Shown here piece by piece: positions 1 to 64,000 of a stretch of 64,000 bases of DNA (positions are counted from its first letter, which is position 1; every line of letters begins with the position of its first letter). Both the position numbers and the translations under genes were made by a program. Source of the DNA: Novakomyces olei (Eukaryota). The stretch spans positions 310,001-374,000 of the forward strand of contig JADEYG010000004.1 of the NCBI GenBank assembly GCA_016906335.1, written 5' to 3'. A model generated the notes under the pieces. The model was not told the origin of the DNA. It saw only the letters and a program-made list of their open reading frames with translations, and ran no database searches.

Positions 1-327
1 GGTCGTTATCTACGTAAGTATCCAATTTATTTATTTATTTTTCTTCTCAACATTTTCCGATTCTAATCGTAGGTACTTGTGCAAACTTACATTATTGATT
101 CTTACAATTTATACGCTGCGTCTGCCACGGGTGCATTATCTCTTTTTCGTGCATTATTGGCGTTCGCGTGCCCATTGTTTGGCGGCCCATTGTACGAGAA
201 TTTGGGGTATGGATGGGGCTCGACGGTTATTGCTTTGATTGCGTTTTGTATTGGTTTACCAGGGTCTTTTCTCTTGTTGTTATACGGTCCGCTTATACGC
301 AAGAAATTTTCCCGAAATTATGACTAG
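1..327 (+). CDS. MFS transporter (DHA1-like), 3' end only
   Basis: Intron 14-72 (GTAAGT..CTAAT..TAG), then YIIDSYNLYAASATGA..RALLAFACPLFG..LGYGWG, typical of the last helices of fungal MFS drug:H+ antiporters. Confidence 0.8.
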
Positions 328-534
328 AGTTGTTTATAAGAATAATATGCCTGTTTGATATTGGCCCTTATTTATGCTACTGATGCATTCATTATAGGGA
401 TTCATTTTATTGCTTTTGCATGCCATATAGTATACAAAGCCGGCTTCATCTAAATAGAAATCCTCTAAAAGCTCAATAGGCATAAAAAAAAAATTTGTAA
501 TTTTATATATTCAATCACAACCCGCATACTAAAC

Positions 535-1715
535 CTATTTATGTTCCAACCCTTGGACAAGCTCCTGTTGAAGCTCCTTGTCCTTGTCCGCGTCTGAAAG
601 CTTTTGAACGCTCCTCACATCGTTGACGATATCGCGAGTTTTCCCAAAATAAACTTCCTGCAATTGATTGCGCATACGGATCTCTGTATCTTCTACCATC
701 CGGCCGATATTGGCAATATGAGAAGAAGAAGACTCTACGGGAGCATCTTGTTCCGCCTGTTTATTAGAAGACTGTAAAAGATGAAAAGGTAATCAAGTTG
801 GAATAAAAATAAAAATAAGCAATTAAGGAAATAACAATCTAGATGATTATGTATTTTATTATTTTGAAGACAGAAATTGATCCTCTTTAAAGAAAAATAT
901 CCCAAAAACCAGGCCCCAAATCCGGTACAGATGCACAAGCGAATTGAGTATAAAAACGAACCTGACGGGTCAGACTGCCACTGAGATTTAGACCATCGAT
1001 CTTTGCGCTCTTGGTCTTGAGGTTAAGCATAACCGTACTCGTTAGACGGTAATGGGCGGATCGCAATTTGTTGTGGACTTCGAACACGTGGATACTGTCC
1101 CAAGAATTTGCTTGATCATCAGGCAGAACTGAGATGGTTAACACAAAACACAAGAGATCTGATTCGTATTACCCTTTTTGAAGAGAACGACTCCGGCCCA
1201 CCAGTCATCTTCCAAATCCCAAAGATAGACAGAGGAAACACCACCTTCGTAATACCTTGTCATTAGAATTAAATCGACAAAATTAATTGAATTTAACATT
1301 GATGAAAACTCAAATAATTAAATAAATAAATGACGATACATTTCTCGATATATATCAAACGCGTTGTTGGCAGCAACTTCGATCTTTCTCAAGTCACTGC
1401 TCGGCAACGGACCATCTTCTGACGGAGGATCGAACTCGTTTGACCACGGAGAGCGGTAAGAGTCCTCATCACGATTGTAGTCACATGTCAAATACTGCTT
1501 TCCTGTCTTCTTGCACACTTTTACTCCCAAAGGCTGATCGACGGAGCTCAACAAGTCTTCGCCGATATCATCGTTGGATGCCAGAATTAGCGATAAATTC
1601 TTAGCAATGTTTTGCGGGGGGAGCCTCCGAAGTAAGTCGAGTGCCGCATCTATTTTAGCCTCCTTTTAAAGTCGAGTTAGCATCAATTATGATCCAATTC
1701 ATTGCCGCCTACCAT
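535..1715 (-). CDS. CAP2: F-actin capping protein beta subunit (spliced)
   Basis: ATG-only exon 1713-1715, intron 1663-1712, then [64 protein letters not shown] at 535-537. Confidence 0.93.
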
Positions 1716-1738
1716 TGCAGCCGGGGTTAGATATCATC

Positions 1739-1930
1739 AAATATAAATATAAATATAAATATAAATATAAATATAAATATAAATATAAATATAAATATAA
1801 ATATAAATATAAATATAAATATAAATATAAATATAAATATAAATATAAATATAAATATAAATATAAATATAAATATAAATATAAATATAAATATAAATAT
1901 AAATATAAATATAAATATAAATATAAATAT
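1739..1930. repeat. Perfect (AAATAT)x32 microsatellite followed by (AAT)n
   Basis: Read directly from the sequence; lies between the CFT1 stop and the CAP2 ATG. Confidence 0.98.
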
Positions 1931-2015
1931 AATAATAATAATAGTTTCATTGCTACTGTTTCTGCTACACTTATTCTAAAATACAATCCATTTTGAAAGC
2001 TATTTGGAGCTTAGT

Positions 2016-5000
2016 CTAAAGATAGTCCAGACAGGAATCTATATAAATCATGTCTCGCGACACGACATCAGTGGTGGTGTTTGCCTTTTTGGTCAGATCG
2101 CGCTTAACTGAGAGAGGCGCGCTATAAAACTCGCGTACAATATTTCCGTCAATGAAAACACGAATCGGCCGGGGCGAAATACTCTCGTACGAGGCAATTC
2201 GGTACGATTTAGAGTTTAAATTTGCAAAAGGCACTCGACGATTATGGAACTGGCCTTGTATGGTATTAAGGCGACGATAAGCACCCTCTCTGATTGGAAT
2301 AATTGCCGTCAGACAACCATCGGTGTCTGACATTAGACAAATAGATTCCTCCTCGCCTTCTTCTAGTGCTGTACGAGAGCTAGCGTGAGCCGGGACCATT
2401 TCCATATGGGAAACAGTGTGGCCGAAATGGAACTCTGCCCTTTTCACCAGCTTCTGGCCAGCATTGCTCAGTGGGCCTGTCGGGTTAGTAGGGACCGGTA
2501 AACGAATAGTATTAGATAATAAAAGGAATATCAACATTTATCCCCTTTAAGCAGTACAAGTCAAGAAAAATAAAAATAAAACATACTATCAGGGTCGTAT
2601 TTCAGCAAGTGCAGATCGTTTGAAGCGTCGGCTACGGCAATATACAAGTCCTGTTGATCTACAATAAACTCGGCGTGCCGGGCGGCCAGTGGATGCGGAT
2701 CCCATGAGAATCGCGTGACGCGGTACGGTTCTTCAGCGAATCCACACAGCTGCACGCTATTCTGAGCATCGGCAAACAGCAGCAAGTCTCTCAAACTTTT
2801 TGTTTCGGTCGTGTAAACGCCGAGATCGTAGAAGGCGACAGGAACGAGATGGTCCTCGTCCTCAATGCCCCGAATCAGAGCCTAGAATAAGCAAATGGAG
2901 GCAAAATCAGACTATAATACTATTACCTTTAGTCCCTGGGTATTTAGGAGATAGCCCTTGACGTCACAAGCACAATTAACTGCGCCACGGATATCCTCGC
3001 GTGTAATAAGTCGCAATTTATGACGCGTTTCCGGTCTGTTCTTTTCCGGATTTACTTCGATCGTTTCTAAAACGTAAATCATACCCCGAACAGCCAAATC
3101 TTCGCCCTTTAAAGTCCCTGTGCCGGCCACAATATAGGGCTTTCTGACACGAGTTTCGTCGTTGATTTCGAGGCTTGCATCGAGCAAGCACAGCGGTACC
3201 TCGTCCGTTTCGAAATGAAAGCTAAAAAAAAAAAAAAAAAAAAAGTCAGCAAAACTATGCATCTCAGAGTAACCCACGTGTCAATAATTGTCCATGTCTC
3301 TGGGGACACCAGTTTAATACTGCCACGGCCCAATTCAGGCGGCTTGTCTCGGGAATAATTCCACTCCACCACGCTATTGCCCTCGTCGTCAGTGAGGGTA
3401 AACGGCTGCCCCTTCACTGTGCCCACGACGTAAAGGCCATGTTTGCGATCAAAGGCGATACTGCTTGGCTGTTCTCCGAGAGCAATGTACCGTGTAGCCA
3501 GTCGATTGTCGTAATTGTACTCGGTGCTCGTCCGGCAGATACTGACTCTGTCGCTCGCAGAGATAGTAACAATCCCGTTGGGACAGGCTCGTGAATGGAA
3601 CTGGCTTGAATGCAGAATACTGTCCCGGCCCATAGTCAGGATATGAGGCATTGATTTCCTCGTTTTAACAATCCACGCTGGTTTAATTCCAGCAATAAAG
3701 ACCCCCAATTGCCCAGCTCCAAACTCTAATAGCTTCAACTTTCTCCCTGGTGTCAGTTCTGAGGCAATCGCTCCTTCCTCCCCATTCAAGTCGTCCTCGC
3801 TGGCTTCCCTTGGCGACCCCTTTTCCTCAACTGCCTCCTCCTCACCCTCATTACGGAGCACACAGGGCATCGGAACACGGGCAAATCCGGGCTGCAAACT
3901 GCTCTGCTGGTCCTGTACAATCTTGTACACGACTACATCGTTGCCCAGTGTTCGGAAGACTGCAAAAGCGCCACCATAGCTGTCTCCAAAATCTGTAATT
4001 GCCATCTCGCTGTACTGTGCACTCTTTTTTATAGAGGCAATTGGCTGACTGGCACTTGCCTCCTTCGCCCCAGGCACGAGCCGGCTCGGCATCTCGACAA
4101 GACCAAACGTGGACACCAGTTCCTGACCAGAGTCCACGTGGATACACTTTAAGGATCCATCCGGAGACATGAAATAAAGGTACATTGTCTCCTTCAGCTC
4201 TGCGACACTGGATACATTGCTCTCTGTGATTGCCTGCTGAGCTCTATGGGATTTCATGTTTTTTTCCCCACTCGCATTAGCCGTGCCTTTAGCAGTACTC
4301 CGTTTCCTCTTGCCTCTTTGCCCACTGCCCTCAGGCTCAGATCGTTGCTTTACATTGGAAAAAAGCACAACAGCTATCGTGGACAGGAAAGCGCAGTTGT
4401 GAGCAAGTCGGGCTTCGCTTGAAACATAAACAGTATAAAGCGTAAAATTGTCGTCGAGGCAGTGAACGGAAAACATGGAATTGTCGAAAATTAATAGACA
4501 GTAATCCCGAGTTATTTGGGCGTCAATTATACAAGTTGCGCCTGCCGGCAGTTTGTCCATCTGCTGGACAATAACCAAATCTGCATCGTACAGTACGACA
4601 TCGCCACGTCTGACGTGAACAATCCTCGTGCTTTGGGCCATTGTGCCCGCCTGCACAGTACGGCCAGCTGATTTAAAGCTCGAGTGCATTATTTGATCAA
4701 ACACGGCGCCCAAGGCAAAGATCATGCTCTCGTTCTCTCTGGAGATTAGCAGATAATTATCATAATCGTCGTCCGCCTGGAAACGTGGCCTTCGTGTTAG
4801 CGGATCCAAGCGCTGGCCACGTGTACGCAGAGACCAGATAGCCCTGCAGCCTTGAAAATCAAAGGAGGCTACTATTTCATGAGGCATAGAGGGCCTTTGT
4901 AAAGTGAGGCCTCCCAGGGGACCGACACCAGTGGCAGACACGAGTTCGAGCTCAGTCGGCATACGAATATTGACCTGGGACATATCGTCAGCAGCACGAA

Positions 5001-6801
5001 GAGGACTCGCTGATTTGCCCATGCAGAATGTATGAATAGGGCCATTGAAGACAATCGTGTCCGTAGCACGGAATTTTAAAATTGAATTTGCATAATCTTG
5101 GCGTCGTGCAGGCTTTCCATTGCTGCCTTGCTGTCCAGCATCTAACGATCCTGTGTATAGCTCATCCAAATCATCTTGCTCTTCTTTTTCTCCCTCATTT
5201 TGCTCTTGGAACTGGTGATTTCTCTCTTGATTACTGGTATTGTCAAAGTCTTCTGTCCATTGCAAAAGGGCACTACTACAAGTCCTACTTCCAGCAAACA
5301 CGTAATGCTCAGAGTGAGGAGATGCGCAGGAAGCACCTGCACGAAGAGTCGTTTGAGGCTCTATTCTATCGAGCACAGTAACGCGAAGAGCACGCACGGA
5401 TTTCCCGTCAATTTCTCCATAAACCCGTACAAATTCACCGTCTTTTGTTATGGTTAAGACATCTACGCAAGCGCTATTCTGCCGTAGTACTGTACTCGTA
5501 CAGCCTTCCAACTGCAATTTTAATGCACTTTTATCGGCCAGTGGGAGCGTCTGTTTATCCATACCGAATCCGTTCACTGCCACCCCCACCGTTTGATCGC
5601 GTGAATTAGAATAAATAATTTCGTCATCGCCAAAGGCAATAAATCCGCCAATTGGCCCGGGCAGTGGAAGTAATGAGTTTATCGTAAAAGGCAGGCAGTC
5701 GAGTTGGGAAATGACGGTGGAAGCACGTTCCTGCAAGTCCAGGTTTACTACTTTTATCATTGCGCAAACGCCCTGGTCCTTGTGGACGGGCAGTAGCGAC
5801 GCGTTAGTGTGGATAGGCTCATACAATATGGCCAGAGTAGGCTCACGGTACCCGTGAAGGTATACCATGTCGCGCACGTTAGCAATATCGTCATCCAATT
5901 GGGATAATTGCAGCAAGAAAGAGGGCGATGACGCATTTTCGTCTGTGTGCACGGTATCATCCGCTGCACCCAGTACATCGGCGCTAGCAGAAAAGGGGAG
6001 AAAAGCCAGCATATCGTTGTAGAATCGCAGAGTAGCGCACTGGCCAGAGGGCTCTACTAGTAATTGTGGGCATTTGTCGCTGTCTACTTCACGCAGGCCA
6101 TGATCCTGCGCCAAAAGTTCGTAGAAATGGATACTAAGCGTGCGAAACTCGTGGGCAGGTGCGTCCCATTCCACGATTGATACCTTGGTCGTGAGCAAAC
6201 TGGCAAAGGGGGCATAAAACAATATACAGGCATCAAAGGTAGCAAATCAGAAATGTCAACGCACACGCATATGTAGAAAGACGGCAGGCATAAAGACTAG
6301 ACGTAAACAAAATCAAACACTGACTAAATCAAATTCAGAAACGGATTCACCCACTTTAGCGTGCCGAGTCGCGATTAATAAACAGTCGCGCACTGCTCCC
6401 TGCTTTCTCATTTTGAGCAGCGCTGTAATTTTTCCAAACACGTTCGTCTCGTACAAAAGAACAAGTGCTTTTCCCTCTTTACGGACGGCCCTTTCAAACT
6501 GCACGTCCTGCCCAAGGAACATCTATTCTTTAGTACTAACGAAGAGCAATACTATTCATCATCCAATGGCAATGGCACTTACCTGTTCCTGGTCCGTGCT
6601 CAGGCCAATACTGCTCACACCACCATCTTCCAATGGCCCATCCTGCACATCATCCGCCAGCGTTCGAACAACACGAAAAAGCCGAATGAAATCGTTGCTG
6701 ACTGTAACTATATCAGGCTCTCCATCATCACTGCTCAATTGTGCACAAACAGCAAAATCGACAGACAAAGGATCATTCAATGGCTGAACTACTGCCGACA
6801 T
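2016..6801 (-). CDS. CFT1: Cleavage/polyadenylation factor subunit CPSF160/Cft1 (multi-exon)
   Basis: Successive minus-strand ORFs joined by GT-AG introns (e.g. 3222-3277): AKVSIVEWD..TLSIHFYE, FLPF..PSF, YLHGYREPTLAILYE, GEDLAVRG, AEFHFG. Confidence 0.9.
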
Positions 6802-6973
6802 AGCGCTCAGTCACCGAACAGCGCCGGTTTCCCGCGTCGTTTGCGCTCGTCAGACGATGGTTTTCGTGATTTCGCTGATCATGAACAGTGATTTCGTGGC
6901 CTTTTTCGATTTATGTCTACTAATACAGTATTATTCTGGAGAATATTTCACACAAATAATGATAAATGTCGTA

Positions 6974-7171
6974 AATTACAATAATTACAATAATTACAAT
7001 AATTCCAATAATTCCAATAATTCCAATAATTCCAATAATTCCAATAATTCCAATAATTCCAATAATTCCAATAATTCCAATAATTCCAATAATTCCAATA
7101 ATTCCAATAATTCCAATAATTCCAATAAGTACAATAATTCCAACAAGTACAATAAGTACAATAAGTACAAT
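6974..7171. repeat. 9-bp minisatellite (AATTCCAAT with AATTACAAT/AAGTACAAT variants), ~22 units
   Basis: Read directly; in the divergent CFT1/Fun30 intergenic region. Confidence 0.97.
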
Positions 7172-7771
7172 CGGCAGACTACGCGTTTACGTGTTATCGC
7201 GAGAGTAATAATAGAATGCGCGAATATACACTATGAAAATAATACCACACTCAATAATAATCATAAAAAAATGCGTTAAATAAATCTCTAAAACAAACCT
7301 GAGGGTTTACCGCTGAGGTACTTTTAGGACAGGACGCGTGGCAGATATAGGCGCGTGATCTCGTTCAGGTCTTTAATGAGGACAAGAGTCCGGGAAATTT
7401 GAGACTCTTTCCCTCTACGCTTACCGGCCGGCGGTCTTTGCTTACGAGGTACCTTGGCTTTTGTCTGTTCTTGCCCCGTCTGCCGCAACTGTGCCTTTAT
7501 TCATTTAAATACATTGTCTGCCCTGGTCGTGCCTCCTTTTTGCCAGGTCGACAAGAAAGAGCAGGAAAGAAAGAGCAGGAAGTAAAGAAAAAAGAACAAA
7601 CAAAGAGCAGGAAATAAGAAAAATAAAAAATAAAAAAACAAAACAAATAAAAAAAACTCGGGTTAGCAACCTGTTGCACCAAATCCCTAAAACTGACATT
7701 GAGGCAAAAGTGACGAGACTGCCGAGACAGAGCCGACAAAAATCTGACTAAACTGAAGCATCGGCGCTGTA

Positions 7772-10700
7772 ATGGAGTTGGAACATTCGCCTAAAAGGCG
7801 CCGCACTGGTGCAGAGGACGCGGCAGACCCGATCGTTACATCATCGCCGGTAATGGCAGAGCCCTTTCGAGGCGGAGACAGTGGTCGTCAGGAAAGAGCA
7901 ATGGCTGCGCATATACAAAAGCCGCTTAACACAGCGTATGGCGCAGACTTGGGAGGAGAATTTGGACGCTTAGGGCATACAGCGCCTCTCTCAGGCAGCC
8001 TTCGAAGGCCGAATAATGCTTTCCCGAGCGAAATCCTGAGCCAGTCTTCTGCGTCCGATCAAAGACAGACGCGTCTCGTCGGCGAAGCTGCTCGTGAAAA
8101 TCTGCGTGCTCACGCTCAGCAGTTCCGCTCGGCAACAGGCAGTCTTGCTTTTGCAGGCAGCGCTCAGCAGTGGCAGACTCGGTCTGCCCATAGTCCGGCA
8201 TTGCCGTCTCTGCCTTCTTCTCCTTCTCCTTCTCCGTCTCTGCCTTTGCAAGGCACTGGATCAGTGTCCCAGCAGAGCCATACGCTGGCAGTGCAAAGGG
8301 TAATGGCCGCCTACCCGTTTCTGCCTACAGACTTTGTTACAAGGACCCTCGTCTACTTTAATCACGATATAGGCCTGGCTCAAAAGGCACTGTCTACGGC
8401 ACAAGGCCGTGCGCAGTTGCAGCAGGCTCTACGCACTCGTACGCCTGACTCGGAGTCTTCAAGGCAGACTCCGTTTGCTCAGCGGCCAGAGCAAACGGCT
8501 CTTGCAAATCAAACTCCAGCGCCTTTTTTAACAAAGCCCGTCTTGGGCCGACCACACTCAAGGAAGCCTTCTGTTCCTTCTGTTCCGGCTGTGCCTTTTG
8601 CAGCAAAGCACTCGACTCTGCGGGAAACAAGGTCTGATGGACAAAGTATCCGGGCAAAGTACTCCCATGTTCCGCCCGGCCAGTCTTCGTTTCGTGTTAC
8701 TGGCGCCAATTTCTTTAGCCAAAAGGGCACTTTTCCGCCTCATAAAGCTGACTTTGGAGGACCGCCAGTTTACCGAATGCGTCCGTTGCAGAGCACTGCT
8801 CCAGCTTTTCCGCCACGCAAACCGGCCAGGCCACGATTACGTCAGAAGGGAACCGGCAGCCGTGGCCGATCTCGGTCCGACAGCGATTCCTCTGGCGACG
8901 ATGGCTCGTATAATTCACGCTCCAGAAATACAAACACGGGACCCGTGAATATTGGTGGACCTGGCGCGGCAGGGCGGACAGACGCGTTACTCACACGCGT
9001 TCTTTCCTACATAAATACGTGTACGGAGGACAGTTTGATTGATACCTGTGGGTGCACTGGGGAACAGGCCAAAACCCTACTGTCTCATCGGCCTTTTGCC
9101 GGTATCGAGGACGTTTACGCCGTGCGGGCCACAGACACGGGCGGAAAACGGAGGGTTCGTCAGGGTGCACAAACCCTAGGGTTAAAATTAGCAGAGACTT
9201 GCAGTGAAATGCTGGTTGGGTACAGTGCGGTTGATGATTTGATCGATTCCTGTGAGCGAGTGGGCGAACGGTTAAAGCATGCAATGTTACAGTGGGGCAT
9301 TGATGTGAGTGGGAAGGAGGTCAAAGATTTTAATCCTTCAACTCGGCAATTACCGCCCTGGTACCTTGCACAGCAGCCTCGGTTGTTGGCTGATGGAGTA
9401 CAGCTCAAATCGTACCAATTGCTCGGAGTCAATTGGCTACGATTGCTCTATGAAGAAGGGCTTTCCGGCATTCTGGCAGACGAGATGGGACTGGGCAAAA
9501 CTTGCCAGATCGTTGCGTTCTTTGCTTCGTTATTGGCTCAAGGTCGACAAGGTCCGCACTTGATTGTAGTGCCGAGTTCGACTCTGGAAAACTGGATCAG
9601 AGAGTTCAACAAGTTTTGCCCTTCTCTCAAAGTTGAGCCTTATTACGGAACGCAAACAGAACGGGCAGAAACTAGGTACTATCTGTCCCAGGCAGAGACA
9701 AAGTTTAACATCTTGGTTACTACCTACCAGCTGGCAACTGGTGCCAAAGACGATAGGAAGTTTCTACGCAGTTTAGACCCCGACTGCTGTGTCTATGATG
9801 AGGGCCACTACCTGAAGAACAGCATGTCCGAAAGGTATCGGCATCTTATGAATATTCATGCTCGTTTCCGTGTCTTACTCACGGGCACACCTCTGCAGAA
9901 CAACTTGAAGGAGCTTGTGTCCCTGCTGGCCTTTATTCTGCCTGACTTGTTTGCCAGCGAGCTTGATCAGCTGGGGGCAATTTTTAAAATGAAAAAGGCA
10001 GAAACTTCTCCAGCAGATCAGGAACAAAGCAAAAGTGCGGATCAGCAGGAGGAGGATCAAGGCCCAAACTCCACACCTGCTCCTTCTTCAGCAGGCTCAG
10101 GTGCTCTACTCAGTGAGCAGAGGATACAGAGAGCCAAAAGGATGATGAGTCCTTTTGTCCTACGTCGTCGAAAGGTGCAAGTGCTGGACGATTTGCCCGC
10201 CAAAATGCAGATACTGGAAAAGTGTGAAATGACACAGACACAGCGGGATATCTACAACGAAATCTTGGATCAGCGTCGAGCAGCTATCCGGGCACGTGAA
10301 GCAGCGGCCAATGAAAAGGAGCAGAGCAAGAGCAGTAGTGGGGGTAAAGAGGCCAATGACCAGAGGTCAGGTCTGCCTATTGAGGGAGATATCATGGAAC
10401 AGCTTGAGGAAAAAATTGATGCAGACATTCACAACGAAGCAGTGGCCAAGTCGGAACCTGTACGGGCCAAAGGCCAACATTTGGCCGTCGACGATAGCGA
10501 CAATTCTAAGCAATCTAACAGCAACACTAAGCAATCTAACAGCAACACTAAGCAATCTAACAGCAACACTAAGCAATCTAACAGCAACACTAAGCAATCT
10601 AACAGCAACACTAAGCAATCTAACGGGAATGCTTACAAGCAAGCTGAAAGCGATGACGATGACAGTTATAGTGATGGCAATGGCAATGATGACGATGACG

Positions 10701-11734
10701 ATGACGATGACGCGTCGTTCTCAGAGTCTACGCGCTCACGTAATATGAGACGCTCAACGCGCTCAGCGTCGACGCGATCTACTCCAACCCGTTCCGTTCT
10801 TACGCGTTCAGCACGGACGACGCGTTCAACGCGTCATTCGGAGCAGGACACTGACCAATCACAGCAGCCTACGCCAACCTCCTCGGTAGCGGAAGTGCAA
10901 GAGACGCGGGAAAAAGGGGGCGAAGAGGACGATTTGCAGCAAATTGAGCGTCGAACCAATACGGTTATGCAGCTCCGATTAGCTGCGAACCATCCAATGC
11001 TATTCCGACGTCGGTATACGGACACAGCGATTGCAGAAATGGCACAGAGGCTAATGATGGAGCCAGAGTATGCGGCGCATGGTCCAGAGAACGAGTCCTT
11101 TATACGTGAAGATTTGTCTGTCTGCACTGATTTCGAGCTGCATCGAATGTGTGAGCAAAACAAGAGCCTGGCGACTTTTGCTTTGAGTGGAGCACCCTGG
11201 ATGGATGCAGGCAAGGTAGTGGCCTTGCAATCCCTGTTGCCCTCCATGATTGAGCGAGGGGACCGTATATTGATATTCAGTCAATTCACAATGATGCTCG
11301 ACGTTTTGCAGCGGGTCATGGACGAAATGGAGATTGCTTACATGCGAATGGACGGGCAAACTCCCGTTGCTCAGCGGCAGGATATGCTGGACCAGTATTA
11401 CGAGGAGAAAGACGTGCCCGTGTTCCTTTTGAGCACTAAAGCCGGTGGATTTGGTATCAATTTGGCCTGTGCAAATACTGTAATACTGTATGATAGTTCG
11501 TTTAACCCCCATGACGATAGGCAGGCAGAAGATCGTGCTCATCGCGTGGGCCAGGAGCGAACAGTACGCGTTTACCGTCTCGTTGTTCGAGATAGTGTGG
11601 ATGAGTACATTCAAGATTTGGCTAATTCCAAACTGGCCCTTGACGAAAGTGTGAGTGGGGGGGCCGGTGGGGGCCGTGAGGCTCGAGAGAGTCTTATACA
11701 GGGCCTGGTCGATCGTGCACTGCTCACTCAATAG
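7772..11734 (+). CDS. SNF2-family chromatin remodeler, Fun30/SMARCAD1/Fft type
   Basis: Intronless 1320 aa; LKSYQLLGVNWL, GILADEMGLGKT, DEGH, LLTGTPLQNNL, LLSTKAGGFGINL, QAEDRAHRVGQ; CUE-like segment (AYPFLP..FNHDIGLA) in the N-terminal part. Confidence 0.9.
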   Translation: MELEHSPKRRRTGAEDAADPIVTSSPVMAEPFRGGDSGRQERAMAAHIQKPLNTAYGADLGGEFGRLGHTAPLSGSLRRPNNAFPSEILSQSSASDQRQTRLVGEAARENLRAHAQQFRSATGSLAFAGSAQQWQTRSAHSPALPSLPSSPSPSPSLPLQGTGSVSQQSHTLAVQRVMAAYPFLPTDFVTRTLVYFNHDIGLAQKALSTAQGRAQLQQALRTRTPDSESSRQTPFAQRPEQTALANQTPAPFLTKPVLGRPHSRKPSVPSVPAVPFAAKHSTLRETRSDGQSIRAKYSHVPPGQSSFRVTGANFFSQKGTFPPHKADFGGPPVYRMRPLQSTAPAFPPRKPARPRLRQKGTGSRGRSRSDSDSSGDDGSYNSRSRNTNTGPVNIGGPGAAGRTDALLTRVLSYINTCTEDSLIDTCGCTGEQAKTLLSHRPFAGIEDVYAVRATDTGGKRRVRQGAQTLGLKLAETCSEMLVGYSAVDDLIDSCERVGERLKHAMLQWGIDVSGKEVKDFNPSTRQLPPWYLAQQPRLLADGVQLKSYQLLGVNWLRLLYEEGLSGILADEMGLGKTCQIVAFFASLLAQGRQGPHLIVVPSSTLENWIREFNKFCPSLKVEPYYGTQTERAETRYYLSQAETKFNILVTTYQLATGAKDDRKFLRSLDPDCCVYDEGHYLKNSMSERYRHLMNIHARFRVLLTGTPLQNNLKELVSLLAFILPDLFASELDQLGAIFKMKKAETSPADQEQSKSADQQEEDQGPNSTPAPSSAGSGALLSEQRIQRAKRMMSPFVLRRRKVQVLDDLPAKMQILEKCEMTQTQRDIYNEILDQRRAAIRAREAAANEKEQSKSSSGGKEANDQRSGLPIEGDIMEQLEEKIDADIHNEAVAKSEPVRAKGQHLAVDDSDNSKQSNSNTKQSNSNTKQSNSNTKQSNSNTKQSNSNTKQSNGNAYKQAESDDDDSYSDGNGNDDDDDDDDASFSESTRSRNMRRSTRSASTRSTPTRSVLTRSARTTRSTRHSEQDTDQSQQPTPTSSVAEVQETREKGGEEDDLQQIERRTNTVMQLRLAANHPMLFRRRYTDTAIAEMAQRLMMEPEYAAHGPENESFIREDLSVCTDFELHRMCEQNKSLATFALSGAPWMDAGKVVALQSLLPSMIERGDRILIFSQFTMMLDVLQRVMDEMEIAYMRMDGQTPVAQRQDMLDQYYEEKDVPVFLLSTKAGGFGINLACANTVILYDSSFNPHDDRQAEDRAHRVGQERTVRVYRLVVRDSVDEYIQDLANSKLALDESVSGGAGGGREARESLIQGLVDRALLTQ
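10506..10624 (+). repeat. Coding 21-bp tandem repeat (KQSNSNT)x5.7
   Basis: CTAAGCAATCTAACAGCAACA perfect copies inside the remodeler ORF. Confidence 0.97.
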
Positions 11735-11821
11735 CTTTGGAATACGTAAAGGCTTTTCTGTCAATAGTAAATTGTATATATTGCATAGACCAGAGTGCTT
11801 TGAGCCTGCAGAAGGAGTTGG

Positions 11822-11955
11822 TATTAATATTATTAATATTTTACTATTACTATTTTACTATTACTATTTTATTATTACTATTTTACTATTACTATTTTAC
11901 TATTAATATTTTATTATTACTATTTTACTATTTAGATTGTAATAATTATTTTTAA
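11822..11955. repeat. Degenerate AT-rich (TATTACTATTT-like) repeat
   Basis: Low-complexity tract 3' of the remodeler stop. Confidence 0.8.
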
Positions 11956-13150
11956 TACCCGTTTCTGTTCATATTATTCTATTAATATTAGAGTTTTAGT
12001 ATTATTGTTTTAGTAATTACTATTATAGTAAATATTATATTCAATATCCGTCTGTTTGTCACATTTCACCGTACTCCAGTCCAATACGATTCTTCCTCGG
12101 TGTCAGTGACTAATCTAGCGCAAGCTCTAGCATGCGATAAATTGGCGACTTTAGTACGTACCGGCAAACGGCCGTCTAGCGTCTCGTACGCCGCACACTA
12201 GTAGAAAAGCATATTTTATCCATAGAATAAAGGCAGCATGCTGCATGTAATAGTCATGCATTTAAATGTATATACTCTGCGCACACATTTGCTGTACGTC
12301 ACATGAACGGAGAGACAGGTTTGTCGATGTACTCCTTTCCTCCTTGCAGCTTATTTAAGCATTTTTCTTTGTCTTGCTTAGTATACAAGACGCTCCAAGC
12401 GTTTTACCGTGTTTAAGCTGTTTAATGTAATTGTCTAGTCGTGTATTCGCCGTAATTACTTCATTCATGTATCATATACTGCATCATACTTTATCATACT
12501 TCATCATACTGCATCATACTGCGCCATATATTATTTAGAGCGCCTTGATAGCATAGTACTGTGTATAGAGCAACTAGAATTATTAGTCCCCCTGCTTACA
12601 AAGGAGGCCAGACAAATCAGAAAAAATATTAGCTAAATATGAAAGCAGAGCGCGCGAGTATGCGGCTCTCCGCCAAGACTACAACTAATATGGAGCACAC
12701 GACAGCGCCGCAAATCTCTCGCAGCTGTCCGCGCTAAGCCCAATGCAAGTGGCACAGCCGCGGCATTACTTTAACCACTATACTATATGACCTTTGTGCA
12801 CGTGACCGGTCTAAGACCCGTAGTCTTACTTGCTCACCATCCGGAGAGGTCTTATTACTTACCGAGTAGAACAAGCAAAGACGCACGGCTTGTTTACGTG
12901 TTATCCCTAGATACGCGCTCTGGAATGGATGCATAAATAAATAAATACGCTATATATCCTATAAAGCTTAATATCGAGCGGGAATAGGTTCCTTTGTTTT
13001 CACTGCTTTGGCTTGTCGTTTGGCTGTGCCGTCCGTTCTTTACACCGGCTTCGTCCGTCCACTCTTTATTATATATTACTGCCTGCCTGACTGCCTTGAA
13101 CCCACACCTCTATCCTTGTATTATTTGGCTTTTTCTTGGCGCCCTTGACA

Positions 13151-14934
13151 ATGCTTTGGCTCGCACTGCTCCCGGCCTTGGCAGCCGCTGCCTGCAATCA
13201 AGAGCTGGGCAATTACTACTGCAACGCCGCTTCTGACGTAACTTACAACAATGTTGGATTTTCTGGGCTCTACAAGCAAGTTACGTACATGGACGAGACT
13301 AGTGGTACATGCTCCAGCTCGGACTATGGATTCTCGGGGCCCCTTGCTCCCTTCAATGAAGAGGTTTGTTTGCCCTTGCTTTTTGGAAAAAAATGTTGTA
13401 CAGAAATAAACAAATTGGAAATTGACTGGCCTGACTAATCTCTTCCACTATTTTTGGTCATTGCGTCTGGCCGAGCATTGGTCGGCGATTGCTGATTTAT
13501 TGCTGGTTTATTGTCGTTTGATTATTTGTTTAATACTATTCTTCAATTTTTTCAATTTATTTTATTTCCGATTTGTCAATTGTTTTAATTCATCTCAATT
13601 GTTTTAATTTGTCAATTGTTTTAATTCATCTCAATTGTTTTAATTCATCAATTGTTTCAATTCATCAATTGCTTTAATTTGTCAATTGCATTAATTCATT
13701 TATTTATTTGTTTATTTATGTATGAATTTATCATTAATTAATACCAACAAAAACAAGTCTTTCTCTCCTTCCCCACCACTCTTTTTCTCTTTGCCCTAAC
13801 GCTAACGACTAGTTGTCTCTCCACTTTCGTGGCCCATTGCAATTGAGCAAATTTGCGGCTTACGATCTCGCTACGAGCGCAAATGCGAAACGCCACCTTC
13901 GTCGCCACCGTCACCACCACCATCGCCGAGACGATATCGTCTACGTCACCGTTACCGAGGCGCTTACTGTCTACTATAGTCCCACGTCAGCGGGCGAGAG
14001 TCCCTCTGCCTCTGTCCTTTCTACTCCTGTAGTTCAGGCTTCAGCGGCACAGACACCGCCCAGTGCTGCTCTTGCTGGTCAGCCGGCACAGGCGCCTGAG
14101 GCTGCCAGTTCTGAGGCTGCCAGCTCGAGCTCGGCCAGTTCTGAGGCTGCCAGCTCAAGCTCTGCCAGTTCGAGCTCTGCCCAGGCCGTTGCTACGGGCA
14201 ACGGTTGGACGAGGACGAGCTACTATGACGCTGATACGGGCACAGGCGACAATGTTGTCTTTCTCAATAACAAAGGAGGTACTGCTGGCTCTGGCACATG
14301 GTCTGCAGCCTTTGGCAACTCTCTCTCTTTTGCTGCGTCAAACGGTGTTGATGGTGCTGGTTCGCCTCAAATTTTGGAGAGTACTACGCTCAAAAGCAAC
14401 CAGGAATTTTCCATCTGGACGGGCAAAGAGTGCCAGGGAGGCGATTGCGGGTACTACCGCGAGGGCACTCCTGCTTACCACGGCTTTGGAGGGGCAAACA
14501 AGCTGTTTCTCTTTAGATTTTCAATGCCTCGTGACGCAGAAGGCGATGGCTTTAACGGCGATATGCCTGCAATTTGGGCTCTGAATGCCCAAATTCCACG
14601 TACGCTGCAGTACGGAAAGGCAGAGTGCTCTTGCTGGGGGACTGGCTGTGGAGAGGTTGACTTTTTCGAGATTCTCAACTCTGGAAACGACAAGCTCACT
14701 TCGCACATCCACTCTGGTCAGGGAAGCAGCTCAGGATTGAGCTATGGCGGAGGCGGAACAGCAGACTACCTCACCCGCCCTACTCAGGGGTACATGGACG
14801 CTGCTGTCGTTTTTACCGACAGTACTATCAGCATTCACGACCTGACGTCCATCGGACTCGGATTTGATTCGTTTATCTCTGCCTCTGAAGTGTCTGGCTG
14901 GCCGACCGGTTCAATCAGCACTCTGAACGGTTGA
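13151..14934 (+). CDS. Secreted Tos1/Pga52-family cell-wall protein (putative beta-1,3-glucanase-like fold)
   Basis: Signal peptide MLWLALLPALAAA, GNYYC, FSGPLAPFNEE | intron 13364-13812 | LSLHFRGPLQL, His-rich tract, S/A linker, DMPAIWALNAQIPRTLQYG..CSCW..GCGEVDFFE. Confidence 0.88.
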
Positions 14935-15345
14935 ACGTGACCGTTCAAGGATCAATTTGAAATTGATTGCTGAATTTATTAATTTATTAATTAAATTAAT
15001 TAATGAATGAATGCTTGATTTGACCTTTAACTCTGAGCGGTACCCAATGCTTTCCCTTCTCCTCCGACTGTTTCTTTGACGAGACGATTCTGTTGCGCTC
15101 GGCAGCGTGATTGATTGATTGATTGATTAGTTTAGTACACAAAGTGTATTTACATGTATGTGCGTGTACTTTGTTTTTGGCCTAGTAAATAGCGCTATGA
15201 TTGCTTTGAATCGTAATAAATAACAGTTTTAAAATGGTTGCTACGCAGAGCATATGAACAAATACAACCCAGTACCTTGATCAACAATCAAAAATTAATC
15301 ACAATTAACTCATAATTAATCAACAATGAATTCATAGTTAATCAA

Positions 15346-15450
15346 CGATTAATTCATAATTAATTCATAATTAATTCATAATTAATTCATAATTAATTCA
15401 TAATTAATTCATAATTAATCAACAATTAATCACAATTAATTCATAATTAA
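15346..15450. repeat. 11-bp tandem repeat (AATTAATTCAT)n
   Basis: Read directly; abuts the Eso1 stop codon in the convergent spacer. Confidence 0.92.
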
Positions 15451-18400
15451 TTGCCCTCGTCATACACGGCGAGAGCCAAGTCTTGTCCCTTTGTGCTGAG
15501 CCAGTGCCGCGCCCACTGCAGCCCCGACTCACTCGGCTGAGAAAAAGCCACTTCGCTTCTTGCGACAGGACACCCTGGCAGCATATGCAAACGGGCAGTG
15601 TCGAGCAGCAGAGAAGCAATTCCCTGTCTGCGTGCACTCTCCGCACACCATACGCGACTGACTCCGAGAATGTACCGGCGAAGCTTCAGATCGGCCGATC
15701 CGCTAGTGAGCTGCTCTCCACCGCCGTCGGGACAGATTTCCTCCTTTTTGTACTCGTAAATTTCGTCCTCTCGAGCCACCTCCGTTTCTCCACTTTGCCC
15801 TTTAAAACTGTCCTCTTTAAAACTGTCCCCTTTAAAATTGTCCTCTTTAAAACTGCCCTCTTTAAAACTGTCCTCTTTAAAACTGCCCTCTTTAAAACTG
15901 TCCCCTTTAAAATTGTCCCCTTTAAAACTATTGCCTTCTAAACTATTGCCTTCTAGACTACTGCCTTCTAAACTACTGCCTTTAAAACTTCCACCCAAAA
16001 ACCCTGATTCTATTCCACTGGGCAAGAAAACCCGGACTGCTGGGGAAGAGATAGTCTGAGCCAGCAGGCAGCCAACGACTCGCTTGCCCCGACAGTACAT
16101 AAACGTCTTGAACCTCTGCCGCGACAGAGTGGCAACTCCGGGAGGCATTGTTGCCGATAATTGCTCGTTTACTTGCTCCAGCACTTGCAACGCTTTCCGC
16201 CAGTCTCCTTCCTGCCGCTGAGTGTCACACTGAACAATACAGTCCTCACGACGCTGCCACAATGCGTCTCGAGGCCTCGTTAAAAGGTCAAAGGCCGCGT
16301 CTCGGCGAGAATGGAACTTTGCATGAATCTGCTCATCGTCTTTTACGCCCCGAACGTACGCCATTCCACAGTCACGGCAGACTGTCTGTGTCTCGCCCAC
16401 AATATCCAGACGCATCTGCGTCATTCCGCCTTTGGATGATTGCCCTGAACGCGTAAAGAGTGACGCGATCGACTCGGACTTGACCGCGTCAGCAGGTGTC
16501 TGTCGTCGGCCAGCGCTTTTCTTGCCAGAGACTCGTTTACCAGCGCTCTGTGGCTTTGTAGTATTCCCTCCTAGTTTGGCTTTGTACGTTACCATCGCTT
16601 TAGCTGCCTCCTGCCTTTCTTGCCTCATCAAATTACTCGCAAAATGGTAGTCCTGGTGCTCCTGGTACAGTTGATCGTCGTGGAACTTGCTTCCACAGTC
16701 GGCACAAACGTGTTTGGGGCTTTTACAGGGTTTGTTTGCTTCATTCTCCGGGAAAATGTCTTTGCCTGACAGGTTTGTGCCGTTTGCGTATGGTTGGGGT
16801 TCTGCTTGGTAAGAATAAAATTAATTAATTCAACATGAAATAACGTTTATTTTTAGTTTTAGTTTTATTTTTATTTTTATTTTTATTTTTAAATTTAATT
16901 TTAATATACCTGTGTTGTCTGCTTCGTTTGCCTCGTCTTGTCCACTCAAGCCTTTGCCCATCTCAGAATCATTGGGACGCACCGTCTCCGTCTTCACTCG
17001 CTTAGAATCTCGCTCTCCATCTTTCTGAGGCTGAAAAAAGTCACTAATACTACGCGCTCCCTCTTCACGAACATCCTGAAACCCGTGCACGCCCAGGCTT
17101 AAACATTGGCATGGAAAAGCATTGCCTTCTGACTGTATTTGCCGCATCAGACTCTGTGCATTCGAAAGCAGCATTTGCAAGCTTGCCACTGTAATTCCAC
17201 ATTGCCTTGATTTTGATACAGAGCCTGAACGGTGGTGCAGAGAGATCGTCCGTGGCCGTCTCCTTACTGTACCCTGAGTATCGTTCTCCGCGTCATCTTC
17301 CGCTATACGTGAAGCTATATCGGCAGCCAAAACTCGCAGCCAGCGGTCTGCCGCCTCCATTGTATTAATACAGGGCCTAAAGTTTTTAGCTGAGAGCATA
17401 GACTTTATATGTGTCCGCGGGGTAACTGCACTCTGATCTACACCTCGCAATAAGCCATAAAGCCATGACCCTGTCTCCTGATCCAGGCTTTGCTGCAATT
17501 TTCTCAAAGGGACTTGCCTTAATTCTGCCACTTGATCCGTCATAAATGCCTGTACAATACTTTCGCCCAGCTTACCTCCAAGCGTTCGTATTTGTGTGAC
17601 TTTAAACGTGTCCAGGAAAGCATTGATGGCACTGTTGCATATTACAGTCTGCTTGTTGGGCTTGTTTCGGCTACTGGCCAGTTTTGCCAGCATTTTATTA
17701 CGAGCTATCCCGGCACTGCACGTGTAGCCTATTTCCACCAATACCTGACGCCTAATCTCGGATACTATTGCCGCTGCTTCCTTGAGAGCAGCATTGTGCC
17801 ACGTGTTTTCCGTATAGTACGCCGATTGTGCATCATTATTTTCCCCATTGCTTTGCAGGCTGTTTGCACTGTTGCTTCTTGATCTTTTGCCAAGATGCTC
17901 GCAATCCTCACCCAAATCTGGCACATTTTCTACAGCATGTTCTGATAGGTTTTCTGGCAGATTTTCTGGCAGATTTTCAGACAGATTTGCTGGCAGATTT
18001 GCTGGCAGATTTGCTGGCAGATTTGCTGGCAGATTTTCCTTCTCCGTACCGCTGTCCTTCAAGTCTTGTGGCCGCGGTACAATCCCATCTTCAGGCGTCC
18101 ATTCAGTCATTGGAGGCAGCTGACCGGCGGGATATTTTTCCTTTAATCGGCGGCCGACTGTATGCGTTAAATCGAGGAAGCATTCATCCACAGAAGCCTT
18201 TTCAGTGACGTCACAGTACCGTCGAAAAATGGCCAAAATCCTACGTGACTCCCTGCGATAGGGATCCAGCGATACTTTATGTGAGGCTGGATCGGCCTTT
18301 TCATGGTAAGCTGCCGACTCGTCTCCAGCACGCCACGTGGCCACGTGTGCAAGTTTTAAATGAGCACATTTTTTTAACGCGTCGGTTACCGTCTCATGAC

Positions 18401-18593
18401 GCGTTATACCGAACGCGCGCGCTGCGTAGTTGATGGCAATTAAGCCCTGCCATTGCTGCACTGCCAACGGCGCGTCTGGCGGAAGGCCTAATCGACGCGA
18501 TTCTACTTGAGCATAAAACGCGTCCAGATCAATATGAGCTATAATGCGTAACGCATCCGCGTCCACGAGACGGTGGAGCTCACGCTCACACAT
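15447..18593 (-). CDS. eso1: DNA polymerase eta-Eco1 cohesin acetyltransferase fusion (Eso1-type)
   Basis: Y-family pol (HIDLDAFYAQVE, ASVDECFLD, SAGIARNKMLAKLAS), phase-1 intron 16802/16805-16909, in-frame UBZ (CADC..HQDYH), then Eco1 QMRLD, C2H2 CRDCGMAY..H..FH, GVSRVW..RRQGIAS, VAFSQPSESG. Confidence 0.88.
15797..15990 (-). repeat. Coding 15-bp repeat, ~13 units (SFKED/SLEGN/NFKGD)
   Basis: Pentapeptide periodicity in the Eco1 domain with matching 15-bp DNA units. Confidence 0.93.
17941..18038 (-). repeat. Coding 12-bp repeat (ANLP/ENLP)x8
   Basis: GCTGGCAGATTT-type units on + strand inside the Pol eta ORF. Confidence 0.93.
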
Positions 18594-18691
18594 TGCACAT
18601 GGCTGACAAATGTCATTACAATGAATTCACCTCGATTATTTGTTATATTTTATTGTATAATAATCATATATTATAATTAATTTGATAATTG

Positions 18692-18783
18692 ATTTGTATA
18701 TTATAATTAATTTGTATATTATAATTAATTTGTATATTATAATTAATTTGTATATTATAATTAATTTGTATATTATAATTAAT
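18692..18783. repeat. 18-bp tandem repeat (TTATAATTAATTTGTATA)n, ~5 units
   Basis: Read directly; in the divergent eso1/PEX13 promoter. Confidence 0.92.
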
Positions 18784-18918
18784 TCATAATATTTAATTTG
18801 TATATACTAATTATATATTTTAATATGGTAGTAAAAGGCTATAGTACACAAGTTAGAAGTATTATATACATAAACCAAATCAATAATAAATGAATAATCC
18901 AGTACGGTACCGATACAG

Positions 18919-20418
18919 ATGGTTTCGCCTGCAAAACCGTGGCAAACAAAACAGGCGTCTGCCTCTGGTTCAGGTAAGTCAGCAGCAGTATGAGCTTATT
19001 TGATTTTTATTATTAAGCGCAATAAACAGGCATGTCTAGTGCTCCTTCGCTACCTGCAAAGCCGGAACGGCTGAGCAGTGCAAACACGGCAGAATCACAG
19101 GCAGCGAGCAGCAGTTCAGTGGTTCCTGGAGCCGCGGGCGGTTATAGTGGGTATGGCCCTGGATACGGCAGTTACGGAGGCGCCGGTGGTGCTTATGGCG
19201 CATACTCGTCACCGTACTCCCGGTTTGGCAGTTCTCTAGGAGGATATGGCGGGCTAAGTGGCTATGGAGGATACGGTGGGGGTTATGGTGGGGGTTATGG
19301 TGGGGGCTATGGTGGGGGTTATGGTGGGGGCTATGGCGGGGGCTATGGTGGGGGTTACGGTGGGGACCCAAACGATCCTCTCAGCCTTAGTCGGCGAATG
19401 GAAAATGGCTCGGCTGCCACATTTCAAATGATCGAATCTATTGTAGGAGCATTTGGCGGGTTTGCACAAATGCTAGAGTCGACTTATATGACGACACAGT
19501 CTACATTTTTTGCAATGGTCTCTGTTGCTCAGCAGTTTGGGCATTTACGCAACTCCATCGGATCAATACTCGGTATTTTTGCCATTGTTCGGTGGATAAA
19601 AGACGCTAGAGATTTTTTAACGGGTCGGAGACGAAGCAGTGCTGATTTTTCTCCTCAGTCTTTCTCGGCTTTCCAGCAACGTGCAGGTAATCGGTACAGC
19701 AGCGCTCCATCAGCATCCAAAAAGCCATTGCTTTTTTTCCTTATTGCTATTGTCGGCCTGCCTTATCTAATGGGAAAATTGATTAAACGAATGTATGAGC
19801 GAGAGGAGGCAGAGCGCGCTCAAGCAGCAGCGAATTCGCTTGCTTTGGAGGGCAGTTCTAGCATTGATCCAAGCTCGCTGGAGTTTGTTCGTGCTCTCTA
19901 TGATTTTTCTGCCTCTGATCCTACTGTTGAACTAGCTCTCAAGCAAGGCGATCTCGTGGCAATCCTCAGCAAAACAGACCCACTTGGTAATGACAGCGAA
20001 TGGTGGCGTGGACGCGCACGCGACGGCCGCACTGGATGGTTTCCCTCTAATTATTGGTATGTTGTGTCTGTCACTGTATGACAATAAAGCTTGTTTGGAT
20101 TTGTTCTTTGCCCTGTTCTTTCAAGTATCATATTTTTTTTCTCAAACATCATACTTTTTTCTTATACGTATTTTGCTTTCAATTTATTTAAATTTTTTTT
20201 CTCTTTACTATTGTTGCTACAGCAATCATTGCATCGGTTTACTTAATCCTACATTGTCTGGAGTTTACGTTTTATAATTATTTTATCTGCATTTCGAGCG
20301 CGTACGTTTTCTTTTCTTTCAATCTAACGTTTCTAGTGAAGTTGTTCAGCCCAAGACTATATCGACTGCTCCCAAAATAAGTGTCGACGATTTTCAACGG
20401 GGCATTTCTACTCTTTGA
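18919..20418 (+). CDS. PEX13: Peroxisomal import docking protein Pex13
   Basis: Exon 1 MVSPAKPWQ (KPW motif), intron 18974-19029, YG-rich domain, FQMIESIVGAFGGFAQMLESTYM, SH3 (RALYDF..EL.LKQGD..WWRGR..GWFPSNY), intron ~20057-20336, stop 20418. Confidence 0.95.
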
Positions 20419-20488
20419 TCTTTGAAAGAGGGATTTAAGCCAACTTTTAAAGCGAAGCTTGTAAATTTGGAGCCTTAGAGCCAGGGTT

Positions 20489-20905
20489 TCAGCGCGACAG
20501 TTTGTGAATCCACGCAGAAATACCTCTGATCGCTGATCGCAACGGCTTTTTACGCGTCTTTTCCGTTGATACACAATGAGAAGCCGATGATAATGGAAGC
20601 CGGGTTACTTGTGGCCGATAAACAGAGTGGTCTCCTTGCCTTGTAATCGGCCCGGCACACGCCGTTGCTTTCCTTCGGCTGGACCTCGAATCTTTTGTCC
20701 GCCAGGGTGCGTTTCCGTAAACTCGAATAATTGGCTGAATACTGCCTGTTGGTATAGAAAGGGCATCGCTCAAGTGTCTTTCGCTGTGCTCTGATCGTCT
20801 TACATCGGCTGGGTCAACTAGTCTTATGTCGGGCACCGGACTGAAGAGAGAGCCGTCGCTTTCTTTGCGTAGTATCGTCCTCGAAAACGCTTCAGACCCG
20901 ACCAT
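20489..20905 (-). CDS. Hypothetical protein (5' exon uncertain)
   Basis: 138-aa ORF with coding-like GC content in an otherwise empty gap; possible acceptor CTGATATAG just upstream; no family recognised. Confidence 0.35.
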   Translation of the reverse strand: MVGSEAFSRTILRKESDGSLFSPVPDIRLVDPADVRRSEHSERHLSDALSIPTGSIQPIIRVYGNAPWRTKDSRSSRRKATACAGPITRQGDHSVYRPQVTRLPLSSASHCVSTEKTRKKPLRSAIRGISAWIHKLSR

Positions 20906-22128
20906 AATACATGCTTTCAGCGCGTACTTTATTCGTGTCCCGTATCTATATCAGTTCATTTGCTTATACTCTTTTTCTGTTGTATTTGATCCTTTGTGTT
21001 GGCTTTTGACCTTTCTCCGGTTTAGCGAAAATCATTAAAAGGGCAGAAAATCGGCAAATATAATCTAGCTCTACCCCTTTTCTGCTCCTGCTTTCTCCTC
21101 TGTGTATATAATTCTCTCATCATCACTCTTACTGCATTAACACCAACCATGTCTTGTTCTCATCGTTTTTAAAACTGCCGAATTTGCATTCATTACACTC
21201 TCTGCCTCTCTTTATCCCCAAAGGTCCAAAGGTCATCGTCAGTTATGCTTGTACCTTTTTCTGTTCCTTTATATATTTATGCATTTCTTATTTTAAATTT
21301 ACACAGCCGCCGCTAATTTTGCGGGCAAAGTCACACTGCCCGTTGCGCAGTGCAATGCACATGGAAGCGAAAATAATAAAAAGCATTTGATTTTTTTAAT
21401 TCAAGCGAGTCCGCCAATAGCTTTGTAGAACCGTCTTGAGCCATGGGAAATATTAGTTTTGTTCCATTTTGGGTATCGCAAATCAGAGATTAAACTGAAG
21501 CTTTTACCCTAAAATCATATAACTTCTAACATGACTAGCGCGTTGTTATGCGCGGTGATGACTACGCCCTTTTGTGAACAGATTTGTAATGGAGTTATGG
21601 CGATCCGGTGATTTTCCTTTGTACATGATCGTCAAGCCAATTAATTGATGTGCATTAGAACTTGTACTAGCGCGTATATGGCTTTAACTAAGAGTTATCG
21701 CACTGGACTTGTATGATTTGCGAGGAATTCTTTTTTTAACGACAATCGAGCAATTGTAAAAACTGGAATAGCTTGATTATAATAAAAGATGCACTAAACT
21801 TGTTTGTCGTCTCTCGCCTTTGACCGCTTAAATGCCCGAAATCGAGCTCGACTCTAGCGTAGCTTTTATCAACTAATTAATTAGTATTAATAAATATATA
21901 TATGTGTGGAAGTATATATCTGTATTATTTTTTTTTTCTAGATAAAATTCTCGTCTCATTGCCTCTGCATCCCGCCTACTTGGTTTATTGATCTTTGAAA
22001 CCCGTATTATTATGTCATAAGTAACATTTTCTACATATCGATTATGTCATAAAGTGACACTAGTACATGTCGCCCGGGCGAGAAAAGCAGAGCAAAAGAC
22101 AATTGACTTGTAATCTTTGAGACTAATC

Positions 22129-23168
22129 ATGGGAATCTTGGATACGCCAACAGCCGAGGCTCTTAATACCGCCCACCCAATCAAGGACATTGCCCTTGCA
22201 AAAGATGGCAGTGAGGTTGTTGTCAGCACGTTTGGTGCCCATATATTATCATGGAAAGCATCCGGAGCTGAGCGATTTTGGTTGAGCGAGTACGCTTTTG
22301 CATTAATTTCATTATGTTTATTTTTTTTATTTATTTATTGATTAATTAATTAATTAATTCTTTATTTGTATATTCCTCGTTCGCTTGCTCTTGACTAACG
22401 TTAGAGCGGCTGTTTTTGATGGTTCCAAGGCAATTCGTGGCGGTGTGCCAATTGCCTTTCCTATCTTTGGGTCGGATCCGAGTGTAGCGCTGCCGTCACA
22501 TGGGTTTGCCCGTGTGTCAACTTGGGCAGTAGCAGAGCAGTCTGAATCTGAAGCTAGATTGACCTTGAAAGACACTGACTTGACCCCTGACTATGCGGAT
22601 CTTTGGCCGCACAAGTTTGAGCTTGAACTATCGGTCAAATTGCCCGAGGCTGACCGGCTTGAATTGCAATTGATTATCCGGAATACGGGGGATAGTGTGT
22701 TTGATTACAATGTCCTATTTCACCCTTATTGGCGCGTCAACGTATGAAATTTTATTTTTATTTTTATTTTATTTTTAATCTTTATTCTAATCTCAGGACA
22801 TTTCCAACGTTCAAGTCAGCGGCTTTGCTGCCCCTAATGCATACGATAAAGTTGCTAAGCGCAATATTGAAGCAAGTGACACTGTTACACTAAACGGTGA
22901 GACCGATCGCGTATACGAGCGCGTGGAGCATCGCAGTGCTGTTATAAGCGAGTCAGGAAAAGCATTAATTCGAATTGATCATCCCACAATGCACGATCGA
23001 GTTCTTTGGAACCCTTGGCACGCGGCCGAAGGCATTTCTGACTTTAGCCCAAAGTCAGATTATCATCATATGGTTTGCGTGGAGCCTGGTAACGTGGCGG
23101 GAGGTAAGGAGAAGCTTGCCTCTGGTAAAAGCGTGGCTGTTGGATTCTCTGCACAGGCTCTGTCATAG
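22129..23168 (+). CDS. Glucose-6-phosphate 1-epimerase (aldose epimerase family, YMR099C-like)
   Basis: FGAHILSWK, KAIRGGVPIAFPIFG, HGFAR, FHPY, VLWNPW, MVCVEPG; introns 22290-22404 and 22742-22796. Confidence 0.9.
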
Positions 23169-23414
23169 TAAATATATGTAGATTTAAATCAACGTACTCG
23201 ACAAGTGCTAAAGACCAGTAGATATAATTTCGAGCTTTATTACTCGAGCTTATTTCAATATTCAACTCTATTTTGAGTTTATTGAATAGGCTGTGTTCTA
23301 CAAAGCGCTCTCGACTTGATTTTAAGCAGTTGATTTATGTTTTTATTTATTAGACAATTCTCGTCATTAAAATATTCAATTTATACATTTCATTTCAGTT
23401 TTCCTCACTCACAT

Positions 23415-25842
23415 TCACGAGTGTGTTGGCATTTCTACAGAAGCACGAGCCCCTACAGCATCCGATTGCTTCCATAGCTGTGTAACCGTTTTGAGCTGTG
23501 TGTAAAACTGCAGCCCAGATTTTCCGTAAAAATTGAGGTCGCCGAGAATACTCTTTTTATTGCCAGTAAAAGAAAACATGGGAAGAGGCACAGGGATAGG
23601 GACATTTACGCCCACTTGTCCGGCCTGACTTTTAGTAAAAAAGAAACGTCTAAGTGATTCGTACCTCGATAGATTTGACAAAGCGCCTGGCTGTCGCGCC
23701 AGAATTTGTGAAAATAGACGCTCCATTTCCGTCTATTGTTAAAAAAGGATTCCACAAAAAATAATTCATTAATGAAACAAATAAAGAAATAATTCAAAGC
23801 TTACAAGGGTTTGCATTCACAATATCAATAGCGTCTTCCAATGCTTCTGCCTCGAGACATACGAGGACTGGTCCAAATATTTCCTCTTTGTAGCATTTCA
23901 TGTGCGGCTTAACTCCAGTGATTACCTGAAATTAGTAAATGAGATGAAACAGATAAAAAATTAAATCAAATTTTAAATTAAATTTAAAATCAAATTTATT
24001 GAAATAAAATATAAATTATCCAGATTTTGAATAAAAGGTAACAAAAAATATTTTGCTTACAGTAGGCCCGACCCAATAGCCCTGGGGAAACTTCTCCGGC
24101 TTGTACCCACGGCCATCGAGGGCTAAAGTTGCTCCTTCATCAACGGCACTTTGGATAAGAGCTTCAATACGTGCTTTGGACTGTTTACTGATTACAGGAC
24201 CCAAATCAGCTCCCTTTTCGAATCCTCCAGTGCAATTAAGCTTCTTTGCACACTCAACAACGTCTCCAATCCATTCGCGGGTATTACCTACAGAAACAAC
24301 AGTAGAAAGAGCCATACAACGCTGTCCAGCTGCTCCAAAGGCCGCACCGACAATAGAATTAATAGCATGGTTTTTATTTGCATCAGGGACAACTATGGCG
24401 TGATTCTTTGCACCTAGATTGGCCTGTACTCGTTTCCCGTTGGCAGTGCCCCTACGATAAATGTACTCGCCCGCTTTGTCACTGCCAACAAAGCTAATGG
24501 CTTTAATTGCAGGCTCATCGAGTATGAAATCGACCGTTGCTGCCTGTCCGTGAACGATGTTGAATACACCTGATATTAAGCAAAAGAGGGAGATTTTCAT
24601 GTGAAGAAACTTGGCTCAATATCCTTATTTAATGGCATAGATACGAAATGCCTTAAGAATAGCAAATACTTTTGACAACATGAAACTTGATAAAAATAAA
24701 AGGAGACAAACATACCATCGGGCAATCCGGCTTCCTTGGCAAGCTCGGCGATAATCATGGCCGCACCAGGATCGCGCTCTGAGGGTTTCATAATCATAGT
24801 GTTGCCGGTTATAATTGCCACTGGCAAGCACCAAAGTGGGATCATTGCCGGAACTTTTATTAGTAGGCTTCAGCTTTGCTTGTTTTCTTTGATTCTTACA
24901 ATTAAACGGACAAATTGCCGCTACAACACCGAGCGGTTCGCGTATAGTAAAAGTGTCCATGTCCTGAATTTAGAAAAGACTCTTACAAGACAGGCGCAGC
25001 TAAAGAATAAAACTATCAAAGAGGGTGTATAATAGTGGGATACAAAACAGGAAGCAGGGACAGAAAGCAAAGCTAATAGGCATTGTATTAAACACCGTAA
25101 GCCTATAGTTGTTGAAGACGCTGGACAAATATTGAAAAATGAATACACGAGCTTGAAAAATAAAAATTAAACCAACACGATTAAACCGAAATATCAGCGC
25201 TTGATTGAGCCCACCTTTGAGACTTCCAGCATCTCTCCCATTTGAGTTTGCGAGATTGCACAAGCAGCCTCTGCCACTTGAAGTCCACGCAGCACATCAC
25301 CACGGGCGTCCGCAAAAGTCTTGCCCTGTTCCAATACAATTGATGCGGCTAAACGGTCCCAATGCTCACGAACAAGTGCGACTAAACGGAACATTATCTG
25401 CTGCCGCGCCAGAATTGAAGTATTTCTCCACTCGGAAAATGCCAAAGTAGCCTGTATATCGCGTAAGATCAAGTGCTAGCCAGACAATAATATATCAATA
25501 GTAAAAAATGTTGAATGGCTTTATCATACCCTTTCAGCCGCCTCCTCTAGTTCTTGCCGAGTGCTCTGGGGTACTCTTGCCACGACTTGATCCGTTGCCT
25601 ATCATTAGAATTCGTATGGCCTTTGCCTGACTTACCGGGTCATGCACATCAATCCACTGTGTGCTGCTAGACTGTACAAAAGAACCACCCAGGAAATTGG
25701 GAGTTGGCACGGGCTCTTTTACTCCATAATGGCTCGTAACATGTGGTGGGACCGCGTATCCACGAGCTTGAAACTGCCGGAAAACAGGTATAAATCTGCG
25801 GCGAAAACCCTGTCCCGTAGAGGCCTGCAGTCGCGATAACAT
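23415..25842 (-). CDS. Methylmalonate-semialdehyde dehydrogenase (ALDH6), mitochondrial, multi-exon
   Basis: Arg-rich presequence; [83 protein letters not shown]. Confidence 0.93.
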
Positions 25843-26338
25843 AGCGGCAATAAAAGCCTTTTATTCAATTCCTTTCAAAAACGAATCCTTTCACTAACGC
25901 TCGGCTCTAATTTGCCCAGATTGATCTTATCGAGCGAGGATGCTTACCGTTGCTTATCTGATAGATGGGATGTAACGAGATACAAGCAAGTATCGTATTC
26001 CTTATAAGAAAAGTAAAACCCTATTACCGCCAACTAAACCCTATTTTATAGTCTTTTATATTAGAACCTCCCACCTAAAATTGGCCCCCCAAGTTTACCG
26101 GGATATGGTATTAACATGGAATCAATAGCTTTTAAACAACATGTAGCAAAGAACGTATATAAAGCATGCAAACAATCGTTGATAATTGCTGATAAATAAA
26201 ACGCCTAGTACATTGGACTACAATATATACATACTAAACCTGCGTCATGTATAAAACACCGGCCTGAACCTGTATTTACTGCGAAAAAGCTGAATTTGTT
26301 TTTAAATTACATCTCTGACCAATGCCTCCCTTTTTGAC

Positions 26339-28517
26339 TCAAGCTTTGCTCTTCTTTGCCGGCCGCTCATCCGCCGACTCTTCGTCTTCTTCTCCTGAAT
26401 CGCTTCCTGAAGCATTCTCATCATACTCTTCAGCCACATCTGAATCGCTATCGTCGCCATGGAAATCTTCGTCCGCTAAATGGAGTCAGCAATATGTACA
26501 CAGTGAAAATGTATATGTGTATTATCCCTTTTTCCTTCGCTTCTTTTCAATCTTGGTTTCGTCCGGTTCCCTTCTTTTTCTCTTATTCTAAACTTACGCG
26601 TCTCTGAGTCTTCAGCAGCCGACCCACGGTCCAGATCGACATCTGAATCGTCGCCAGAACTTGCATCATTCAATGCAGCCTGGATCATAGCAGAGCTAGC
26701 ATTTTCATTCGTTTCATCACGAACTTTGATCCCCTTTGATTTAAAAAAGCCTTCAAGCGGTGGTTGTTCTTCCCTGTTAAAATTCGAGAACTGATATTCC
26801 AGGCCGCCTTTAAGCTGAAATAAGATATCAAAAGTACGACTGGCCGTTACACTAGCACCCACACGGCTCAGCGTGACTGACAGTACGTCTGAAAGAGACA
26901 TGAAAATAGGCGGTTTTGGAATAAAGAGTAACCCGCGCTCCAGCACGTACATCTGCCCCTCGTTTGCCTTGTAAGAGCATTTAACACAAGACTGATTTCC
27001 ATGCGAGGCAAATGTGCCTGGAGTCGTGACTTTACATCCAGTGAGGCCTTTAAATACTTGAGATACAACTTTGTATGCTGGAGCATCGTACTCGCGCTCC
27101 AGTTGTTGTGCGTATTTTTCTTTAAATTCTTGCCTATTGTGACTTGTTAGCAATTTCTCAAAAGTATAGAGATTAAACAAAATATAATAAGCAATCAAAT
27201 TGCCGTGAAAACAAGTAAGTAGCACATATATTCAACGCACAAATTGATGAGTTAAAGATGAAGAATGCAATTTCTAGTCTGATAATGCCAACCGTTTAAT
27301 GAAATAAAAAAGAAGATGCAAAAAAGAGATCAAAATGACTTACTCGCTCAAATTCAGTTCAACCTCCATCTCCTCTTCTAGCGGAAATTGGGCTACAAGG
27401 AACGGGTACCGTGTCTGTCCCTGACGCAAAGGCGGGTCTAGTCCTATAACAAAGCTTATGTGCACATCGTCGGGCCGGGGTAGTAAGAAAAGCCTGACTA
27501 TCGACGAATACTGCACCTTGTAATCATATGTTTTCCCGCGTAACCGCATAAAGCTGGAAAACATCTCGATATCGTAGCGACCACGCGGCGTAATGAAAAA
27601 TGTATCGACAAACGCCACAATAGAGTCGCCTGCAACTTCGCCAATGTCCGCTTTTTCCCGGATAGTATCGTATAGTTGCTGAAAGATTAGTTTAAAGTAA
27701 AGTTGAATAAAGAAGGAAAAGAATCAGTCGGTTCATTAAATAAAAATATAAGGGGATAGATCAACTTTTGAAAAGAAAATAATTTCATGTTTCTAAACAA
27801 ATTACGAACGAATCTCATTTATGTCTAAAATATTTGAAAAAAAAATCATCAAAGAAATAGAAAAATAAAGGCAACCCCATTTTTAGTTTCAAAGCATGTT
27901 TGTATTTGCAACATTAGAAACCAGCATACCTGAGCCATAAGAGTCTCGTCATCACCTTCTTCGTCGTCTTCACGTTCTGCTGTTCCGGGAACGTAAACTC
28001 GCATTTCCGATAGCTCATCGACCTGTGCTGTGCTCGGAGTGTCGGCTTTACTGAGCTGAAATTCGAGACTTACTTCGTTTTTTCCAGTTAAATTTGAGTT
28101 GACGATATGTTTGACTGGGATTTCAAAGCTGGGCCGGCCAGCGACATTGAAAACGAAATCATTTCCGTGAAAGGCGGTCTTTCCCCAATTCCAACCGCGT
28201 AAAGAGTGTTCCACATTATCTAGAGAAATATCGAAATTGCGCCTGATTGCCTCTTCAACAGCGCGATGGTCTTCATCCTCAAATCCATCGAAAAACACAG
28301 AGTTACCGTTGCGCAGACCCAAGCGCAGTTCATAGCCCCGACCTGTTCTGGACCAGGAAGCACTACGAACATCACTGCCGGGGAAAGTTACCGGCTGCTC
28401 GTCTTTATCGCCACCACTGCTTTTCCAGCCTAATCCAGAGGCCGCTAGTCGCAAACGGCCTGATGCGGCTGACAGTTCGTGGTAAATATTATCAAACTGG
28501 GTAATGTCTTTAGACAT
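26339..28517 (-). CDS. POB3: FACT complex subunit Pob3/SSRP1 (multi-exon)
   Basis: FDNIY, GLGWK, RGWNWGK, TPRGRYDI, LRGKTYDYK, LDPPLRQGQTRYPFLV, KCSYKANEG; acidic tail ending RPAKKSKA-TGA at 26339. Confidence 0.95.
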
Positions 28518-28691
28518 TACAGCTCAGTTTCTGACTTGACTTTTAGACTTTACTATTTTTGTTTTAATGTTTTTGTGCCCAATTCTTTGACGGCTTTGAG
28601 AGCAGTCTGATCTGTTTTGTTTCGTGCCTTCACGAGCAGAGTCAAAAAGATAAAGCATACTATATTACTTGAGTGCCTTGTAGTTAATACG

Positions 28692-28738
28692 ACGCGTGCG
28701 CCTAATTATAATTCAGTGGTAAAACGCGTTAACCCTAA
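28692..28738. promoter_or_regulatory. Two MCB (ACGCGT) boxes plus adjacent AACCCTAA in the divergent POB3/Slx9 promoter
   Basis: ACGCGT at 28692 and 28724, AACCCTAA at 28731; function inferred from known MBF and Teb1/Tbf1 motifs. Confidence 0.45.
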
Positions 28739-28921
28739 GTTTAATGATGAAAGCGCGTTAACATTGGATAATCAGGTTTATCAACGATTTCAAAGTAACT
28801 TTACGGTAATAGACCGATTTACTATGGGACTGATGATCTATGTCGCAAAGAATAATATTTATTTAATGCAAATTATTGAGTGAGACTCGGAAAGGTCAAC
28901 TATCAATCTTTAAAGCTTTTG

Positions 28922-29655
28922 ATGGCAGCAAAACAAAAGGCCAAAAAACGGCCGGCTCTCGCTCGGCAGGCGCGTGCACGAGCGGCCGCTGCTGCTAGCT
29001 CTACTACAAGCGGCACTGATCAACCTAAACCATCTTTGAAGGATCATAGTGTGTTTGGTATCCGTGGAAGCGGTGGTATCTCTAAACGAGATAAACGCGA
29101 GGCCAAGCGCGATGCTTGGACAGAAAGTACGTGGTTTTAGTAATAAATTTTAATTCATTTCTTCATTTATTATTTTGATCGTTTTAAGACTTTCTTTGGT
29201 CGTTTGCCGAGTCCAACAAAATTGTCAAATTTTATTTGAAATGTTTGATTAGTTATCATTTGATATTGTCCGTGGTGTATGAGGCCTGGCCTTTTGCTAA
29301 TAAAATTTTAAATCATTATGAAATTAGTGCCTTGCAATTCTGACCCTTAGAATGTGCTCCACAGACGCATGCTCTTTCGGCAAGCGCAAGGAAACGGCTC
29401 AAGAAGAAACAGAAGCAATCGTTACAGACAGGCATGCAGGATTTACTGCAGACTTTACCGGATTCTACAACGGAAGAAGTCAACCCGCTGCATCAAAAAG
29501 GTAATAAGCAGCCAGCGACAGCGAAACAGCGGAAGCGCGATATTCAGCATGAGCAACTGCGTTTCCAAGCAGTAATGCATAATCCAGAGTTTCGCGCAAA
29601 CGGTCTGGCAGCCATTCGTGAGCATTTAAAGAACAAATTGGCTTCCACTGCATGA
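28922..29655 (+). CDS. Ribosome biogenesis protein Slx9/FAM207A-like
   Basis: Basic N-terminus, intron ~29127-29350, SASARKRLKKKQK..MQDLLQTLP, C-terminal EQLRFQAVMHNPEFRANGLAAIREHLKN. Confidence 0.72.
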
Positions 29656-30203
29656 GTTCAAAGTCGTTTTGAATAAGGCCCATGTTCATTGTGAAGCACT
29701 CTACTTGTCTCAGCTTATTGCGCCTTATGCTCTGATACCCAAAACTGGTTGATTATATTTTCGTTTTTAATAAATCGATATCGTGCCAAATAAATCCAGC
29801 AATCATATAGAAGCCACCCGGTAAGCTTTACATTTGCAGTAAACTGCTCTATCCAACCATTTTCTGCAGTGACCTTGTCTAGTTTCAAGTGCCAAATTAT
29901 GCCTACTCATTCTCTGATTCGAAAAGTGAATACATTTTTAATTTTTTAATTATTTAGTTAAAAGGCTTTAATCATATAATAAGCTGTCCGAGCAGAATTA
30001 AATTATTCAAGTAATATTACAGTAGTCATATATTGGTAGACTTCAGATTATATAATCAATTCTGCATATAGCCAATCCTCTTGTTTACTATTCTCATTGC
30101 ATTTATACGCTCGCATATATCCAAATTGATTCACACAGTATGCGAGCGCACTTTGCCGGCCGATACTTTTAATCTACATGTGCAGTTAATCAATTCGTGC
30201 TAA

Positions 30204-33200
30204 ATGGCAAAGTACCGTCTACAGGCGTCTTGGCCGGACGGCCGAAGGTTCTTGATCCTAGCAAATCCTGATGAGCCTCTGCGCCACGTGCAGCAGGCGG
30301 TCGCGCTTCAATACTACAAGTTATACGCGGTGCCTCCGTAAGTTTGATCCTTAGCTTTCAGCGCCAAATGCTCTTTTGCTCCACTTGAATATTTTTTTGC
30401 CCTAATGCCCTTTAAATTTGATTCTTTTTAGACACGTTTCGTTAGAATGGCTGTGATATTTTGTAGCCGATCAATCATTTTCTACAAATCTTTCATTGTT
30501 TCCTCATATTTTAATTTCATTATATTTTCACTGAATCTGCTATTCTATTTTTTTCGTCTGACGATTAACATTGCAGACCGGAAATTGTTCGTTTGCGTGA
30601 TTCAAACAACAATGATTTGGACGCGGACTACTTGTGTGGAGATGTATTAGAGCCAAACGATGTTGTTCGCGTGTGCACAGGTATTATTATTGTCAAAAAA
30701 CAAAACTGGCTACCGTTAAACAATAATTAATGGAAAATCTACGCTTGTTGTTATCTGTATCTATATATAAATATACTAATATCTTTCAATGTGTATTTTC
30801 AACTTGTTTTATACGTTTCTGATGTGTACTTGACTTTTCTAACGTTTAGTGTCCGCACCTTCGTATACGGATTCGCCGATCCATCAAACGCAACAGCACC
30901 CTTATTCTTTTCCTGGGCAAACTTTCCCTCAGACGTTTCCTGCACAGCCGCAGCAGGGCCAGCCTCAACAGCATTTATGGGGTTTACAGACTGCGGCGCA
31001 GAGTACTCCAAACCTTAATGGCGAAACGTCAAGTCGTTCGCCATTAAAGCGAACGCTGTCGGAAAGTTCATTGCGTGAAGCTTCTTCAGAGCCTAATGAG
31101 CCCAATTCTCGGCCTGAAAAACCGGTTAAAGCACCGCGCATGAATGGTGCAAGTGCTCCAAAATCTGTTAAAGCTCAGGGCAAAACACCGGCGACGCCAG
31201 ATACACCTTCGAATGCAGGTAAACGTAAACGTGCCAATGCAGGAACCAAGTTGCAGCAGGCAGGCAAACCAGGAAATGAAGGAGATAATAAAGGAGGCAA
31301 AGAAGCAAAGGGAGTAAAACCCAGTAACGATGCTGGTAATACATCTGGTGAAACCGCTATTGCAGAAAGCAAAGCCATTGAGAACAAGCCTGGTGAAGGA
31401 AAAAAGAAGGGACCACAAGAAAAGAAGGCAATGTCGGCTCCGAGGCGGCGCAGTATTAAAGCTGCAGCTCCAGTGCCAGATAAGCCGCCCACTATACGAG
31501 TTTCTTCGCCTCTTGTGTCCTCGGAAACCCAGAAATCGCCTTTACCGAGTTCAGCAACAGCACAGCAGTCTAAGCCATTGGCCAATCCTGTCAGGCAAGA
31601 TAACGCTGTAGATGAAGCAAAAACTACAAATCCTGTTGCGGGTAAAACGGCGACTGCGAAGAACAGTACAAACATTGCCTCACAGTCTGCTAAAAGCGCA
31701 AGCAAACTGACAAGTGGGAAAGCTGCTACTAAATCTTCCACTACTGTCACTGCAAAACCCAGTGAACAGCAGTCTCGGGCCGTACAGCCTTCCCAAGCTC
31801 CTGCAGAATCATCAAGGGAACCGGTCAAGCCAACAACTCAATTCGTTAACTCTCGCTCTGAAAATAATAAACCAGATATTGGCCGTGAAGCTCAGCCAAA
31901 GTCGGCTCGGAACCCCTCACAGGCAACTCGGCCAGGCGGCGCACATAAACTAGCACCTTCTTCACCAGCCAAGCAGACCTCATCTGGCCCCCAAAAAGGG
32001 TCTCCTTCTGGTCCTGAGCGCGTAGTTCCAGGGGAAAAAGGGCTGTCGAGCCCTTCAGATAGTTCTTCGTACGAATCTTCTTTGTCTGATTCATCACTTT
32101 CTGCCTCGGAAGGCAATAGCGATTCAGATTCGGAAGGGAAAAATGTAAAATTTGACGCGAGTGCTGATAAAGCGCAAGGCACGAATACGGCACGTGTCGG
32201 TAAAGAATACCCTGACCACCGGCCTAGCCCTACCAAAAATGTCGACAGCACACATAAAACTTTTGATTTGTCTGTAAATACTACAAATTCAAATTCGTCT
32301 GACCGATCGTCGTCTGACCGATCGTCGTCTGATCATTCGTCGTCTGATCATTCGTCGTCTGATCATTCGTCGTCTGATCATTCGTCGTCTGATCATTCGT
32401 CGTCTAATCATTCCTCTTCTAACGGTCAAGGTCAAGAGCCGTCGGGTTCTGCCACTCAATCACACTCTATTATTAAAGCTCCTTCGCCCTCTTCAAAGCT
32501 CGAGGCGCCTTCTGCTTTCTCCGATAGCGAAGCCCCGAAATCAGAAGCCTCTCAGCACACGGCAGGCCATGGACAGAGCCACAGGCACAATGATATTTCT
32601 ACAAGTGACCTGAGTGGCAGTGACGACAGCAGTGACCAAGACTCGACAGGCAGAGCCAGCGCTGGCAGTGCTGAAAGCACAAGCAGCAGTAATGGAGGCG
32701 ATTATCCAGAGACGGCTGCACTTGTAGCAAGGCAGGCGACTCGCAGAGAAAGGCAGCCTTCAATTGCCTTACAGGCCCAGCGAGATTTAGAGCATGCAAA
32801 GCTGCCTGTAAAAATTGCTGCACCGAGTCCATTGAGCACACAGCCAGAGAATACACTGCCCGGCTCTCCGTCGAGTGCTGCTCTAAGGAGCCGAGTAGGG
32901 TTGAGTCAGATGGCCAAAACGTTTACGCCACGTGTTCATGAGGCTGGAGCTGTTTGGCAGAGTCAATTGCCTCAGTTTGGTCTGTCTAATGGAGTGGAAA
33001 AGGAGGCAGCGAGTAGCGTTGGAGGCGACGATAGCAGTAGCGAGAGTTCTGGAACGGAAGACGATGAAGGCGACACTTCAGACTCGTCTAATGCACCAAT
33101 GAAAAACTCGGCAATTGATCCGTCACTGCTGGCAGAACGCAAGTCCTCACGGAAAAAGAGAGCTAGTATGCGAGGGCTTTTAAAACGGGCCGCCGTTTAG
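30204..33200 (+). CDS. Nucleolar Net1/Tof2/Dnt1-like protein
   Basis: Exons 30204-30337, 30577-30680, 30850-33200 splice in frame; N-terminus YRLQ..RRFL..YYKLY..IVRLRDSNNNDLDADYLCGDVL..VVRV resembles the Net1/Dnt1 N-terminal domain; long S/K/P-rich tail. Confidence 0.72.
32293..32420 (+). repeat. Coding 15-bp repeat (SSSDH/SSSDR), ~8 units
   Basis: TCGTCGTCTGATCAT units in the Dnt1-like ORF. Confidence 0.93.
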
Positions 33201-33584
33201 CTGAATCCCTGAATTTCCGGCTGTTTGTCTACTTTTTTTCGGTGCCTGTTTGTTGTATATGCGTCCGCAGAAGAGCTGAATAGTGACTTGAAGGGGACGC
33301 GTGAGCGTAGCGCTCAATGCGCGCTGTACGCTGTCCCCGACCAGTGTCGTCGCTGTGCCGTGTGCTTGAGCCACTCGTGTAGTTAGGTTTATTACTTGTA
33401 TCAGTACTATAATAAAATATGGATAGGGTTAGTCGGGTCGACTAACAATAAAAGATAGGGTTAGTCTTAAACAGTAATAATATATATGGATCGACTGCCA
33501 ACCATTTATATACGTATGTATATTATAAATCATTTTTGGCAAATATACTACTCTTAATATATGGCGGGCGAGTAATCAAGTCAC

Positions 33585-34995
33585 ATGGAGGAGGTACTGG
33601 CTCTAAGGCCGATAGCCGAGGACGCGTTTGAAAGCGTGCAGCCGCCGTGGCATCCGAAGGGAGCACGAGGAATCTTTGGCGGACATGTAGTCGGGTAAGT
33701 AAGCAACAAAAGACTTTGGCTAATGTACGAGTCAAGCTTTAGCTGCCGCGTACAAAACAGTGGAAGCACAGTTTAGTGTAAACTCGGTAAGGTTTTGTAG
33801 CTTCGAGTCCAATTGATATGGGCAGGTGTTTGGGAAATTAAGAATTTGCGATTTTTTTTTCTTTTTTTTTTTTGACATTGAGCCTTTTTTTTGTTTGATG
33901 GCGTTTGCGGTTTAGTATTCCGTTGGTTTTTCTCATTATTCTTGTCGTTTATTGTTGTTAATTTCTGTTATACCCTCCGCTTCTCTGCCCTTTATACACG
34001 ACTAATGTTTAGCTTCACTGCTCTTTCCTTTTGGCCGGTAGAAGCGATCTGCCTTTGCAGTATCGCGTCAGACGCGTTCGCGACGGAAGAGTAAGCCTCT
34101 TGGCTCTCTAAACTAACAGGCAGTCCACGTGCTTGCGCTATGTGAGAGTTTTGCAGGGTGATAATGTTATTTTTGCAATGCTGGCTTCGTTTGTTATGGA
34201 AAGCGAGTACGGAGCGCAAGTTATGCATACGGCCACAATGCCGGATGTTCCGCCCCCTGAAGATTGTATGGCCGGGATTTATTACATTACACGTTAATTT
34301 ACTCTCAGTTTTGGGATTTGGTTTGGTTTTTTCATTTTCGTTTTTATTTAACTTGATTTAATTTAATTTAATTTAATTTGATTTAATTTGATTTAATTTT
34401 ATTTTATTTTATTTTATTTTATTTTATTTTATTTTATTTTATTTTATTTTATTTTATTTTATTTTATTTTATTTTATTTTATTTTATTTTATTTTATTTT
34501 ATTTTATTTTATTTTATTTTATTTTATTTTATTTTATTTTTAATTGCTCTTTTATTTTAATGTTAATAATTCATAGGCAAAGATCTGGACTCGGCAGACA
34601 CAGCGAGACAGGCTTTACATGAACGAAAGGCAGTTCCAATGAGTGGGAAAGAGCGATGTCTCTGGGTCAAAGCCATTGGCCCTTTATCCGGATCAAGGGC
34701 CCACTGCGAGGCTATTGCCTATATGTCGGACAGTGCTCTTTTATTCACGGTGCCTTTTGCAAGTAAAACACCCTATGAAGAAATTGCCATGGTAGCCTCC
34801 CTCGATCATACTGTACACTTCCATGCTGCAAATGTGCGAGCAGACGAATGGTTTTTGATGCAAACTTGCTCGCCCTGGGCTAATAGAGGCCGAGGTTTGG
34901 TGGACGCAAGGCTTTTCACTAAAGACGGGCGCCTTGTCGCCAGTGTTCGGCAAGAGGGAGTAGTACGACGACGGAAAGATAAGGGGAAATTGTGA
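33585..34995 (+). CDS. TES1: Peroxisomal acyl-CoA thioesterase II (TesB/ACOT8 family)
   Basis: ARGIFGGHVVGQAL, SLHCSFLLAG, RVRDGRS, IAYMSD, ASLDHTVHFH, GRGLV, QEGVVR; C-terminal GKL (PTS1-like); introns include 33695-33731 and 34091-34123. Confidence 0.88.
34356..34541. repeat. Intronic (ATTTA/ATTTG)n to (ATTTT)n pentanucleotide array
   Basis: Read directly; in the last TES1 intron. Confidence 0.97.
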
Positions 34996-36901
34996 AAGCT
35001 GGCAAGCAAGATTGTATTTTACCTTGGATAAGTGCACGGATACGCGTTGATCAAGTGTATATTATCCCATCATTGCTAGTAAAATCGGGCAAACGTTGTT
35101 CATCTTTTGTGCGCCCGGATACTAGTTTGAATGGGCTGTGGTAGACGGGGTTCATTGACGTTAACCCTAACTCTGGTAATGTACCAATCGACGCAGATAG
35201 TAATATATTATTACCATTGACTTTCGTCAGTGCATTTGTAGTTGAAGGCTTTTTCACAATGGTTTTGAAATATCTGGTTAATATTTTTATTTACAATCTC
35301 AATAAAATTGTTTGTCAGCATAGTTGTTTGTCAGCATAGAGTCTGACGTATCATTTACGCTATCAAAATAAAACCAATTACTAATGATTAGCAGAGAGCA
35401 AATCCATTATCTGCGAGTAAATCGCGATCAGCATATTAATAATCATGTATGATCCGGAAAATTTTTTATTTCATTGCACTCATTGAGGCATCGACGCCAA
35501 ATTTCAATTGATAGATAGAGCCGCAGCTCGGCTTATCATCAGACTCGTATAGAGCATGAGATAAGACAGATTTGAATTTATCAGTCTACAACTTTGTCGG
35601 TACAATCCGTGGTAACTCGTGATGCGGGAGATAAACACTTTCTCACCAGAGACAATTCTGAATAAGATGCTAAAACTAATACTTGTTACGTTGTCTTACA
35701 TAATGGCTGGCAAAAAATAATTGTCTGATTTTTGTAAGAAACGAGCGCCACTGTAGATCAAGAAAGCCAAAAAAAATAGAAATATTTACACGCGCTACCA
35801 AATTTTCGTTTTCAAAGATTAGATAATACAGTGCAACATGATAGAAATCGTAATATGTAAATCATCAATGCTCCAGAATAGGATATTTATAGAACTATTA
35901 TGTACGCATATCTTCCAGACTTTTTTGAACCAGTGGTTCAAACCGGCGGTTCAGCTCCGTATGCTCGAAACTAGCGAGAATATCTCGCAATCGACGTAAA
36001 TGGAAGCATACTACTTCTATGCTACTCGTAGTTTATTGGCTAATCACTAAAGCGGCGGTTATCTTATGTAATACTTTTAATATCTGTGGCCAATCGGAAG
36101 ATGGAGATTATTGATTATTTTCAATGCTCGCACTTGTTCGAGAACAACGTCCACGAAAACTCGGTTAAAATTATATGAGAAAGCAATGCATTATCAAGAA
36201 TTACGCATAGCAGCGTCATTATGCATTACTCCATATGGCTATCCGCCGCTTACTCTATGCATAATCGTCTACTCTATGCGTAGTCGTCCTTGAACCCCAC
36301 ATGCTCGGTACCTTTTCTTTGTGTAACATGACTCCTTGACCACGATAGGTATTAGGCCTTGCCACCAAATGAAAATGTTTGCGTCTTGGGAATATGTAGT
36401 GATTAATGCTTAATGCCATTGGCACTCAAGTCTACCGATAATAGCTATTAGAGCGGAATGCACCAAGCCAATTTCTGTAGAACAGCAAGAGACAGACTCT
36501 CCGTCTCGCGAATTGAAGAATCACCACTCTTGCTTGCCTCTCACGTGATCGGCAAATTTAGACAGTGCGTAAAATAAAAGAAGGGCTCGAATAGCCCTTC
36601 GTGGCGATTACTAGTTTGGGACGCGCGCTATCAGGGAAAAATTTCTAGGGTTTGGTCTCGAGATAAACGGGGCAGGTAAAGTGTACGGGTCGAGCGTAAT
36701 GTACTATAAATGGAGTGAGCATACGCTCGAACCGAGCAAGCAGCGATCAGTGCAAGGCCCTTAAAGCACAATCAAAAGAGGACAGTCTATTTTCATTTGA
36801 AAAGGAACAGACGCCTCCCAAGAATTATTTCAAGAATTATTGGCTGAAACCAACAACTGCTCACTCAGCAAAGCAATCTAAAGCCACGAGCAAACGAGAG
36901 T

Positions 36902-38800
36902 ATGGCGGCCCCAAGTATTGCCGCTGGGGACATTGTCGCCTTTGCCGTTGATAATATCGGGGAGCAGGAGAAAAAGAACGGGCCAATTGGAGTGGAGCAT
37001 GGCAGCCAGGACCGTGGACTCAAGGACTCTAATATTATAACGAGCGTGAATTCAAAGCTGAGCGGAGAAGAGGTCGGCACTGTAGACCAAGCGTATGGCG
37101 GAGCTTTCAGCCATTACACCAAGCCCACGGATGAAGAGATGGAGACTCTGCGCCGAGTGGCAGGCACTATTCCCTGGCTCGCCTTTACCGTTGGATTCGT
37201 GGAGCTGTGTGAGCGCTTCTCCTACTATGGTACGACCCAGGTATTTGTTAATTTTATCCAAAATCCTCTGCCCCCCGGATCGAGAACTGGAGCAAATCAC
37301 CTTACGCCCGATATTGTTGCCGGTGCTCTGGGCCAGGGTCAAAGAGCCTCGACAGGACTGACAACCTTTAACGCCTTTTGGACGTATGTAACGCCCGTCA
37401 TAGGTGCTTATGTGGCCGATACCTACTGGGGCCGGTACCGCACAATTCAATGGTCGTGTTTACTTTCGCTTCTCGGTCATGTGCTGCTGATCATCTCGGC
37501 TATCCCCACCGTCCTTGACCGGGGCACTGGAGCCCTTGGCTGTTTTGTTGTGGGCATTATTCTTATGGGCACGGGTACTGGAGGATTCAAGAGTAATATC
37601 TCTCCGCTTATCGCCGAGCAGTATGATGCTCCCTTTCACGTGAAGACCCTAAAGTCCGGGGAACGTGTTGTCGTTGACCCGTACATGACCGTTTCCAGTA
37701 TGTACATGTGGTTCTATCTCTTTATCAACGTCGGAGCTGTCGTTGGCCAAGTTGGTATGGTGTATGCGGAAAAGTATGTCGGCTTTTGGCTCTCGTACTT
37801 GTTGCCCACGTGTATGTTTTCCCTGTGCCCACTGGTCTTGTATCTTTTCAAGGGCAGATATACACAGAGCAAACCCAGTAGCAGTGCAATTTCCAAGGCG
37901 ATTCGTGTCATTCGAATGTGCTTGAAAGGACGATTTTCTTGGAACCCGTATCGATTTTGGAAAAACCTTCACGCTCCAGACTTTTGGGATGCCGCCAAGC
38001 CGAGTCTTATGGCCGCTGTGCCTCCTTTTGTGACGTGGGATGATGTGTGGGTCGGCGAAGTTCGTCGAGGTGTGAAGGCCTGCAACACGTTTTACTGGAC
38101 GCCACTGTATTGGGTCGCGTACAATCAGCTCATCAACAATCTCGTTTCTCAGGCCGCGGTTATGGAACGAAATGGAGTCCCCAACGATCTTATCAGCAAT
38201 CTTGATCCTATTGCTCTCATTATCTTTATCCCCATCTGCGACCGTATCGTTTACCCTTTCCTCCGCACTCGCCGTATCCGATTCTCTCCAATCAAGCGCA
38301 TTTATTCCGGGTTTTTCCTGGCCTGTAGTGCCATGATTTGGGCCTGTGTTATCCAGTACTTCATTTATCAAAAGAGTGAATGCGGCCGATACGCGAGCGG
38401 CGAAGACTGTGCACCTGCAAACATCAACATGTGGACACAGACGGGCTCATACGTGCTGATCGCCTTCTCTGAGATTTTTACCTCTATCACTGGTCTCGAG
38501 TATGCTTTTACCAAGGCTCCTGTCAATATGCGCTCCGTAGTTCAGTCTATTAATCTGCTGATGACGGCTATTGCCAATGCCATCAACCAGGCACTTGTTG
38601 CTCTTTCCGCCGATCCGTTGCTCGTTGTTAATTACGGAGTTGTTGCGGGTCTTTCTTTCATTGGCGGTGTCGGATTCTTCCTTTCCTTCCGCCAAATGGA
38701 CAAGGAGGAAGATAGCCTGAACAAGCTGTCTGAAATGAGTCAATCCGGGATCAATCGCCCGACGGACGAGGAGTCCTCCGTCGATACAGAGAAGAAGTAG
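36902..38800 (+). CDS. PTR2: POT/PTR-family di/tripeptide transporter
   Basis: Intronless 632 aa; ELCERFSYYG (ExxERFxYY), GAYVADTYWGRY, GTGGFKSNISP, FYLFINVG, EYAFTKAPVNMRS. Confidence 0.93.
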   Translation: MAAPSIAAGDIVAFAVDNIGEQEKKNGPIGVEHGSQDRGLKDSNIITSVNSKLSGEEVGTVDQAYGGAFSHYTKPTDEEMETLRRVAGTIPWLAFTVGFVELCERFSYYGTTQVFVNFIQNPLPPGSRTGANHLTPDIVAGALGQGQRASTGLTTFNAFWTYVTPVIGAYVADTYWGRYRTIQWSCLLSLLGHVLLIISAIPTVLDRGTGALGCFVVGIILMGTGTGGFKSNISPLIAEQYDAPFHVKTLKSGERVVVDPYMTVSSMYMWFYLFINVGAVVGQVGMVYAEKYVGFWLSYLLPTCMFSLCPLVLYLFKGRYTQSKPSSSAISKAIRVIRMCLKGRFSWNPYRFWKNLHAPDFWDAAKPSLMAAVPPFVTWDDVWVGEVRRGVKACNTFYWTPLYWVAYNQLINNLVSQAAVMERNGVPNDLISNLDPIALIIFIPICDRIVYPFLRTRRIRFSPIKRIYSGFFLACSAMIWACVIQYFIYQKSECGRYASGEDCAPANINMWTQTGSYVLIAFSEIFTSITGLEYAFTKAPVNMRSVVQSINLLMTAIANAINQALVALSADPLLVVNYGVVAGLSFIGGVGFFLSFRQMDKEEDSLNKLSEMSQSGINRPTDEESSVDTEKK

Positions 38801-40032
38801 GAATAAAGTAGGATCAGGGGAAAAGGGAGGTCCAAAAATGGATGGATGGGTGGGTGGATGGATGGACACGAAAAGCCAAGGAAGATATTGTTTTGTATAT
38901 AGTTTTTTTGAGAAAAACTTTACCGTGTTAGCGTAATAAATACTAAATTTTGGAAATAAACCAATTTGAAACCGAAACCTTAAAAGACGGTGACCCTTTG
39001 TATCGAGTATACAGAAGGATTGATGTGCGCAAAAAGGCGATAAAACACACGGATAGGAGCAATTTGACCCTACTGGAGCAGTTTCTTGAATTTTAATCCA
39101 AAGTAAACGAGTGTAAGCGCGTCTTCTTATTGGCGGAAGATTATGAATCTAGATCCTTGATTATCATTGGCTTACGTTATCGTGAAGATCAGTTGTATGG
39201 ATTAATTAATATTAGTGTTCAGCTATGACATCAAGATCTTCATGAGGGATATCGTGGTTCACACGAACTAAAGAAATATGGCAGTCGGACGAGCATAGGA
39301 CTCGTCGAAAATAAGCTCCACGCCTATCGCGCCGAAGATCCAGGATTTACACTGATGCTGTACAGATAGAGCACAGACTGGATTCCGATAGAAAAGTACA
39401 GCATATAATCCATCAGATATATGGGCGAATACGGTCGTCAGATGGCGTCTGGATTATATATAAATTGCCATAGCAAATAAATCGTTATTGTATAATAAAA
39501 GAAAATTTGTTTCCTGCCTTAATTTCCCAATTATCAGCATCTTGCTCTTGAGAAGGTTCACATTGATCTACACCTGTCAAGCTGAAAATGTATAACAAAA
39601 GCACAAAATTCTGTTCGTGCAACACAGCAAAGCTATGCCATTCTCATGCGTAACATGGCAAGTCCTAGGCTCCAGGAGGACTGTCAGGGGCCCAAAGTCT
39701 ATAATATCTACGTTGTATAAATATATAAATACTTGCTATGCCGCGGTAGCGAGTTCACCACTTGAGCCCCATATTTATGTTCAAAATCAGAATACACGGA
39801 AGCGCACGTTACCTGATCGTTGGGAGCCATCGGGACTCGAGCACGCAGACACTCGGACCGTTTAGCCCCATCGGCTGAAGCGTGTAAAAGTAGGATATTA
39901 AAGTCCAAAAGATAATCAAAAGGTATTCGCGTATTAGGATCGGTATTACATTTTGGACGTGAAAATTAATACTAGACTTGTATCCGCAAGCCAAGACGTA
40001 GTATACAGCTTTGCTTTCCAATCCGGTCGACA

Positions 40033-42022
40033 ATGACTCTGGAGACACCGCAACAAGAGATGTCGGCCGCTGCCTCTCAGTACCCGGCGGAAGTTATGGC
40101 ACAAGAAGGCAGCCGGTACGAGAGATGGAAGAAGAAAACTGCCGCCTTCTTTCGCAGGAACTCGAAAAGCATGCGCCGGTTTGCTACGTTTATCGGCCCG
40201 GGAATAATAGTCGCTATTGCCGGTATCGACCCAGGAAATTATAGCACTGTCGTTTCCGCCGGACAGAGTATGAAGTACCATCCTCTCTTCATCGTCTTTA
40301 TTACCGCAATTATGGCCTTCCTTGTCAACGTGCTCGCTTACCGTCTGGGACTGGTTACTGGACAAAATCTTGCTCGCAACTGCTGTCTGCACTATCCACG
40401 CTGGTTGAAATGGATTCTTTATATCGCTACTGAACTCTCCACGATCGCAATGGAGCTGAGTGAAGTCTCTGGCAGTGCTGTTGCCATGCACTTGCTCTTT
40501 GGGCTGCCCTACCCGGCCGGCTGTGCTTTGACGCTAGTCGAGGCCTTTGTTAGTGTCCTACTGTACCGGCCTTACCAGGGTATGCGAGCCGTTCATTTGT
40601 ACGAGGCTGTAATTTGCACAATAACCCTGTCTGTTGTAATTTGCTTCATCGTGATGCTGGCGAATGTGGGGGCCTTGGACACTGCTGAAGTATTAAAGGG
40701 GTTTCTGCCAAGTAAAACCGTTTTTGCAAGTGGCAATGTGATGCAGAGTGTAGCAATAATGGGAGCCACAGTGTCCCCATTTTCCGTGTTCCTCGCTTCC
40801 GGCCTCGTGACTGAACGGCTAAGGGACCGCGATCACAAGATGGGGGTCTACGATACGGACACGGGCAAGCTGGTCGAGTTTCGCGATTACAGCCCGAGTT
40901 TAGCAGCCGTTAGGTACAGTCTGCGATTCACCACGTGGGAGCTGCTCATCTCCACTTTTGGTGTCAATTTTGTGGTCAATGTGCTCGGCGTTATTGTCAG
41001 CGCTCACATGTTTTCACAGTCCGGCAATAAGGACTACGATGCGGCCGACCTGGAGTCCGTCTATGCCCTGTTTAAAGATACGCTTGGAGTAGGAGTGGCC
41101 AAGGTTTATGCCGTATCGCTCCTCCTGTCCGGGTTCGTGTCAAGCTACGTTGTCACCATCTCGGGGCAGATGATAATGGACGGATTTTTGGAATTGCGCA
41201 TTAAACCCTGGATTCGGCGTATCGTGTCCCGCCTGGTTGTCGTTGTGCCAGTGCTCATTATTGCCGTCAATTTGGGCCGTGAAGGCTTGAAGCAGGCAAT
41301 AATAATCACGCAAGTTCTTACCAGTATACTACTGCCTTTCTGTGCTGTGCCGCTGATCCATCTGTCGTGGAATAAAAAGGTCATGACCATCCTCGATGAC
41401 GACAATACGGGAGCTGGTCGAGATCAGCGTGCAGCGTCTCAAGATGGAGAGGGGGACACGCTTCTCATGACGCCTCCTCTTCCCCAAGACAGTTCCGGAC
41501 CAGTTAAGGGAGCGAGAGCAAGCTCAGCGCCGATGACTGCGGACCATGAAGCATCGCGTCACAGCGTCAATATGCGTGCTCATGTTGCAATAATGGTACG
41601 TGCTTTTTACCAGCGTTTTCTTTAGAGTTATACCCATATTTATTTATTTATATTTATTTATTTATATTTATTTATTTATATTTATTTATATTTATTTATT
41701 TATATTTATTTATATTTATTTATATTTATTTATATTTATTTATATTTATTGATATTTATTTATATTTATTTACTTATTTGTTTATGCAATTATTATTTTA
41801 TCCGTTTTATCTGTATAAAACACAAACATTGCTTGTTATATGAATAAGCTTTCTTTCGATCGCGTGGGCATTTGTATTACAAAATTGTCGTATAAATTCA
41901 ATCTTTTAGTACTAACTGTCCAGGCGAGCGCTAGTTTGTGTGTGCTTTTGGTCATCGCGCTCAATTTCGCCATGATCGTGGATGCTATTAAAACGGCCAC
42001 GGCGAAAAAGAGCAAGCCATGA
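40033..42022 (+). CDS. NRAMP/SLC11 (Smf-like) metal transporter with atypical metal-site residues
   Basis: FIGPG..IDPGNY, RLGLVTGQNLA, TISGQMIMDGFL..PWIRR..SR, QVLTSILLPF; intron 41596-41922; last exon ends TGA 42022. Confidence 0.88.
41637..41775. repeat. Intronic 10-bp repeat (TATTTATTTA)n
   Basis: Read directly; in the NRAMP intron. Confidence 0.96.
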
Positions 42023-42815
42023 AAATTGGTCACAGAGTTACAGATTGGGCGTGAAATGGGCCATCTAAAAGGAGGGAGACCTTTTGCAACTGTTTCAGAG
42101 TAGCATTGAGACTTATAGACCTATTGATAAAATGTTTGAAATATTAAATGCAAAAGCTAATTACGCTTTTACCAAATTCAAGTATGTATACACGTGTACA
42201 CCTCCACTGTGCCAGTATACCTTAATACGAGGCAAACGCTCGTGGCCGAGACTCGAGCTATCAGTGGAGGAAGCTGCACAATCAAAGGCAGAGTTGTATA
42301 ATAGCTTTCCAAGAGCCTTTTAATGGACGCTAAATATGAGCGCAAACGACTACTTATCCTATTGCTTGGTTATTTGTTTCCCTATTTTTAAGCGTGCCAG
42401 GCGTGGCGGGAAATTTTTCGTTTGTCATTCCAAAGTATAATGCGCATAGTACACGGATTACCCATAATTTAGGGTTTATCACGTACATAGCACAGCAACA
42501 GTCTCACCGTTCCTTGTCGTTGTTCCTTTGCTCTTGGTCCTTGTTTAAATCGATGTAAAAGAGGACCGAAAAAAAGGCATCGCTATCGTCTGCTTTCAAC
42601 GAGTGTTTGCTCTAAACGCCGTCTTTGTGTATACATTGCTACAAACACATTCGCCTACAGTCCCTAAATACTGGTAAAGTGTGGTCATAGCGTGTAGTCG
42701 TGTACGATATAATATTAGTACCGCCAATATTATACGTGTAAGAAGTCGATCCTCTTAAAAATAGGAAAATCGATACGTTTTGATGCGATGTCAGATTGAC
42801 TGACTTGCATTCTTG

Positions 42816-44027
42816 ATGTGGGCGTCAATACAGGCGTTTGCAATCATTCCCCTTTATCTTTTTCTTCTTTTGCGGTGCCGATTAGTGGGCGGAACCCCGT
42901 TACCCCTCAAATACTTCAACGAACCACCGGGTGGTCTTCGCGAAGGTCACTATAGCGCGCGATACTTTACCGGCGTACAGAGCTACAATGATAATATACG
43001 CGTGCAGGCGGATCTTTTCCGCGCTTGGGCTTTGGTAAGCGGATGCGAAATAGTACTGGTTTCTTACTGTAGATTGCAAACACTGAAAAATTGGAATACT
43101 GGCTGGCGCACGGTTCATTGCTCGGAAATTGGTGGAACAATAAGAACTTACCTTGGTATAATGCTGCTTTTGATCCTTTCTGTATATGCTTTTCTATCTC
43201 GCCTTTGACTTTTAGGACTCTTTTTCTTGCTGTATGATTTGCCTCTGAGCTGAACGATTCCTGCTTTTGTGATTGCCATCTACTTGTATTTCAATTTGTT
43301 TATTCTTTCTCACTTCCTTTGTGTCTGATTACACAAATACAGTCAGTTGCTAACTTGCAGGGATTACGATATAGATGTCCAGGTCAATCTGGCAACGCTG
43401 GCACAGCAAATGGTCCCGTTGAATGGGACAGTCTGGGAAGTAGAGCCCGATTATAAACTGAGCCCTGGCGGCCAAGTCGCAAACTATACGCTCGACGTGA
43501 ATGGGTACTTTGGCCAGCGAGTTCGTGGAGACGGAGATAACGTTATCGATGCCCGCTTTATCGATATGAAAGTCGGCAGTTTTATAGATATAACTGCTCT
43601 TGCGGAAACAGATCCAATAAACCATCCAGGCCGGATGCAGTGCCGGAATAACCATTTTTATTCTGTTTCCGAAATATATCCTCTACAGCAAACTGTACAT
43701 GAGGGAGTAATCGCGTGGACTCCTGCAGCAGTGGATACTATTCTCGTGGCCGAGTATGGCGAAGGTTCTCTTCGTAAAAAACATTTTGCAGGTCACCAGT
43801 GGATTGAAAATTTGCACTTGTGGATCAAGGAGGGGACAAGACCCAAGCTGGCCGCTGAGGGTAGTGGTGAAGCACGAGCAAGCCAGGCTCAAGAAGCTGC
43901 TGTTCTTGCTGTCGAAGCAGCCAGAGCCGATCAAGCAGCTCGGGCTGCTTTTATGGCGCGCAATGCTTTGGCTCATACGCGTGAATCTTTTATCGTGCGT
44001 GCTTGGAAATGGTTTGATTCATTATAA
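42816..44027 (+). CDS. LicD/fukutin-family phosphotransferase (Mnn4-like), secretory pathway
   Basis: N-terminal hydrophobic segment, KYFNEP..HYSARYF, intron 43035-43072, WLAHGSLLGNWWN..LPW | DYDIDVQV, NVIDARFID..G.FIDITAL. Confidence 0.88.
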
Positions 44028-45244
44028 ATTATGTGAACGCGGGGGCCATGTTTTAAGAGTATATATAAAGTGTTTAATGAAATAGTAAAAGTGCCAAGGC
44101 CCTACGCTACTGTCGCTCGTCTTTTGTTTATGTTCATTCTTTACTTGTACTAGATCAGCAAATTAGAATCAGACGTGAATGTATACCGCGTAAGTATTAT
44201 AGTATATTGATTTCTTTCATTGCATATTGCATTCTACATCGCAAAATCTAACTTGTACTTTTAAACACAATTCTGTAATTTTTATCGCAATTAATATTCC
44301 AGGTCATTCTTTCATGAAGCAATATAGGGCCACGTTCAGTTCTCGTTCATACTGCTTAATTTCAATACAAGCGCTAGTGCGTACCCTTTACATCATAAAG
44401 CACAAAGGCTGTTTATATGTCGTGTGACATTTCCTAACCTATGTCGCTTCCAAGCATTCGTAACCAGCATTCACGTGGCGGGATCGCTTACACACGAGCA
44501 TAACCCAAAGAGTTGCGTGGAGGCACGAAACGTGCTGGAGCATATTATAGTAGAATTTAAGTAATTCCCGCTTAACTACTCTTTTTGTTTACGTGAGAGT
44601 ATTGGCTGGCTGCCTGCTTGGTTTTGGCATGTAACGCGCATATAACCAGTCGATTCGTTACGCGCGATAAATTCTGACTAATGTGTCTGTCTCGTGAGCC
44701 AAGCGTATGCATATCTTGCCGTTTCAGGGGCAAAGAATTCGGCTAGCGCAGGTACTGCCAAGGAAGCTTGTCTTATTGGTCAGTAATACGAGTGCAACTA
44801 TGAAAAGAAACGATACGGGAAAAAAGGGGCCGCTGTGCCAAGTTTTGTTTCAAACTAAGGGATGTTGGGGGCACGGCAGTGAAATGAGAACTATAGTGGA
44901 ATGAATACCAATGATATCTGTAGTATACTATACTTCACTTTTTTCTGTACGGCAATTCCTCGTGTATCCTCAAATTTGTCAGTGCACGCCTAGCGATGCG
45001 GCAAAGTATAATGGAAATATTATTGAGAATTAGTATCAATATCATTTGTAATATATATATATATATATATGTATATATATTACATATGCCCTACAAGCCT
45101 TCCAACAACGCCAAAAAAAAGGGAATAAAGAATAAAACACGAAGGCATCGCATCGATTCACGCGTCTCCCTTGTCCCTCTCGATTCATGAATTGAAAGGA
45201 ACCTCTTCTGTCACGTCTGATAGCTCGTCACATCTATCTTTTAC

Positions 45245-46663
45245 ATGGCTTTAGGCTTCCTTCCGTTACGGCGGCTTCTGCTGATCGGGTTCTTAGCCAC
45301 AAGTATTGTTGTTTTAGCAATATATTCCGCAACCACATCGGTTACTTCTCCGGTGCAGCAAAAAGTCCATGACTGGACTTCAGCAAAGCACATAGATCGA
45401 TCTTCATGTCGGGCCACCATTACGCGTCAGAAAGAAATGCTCCGGCAAGGTTTCGCTCCGTCGTTAATGGGCAAGAAACATGCCGGCCTACTTACTTTCC
45501 AGGACCATGAAAATAAAGGCGATTCTGCAATTTATGTGGGCCAGGAAATGCTCCTGCATGATTTCGGCGTTTCGCTTGATTACATTAACGCTCAGGGTCC
45601 GGACTGGTCAATTTTAGAGGAAATTGTTCAGCGCGGCAATGAAAATGGTGATGATGCTGTCATCCTTTTCCAGGGTGGAGGAAACTTTGGGGATCTGTAC
45701 TATGGCTATACGCAGGAAAGGTTTTGGGCTGCCGAAAATTTGTCCTCTGCCACTTTTATCCAGTTTCCCGTCTCGACCAAGTTCAACTATGAAGACACAT
45801 TGGTTGAGACGATCAGCGGCTTTGCTCAACAGGCTAATATAATGTTGGCGGCACGTGATGCCTCCTCTTGGGATTTCTTGCACACAAATTTTTACCAACC
45901 CTTGCGTGGAGTGAGCGATACGTTTGCTGGGAATCCGGATGGCAGACATGAAGTGCTTTTTACCCCAGATATTGCAACATATATGGGATGGATGTACGAT
46001 ATTCCGCACATTAAATCCCGAGTGGATAATCCGATGTACGACGTGACGGTTATTACGCGTATCGACACGGAAATTGGGATAAATTTTAATACGCGTAGCG
46101 TTTGGCACGCGCTGCGTGGGATTCCGCGTGGACCGGGACCAGCCGCTGGCGTCGCTATTGGTTCCAGTGCAACTGGTCTGCCATCGGAACAGCAGCCGAT
46201 CTCGTTTATTGTCGAGGACTGGCCGCCTGCCGGCGAACTTGATAACACGACGATGCCGGAACGTGCACGCTTGAGGACAGATGTCGCTATTGAGTTTCTT
46301 ACCCGAAGCCGTCTTGTTATTACTGATAGATTACATGGCCATATTTTGGCTACAATGCTGGGAGTTCCTCACATTGCCTTTGCTAAAGATACTACGGGGT
46401 ACAATAAAATGTTACATTATCACAACTCTTGGATGTGGCCTTGCGAAAAAGCTGGAATTTCTCGTATCGCTCGCACTCAAGAGGAGGTTATTCGCCTCAC
46501 ACGGGAATTTTTTGCCAACGGTGGATATTTCAGTCAGGATTCCGTTTCTGCCGCTGTTCATAATGCGATTGATTTCGACAATTTCAATTCAGAGGAAGCA
46601 GCACACCAACTGCTAAAGAATGCGAGGCTAGAACCGGCTCAGCCTGTACGGCCTCCTGTTTGA
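45245..46663 (+). CDS. pvg1: Polysaccharide pyruvyltransferase, type II membrane protein
   Basis: N-terminal TM; HENKGDSAIYVG, GGGNFGDLY, FPVS, LAARD, PDIA, VITDRLHGHILA..LGVPH. Confidence 0.85.
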   Translation: MALGFLPLRRLLLIGFLATSIVVLAIYSATTSVTSPVQQKVHDWTSAKHIDRSSCRATITRQKEMLRQGFAPSLMGKKHAGLLTFQDHENKGDSAIYVGQEMLLHDFGVSLDYINAQGPDWSILEEIVQRGNENGDDAVILFQGGGNFGDLYYGYTQERFWAAENLSSATFIQFPVSTKFNYEDTLVETISGFAQQANIMLAARDASSWDFLHTNFYQPLRGVSDTFAGNPDGRHEVLFTPDIATYMGWMYDIPHIKSRVDNPMYDVTVITRIDTEIGINFNTRSVWHALRGIPRGPGPAAGVAIGSSATGLPSEQQPISFIVEDWPPAGELDNTTMPERARLRTDVAIEFLTRSRLVITDRLHGHILATMLGVPHIAFAKDTTGYNKMLHYHNSWMWPCEKAGISRIARTQEEVIRLTREFFANGGYFSQDSVSAAVHNAIDFDNFNSEEAAHQLLKNARLEPAQPVRPPV

Positions 46664-49656
46664 TCTGATTTATGTCTCTTTAGACTTTTACGGTTGCAAG
46701 TACGGATTCCAACAACTTTAAAGCTTTGTTTTTACTTTTACTTTCTTATGTTACTTTGGATTTCATTTGTACTCCAGTTTGCTTCTAGAGAAGAGCATCG
46801 ATTTATCTGTTTGTTTATAGTTTTTGGGCTATATTGCTCATTAATAATTCCCCTCGATGCTTCTTCATTCCCTTGCATTTTCCTTGCAGCATTGCCCTTG
46901 CATACCAGATTTTTGTGTAAATATGAATTTTGTGTGCTAAATTTTCCTTCCGATATTTCCTCTCGTTAATGTGCTTGTTGTACCTTTTTAGTCTACAAAT
47001 GTCAATATAAATAATCAGTTTAATAGTGCGATCTCACACACGAGTCCTTTCCCTCCCCATAAAGAGACAAATATTTGAGATACTCCAACTTCTCATCATC
47101 TGATGTACCTTCGGGGTTATATTTATTAGCAAGTAGGGTTTTACCAGTATTCAATATGTTAAGATAACTTCGAGTACTTTGCCGCAAAGCTCTACAAATT
47201 CAGAAAGTCCCTTGAAAAGTGGGTGATTTTTTTATTTCTGTTAAAAGTCAAACACGACAAAGTCGAATTCGGCTCGCGTTTCCGGCATAATTATTAAGTT
47301 TCCCAAAACGGTATATACTTATTAATCACGCGGTTATACGCGTATATCGGCATAAAATAAGCCCGATTATTAACGTGCAATAATTAACATTTGGAAGATA
47401 GAATATTCATTCAAGTAATTTATCTGCTCCTGTATGATTTCCCTCTCATAGTATAAATCGTTTTGGAGAGGCTACTGCTGAGCAAGCTTGTGCAATGGAC
47501 CAAATTTTTGAGCAGAACAAGTGTGCACGTGTCGCTTTAAATCATTGCTGCTCTAAAAGTGCTGATTTATTCTAGTCCGCTTATTCAACCGGAAATTTAT
47601 CATAAGAATTGAAGTCGGTTCGAAAATCACGGTTATTTGTTTTCTTGTGTAGTGTTCGAATTTCTCATAATCTTACACGGAAAACCGGACTTTCAAAATG
47701 ATGGCTCGTTGTTGAAATTGTTTTATCTCTGTTCGTTGGATTACTGTAGGCTTCTCTTCGCACCATCACCGTTGTAAAATGTCCAACCAATCAAACGATT
47801 AGAGCATGTACTGCTTGAGTATTCTAGGATATAGTATAAAGTTGTCTCTGTGACAACCGAAGCCTAAGCCTAAGCCTGTAAAAGCCTCTAATGCAAGCGC
47901 CTATACTTAAAAATTGCATCCAACATATCTAAATCCTGTTATTTGAATTATCTTGCCCCCATATTTGTGCGCCTAACCCTAAATCTGGTGCTGGAACTAT
48001 TTCTTATCAGGTTATTTGTCACGTGACCATAGGCATTTTCGGAAGGCCCGGATTAATTTGAAGGGACTTTTCTGATAGTGGCTTTATTAAGCACTCGGCG
48101 GCTTTTCTCGAGCAGCTTAATACGTGTTGTTCACGTAATTGTAACTGCACATGCGCTGTATTCCTAAATTCAAAATTAGAACATAGATAAAGTATACTTG
48201 TCAATTAGCTGTAAATTGGTTGTAAAATAGGATAATTCCTAGGCTTGCGTTTGTGGTTGAGTAAGAAATTGAATAGTTTTGTCGCGTTTAGCTGCATAGC
48301 TTAATCCCAGCAAGTCTGAGCTGTTCTGACGCTTATTATTGACGGGCTTTTGCCTACGATAGCAGCTTGTACACTTTGTCAACGGTTCAAATATTTAAAC
48401 AATGCATCTCAGGGAGCTTTAAAATATGCTACTTGCCTTAAAATGAACCAGACTTTTAATAATATTAAATACCTCAAGCAAAAAACGTCAAACTAAGAAA
48501 TCATCTATGATTTTATCTTATAACAGCTTCATCAAAAACATAATGTGGCCTTAAAAATTAAATATAAAGGACGACAGCTCTTGTTACCAACCCCTCAATG
48601 TGGCCTGCTTATGTAAGTCTTATGTTGCATTTTTTATTGTAAGTCTAGATTATTTTATTTGACTATTCAATTCTTGATATCCGACTTTTCATACAAATTT
48701 CTTTAGCTGGTATTATCAAATTTCCAACAATCGAAAATGACATTCTATTCAAAGGTTCACCGAACACGAGGTGAAATGTCTGCACTACTTTTAGTGCGCC
48801 TGGTTTTGGCGAAGTTCCGAAAAGCATTTGCTGTTTAGTCGCACTCTTGGCGAGTGCTTGCAAAAATTGGAAGCTAGGATTGCCAAAAGACAAATTCTAC
48901 AAATGGAACAGCAATTCACAGTGCTTTAAAATTCCACATTCATAATGCGGTCATTGCACATGAAAATTTAACGCATATGATCTAGGCCGTGTTGAAAACG
49001 TCATAGCAATCCAATCTTACATAGCCGCTTGTTAATTCACAAAACGTTAGTGCATAATCTAGTTAACCTGTCCCAGCTAAAATTAATAAAATACGTACGG
49101 CCATCAAGATTTTGATTTCTTGCGATTAGGATTATACTAAAATGGATAGAATCTCAACAAGGTTCGGTCTGGAGAAAGACGATAGCCATCAATCACTGGC
49201 TAGGATCGTTGGGTAGGACTGTCATCAGTGTGTATATACCTAAAAAGCCGAATATTAATATTCGCTTATCTTCTTTCATTATGGGGCAACACCCGTTTTG
49301 GAAGTGGATTTCTTCATGGTCGGAAGCAGATTCCGAGGCGGAATTGAAGCCGTGTTTATCATTGAACCTGAAGGTGAGAGTGGGAGAATATAGCAGAGGC
49401 GTTGGACGGGATCCAGTTCCATGGTTGGGGGGACGCGAAAAAGCAGGGCCTAGACGATATGCTCTTCTTATCATGCTCCGGTCCCTTATCTTGGGGGACC
49501 CAAAATAATGCACATAAAACGCGGCAGTTTTGTTGGTGTAGAAGTTCCTCACAAAGTGTGTCGCAGTGAGCCTCCATTAAAGCATTGTTCGAAGACTCGA
49601 TAAAGGAGAGAACGGAAACAAAAGGATCTTTTAAATCTAACTTAATTCCTAAAACA

Positions 49657-51456
49657 ATGGGCACAATTGAACAAGCTCCGTTCGATTTGAAGAATGGAGA
49701 ATTTGAATCTGCCACTAAAGAGGCCATTATTACGCAAGTTGACACTTCGGACAATGTTGGGATCGTAATCGAGAGCAATTCAAACCAGCTTCATCGTCAC
49801 CTTAATAATCGCCAAATTCAGCTCATTGCTATCGGTGGTGCCGTCGGTACTGCACTTTTCATCAGTATTGGAGGTGCTCTCACGAGAGGAGGACCATTGA
49901 GTTTGCTTCTTGCCTATACACTTTACAGTATCAACGTGGCAATGGTCAACAACAGTTTGGCAGAAATGACTATTTTGCAGCCTGTTGCTGGAGGCTTTGT
50001 CCGTTTGGCTGGCAAATGGGTGGACGAAGCGTTTGGATTTATGGCCGGATGGAATTTCTTCTTCTATGAGGCATTATGTATACCGTTTGAAATTACGGCA
50101 CTTGGAATTGTTATTGGCTATTGGAGTGATCATGTTCCTCTTGCTGCTGTTTGTGCAGGGAGTATTGCGGCGTACATGTAAGTTAATTGTCTTTATAAAA
50201 AAAAACAGTATTATTCATTGATCATCATAGCCACAAACAAAAACTAACGTGTCTTGTGTAGTCTCATCAACGTCCTCACTATCCGCGCATACGGAGAGAC
50301 CGAGTTCTGGCTTTCTGGAGGTAAAGTTATCCTTATCTTCATCCTCTTCAGCTTTACTCTGGTCACTATGTGTGGTGGAAACCCACAGCACCATGCCTAC
50401 GGCTTTCAGTACTGGAAAAACCCCGGCCCCATGGCCGAGTACCATTCAACCGGGAGCCTGGGCCGGTTTGAAGGCTTCTTGTCTTGTGTTTGGTCTGCTG
50501 CATTTTGTGTTGTTGGTCCGGAATATCTTTCCATGGCTTCCGCTGAAGTCCAACGGCCCCGAATCTATTCCAAGACGGCCTTTAAAACTGTCTATTGGCG
50601 ATTCGGTGCCTTTTTCATCCTAGGAGCTCTTTGCACTGGTATCGTTGTCCCCTACAACGATCCCACCCTTGTTGCCATTAACAGTGGCGAGGCAGAGGGT
50701 GGTGGAACTGCTGCTGCTTCTCCTTATGTAATTGCCATGACACGTCTCGGTGTTACTGGCCTGCCTCACTTGATCAATGCTTTGATTTGCACTAGTATTT
50801 TCTCGGCCGGAAATACATATTTCTATGCTGCTTCTCGTGGACTGTATGGTCTTGCCTTGGAAGGACGAGCTCCTGCCTTCTTGAAGAGATGTTTGGGCAC
50901 TGGCGTTCCTGTCTGGTGTATATTGTTTACGGCTCTTTTCCCGTGCTTGTCTTTTCTCTCTCTGAGCAGTGGATCAGCAGTCGTACTTAATTGGTTTATC
51001 AGCCTGGTGACCGCGGGATCTCTGATCAATTATGGCGTTATTCAGATCACATACATTTGCTTTTACAATGCATGTGTGGCACAAAATGTCGACCGGAGAA
51101 GCTTTCCGTATTACGGATATGGCCAGCCTTTTATGGGCTATGCTGCTTTGTTTTTCGAAAGTATCATTCTCTTGTTCTTTGGTTACAGCTCTTTCACTCC
51201 TCCGAATGTTGGAGTATTTTTCTCCAATTACACCATGCTCATTGTCGCTCCGATCCTGTATACTTTCTGGAAGGTCTTGAAAAAGACCAAGGCTGTCAAG
51301 TCTATTGATGTGGATCTTGTTTGGGACAGGTACTTTGTGGATGCGTATGAGGCTAGTCTGACAACACGACCCAAGGGATTCTGGGAGGAGATGCTGGACA
51401 TGGTAAGGTTCAGACGGAACCAGTCTGAGGCTAAGTCAGAAAACTCTTCGGCTTGA
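49657..51456 (+). CDS. Amino-acid permease (APC/YAT family)
   Basis: LHRHLNNRQIQLIAIGGAVGTALF, WVDEAFGFMAGWN, intron 50178-50261, YGETEFW, GPEYLSMASAEV, ASPYVIAM. Confidence 0.93.
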
Positions 51457-51985
51457 GAAGTGAGAACTGTAAGTATGGTTGTTCAAGGGTGAAATGAAAC
51501 TGCAAAATAGTGTACAAAAATTTTCAGGTGAAGATTGATGGTAGGACTAATTGAAATCTTTTGGTAAATTAGTATCAATAATGATTTTCATTTTGTTCCG
51601 TTTAATGTAGGCTCGTTGTACTTGGTTTTGATCTTGATCTATTTACTATTCACAAATAGCTGTATAAAGATCTTGGCTCATACTAGCACAAGATGTCAAT
51701 ATGTGTATATATATATATATACTCAACACATTTAATGTCTTTTTGCAATATTTACACATAAAATTAAAGTAACTTGAAAATTATACACTATCCCACATAA
51801 CAGGGCACTGGGACTTATCTCGGTCAGACTTCCCGATCCAATCCCACACAAGAGAAAGACAGGGGTTTTCTCGATAAGACCATGACAGACGGACTTCTTT
51901 GAAGTATAGCTTGAATAAATATACTGGCAGCTGTTCAAAATTGAATCTATTGTATTTACAAAATTGCATTGTATCAAATTCATTC

Positions 51986-52645
51986 ATGACTATCGAGGTC
52001 CGCAAATACGTTCTACCGCCTACGCGTCTTATACCAAATTCTCCATATCCTTTACTGCACTACAAGAGATTCTTTGCTGATTTCTTAAACGAAGACAAAC
52101 TCGCAATAAAAGTGCACGACATCTATGACTCCAACGGATGGGAGACGCAATGGCTAGTCCGCTACGGACCGACTCAGAGGTCTCATTACCACTCGACTGT
52201 ACACGAGGCAATGACTGTTTTGAGCGGAAAGGCTACGATACGGTTCGGTGTCGCTGATACTGCGGACGATTTGGAGGAGAGCACTTATGGCGGCGCTAAA
52301 GAAGAAGGCGGCATTGAGGTGGAGGCAGAGTTTGGGGACGTCTTTATAATTCCTGCCGGTGTGACTCACAAAACATATGGTCCTTCTCCTGCCCTCGAGT
52401 TCAAGCATCTCATGCCTGGCGATGGACATCATATTGGGTCAGAAAAGGCCAGGGCTATTCTGGATGGTATTGAGTTATCTGGATTTACTATGCTGGGCAC
52501 ATACCCAAAGAACAGCAATGCGTGGGATTTCCAAGTTGGTGGAGAGGATGAAGACAATTACGATGCTATATGGTCGGTCCCCAAACCTGAGACGGATCCT
52601 GTCTTCAGCAAGTCGGAAGAGGGCCTTACTGGGCTATGGAAATAG
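51986..52645 (+). CDS. Cupin-domain protein (YjlB-like)
   Basis: LIPNSPYPLLHY, SHYHSTVHEAMTVLSG (HxHxxxHE), GDVFIIPAGVTH, GTYP, PETDPVF. Confidence 0.85.
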   Translation: MTIEVRKYVLPPTRLIPNSPYPLLHYKRFFADFLNEDKLAIKVHDIYDSNGWETQWLVRYGPTQRSHYHSTVHEAMTVLSGKATIRFGVADTADDLEESTYGGAKEEGGIEVEAEFGDVFIIPAGVTHKTYGPSPALEFKHLMPGDGHHIGSEKARAILDGIELSGFTMLGTYPKNSNAWDFQVGGEDEDNYDAIWSVPKPETDPVFSKSEEGLTGLWK

Positions 52646-53224
52646 CGTTAATTTGCATTCGACTTGGACACCACAGTGTAGATAGAGATATACGGAGCTG
52701 AATATAGCCAACATGGAGAACAGGGAGGGTTAGGCTAGAAACGCCTTCCAGAGTTACATCGGAATACTTGATTAAATATTCAAGTAAGAACACAAAGAGA
52801 GGAATAGTACTTTTGAGAGGAATCATTGCCTGACTTTTTGTGAGCAGGGCTCCAATATCCCCGAGCTGGTTGGCCTCAATGTCGTTGGATCATGCCAGCA
52901 AGCTCTTACTCTCTCGACAACTCCAAATATCAATGGTCAATGTGTGCCTGTCCAGTGTAATTGTGAACGCCCAAGGAGAAGTGATTGAAGACTTGTTAAT
53001 AATTTAGTGTTGAATCTCTCTGTGTAAGAAGGTTAAAGCTAATACGGTGATACTCTAAAGGAGCTTTTGTGTGCTACTATTATTTTGATATTGAGAAATT
53101 TGTTCCAGCGTGGAATACCGTGCTTTGAACAAAATGATTTATTGACGGCGAAGCCGACTTCCCCGCGGACATTTGTATAACCATCTATATTTGGCAACCG
53201 ATGAAATGATCCGAAGAGCTCTTT

Positions 53225-53890
53225 GATTGGCGAAAATACAGGTAGACATAACAGAAAGAAATCATTTAAATCCATTGGGGAAAGGGTCCTGGTTCCAGAA
53301 CCGAAAGCCAATATTGTCGCGCGCAGACACAACGATACAGGCAATGATAACCACAAAAATCCAGAGGAATTTAATGGAACTCATGACAATTTCCGTCGCG
53401 CCAAACAGTCTGACCCCAAAACTGTTAAATAAATCATAACCACCAAAAATATTGAGAGCCAGCCGGCAGTCAGCACTCTGTCCGTCGCACAGCCCTGTAG
53501 CTCATGGGCCAGTGTAATTGAAACAAAAACCAATAGCAAAATCCCAAAGTTGTTGGTTGCCACCGCGGGGTCCAGAAACTTGCAGCACCATTGTGCAAAT
53601 GGCGAAGGCAAAGGGTACATGATTGAAATTTCACCAATTGCTTGGTTCAGTGTCCAGGCGATAGACGAAGCAATAAATTAGCCAATAAAGATACCAGCAA
53701 GGCCTCCATTATGCAGCGAAGTGCCAGCACCAGCCATAGGCCCATGCCAATACTGGAGCCGATGCTTATCATGACCAGGTTGCCCGCCGTTAGTGTCCGT
53801 GCCAGACCATGCTAGTTATCAGGAGCAATCTCAGTGTACCCGACTTCTTCCAGCGCACCCGGACTGTCCTGTCGAAGGACGTTAGGAGAC
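53225..53890 (-). pseudogene. Decayed amino-acid permease (YAT family)
   Basis: Fragments *HGLARTLTAGNLVMISIGSSIGMGLWL /frameshift/ GAGTSLHNGGLAGIFIG*..GEISIMYPLPSPFAQWCCKFLDPA..GVRLFGATEIVMSSIK..GFRFWNQDPFPNGFK*FLSV; several stops and shifts, C-terminal half missing. Confidence 0.85.
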
Positions 53891-54814
53891 TTTTACTCAT
53901 TACTGCTCTGGCTCATGACCAATTGTAGCAAAAACGATTATACGCAGAGTACCAACGCCCATGCGTCTTTTAGGCAGCGACACAAGTGCAATTATAGGGT
54001 ATAAATTGAGCTTGGAGTTTGATTGTAAAGGCGTGCTAGACGAAAAGTGAAGACACTTAAAATTTATAAACCTCTGACATACATTTACTAGCCGCCTAAA
54101 ACTAGATAGCCTCAATGACGCAGGCCGCCCATTCGCAGAATCAATTGCTTATCAATTACAATAATACTCTATTTGGACAAGAATTTCCCGCGCGTGAACC
54201 CCACGTATGATAATTTCTTGCTACGCAATATTCCACGCAAACCGCTTTATTTTATCAGTGAGCGAATAAGCGAATTGCCTATTTTGCTATCCCAACCCTA
54301 TTAGGAAAGCTGACGGTGATTAGTGGTAATATTGTCCGACAAGCCTTTATCCTTATCCGCAAAAAGAGCAAACCATTATTTCCGGATACTTTTGGGACAC
54401 AAAGGAAAATGATAGCATTGTTCGTATTCACGCGTTTGCGAGTATGGACATACGGACACGTCTGGCGCATGTATCCATCGTATCGAATTACCCTTACTCT
54501 GGCCGGGTTGAGATCAATGTTGAGCAGCAAGTTGAAAATTATGTCGTTGAGCTACGAGTGAGAATCCCACATTTGTTTTATCTACTAAAAAGGTCTTTTC
54601 AGACATAATTATCTTCTGTATAATAAGGAAAGGCTCTAACAATCTTGTACTCTAATCCCAGCTCTACTTACACCATTCAAAGGAAATTGCGTGCTCGTTC
54701 ATGAATTTGCCTTTCAATCAGGGACAATGGTAGGTTCAGTATAGCTGGATGGCCTAAAAGATAGTACAGCTGTGGATTTAAACACCTCGTCTATTATGGT
54801 AAACATAATCATAT

Positions 54815-55161
54815 GAAAACCAACCCGCTCGTACTGAACCAGTTGGATTCCAAAAAAAACTCTGTATAGAACACATTATGTGCCTGAGCGTCCTAGAGGT
54901 ATTCTTCAGTTATTCTGCCAAGGTCTGATGGGTTGTCATCAAATCTGATTCCAGTGCTCGCAAAATCCTTAAAACCCCAATTGGCTTTTCGTCTCTAGTG
55001 TAAAACTGATCAATCTCGGTATCACTAAGAGGATTTCCGGCTTTTCTATTTAAAGATCGAAAAGTTGTTCGGCGCAACGTTCCGAACAAATGGGAATGAA
55101 GCTCCACTTTTGGTATCGCATGACAAACACGCTCAAGGCGCTCTATTTCGGCGACAGTCAT
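54815..55161 (-). pseudogene. Adenosine/adenine deaminase remnant (N-terminal third)
   Basis: IPKVELHSHLFGT (HxH), frameshift, PSDLGRITEEYL*DAQAHNVFYTEFF /T8 frameshift/ WNPTG; remainder not found. Confidence 0.82.
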
Positions 55162-56402
55162 AATTTCGTTTTAGGGGGAAAATGGTATCCAAGCTATACA
55201 AATATTAAATGCATCCCACGTTATAAGTTTTCGTGTGCAAACTGAATTTTGGTTGTGATAGACTCTTACGGTTTTTGGTTAAAAATGTAGGATTCATTTA
55301 AAGCAGAGCTAGTAGCGGACATAAACCCTAATCCTTTGGACTAATATTTGTAGAAACATAGATTTTGTCCGACAAAAAAGTAATAAAAGTATTTTTATCG
55401 ATGCTGCGGGCATTATGCACGACGACCGTTGGTGGTGGAGCATCATGCTTATCATGGCGCTGGACCCAATTTAGGCGAAACAGAGTGAATAAAAAGTGAG
55501 CGTCCATGTTGGCTGAGCTTCAAGCATTCTTACTATTGTATTTCGGTCTGTCTATGTTAATTAAAAAGCGAAAATAGGTTGCTTCTCTAGTGGAAGAGTT
55601 CTACGAGATTGTGATTTAGCTATACGCAATTTTAGAGCTGCGATGCCACAGTGGTCCACTAAAACTAAAAACAATAAAGTCTCAACCCACGTATTTTGTA
55701 GAATCGGATCAAGCATACCACATATATAATGCTTTTTATTGAAGAGATCCTTAAGGCTATATGTATTCGAAGTCGGGATCATCTGCGTTGGCACCAATAA
55801 TAGCCATTGGCAAGTGAACTGTGACGTAAATAGCTAAAAGGGAATTGGAATTTCAACTTGATTCTACTGTCGCGAGATAGAAAGGCATTCTTGTCTGTGG
55901 TATAGACCAAAAATAAACTCGGAAACAGATATCCGAAAATTATAATATTGAATGTAAAATCCGATATTCCTCATTTTCATAATTCCAAGTAAACGCTAAC
56001 AGTCCCAAAATAGCTAATCTAGCCTTATCAGCGAATATGAGAGCCATCTGTCAGGGATAGGCGCGCAGTCGACAGCATAGGAAGACGGTTAAAGTTACTT
56101 TATTTAATATTATGTTGTAATGCCTTTCTTCCTGTGTGCCTTGCCGCCGATAGATAATTGTATTTGGTCGGATCGCCCATCCATCATCCAATACCGACTT
56201 CTTCTCCCACTTTACCTATAATATAATAGAACGCATTAGTATGTTATATAAACACTTCGTTCTCCCCTTCATCGAAGACCCTGGACTTTCCCCAACTTCC
56301 TCGTCTTTATAAACGTCGTGGCAATCGTCTTTTTTTTTTTTTGGCTCAAGTGTGTGAGAGGTAGTAGACTTTGTATTCATCACATTAGCAAAAGCACATA
56401 TA

Positions 56403-57866
56403 ATGGCAAATCGAAGACCGTTGCCGGACCTTAAAGTTCTTACCATTTCCGATCTTCAAAAAGAGGCTGCTCGCAACATTTCAGCGTCAAGCAGAGGTAT
56501 CGGCTTTTGCCAAAACACTTATGGATGAGCTAAATCATGACAGAATACGTCAATGGTGGAGCTGGAGACATGATCACGTAAGTTATTCATATACCGTAAG
56601 ACTACTCTAACATTCACCATAGATTGCAGGATAATGTGGACGGATATAATAGGTATAAACTGAGACCGCGCGTTTTACGGGACGTAGATAACGTCGATAT
56701 TTCCACAACAATTTTTGGAACGAATGTGTCTGCCCCGCTGGGCTTTGCTCCTTCGGCGGCTCATAAACTTGCCCACCCAGATGGTGAATTGGCCACATCT
56801 AGAGCCGCCGCCGATTACAATATTGCCATGTGTTTATCGTCTTATGCTAGCACAAGTCTGGAGGACGTGAAAGCCGTCGGGGGATTGAACCCATATGCCA
56901 TGCAAATCACTTTTGTCCGCGACAGACGGGTGACTAAAGATCAAATCGAGCGAGCGGAAAGTGAGTTTGCAAACTTTTCTTCTCTTTTTATTTTATTTTA
57001 TTTTCAATGCTTACATTTTTTAGAGGCTGGATTTAAAGCTATTTTTGTCAGCGTCGATCTTCCAGTTCTGGGCAAACGCATTAACGAGAGCCGTAACAAC
57101 TTCTCATTCCCTCCGTCCATCCAACTTCCAAATCTCCGTGTTCCTGTGAACGATGCCTTTACTCAGGAGCAGGTAGTCAAGCAAAGTCTTGATTATGGTT
57201 AGTCTTGTTTTGAGTGGTTATTGGCTTGCTAAGACATATTTAGATCCCACTATTACATGGGACGAGGCTATTCCCTGGCTTCGCCAGCAGACCAAGATGG
57301 AGATATGGCTCAAAGGAGGTAAAATTCACTCTTATTTACTAGAAACAGATCTGACTTTGTCAAGTTTATACCCCTGAGGATATCGAACTAGCAATCACTC
57401 ATGGCCTCGACGGTATAATCATCTCAAACCATGGTGGTCGCCAACTTGATGGGGTTCCAGCAACAATCGATGCACTGCGTGACTGCAGCAAAGTTGCCGA
57501 GGGCCGAATTCCGCTCGCAATAGATGGTGGTATTAGAAGAGGAAGCGACATTTTCAAAGCTATTGCTCTTGGAGCCAAATACTGCTTTATTGGTAGAACG
57601 GTGTTTTGGGGACTTGCTGTAAGCACATTTTTACACTGCTTGTCTGTGCTCTTCTAACATTGCAGTATAACGGACAAAGCGGTGTCGATCTCGCCACAAA
57701 AATTCTGCTCGATGAGCTGAAACAGACGATGATGCTTTGCGGGTAAATTTTATTCCAAATTTTGCTATTGGCCTTAATTAACTTTGTTAGTTGCCGGAAA
57801 TTGTCTGATATCAAGCGAAGCCACTTGTCTGTTCTTAAGGATGATGGCATCCTGGCCAAGCTCTAA
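56403..57866 (+). CDS. FMN-dependent alpha-hydroxy acid oxidase, probably peroxisomal (multi-exon)
   Basis: EYVNGGA, LRPRVLRDV, APSAAHKLAHPDGE, VDLPVLGKR, WLKG, SNHGGRQLDG, DGGIRRGSDIFKAIALGA; C-terminal AKL (PTS1). Confidence 0.92.
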
Positions 57867-58801
57867 GCACGAATCATGGGACTGAAAACTATGAATTAAA
57901 GAGATAGAATATTTTATAATGTTTGCTGGCTCTGAATGTTTATTTAACACAAACCTAGAATAATTTTAGAAGGATGACTATGATTCACACAGCCAATTTT
58001 AGAGACTGGCAACTGCCATGTTTGTGGGATGTAATGGCGAATGCCTTACAAGAGCAAGAATTGTCCAGTTTCAGAGATATTATGAAGGTATACAAGCGAC
58101 ACAAGTCATATTCAATTTCAAGCTTTTACCGAAGCAACTTAAACTATCACTTTTGGACTTTTAAATTTGCCAGATTACGAGAAAAATCTGACAACCGAAA
58201 CGTATGGTGGGGAAAGCGCAGCAACCCAACTCGTTGCCTGTGCTTCTCTATTTTTAAACCCCAGAGTCGATTCACGTTTAAAATGAAATCAAAAACTTAA
58301 AATGAGATTTTTAGGGTTTACACTACTCCATTTACTGTATATACCAATTCCAGTTTTCATTCTGTGCACGCGGCGAAAATACCGGGGAAACCTTCCTATC
58401 GTATCAATCAATATGTATGAGTGAAAATATACAGGATTTGTTTCGAATATTAAAATGATAAGAATCGTACGTTACGATCTCGCGGCACGGGACCGTACCC
58501 GAGCGCCACATATGAACTGCCATCATATTTTTCCCCTAATTTTTTTCATTAAAAAGGAACGATTTACACTGTAAATAATTAGGCAGATAGTAATTGATTT
58601 TTATTAAATATAGTCGAGGCACACAGTAGGCAACTAACCAAAGTTACGAATCTAGTTTTAGCGCATCCCGCGTAATCGGGTCGCCAGGCGCGGAGAGGAT
58701 AAGCTTATAAAGCTGGTTTCACGACAATCAGTTCTAACCTCCAAATTTCTCTCCTAACATTTACAAAAATCTGATTATCCTTTACGCAATTGAAGACAAT
58801 T

Positions 58802-59968
58802 ATGGCTAAAGCGAACGTTCTACTTGTCGGGGCTGGAGGCATTGGCACAATTTCAGCCCTCAACTTGGAGACTGGTGGCCGTGCTCAGGTCACTGCTATT
58901 CTTCGCTCAAACTATGACGAAGTAGTCAAGAACGGGTTCAACATCCGGTCCGTGGACCATGGTATCGTAAACGGCTTCAAGCCCACTACAGGTATGATTT
59001 ATTGCTGTCCATTGCCCTTCTAATAGTATTCAGTTTTGAAGAGCATCCCCGATGTGGAGAAGGAAGGCTTACCGCCTTTCAAGTACGTCGTCTGCGCTAC
59101 CAAGAACTATGCAGATATCCCACCGTCAGTCGCCGATCTTTTACGCCCGGCTGTGACCCCAGGCTACTCTGTCATCGTTCTTGTGCAAAACGGTTTGAAT
59201 ATTGACAAGCCCTTGTTGGCCGCGTACCCTAAGAATGTCATCCTCTCTGGAACCAGCTTCTGCGGCTCTCATCAAATCTCGCCGGCCGAGATTTTGCATG
59301 AGGACAACGACAAATTGTTCATTGGCGCTTTCCGTAACCCGAACTTGGACCCGGCTTCTGAGGACAAGGAAGCCAAGGAGTTTTGCGAGATCTATAGTGC
59401 TGGTGGCAAATGCGTCTGTGAACATCAGCCAGATGTTGGATTCACCCGCTGGAGGAAATTGCTGTATAACGCGTGCCTCAATTCTCTTTGCGCTATCACT
59501 GATCTTGATACTGGAAGAATGCAATTGGCTGACGGAGCTGTTGAGACTTTAGTTCGTCCAGCAATGGAGGAAATACGTGCTGCAGCAAAGGCTTTCGGTC
59601 ACGATCTTCCCGCTGATCTTGTGGACTTTATGATTAAACTGGACCCTATTACAATGTACAACCCACCCAGTATGCAGGTTGACATGCGCAATGTAAGATT
59701 GACTAGATCTTTAATTAATTAATTAATTAATAATTTCATTTATTTATTTAACTTCATTCAATCATCAATTGCTAACTCTTTTCAGAGTCGATTCACCGAG
59801 TTTGAAAACATTGTCGGCGAGCCTGTACGTGAGGGCACTGCGCGTGGAGTACCAATGCCGATTCTCACTGTTGTTTACAACCTTTTGAAGGCCATGCAAT
59901 GGAAAGTCAAGGAGGCAAAGGGTATGGTCAGTATCCCGGCGCAAGTTGACCACACCAACACTTCGTAA
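58802..59968 (+). CDS. Ketopantoate reductase (PanE/ApbA)-family 2-oxoacid reductase
   Basis: LVGAGGIG, CATKN, LVQNG, RWRKLLYNACLN, PSMQVD, EFENIVGEP; two introns. Confidence 0.9.
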
Positions 59969-60470
59969 ATAGTCGAGTTTAGCTTTGTGTCATGAAAAAA
60001 TGTATAATTGGTTTTGACTTTATGTCTTTGAAAAAATTAGAAGCAATAAAATTACAACATTAAACGAGACATGTCTCATAGGGCAGATTGGTCGCATATG
60101 CGTTTCATTCCCCTGTAAATAGCCTTTTCTGTAGTGAATAAAGATCCAGTTTGGTAAGCGCAGTGAACGGTATTGCGAGACCTTGGGCTGAGTAGCATTG
60201 CTTTTGTGGCTTTTGTATCGTACTATAATTTGCATGGCGTATGTTTCGGATAAAATTTCAGTTCAAGAGAATGATTGGATTGATTAGATAGTGTGATCGT
60301 AATTTTCATTTATTCTAACGTGAGTTTTGTTCTTTAGTTTTATATAATCATATATTTTAGAAGTCTCTCATGTGAATCGATTACTTCGATTATACCATCC
60401 AAGGTGAAAACAACCTTTCCAAACACGAATGGATCCACCTAATTCAATTCGCTATTCATCGCTTGAATAT

Positions 60471-61797
60471 CTATTTGCTTTTCAGACCGAGACGCTCTGC
60501 CTCTGAGCGAATTAAAGCAGGATAACCACTCACTACGCTTTCACTGGTAGGCTCCCAGCCCAATTGGAGCCTTGCTCGCTTTCCCGTTAGAATCGCATTT
60601 GTGCCCCAAATGGCAGCCGCATGGAAGCTGAGAGAATTGGCTTCGTCAGCGGAAATTTCCTCTGTCTCTGGCTTCTCGATATAACCTTGTTCATACGCTT
60701 GTTTTGCGATAGCGCGTCCAATCTCGCCAAATGACTAGAAAACATTAGCATCAAGTGGCAAAAATTCCGTGGTTGCAATAAACTAAAATTTGCAGCGATA
60801 GAGCCCTACAATTTTCTCATTTTCTGGGACATAGATTCCATTGTCGTCCCAAGCATTAGTTTTTTCTGCAATCGCGGAATCTAACAATAAACCAAACAGT
60901 TTGCCCAAGTCGTGAATATGAACAGCACTCCAAACATTTAGACCTTTTCCAATAACTGGTGCTTTTCCTCTTTGCAGGGTCAATTGAGCAATTTCAGGAG
61001 ACTGAATGCTTCGTTTGTTGACAGGGCCTTCACCAGATCCGTGGATAATTGGTCCCACAATCAATGCAGTATGGACTTTAGCCCCGTCTTGATCAATAAT
61101 AAGGTTGTCAACTTTACGGGCAGGATTGCCCTTGATAATTTCCCTGATCTTCTTGGTGTCTTCAATATCATCGTAAGCCTTGTCAGATGCCTCTCCATAT
61201 CGACCAGCAGCAATTTCTTCTGCTGCCACTACCGTGGCCCCAGACATTTGGACCCAGTAGCCTGAATTATCAGACTTTTGCAATAATGTTTACTATTTTT
61301 AATTGACATACCAGGTTTTTCTTTCTCTCGAAGTCCTTGTGCAATAGCAAATGCGCTAGGGAAGTGACCAGCGCTGGCGAGGTCTTTAAAGCTAGCGTAA
61401 GCGCAATGAACGTTGACGGCAATTAAAAGTCAAGCAATTGACAGAGAACGAGGATCCATTTTGATTAACGGAGAAAACAAAGGAAATTAGTATAAATAGC
61501 CAAAATTTTGGACAAAGCAAGTATAGCACATACGGAAAACAACATCAGCGTCCTTTGCTTCTTTGCGAATGATGTCAGTGCTGTCAAGATCGCCGTTCAC
61601 TATTCGCACGTTTGGATAAGCTTTTTGAACCTCATTGGCCTTTTTAAGATCGCGAATAAGGCAGGAGATGGACAGATTTGAAGCCTTTGAGCTGATACTG
61701 TAAAGAGCCTCGCCTCCGATTAGGCCAGTGGCGCCTGTCCTGGTGACGATCAGACTCGGAGTCAAAAGGAATCGACTTACAAGAATACTTTAGTCAT
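60471..61797 (-). CDS. Atypical SDR / NAD-dependent epimerase-dehydratase family
   Basis: MTKVFL | TGATGLIGG, GDLDS, P.IHGSGEG, WSAVHIHDL, LGWEP; several introns; TAG at 60471-60473. Confidence 0.85.
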
Positions 61798-63056
61798 CTC
61801 AGGTATAGAATTGAACTTTGGCAAAGACAAGATAATCAATCTATCTGAAGGAAACTACAGAAGCCTTTATAATGTAAGCAGTATACTTCGATTCGATTGC
61901 ACAAGCTCGCAGACTCGTAGAATTAGCAACTTTTCCCGATTGGCTGATTAATCAATAACAACAGGTCGCGACCGTATTAGTCTGCTTTAGCGGTGGAGAG
62001 TATACATGATATCAGCCTTTCCTTGATAAAATATAATACACTTCGCCCGCCGACATATCAAATAAAATGGTCATAATCACTATCCTAATAATATTAAAAT
62101 GCAGCTTATCTTACTTGTAATATACCGTATCAATGGTCGCTTGAACGCGACGGGGATAATTTCCTATCTAATCGCAGCTCTAAACGATCATTTGGGTTAC
62201 GTGATTGCATCATAATCAAGATTGACTCGTTTTAATCGTCATCGGCAAAAGATTAGTAGAGCTTTCGTGTTGCATTGCACACTTGTATATGGAATTTATA
62301 CAGAAGTACGTTTTCCGCGTCGCGAAATGGCACATACACGTTTCAGTTCTACGACAAGACAGAGTGTGCTAATGAGAGTGCTTGCCTGCTTTACTCTAAA
62401 ATTCATAGTCTTTTTTCGAGCAAAAATTTTAACTTATTAATTGATAAAGCCACCGTGACTAGTTTAATGAACTTTCGAATTGAATTGTAAACCGCTCATA
62501 TTACGCGCAGCATCGAAAGACATTTTACGCTTTGCTTTTTGAAGCATTGTGTGCGTTCTCCACGAGGGCCTCTAATGAAAACAGAAATTGTAGATCGAAA
62601 TCAAACTTGCCCACGTCGTCATCTATCTCATCGTCATCGCTAAACGAACTGCGTTCTGCCGAACTTTGTATTTCAATTGTTTGTGTCTTTTAATTTCTCG
62701 GGCCGGGAACCCGATCAGATCAAATAAATTATGAGCGTAGACGCGATAAGGGGCTCTCATTTATAATGAAACTCCCGATATATCCAAAACGGGAGAGAGA
62801 TGGGCAAAGCGAACAATCGTTTAATAAATTATTTTCATACGGAGACAGTTTTCAGGAATTTAAAAAACAAATCTGTAATATCAGCCGTATATTCATTGTT
62901 GCTAATAATTCAAAAATCATTTAAATTACATTCTTTCGTTGCACTTCAAAGTAGTAATTAGTCAAGTTTCTTCCCTTTCTAATACAAATAACGAATCTTT
63001 AAAATCATTTTTAATACTGATTTAAAAATCTGCCATTATATAGAGGCATCAATAAT

Positions 63057-64000
63057 CTATTTAGCTTTTGCAGCGTCATATTGCTTTTTGTTAACAGGCG
63101 GTGTTACAAACACTCCCTGAGTTAAAAACGCGGTGATGTTCTTCATCGCATTTAACTCAAAATTCACCCATGTATCGACAGCACCACCAGCATTGTGGCA
63201 AGTCATAGAAACATTTCGCATACGCGCAAGTACAGGATTAACATTAGGCTCATCGTAGAAAACGTCCAAGCCAGCTGCTGCCAATTTCCCAGACTCTAGA
63301 GCCTTAATAAGTGCCTTTTCATCGACGGTTCGGCCACGTGACGTATTAATAAGACGTGAGCCCCTTCGCATTACGGCGAGAGCCTTCTCGTCCACAATAT
63401 GATGTGTAAACTTGTTGTACGGGACAGATAATATAACAATCTCAACCGTCTTCAACAAATCATAGAGATCTGAATGAAAAACGGCATTGTACTGATCTTC
63501 AAATTGCTCATCTGCTCTTACAATATCATAATAATGTACCTTGAGACCAAAAGCAGAATGCAGCTTTTTTATCGCAAGCTTTCCGATACTTCCTAATCCC
63601 ACAATTCCCACAGTGAATGAGGAAACGTTACGTGAGATAGGCGGAACATTGTTGTGAGCATCCAGAAATTGGTCCCGATCACAAGATTTTGCTGCCTCTT
63701 GCGACCAAGTGGTATTGCGGCAAACAGATATTAGATGCCAGATCATAAGATCCGAAACAGCATCGTCCGAGCAACTTGCCCCATTGCAATAAAAAATTCC
63801 TTGACGGGCAAGCGCATCTACATCGGCCCAGTTATATCCGGCGCCGGCAGAGGCAAAAATAGAAACAGACCGTGGAAGCAGAGATATCAATTCCTCGTCC
63901 CACATGCCCATCTCATCGCCCGAATTCCAGAAGGGACGGAAAATAGCACTAAAATCGCCAAATTTTTTGGACACCAATGCAGCTTTAAAGGATTCTCTAT
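63057..64000 (-). CDS. D-isomer-specific 2-hydroxyacid dehydrogenase (D-mandelate DH-like), 5' end beyond window
   Basis: FASAGAGYNWADV, VGIVGLGSIG, INTSRG, AGLDVFYDEP, TCHNAG. Confidence 0.9.
   Translation of the reverse strand, partial: RESFKAALVSKKFGDFSAIFRPFWNSGDEMGMWDEELISLLPRSVSIFASAGAGYNWADVDALARQGIFYCNGASCSDDAVSDLMIWHLISVCRNTTWSQEAAKSCDRDQFLDAHNNVPPISRNVSSFTVGIVGLGSIGKLAIKKLHSAFGLKVHYYDIVRADEQFEDQYNAVFHSDLYDLLKTVEIVILSVPYNKFTHHIVDEKALAVMRRGSRLINTSRGRTVDEKALIKALESGKLAAAGLDVFYDEPNVNPVLARMRNVSMTCHNAGGAVDTWVNFELNAMKNITAFLTQGVFVTPPVNKKQYDAAKAK

Follow-up and report, generated by a model that had tools for sequence, protein, structure and literature searches.

The NRAMP (SLC11) gene of the yeast-like ascomycete Novakomyces olei analysed here, which lies in a window of 64,000 nucleotides (the whole stretch examined, contig JADEYG010000004.1, positions 310,001 to 374,000), raises the question of what remains of a metal-ion transporter once its metal-selecting Met and its proton-pathway His have both been replaced. 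Judged from its sequence, the residues that serve Mn/Fe selection, proton carriage and the inner-gate latch are replaced, so that the protein probably moves or senses other cations, and does so differently.

Gene model and reality of the unusual codons

A stop-free frame (39976-41625) with its first ATG at 40033 contains the first exon, and the last transmembrane (TM) helix most likely lies in a second exon behind a 328-base intron, as predicted from the sequence:

40033-42022, + strand: whole gene; two exons, 553 residues, Smf-type NRAMP/SLC11
40033..41595, + strand: exon 1; 521 codons, N-terminal tail and TM1-TM11 (from translation and Pfam PF01566)
41596..41923, + strand: putative phase-0 intron; 328 bases, GTACGT ... 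TACTAAC-N6-CAG
41636-41785: AT-rich tandem repeat inside the putative intron
41924..42022, + strand: putative exon 2; 32 codons and TGA, hydrophobic helix bearing the Leu-Asn motif that marks TM12 in the family

The splice signals GTAYGT and TACTAAC are not commoner in the window than in shuffles, and the intron model is thus based on phase and on the coding content of exon 2. The translation of exon 2 aligns weakly to positions 489-507 of 511 in the family profile (1.4 bits, with E 0.005 holding for one sequence), and its helix has a Kyte-Doolittle score of 2.43; unspliced read-through would end at a stop after 9 extra codons, with TM12 missing. The frame is open across 521 + 32 codons. The original description of an intact ORF stands as far as the open frame and the evident family constraints are concerned, but a single frame does not hold the complete gene, given the putative intron.

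The protein scores 244.5 bits with Pfam PF01566 (Nramp; curated cut-off 29.8, E 2.3e-72, residues 72-452, profile positions 3-351 of 357), and the Pfam search gave no domain besides Nramp. Its AlphaFold model has a pLDDT of 85.9 and a pTM of 0.84, with predicted helix breaks at 63-66 (TM1) and 247-248 (TM6), as in the LeuT-type fold, and Foldseek superposes this predicted model on occluded DraNramp (8E5S) with a TM-score of 0.85. The proposed check for a canonical paralogue was run over the 64-kb window, where tblastn with two canonical fungal NRAMPs as queries yielded no second NRAMP, this locus being the single match.

Positions 40762-40782 translate as GATVSPF, with TCC (Ser) and TTT (Phe) as the codons in question. 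TCC is three base changes from ATG and TTT two from CAY, which excludes single-base sequencing errors as their source. A contig of one sequencing run (X1, word depth 1043), which may come from the source sample itself, is identical to the gene with zero mismatched letters, and in a run from a separate study (X2) six fragments match the gene at 100% identity, none of them spanning 40750-40779.

Substituted and retained sites

The residues that bear on mechanism are distributed along the helices as follows:

40219..40239, + strand: TM1 unwound motif A63-G64-I-D66-P-G-N69; binding Asp and Asn kept, gate Tyr replaced by Gly
40327..40329, + strand: TM2 Asn99; its DraNramp counterpart Q89 forms a hydrogen bond with Y54 as part of the inner-gate latch (PMC10185341)
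40432..40464, + strand: TM3 E134 ... M140-E141-x-x-E144; Glu124 and Glu134 equivalents kept, Asp131 replaced by Glu, Thr130 by Met
40762..40782, + strand: TM6 unwound motif G-A245-T-V-S248-P-F250; Ala carbonyl position kept, soft-ligand Met replaced by Ser, His by Phe
40954..40989, + strand: TM7 face T308, N312, N316, G319; spacing i, i+4, i+8, i+11
41128..41139, + strand: TM8 S-G-F-V, replacing S-G-Q-S; includes Phe368 and Val369
41215..41220, + strand: TM9 Arg395-Arg396, salt-bridge network, equivalent to DraNramp R352/R353, kept
41311..41313, + strand: TM10 Gln427, metal-site and outer-gate residue, equivalent to DraNramp Q378, kept

Translation of the stop-free frame bears out the original observation residue by residue: GATVSPF stands where GATVMPH was expected (Ser248 for Met, Phe250 for His), DPGN of TM1 is intact (A-G-I-D-P-G-N, residues 63-69) and is preceded by Gly64 for Tyr, and D-x-x-E of TM3 has become E141-L-S-E144. 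Site states were counted among 217 eukaryote-type relatives, a label that for P0110-P0257 is assigned by similarity only. The TM6 Met position is Met in 213 of them, Gly in 2 and a gap in 2 (Ser in 0/215), and the TM6 His position is His in 212, Gly, Ser and Ile in one each and a gap in 2 (Phe in 0/215); the nearest database relatives (P0003-P0082) have M-[P/I]-H in 80/80 cases (M-P-H 60, M-I-H 20). The inner gate is equally altered: at the position of DraNramp Y54 the relatives have Tyr (191), Phe (11), Gln (3) or a gap (12) and never the Gly seen here, and the Q89-equivalent position, Asn99 in N. olei, is Gln in all 210 non-gap relatives. At the TM3 Asp position the relatives have Asp (200) or Glu (13), and at the Thr130 position, which corresponds to SiNRAT Asp140 in a register taken from pairwise alignment, they have Thr (177) or Cys (25), Met140 being without counterpart (0 of about 214). 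TM7 carries Leu to Thr, Ala to Asn and Ile to Gly around its invariant Asn, each change found in 0/180 relatives; from their spacing alone we infer that these residues share one helical face, with a presumed equivalence to DraNramp N275. The altered TM8 positions are Gln in 164 and Ser in 182 of 212 non-gap relatives. We take the S-G-F-V segment to lie close to the His pocket.

Altogether, N. olei NRAMP differs at 6 of 16 mechanistic sites, against none in 171 of 229 relatives. The canonical Slc11 signature, DxxN on helix 1 with A/CxxM on helix 6 (PMC8806188), reads D66-x-x-N69 and A245-x-x-S248, and the canonical Tyr/Phe of the TM1a gate is Gly64. Among the five co-evolved Slc11 sites (Asp, Asn, Ala, Met, His), a synapomorphy that includes Met and His (PMC9606685), 3/5 are kept. 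The cation site has retained its hard component (Asp66, Asn69, the Ala63 and Ala245 positions, and Gln427), and the TM3/TM9 charge network is likewise preserved (E134, E141, E144, R395 and R396 for DraNramp E124, D131, E134, R352 and R353), with E141 a conservative change from Asp. The original description had not listed the Asn at the inner-gate partner position, the Met at the position of the Thr that pairs with the His, the TM7 and TM8 changes, the putative intron or the full retention of the TM3/TM9 charges.

Phylogeny and orphan status

In a mixture-model tree, the rows of which exclude NRAT and NRMT sequences, N. olei NRAMP falls inside a 43-row clade that contains all named ascomycete sequences (SH-aLRT 84), although its long branch makes the placement unsure, all the more so within that clade, and the AU test leaves room for a grouping with the divergent P0159 and P0139 (p 0.235). 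A FastTree phylogeny rooted on three NRMT-like sequences, in which it was basal to all others, was discarded as long-branch attraction. Match scores of 359 bits to fungal proteins, 182 to SiNRAT and 38 to EleNRMT (E 7.3e-9) agree with the ascomycete placement, and tree and scores support the assignment to the fungal Smf type. Such a position among ascomycete Smf proteins makes the likeness to plant NRAT convergent.

No close relative was recovered. A word-index search gave a best identity of 41%; with HMMER, run against 1.84 billion representatives, the top match reached 40% and none of the 150 matches listed exceeded 43%; residues 236-300 as query gave 20 candidates and zero at E <= 0.001; one locus, 31% identical, came out of a metagenome scan, and the ESM Atlas gave generic fungal Nramp clusters only. 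N. olei NRAMP is an orphan, and its motif occurs in no other sequence found by these searches; its suspected unfamiliarity among fungi extends to uniqueness among all relatives compared.

Constraint and acceleration

The gene has evolved unusually fast. Its terminal branch measures 2.99 against a median of 0.32 (about nine times) and is among the longest in the tree, and it shares 36-41% identity with canonical ascomycete NRAMPs, which share 48-61% among themselves. The Tos1 of the same window is 44-49% identical to Tos1 proteins from yeasts of several subphyla, a spread that places the organism no more closely than as a yeast-like ascomycete, and these proteins are 38-59% identical to one another; the fast evolution is specific to the NRAMP gene and is not seen in the window's Tos1. 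Highly conserved columns are altered in 20 of 70 cases, against a median of 1 (second highest among 181 sequences), and the 16 mechanistic sites hold no excess of departures over the remaining conserved columns (p 0.53 in an approximate Fisher test). Whole-protein drift and this non-enrichment count against the main reading given below.

These same figures, together with an orthologue found in none of the databases searched, are what would be expected of a redundant duplicate in early decay, its selection relaxed and its motif changes mere drift without new function. We hold this distinctly improbable, as the gene does not look decayed. The fraction of residues identical to the family consensus drops from 0.71 in conserved to 0.24 in variable columns (50/70, 37/69, 34/90, 33/123 and 21/86 in bins from high to low conservation), i.e., substitutions avoid the family's conserved columns; the 553-codon frame has stayed open at about 60% divergence; many departures are conservative (D/E, A/S, L/M/V/I, F/Y, S/T); GC3 is 0.576, the highest among 12 window genes; and the AlphaFold model is confident. 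The original view that the frame is intact has the support of the open frame, the column-dependent identity and the pLDDT.

Comparison with known systems

The best matches are the fungal Smf1/Smf2/Smf3 proteins (prototype Nramp pN-I of Cellier, PF01566), at 36-41% identity and with 359 bits to Lipomyces. Helix order, a fungal-type TM6-TM7 loop, a 12th helix, DPGN, the TM3/TM9 charges and the TM10 Gln are common to both, whereas N. olei NRAMP departs from Smf by Ser for Met, Phe for His, Gly for the gate Tyr, Asn for the gate Gln, Met for the TM3 Thr, SGFV for SGQS in TM8, three polar or small TM7 changes and a branch about nine times the median.

With plant NRAT (OsNrat1, SiNRAT; PDB 8ONT) it shares DxxN with Ala-x-x-hydroxyl and an aromatic residue for the TM6 His, and NRAT likewise largely keeps the TM3/TM9 proton-path residues. 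The TM6 pair is Ser/Phe against Thr/Tyr, the same kind of chemistry. Unlike NRAT, N. olei NRAMP lacks the Ser of the TM1 motif (D-P-G-N), has Met for the helix-3 Asp, keeps the helix-10 Gln, and has Gly64 where the TM1 gate of NRAT is aromatic (Phe in the alignment). With bacterial NRMT (EleNRMT; PDB 7QIA), in which transport is passive, it has in common that the soft Met ligand is gone and that the His has given way to an aromatic residue (Trp in NRMT). However, NRMT reads DxxG-TxxA/T and has a hydrophobic TM3/TM9 path, as opposed to DxxN-AxxS with charges kept, and EleNRMT scores only 38 bits. NRAT1 and NRMT had both been expected to read Thr-Pro-aromatic, which is true of NRAT (T-P-Y; PMC10115441) and partly of NRMT, EleNRMT having Ala at Met and Trp at His. 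Finally, laboratory mutants of DraNramp and EcoDMT (M230A/M235A, H232Q/H236A, Y54A, Q89A) provide a studied counterpart in selectivity, coupling or gating for each single change; N. olei NRAMP naturally combines them, together with possible compensations (Met140, Phe368, Val369).

Proposed mechanism and alternative explanations

The layer under the ion has been rebuilt, and so has the inner gate: Met is Ser248, the water-sharing His/Thr pair is Phe250/Met140, and the Tyr-Gln latch is Gly64-Asn99. By analogy with mutants and natural outliers, the site would lose its preference for soft transition metals over alkaline-earth cations, and the path that connects the binding Asp with the proton exit would be dewetted. 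Lost soft-metal preference and a dewetted proton link would together give a proton-uncoupled facilitator of hard divalent cations, one that would still pass Mn2+, plus Ca2+ and/or Mg2+. Replacing the Met by Ala leaves Mn2+ transport in place, lets Ca2+ through and cripples transport of Cd2+ (PMC6888756, PMC8806188), and H232Q, like His to Ala in EcoDMT, abolishes pH stimulation and metal-stimulated H+ flux (PMC6888756). SiNRAT, with DxxN-AxxT and Tyr for His, is described as uncoupled and poorly selective, yet keeps most proton-path residues, and has a thin inner gate of D66, D140, T241, Y243 and T346 (PMC10115441). These align with N. olei D66, M140, S248, F250 and S371, 3/5 of which are unique substitutions. 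If N. olei NRAMP is such a facilitator, NRAT in plants would have reached the same solution independently. We give a probability of about 0.45 to this main reading, in which a selectively maintained but strongly accelerated, lineage-specific Smf-type SLC11 paralogue acts as a carrier of hard divalent cations that is proton-uncoupled and poorly selective.

The gate argues against this reading. Y54 is Tyr or Phe in all 3796 Nramps of one alignment, and Y54A nearly abolishes Mn2+ transport in DraNramp (PMC10185341), so that Gly64 points to lost alternating access. H232A is among the largest transport losses there, and with the Q89 network broken the inner gate apparently fails to close (same source). 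Moreover, the TM6 His is kept even in a proton-independent clade B Nramp (PMC12873925), and its loss thus exceeds a mere uncoupling switch. Gly for Tyr, Asn for its partner Gln and Phe for His, coinciding with some of the most damaging DraNramp mutations while the binding Asp, Asn, Gln and the fold are still conserved, would suit a transport-dead NRAMP that binds a cation, cannot complete the alternating-access cycle, and is kept as a cation sensor (transceptor) or as a regulator or negative modulator of canonical Smf. A non-importing eukaryotic paralogue has a precedent in starfish DMTRP, expression of which lowered the metal content of yeast (PMC8041893). However, DMTRP retains DPGN and MPH (PMC8041893) and is for that reason neither a structural precedent nor acceptable as the closest known system; the fully kept TM3/TM9 charge network serves voltage and proton dependence, not obviously needed by a pure sensor; and Pfam shows Nramp alone, with no appended signalling domain. 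We consider a transport-dead protein unlikely.

An ordinary H+-coupled Mn2+/Fe2+ importer seems rather improbable. Neighbouring changes would have to compensate, e.g., Met140 of TM3, unique among about 214 relatives and corresponding to Asp140 in the lining of the NRAT ion cavity, may supply the thioether lost from TM6. In favour are the kept Asp, Asn, Gln and proton exit residues, the tolerance of Mn2+ transport towards many mutations in the binding site (PMC10115441, PMC8806188), and some homologues in which cotransport survives neutralisation of the His or the Glu134-equivalent (PMC6888756), which counts against the main reading as well. Against this stand the alteration of 6/16 mechanistic sites, the inclusion of Met and His in the five-site synapomorphy, and a Gly without counterpart in the 3796-sequence alignment. 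A reading in which the protein transports Al3+ as a trivalent cation like plant NRAT1 has DxxN-AxxS in its favour, closest to NRAT's DxxN-AxxT, and the aromatic residue at the His position, but the Ser of D-P-S-N is Gly, the extra acid of helix 3 (Asp140), which is proposed to stabilise the third charge (PMC10115441), is Met, the Gln to Ser change of helix 10 is absent, and the protein lies outside the plant clade; we see scarcely any probability for it. More generally, an EcoDMT triple mutant with the NRMT site gained no Mg2+ transport (PMC8806188), and the substrate is thus not predictable from site residues alone.

A stronger form of the main reading, possible but in our view doubtful, is that N. 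olei NRAMP represents a third independent origin of hard-cation, proton-uncoupled SLC11 carriers, after bacterial NRMT and plant NRAT. It would have arisen from within the Smf clade by the rebuilding of a single residue layer (Met to Ser, His to Phe, Thr to Met) and would have dispensed with the Tyr-Gln latch, which the other Nramps surveyed all retain.

Significance

Work on Nramp selectivity and proton coupling has drawn on point mutants made in the laboratory and on NRMT and NRAT as the two natural outliers. N. olei NRAMP is a natural protein inside the canonical eukaryotic clade that has kept the charge network and lost the soft Met, the gate Tyr and the His, a residue retained even by the single canonical Nramp known to lack proton co-transport, and—although its weight is limited to one orphan gene in one yeast-like ascomycete—it offers a handle on three questions: which residues alternating access needs, whether loss of the His and its water network is enough to uncouple transport, and how a soft site is converted to a hard one. 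If a third origin is true, the protein would be a natural experiment on what the gate and the coupling machinery of an Nramp can do without. Fungal metal homeostasis would also gain a class of cation carrier, or sensor, that has so far gone unrecognised.

Gene model and neighbourhood

A frame without stops spans 39976-41625 (+) of the window, with its first ATG at 40033, and the 521 residues encoded from there match the Pfam Nramp family (PF01566; E 2.3e-72, 244.5 bits versus a cut-off of 29.8). Since this frame meets a GTACGT at 41596 exactly on a codon boundary, and downstream lie a TACTAAC box (41910), a CAG (41921-41923) and then 32 codons for a TM12-like hydrophobic helix, two exons were modelled, giving 553 residues and a probable intron of 328 bases. 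The helix carries a Leu-Asn pair, as does the last helix of relatives, and aligns with positions 489-507 of the 511 in the family profile, a weak match for this single sequence (1.4 bits, E 0.005); splice signals like these turn up in the window no less often than chance would give. Read unspliced, the protein stops 9 codons further on, without TM12. The intact ORF of the original prediction thus holds for the frame itself, TM12 being reached only by way of the putative exon 2.

Features of the NRAMP region
30843-33200 (+), open frame of 785 codons, no Pfam match at E <= 1e-5
36848-38800 (+), PTR2/POT-family peptide transporter (E 9.1e-71), directly upstream of the NRAMP gene on the same strand
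40033-42022 (+), NRAMP gene
41636-41785, AT-rich tandem repeat within the putative intron (period 10 or 14, about 10-14 copies, 84-86% matches)
41924-42022 (+), putative exon 2
43329-44027 (+), LicD-like fragment, downstream
45224-46663 (+), polysaccharide pyruvyl-transferase homologue, downstream

The Logan contigs of sequencing run X1 break at the tandem repeat, which no contig of run X2 covers. The LicD-like fragment and the pyruvyl-transferase homologue could represent a small neighbourhood for cell-wall glycan modification.

Replaced and retained residues

Window positions 40762-40782 translate to GATVSPF, TM1 reads A63-G64-I-D66-P-G-N69 and TM3 E134 ... M140-E141-L-S-E144, bearing out the predicted replacement of GATVMPH in TM6, the intact DPGN with Gly for the usual Tyr before IDPGN, and the E-x-x-E of TM3. 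At the TM6 site, all 80 nearest relatives in a word-index search have either M-P-H (60/80) or M-I-H (20/80). The latter 20 form a clade of Candida/Debaryomycetaceae-type Smf proteins without the helix-breaking TM6 Pro (P0024, P0032, P0037, P0040, P0042-P0044, P0048, P0049, P0051-P0059, P0062, P0070). Residues were counted in 217 relatives called eukaryote-type by similarity only, including 148 of the best 150 representatives from a full HMMER scan of 1.84 billion proteins.

Residues of the Novakomyces olei protein and of 217 relatives (numbering of DraNramp, an Nramp of solved structure, in brackets)
Met position (M230): Ser; relatives M 213, G 2, gap 2
His position (H232): Phe; relatives H 212, G, S and I 1 each, gap 2
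Gate Tyr (Y54): Gly; relatives Y 191, F 11, Q 3, gap 12
Gln partner (Q89): Asn; relatives Q 210, gap 7
TM3 Thr (T130): Met; relatives T 177, C 25, Met 0
TM3 Asp (D131): Glu; relatives D 200, E 13

No single miscalled base explains either TM6 change, since Ser is encoded by TCC, three substitutions from ATG, and Phe by TTT, two from CAY. In run X1, possibly the source sample, one contig (word depth 1043) matches the gene throughout without a difference; six further pieces, all identical, come from run X2 of another study, and 0/6 of them span 40750-40779.

The metal site is retained at Asp66, Asn69, Gln427 and positions Ala63 and Ala245, which supply backbone ligands in DraNramp, as are Glu134, Glu144, Arg395 and Arg396 of the TM3/TM9 network, where Asp131 to Glu141 is conservative, together with Arg262 and the invariant TM7 Asn316. 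DraNramp numbers were assigned by constant offsets at anchor motifs, the N275 and R244 equivalences from spacing. The protein has thus kept its hard ligands and charge network, and other residues stand in place of the soft ligand, the His-water-Thr bridge and the Tyr-Gln latch.

Phylogenetic placement

In a mixture-model tree (49 sequences, 435 columns; NRAT and NRMT left out), the protein falls within a 43-row clade (SH-aLRT 84) holding every named ascomycete Smf, in agreement with the predicted fungal Smf-like context. Its place inside this clade is not settled by the tree, its end branch measures 2.99 against a median of 0.32, and a grouping with the divergent relatives P0139 and P0159 is not rejected (AU test, p 0.235); the protein may stand alone or be one of a broader group of aberrant paralogues. 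Its best scores are 359 bits against fungal proteins, versus, among solved structures, 182 for plant SiNRAT, about 165 for ScaDMT and 38 for prokaryotic EleNRMT. The signatures reported for the family are DxxN-A/CxxM in classical NRAMPs, DxxN-AxxT in NRATs and DxxG-TxxA/T in NRMTs (Ramanadane et al. 2022, PMC8806188); DxxN-AxxS, found here, is closest to that of NRATs. Given the fungal placement and the missing other NRAT/NRMT signatures, an independent origin of the NRAT/NRMT-like changes would be the straightforward reading.

No description of a fungal NRAMP without the Met or His was found in the open-access literature searched. The representative library contains further aberrant sequences, so a paralogue of this sort is no isolated case. 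In P0159 the Tyr site is Gln, the motifs read D-N-G-N and M-P-I, and Glu134, Arg352 and Arg353 are missing; P0174 and P0183 have Gly for Met; and in P0222 both the Asp and the Asn of the binding site are replaced (Asp56 to Asn, Asn59 to His). None of these representatives has the present combination of residues; from their sequences, divergent NRAMP paralogues seem to recur. The TM6 site of P0139 is M-E-S, P0123 and P0124 have D-P-D-N and lack the TM10 Gln, also lost in P0165, whose TM1 is missing from the alignment, and P0125 (2677 aa, NRAMP domain at 2064-2491) represents either a large fusion or gene models that were merged.

Divergence and constraint

The whole protein is fast-evolving. 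It departs at 21 of the 71 columns whose conservation reaches 90% or more in 180 relatives with good coverage, and in a leave-one-out comparison at 20 of 70 (median 1), a number exceeded only by P0222. Nine of these substitutions occur in 0/180 relatives (Y64G, Q99N, I137T, L175V, M248S, H250F, L308T, A312N, I319G), the three in TM7 lying at i-8, i-4 and i+3 relative to Asn316, a periodicity by which all three would share a face of the helix; TM8 reads S-G-F-V where relatives have Gln (164/212) and Ser (182/212) at the replaced positions. At 16 sites with assigned mechanistic roles it differs at 6, as many as only P0159 and P0222 reach, and 171 of the 229 sequences differ at none; by an approximate Fisher test, the departures show no significant enrichment at mechanistic sites compared with the remaining conserved columns (p 0.53). 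Identity to canonical ascomycete NRAMPs is 36-41%, outside the 48-61% found among these, whereas the window's Tos1 (44-49%) lies within the range of its relatives (38-59%), which makes the speed specific to the NRAMP gene. No orthologue was found in protein, HMMER (1.84 billion representatives) or metagenome searches.

The evidence is mostly against a decaying gene. All 553 codons are open at about 60% divergence, and identity to the family consensus falls from the most to the least conserved column class (0.71, 0.54, 0.38, 0.27, 0.24), a gradient that neutral drift would flatten. GC3 (0.576) is the highest of 12 window genes (others 0.396-0.566; window GC 0.436). An AlphaFold model from a 59-sequence alignment (pLDDT 85.9, pTM 0.84) breaks helices at 63-66 and 247-248, as required for TM1 and TM6 unwinding, and its top Foldseek matches are Nramp structures (TM-score 0.85 to occluded DraNramp).

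Possible transport mechanism

Replacing the Met by Ala in DraNramp and EcoDMT is reported to keep Mn2+ transport, admit Ca2+ and cripple Cd2+ transport (PMC6888756, PMC8806188). In DraNramp H232Q and the EcoDMT His-to-Ala mutant, neither pH stimulation nor metal-stimulated H+ flux is left, while neutralising this position in other homologues preserved cotransport (PMC6888756), and in a proton-independent clade B Nramp the His is still conserved, 3.5 A from Mn2+ (PMC12873925). In DraNramp, conserved waters bridge H232 to E134 and T130, and Mn2+ transport is almost lost in the Y54A mutant, at whose position each of 3796 aligned sequences has Tyr or Phe (Ray et al. 2023, PMC10185341). SiNRAT, with Thr for Met and Tyr for His and most proton-path residues kept, is described as uncoupled and poorly selective, with just one layer, made of D66, D140, T241, Y243 and T346, sealing its site on the inner side (PMC10115441). 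These align with D66, M140, S248, F250 and S371 of the Novakomyces olei protein, and three of the replacements fall within the layer making NRAT's thin inner gate.

Ordinary Mn/Fe symport appears improbable and early decay slightly more so. An Al3+-specific role is very improbable, weakened because the equivalents of NRAT Ser68, Asp140 and Ser403 are Gly, Met and Gln. The main rival, which we consider unlikely, is a cation-binding protein unable to cycle and kept as a sensor or modulator, for which the lost gate Tyr is the strongest support. We tentatively favour, with a probability of roughly 0.45 and by analogy with the characterised transporters, an uncoupled facilitator. Ser248 may act as a hard or water-mediated ligand in a larger site, so that the bias against Ca2+ and Mg2+ would be lost; a hydrophobic plug made by Phe250 and Met140, possibly helped by Phe368 and Val369, may stand in place of the water-filled link, cutting Asp66 off from the proton exit, and Phe250 may assume inner gating for the missing Tyr, like Tyr243 in SiNRAT. 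Such a facilitator would carry Mn2+ and harder divalent cations.
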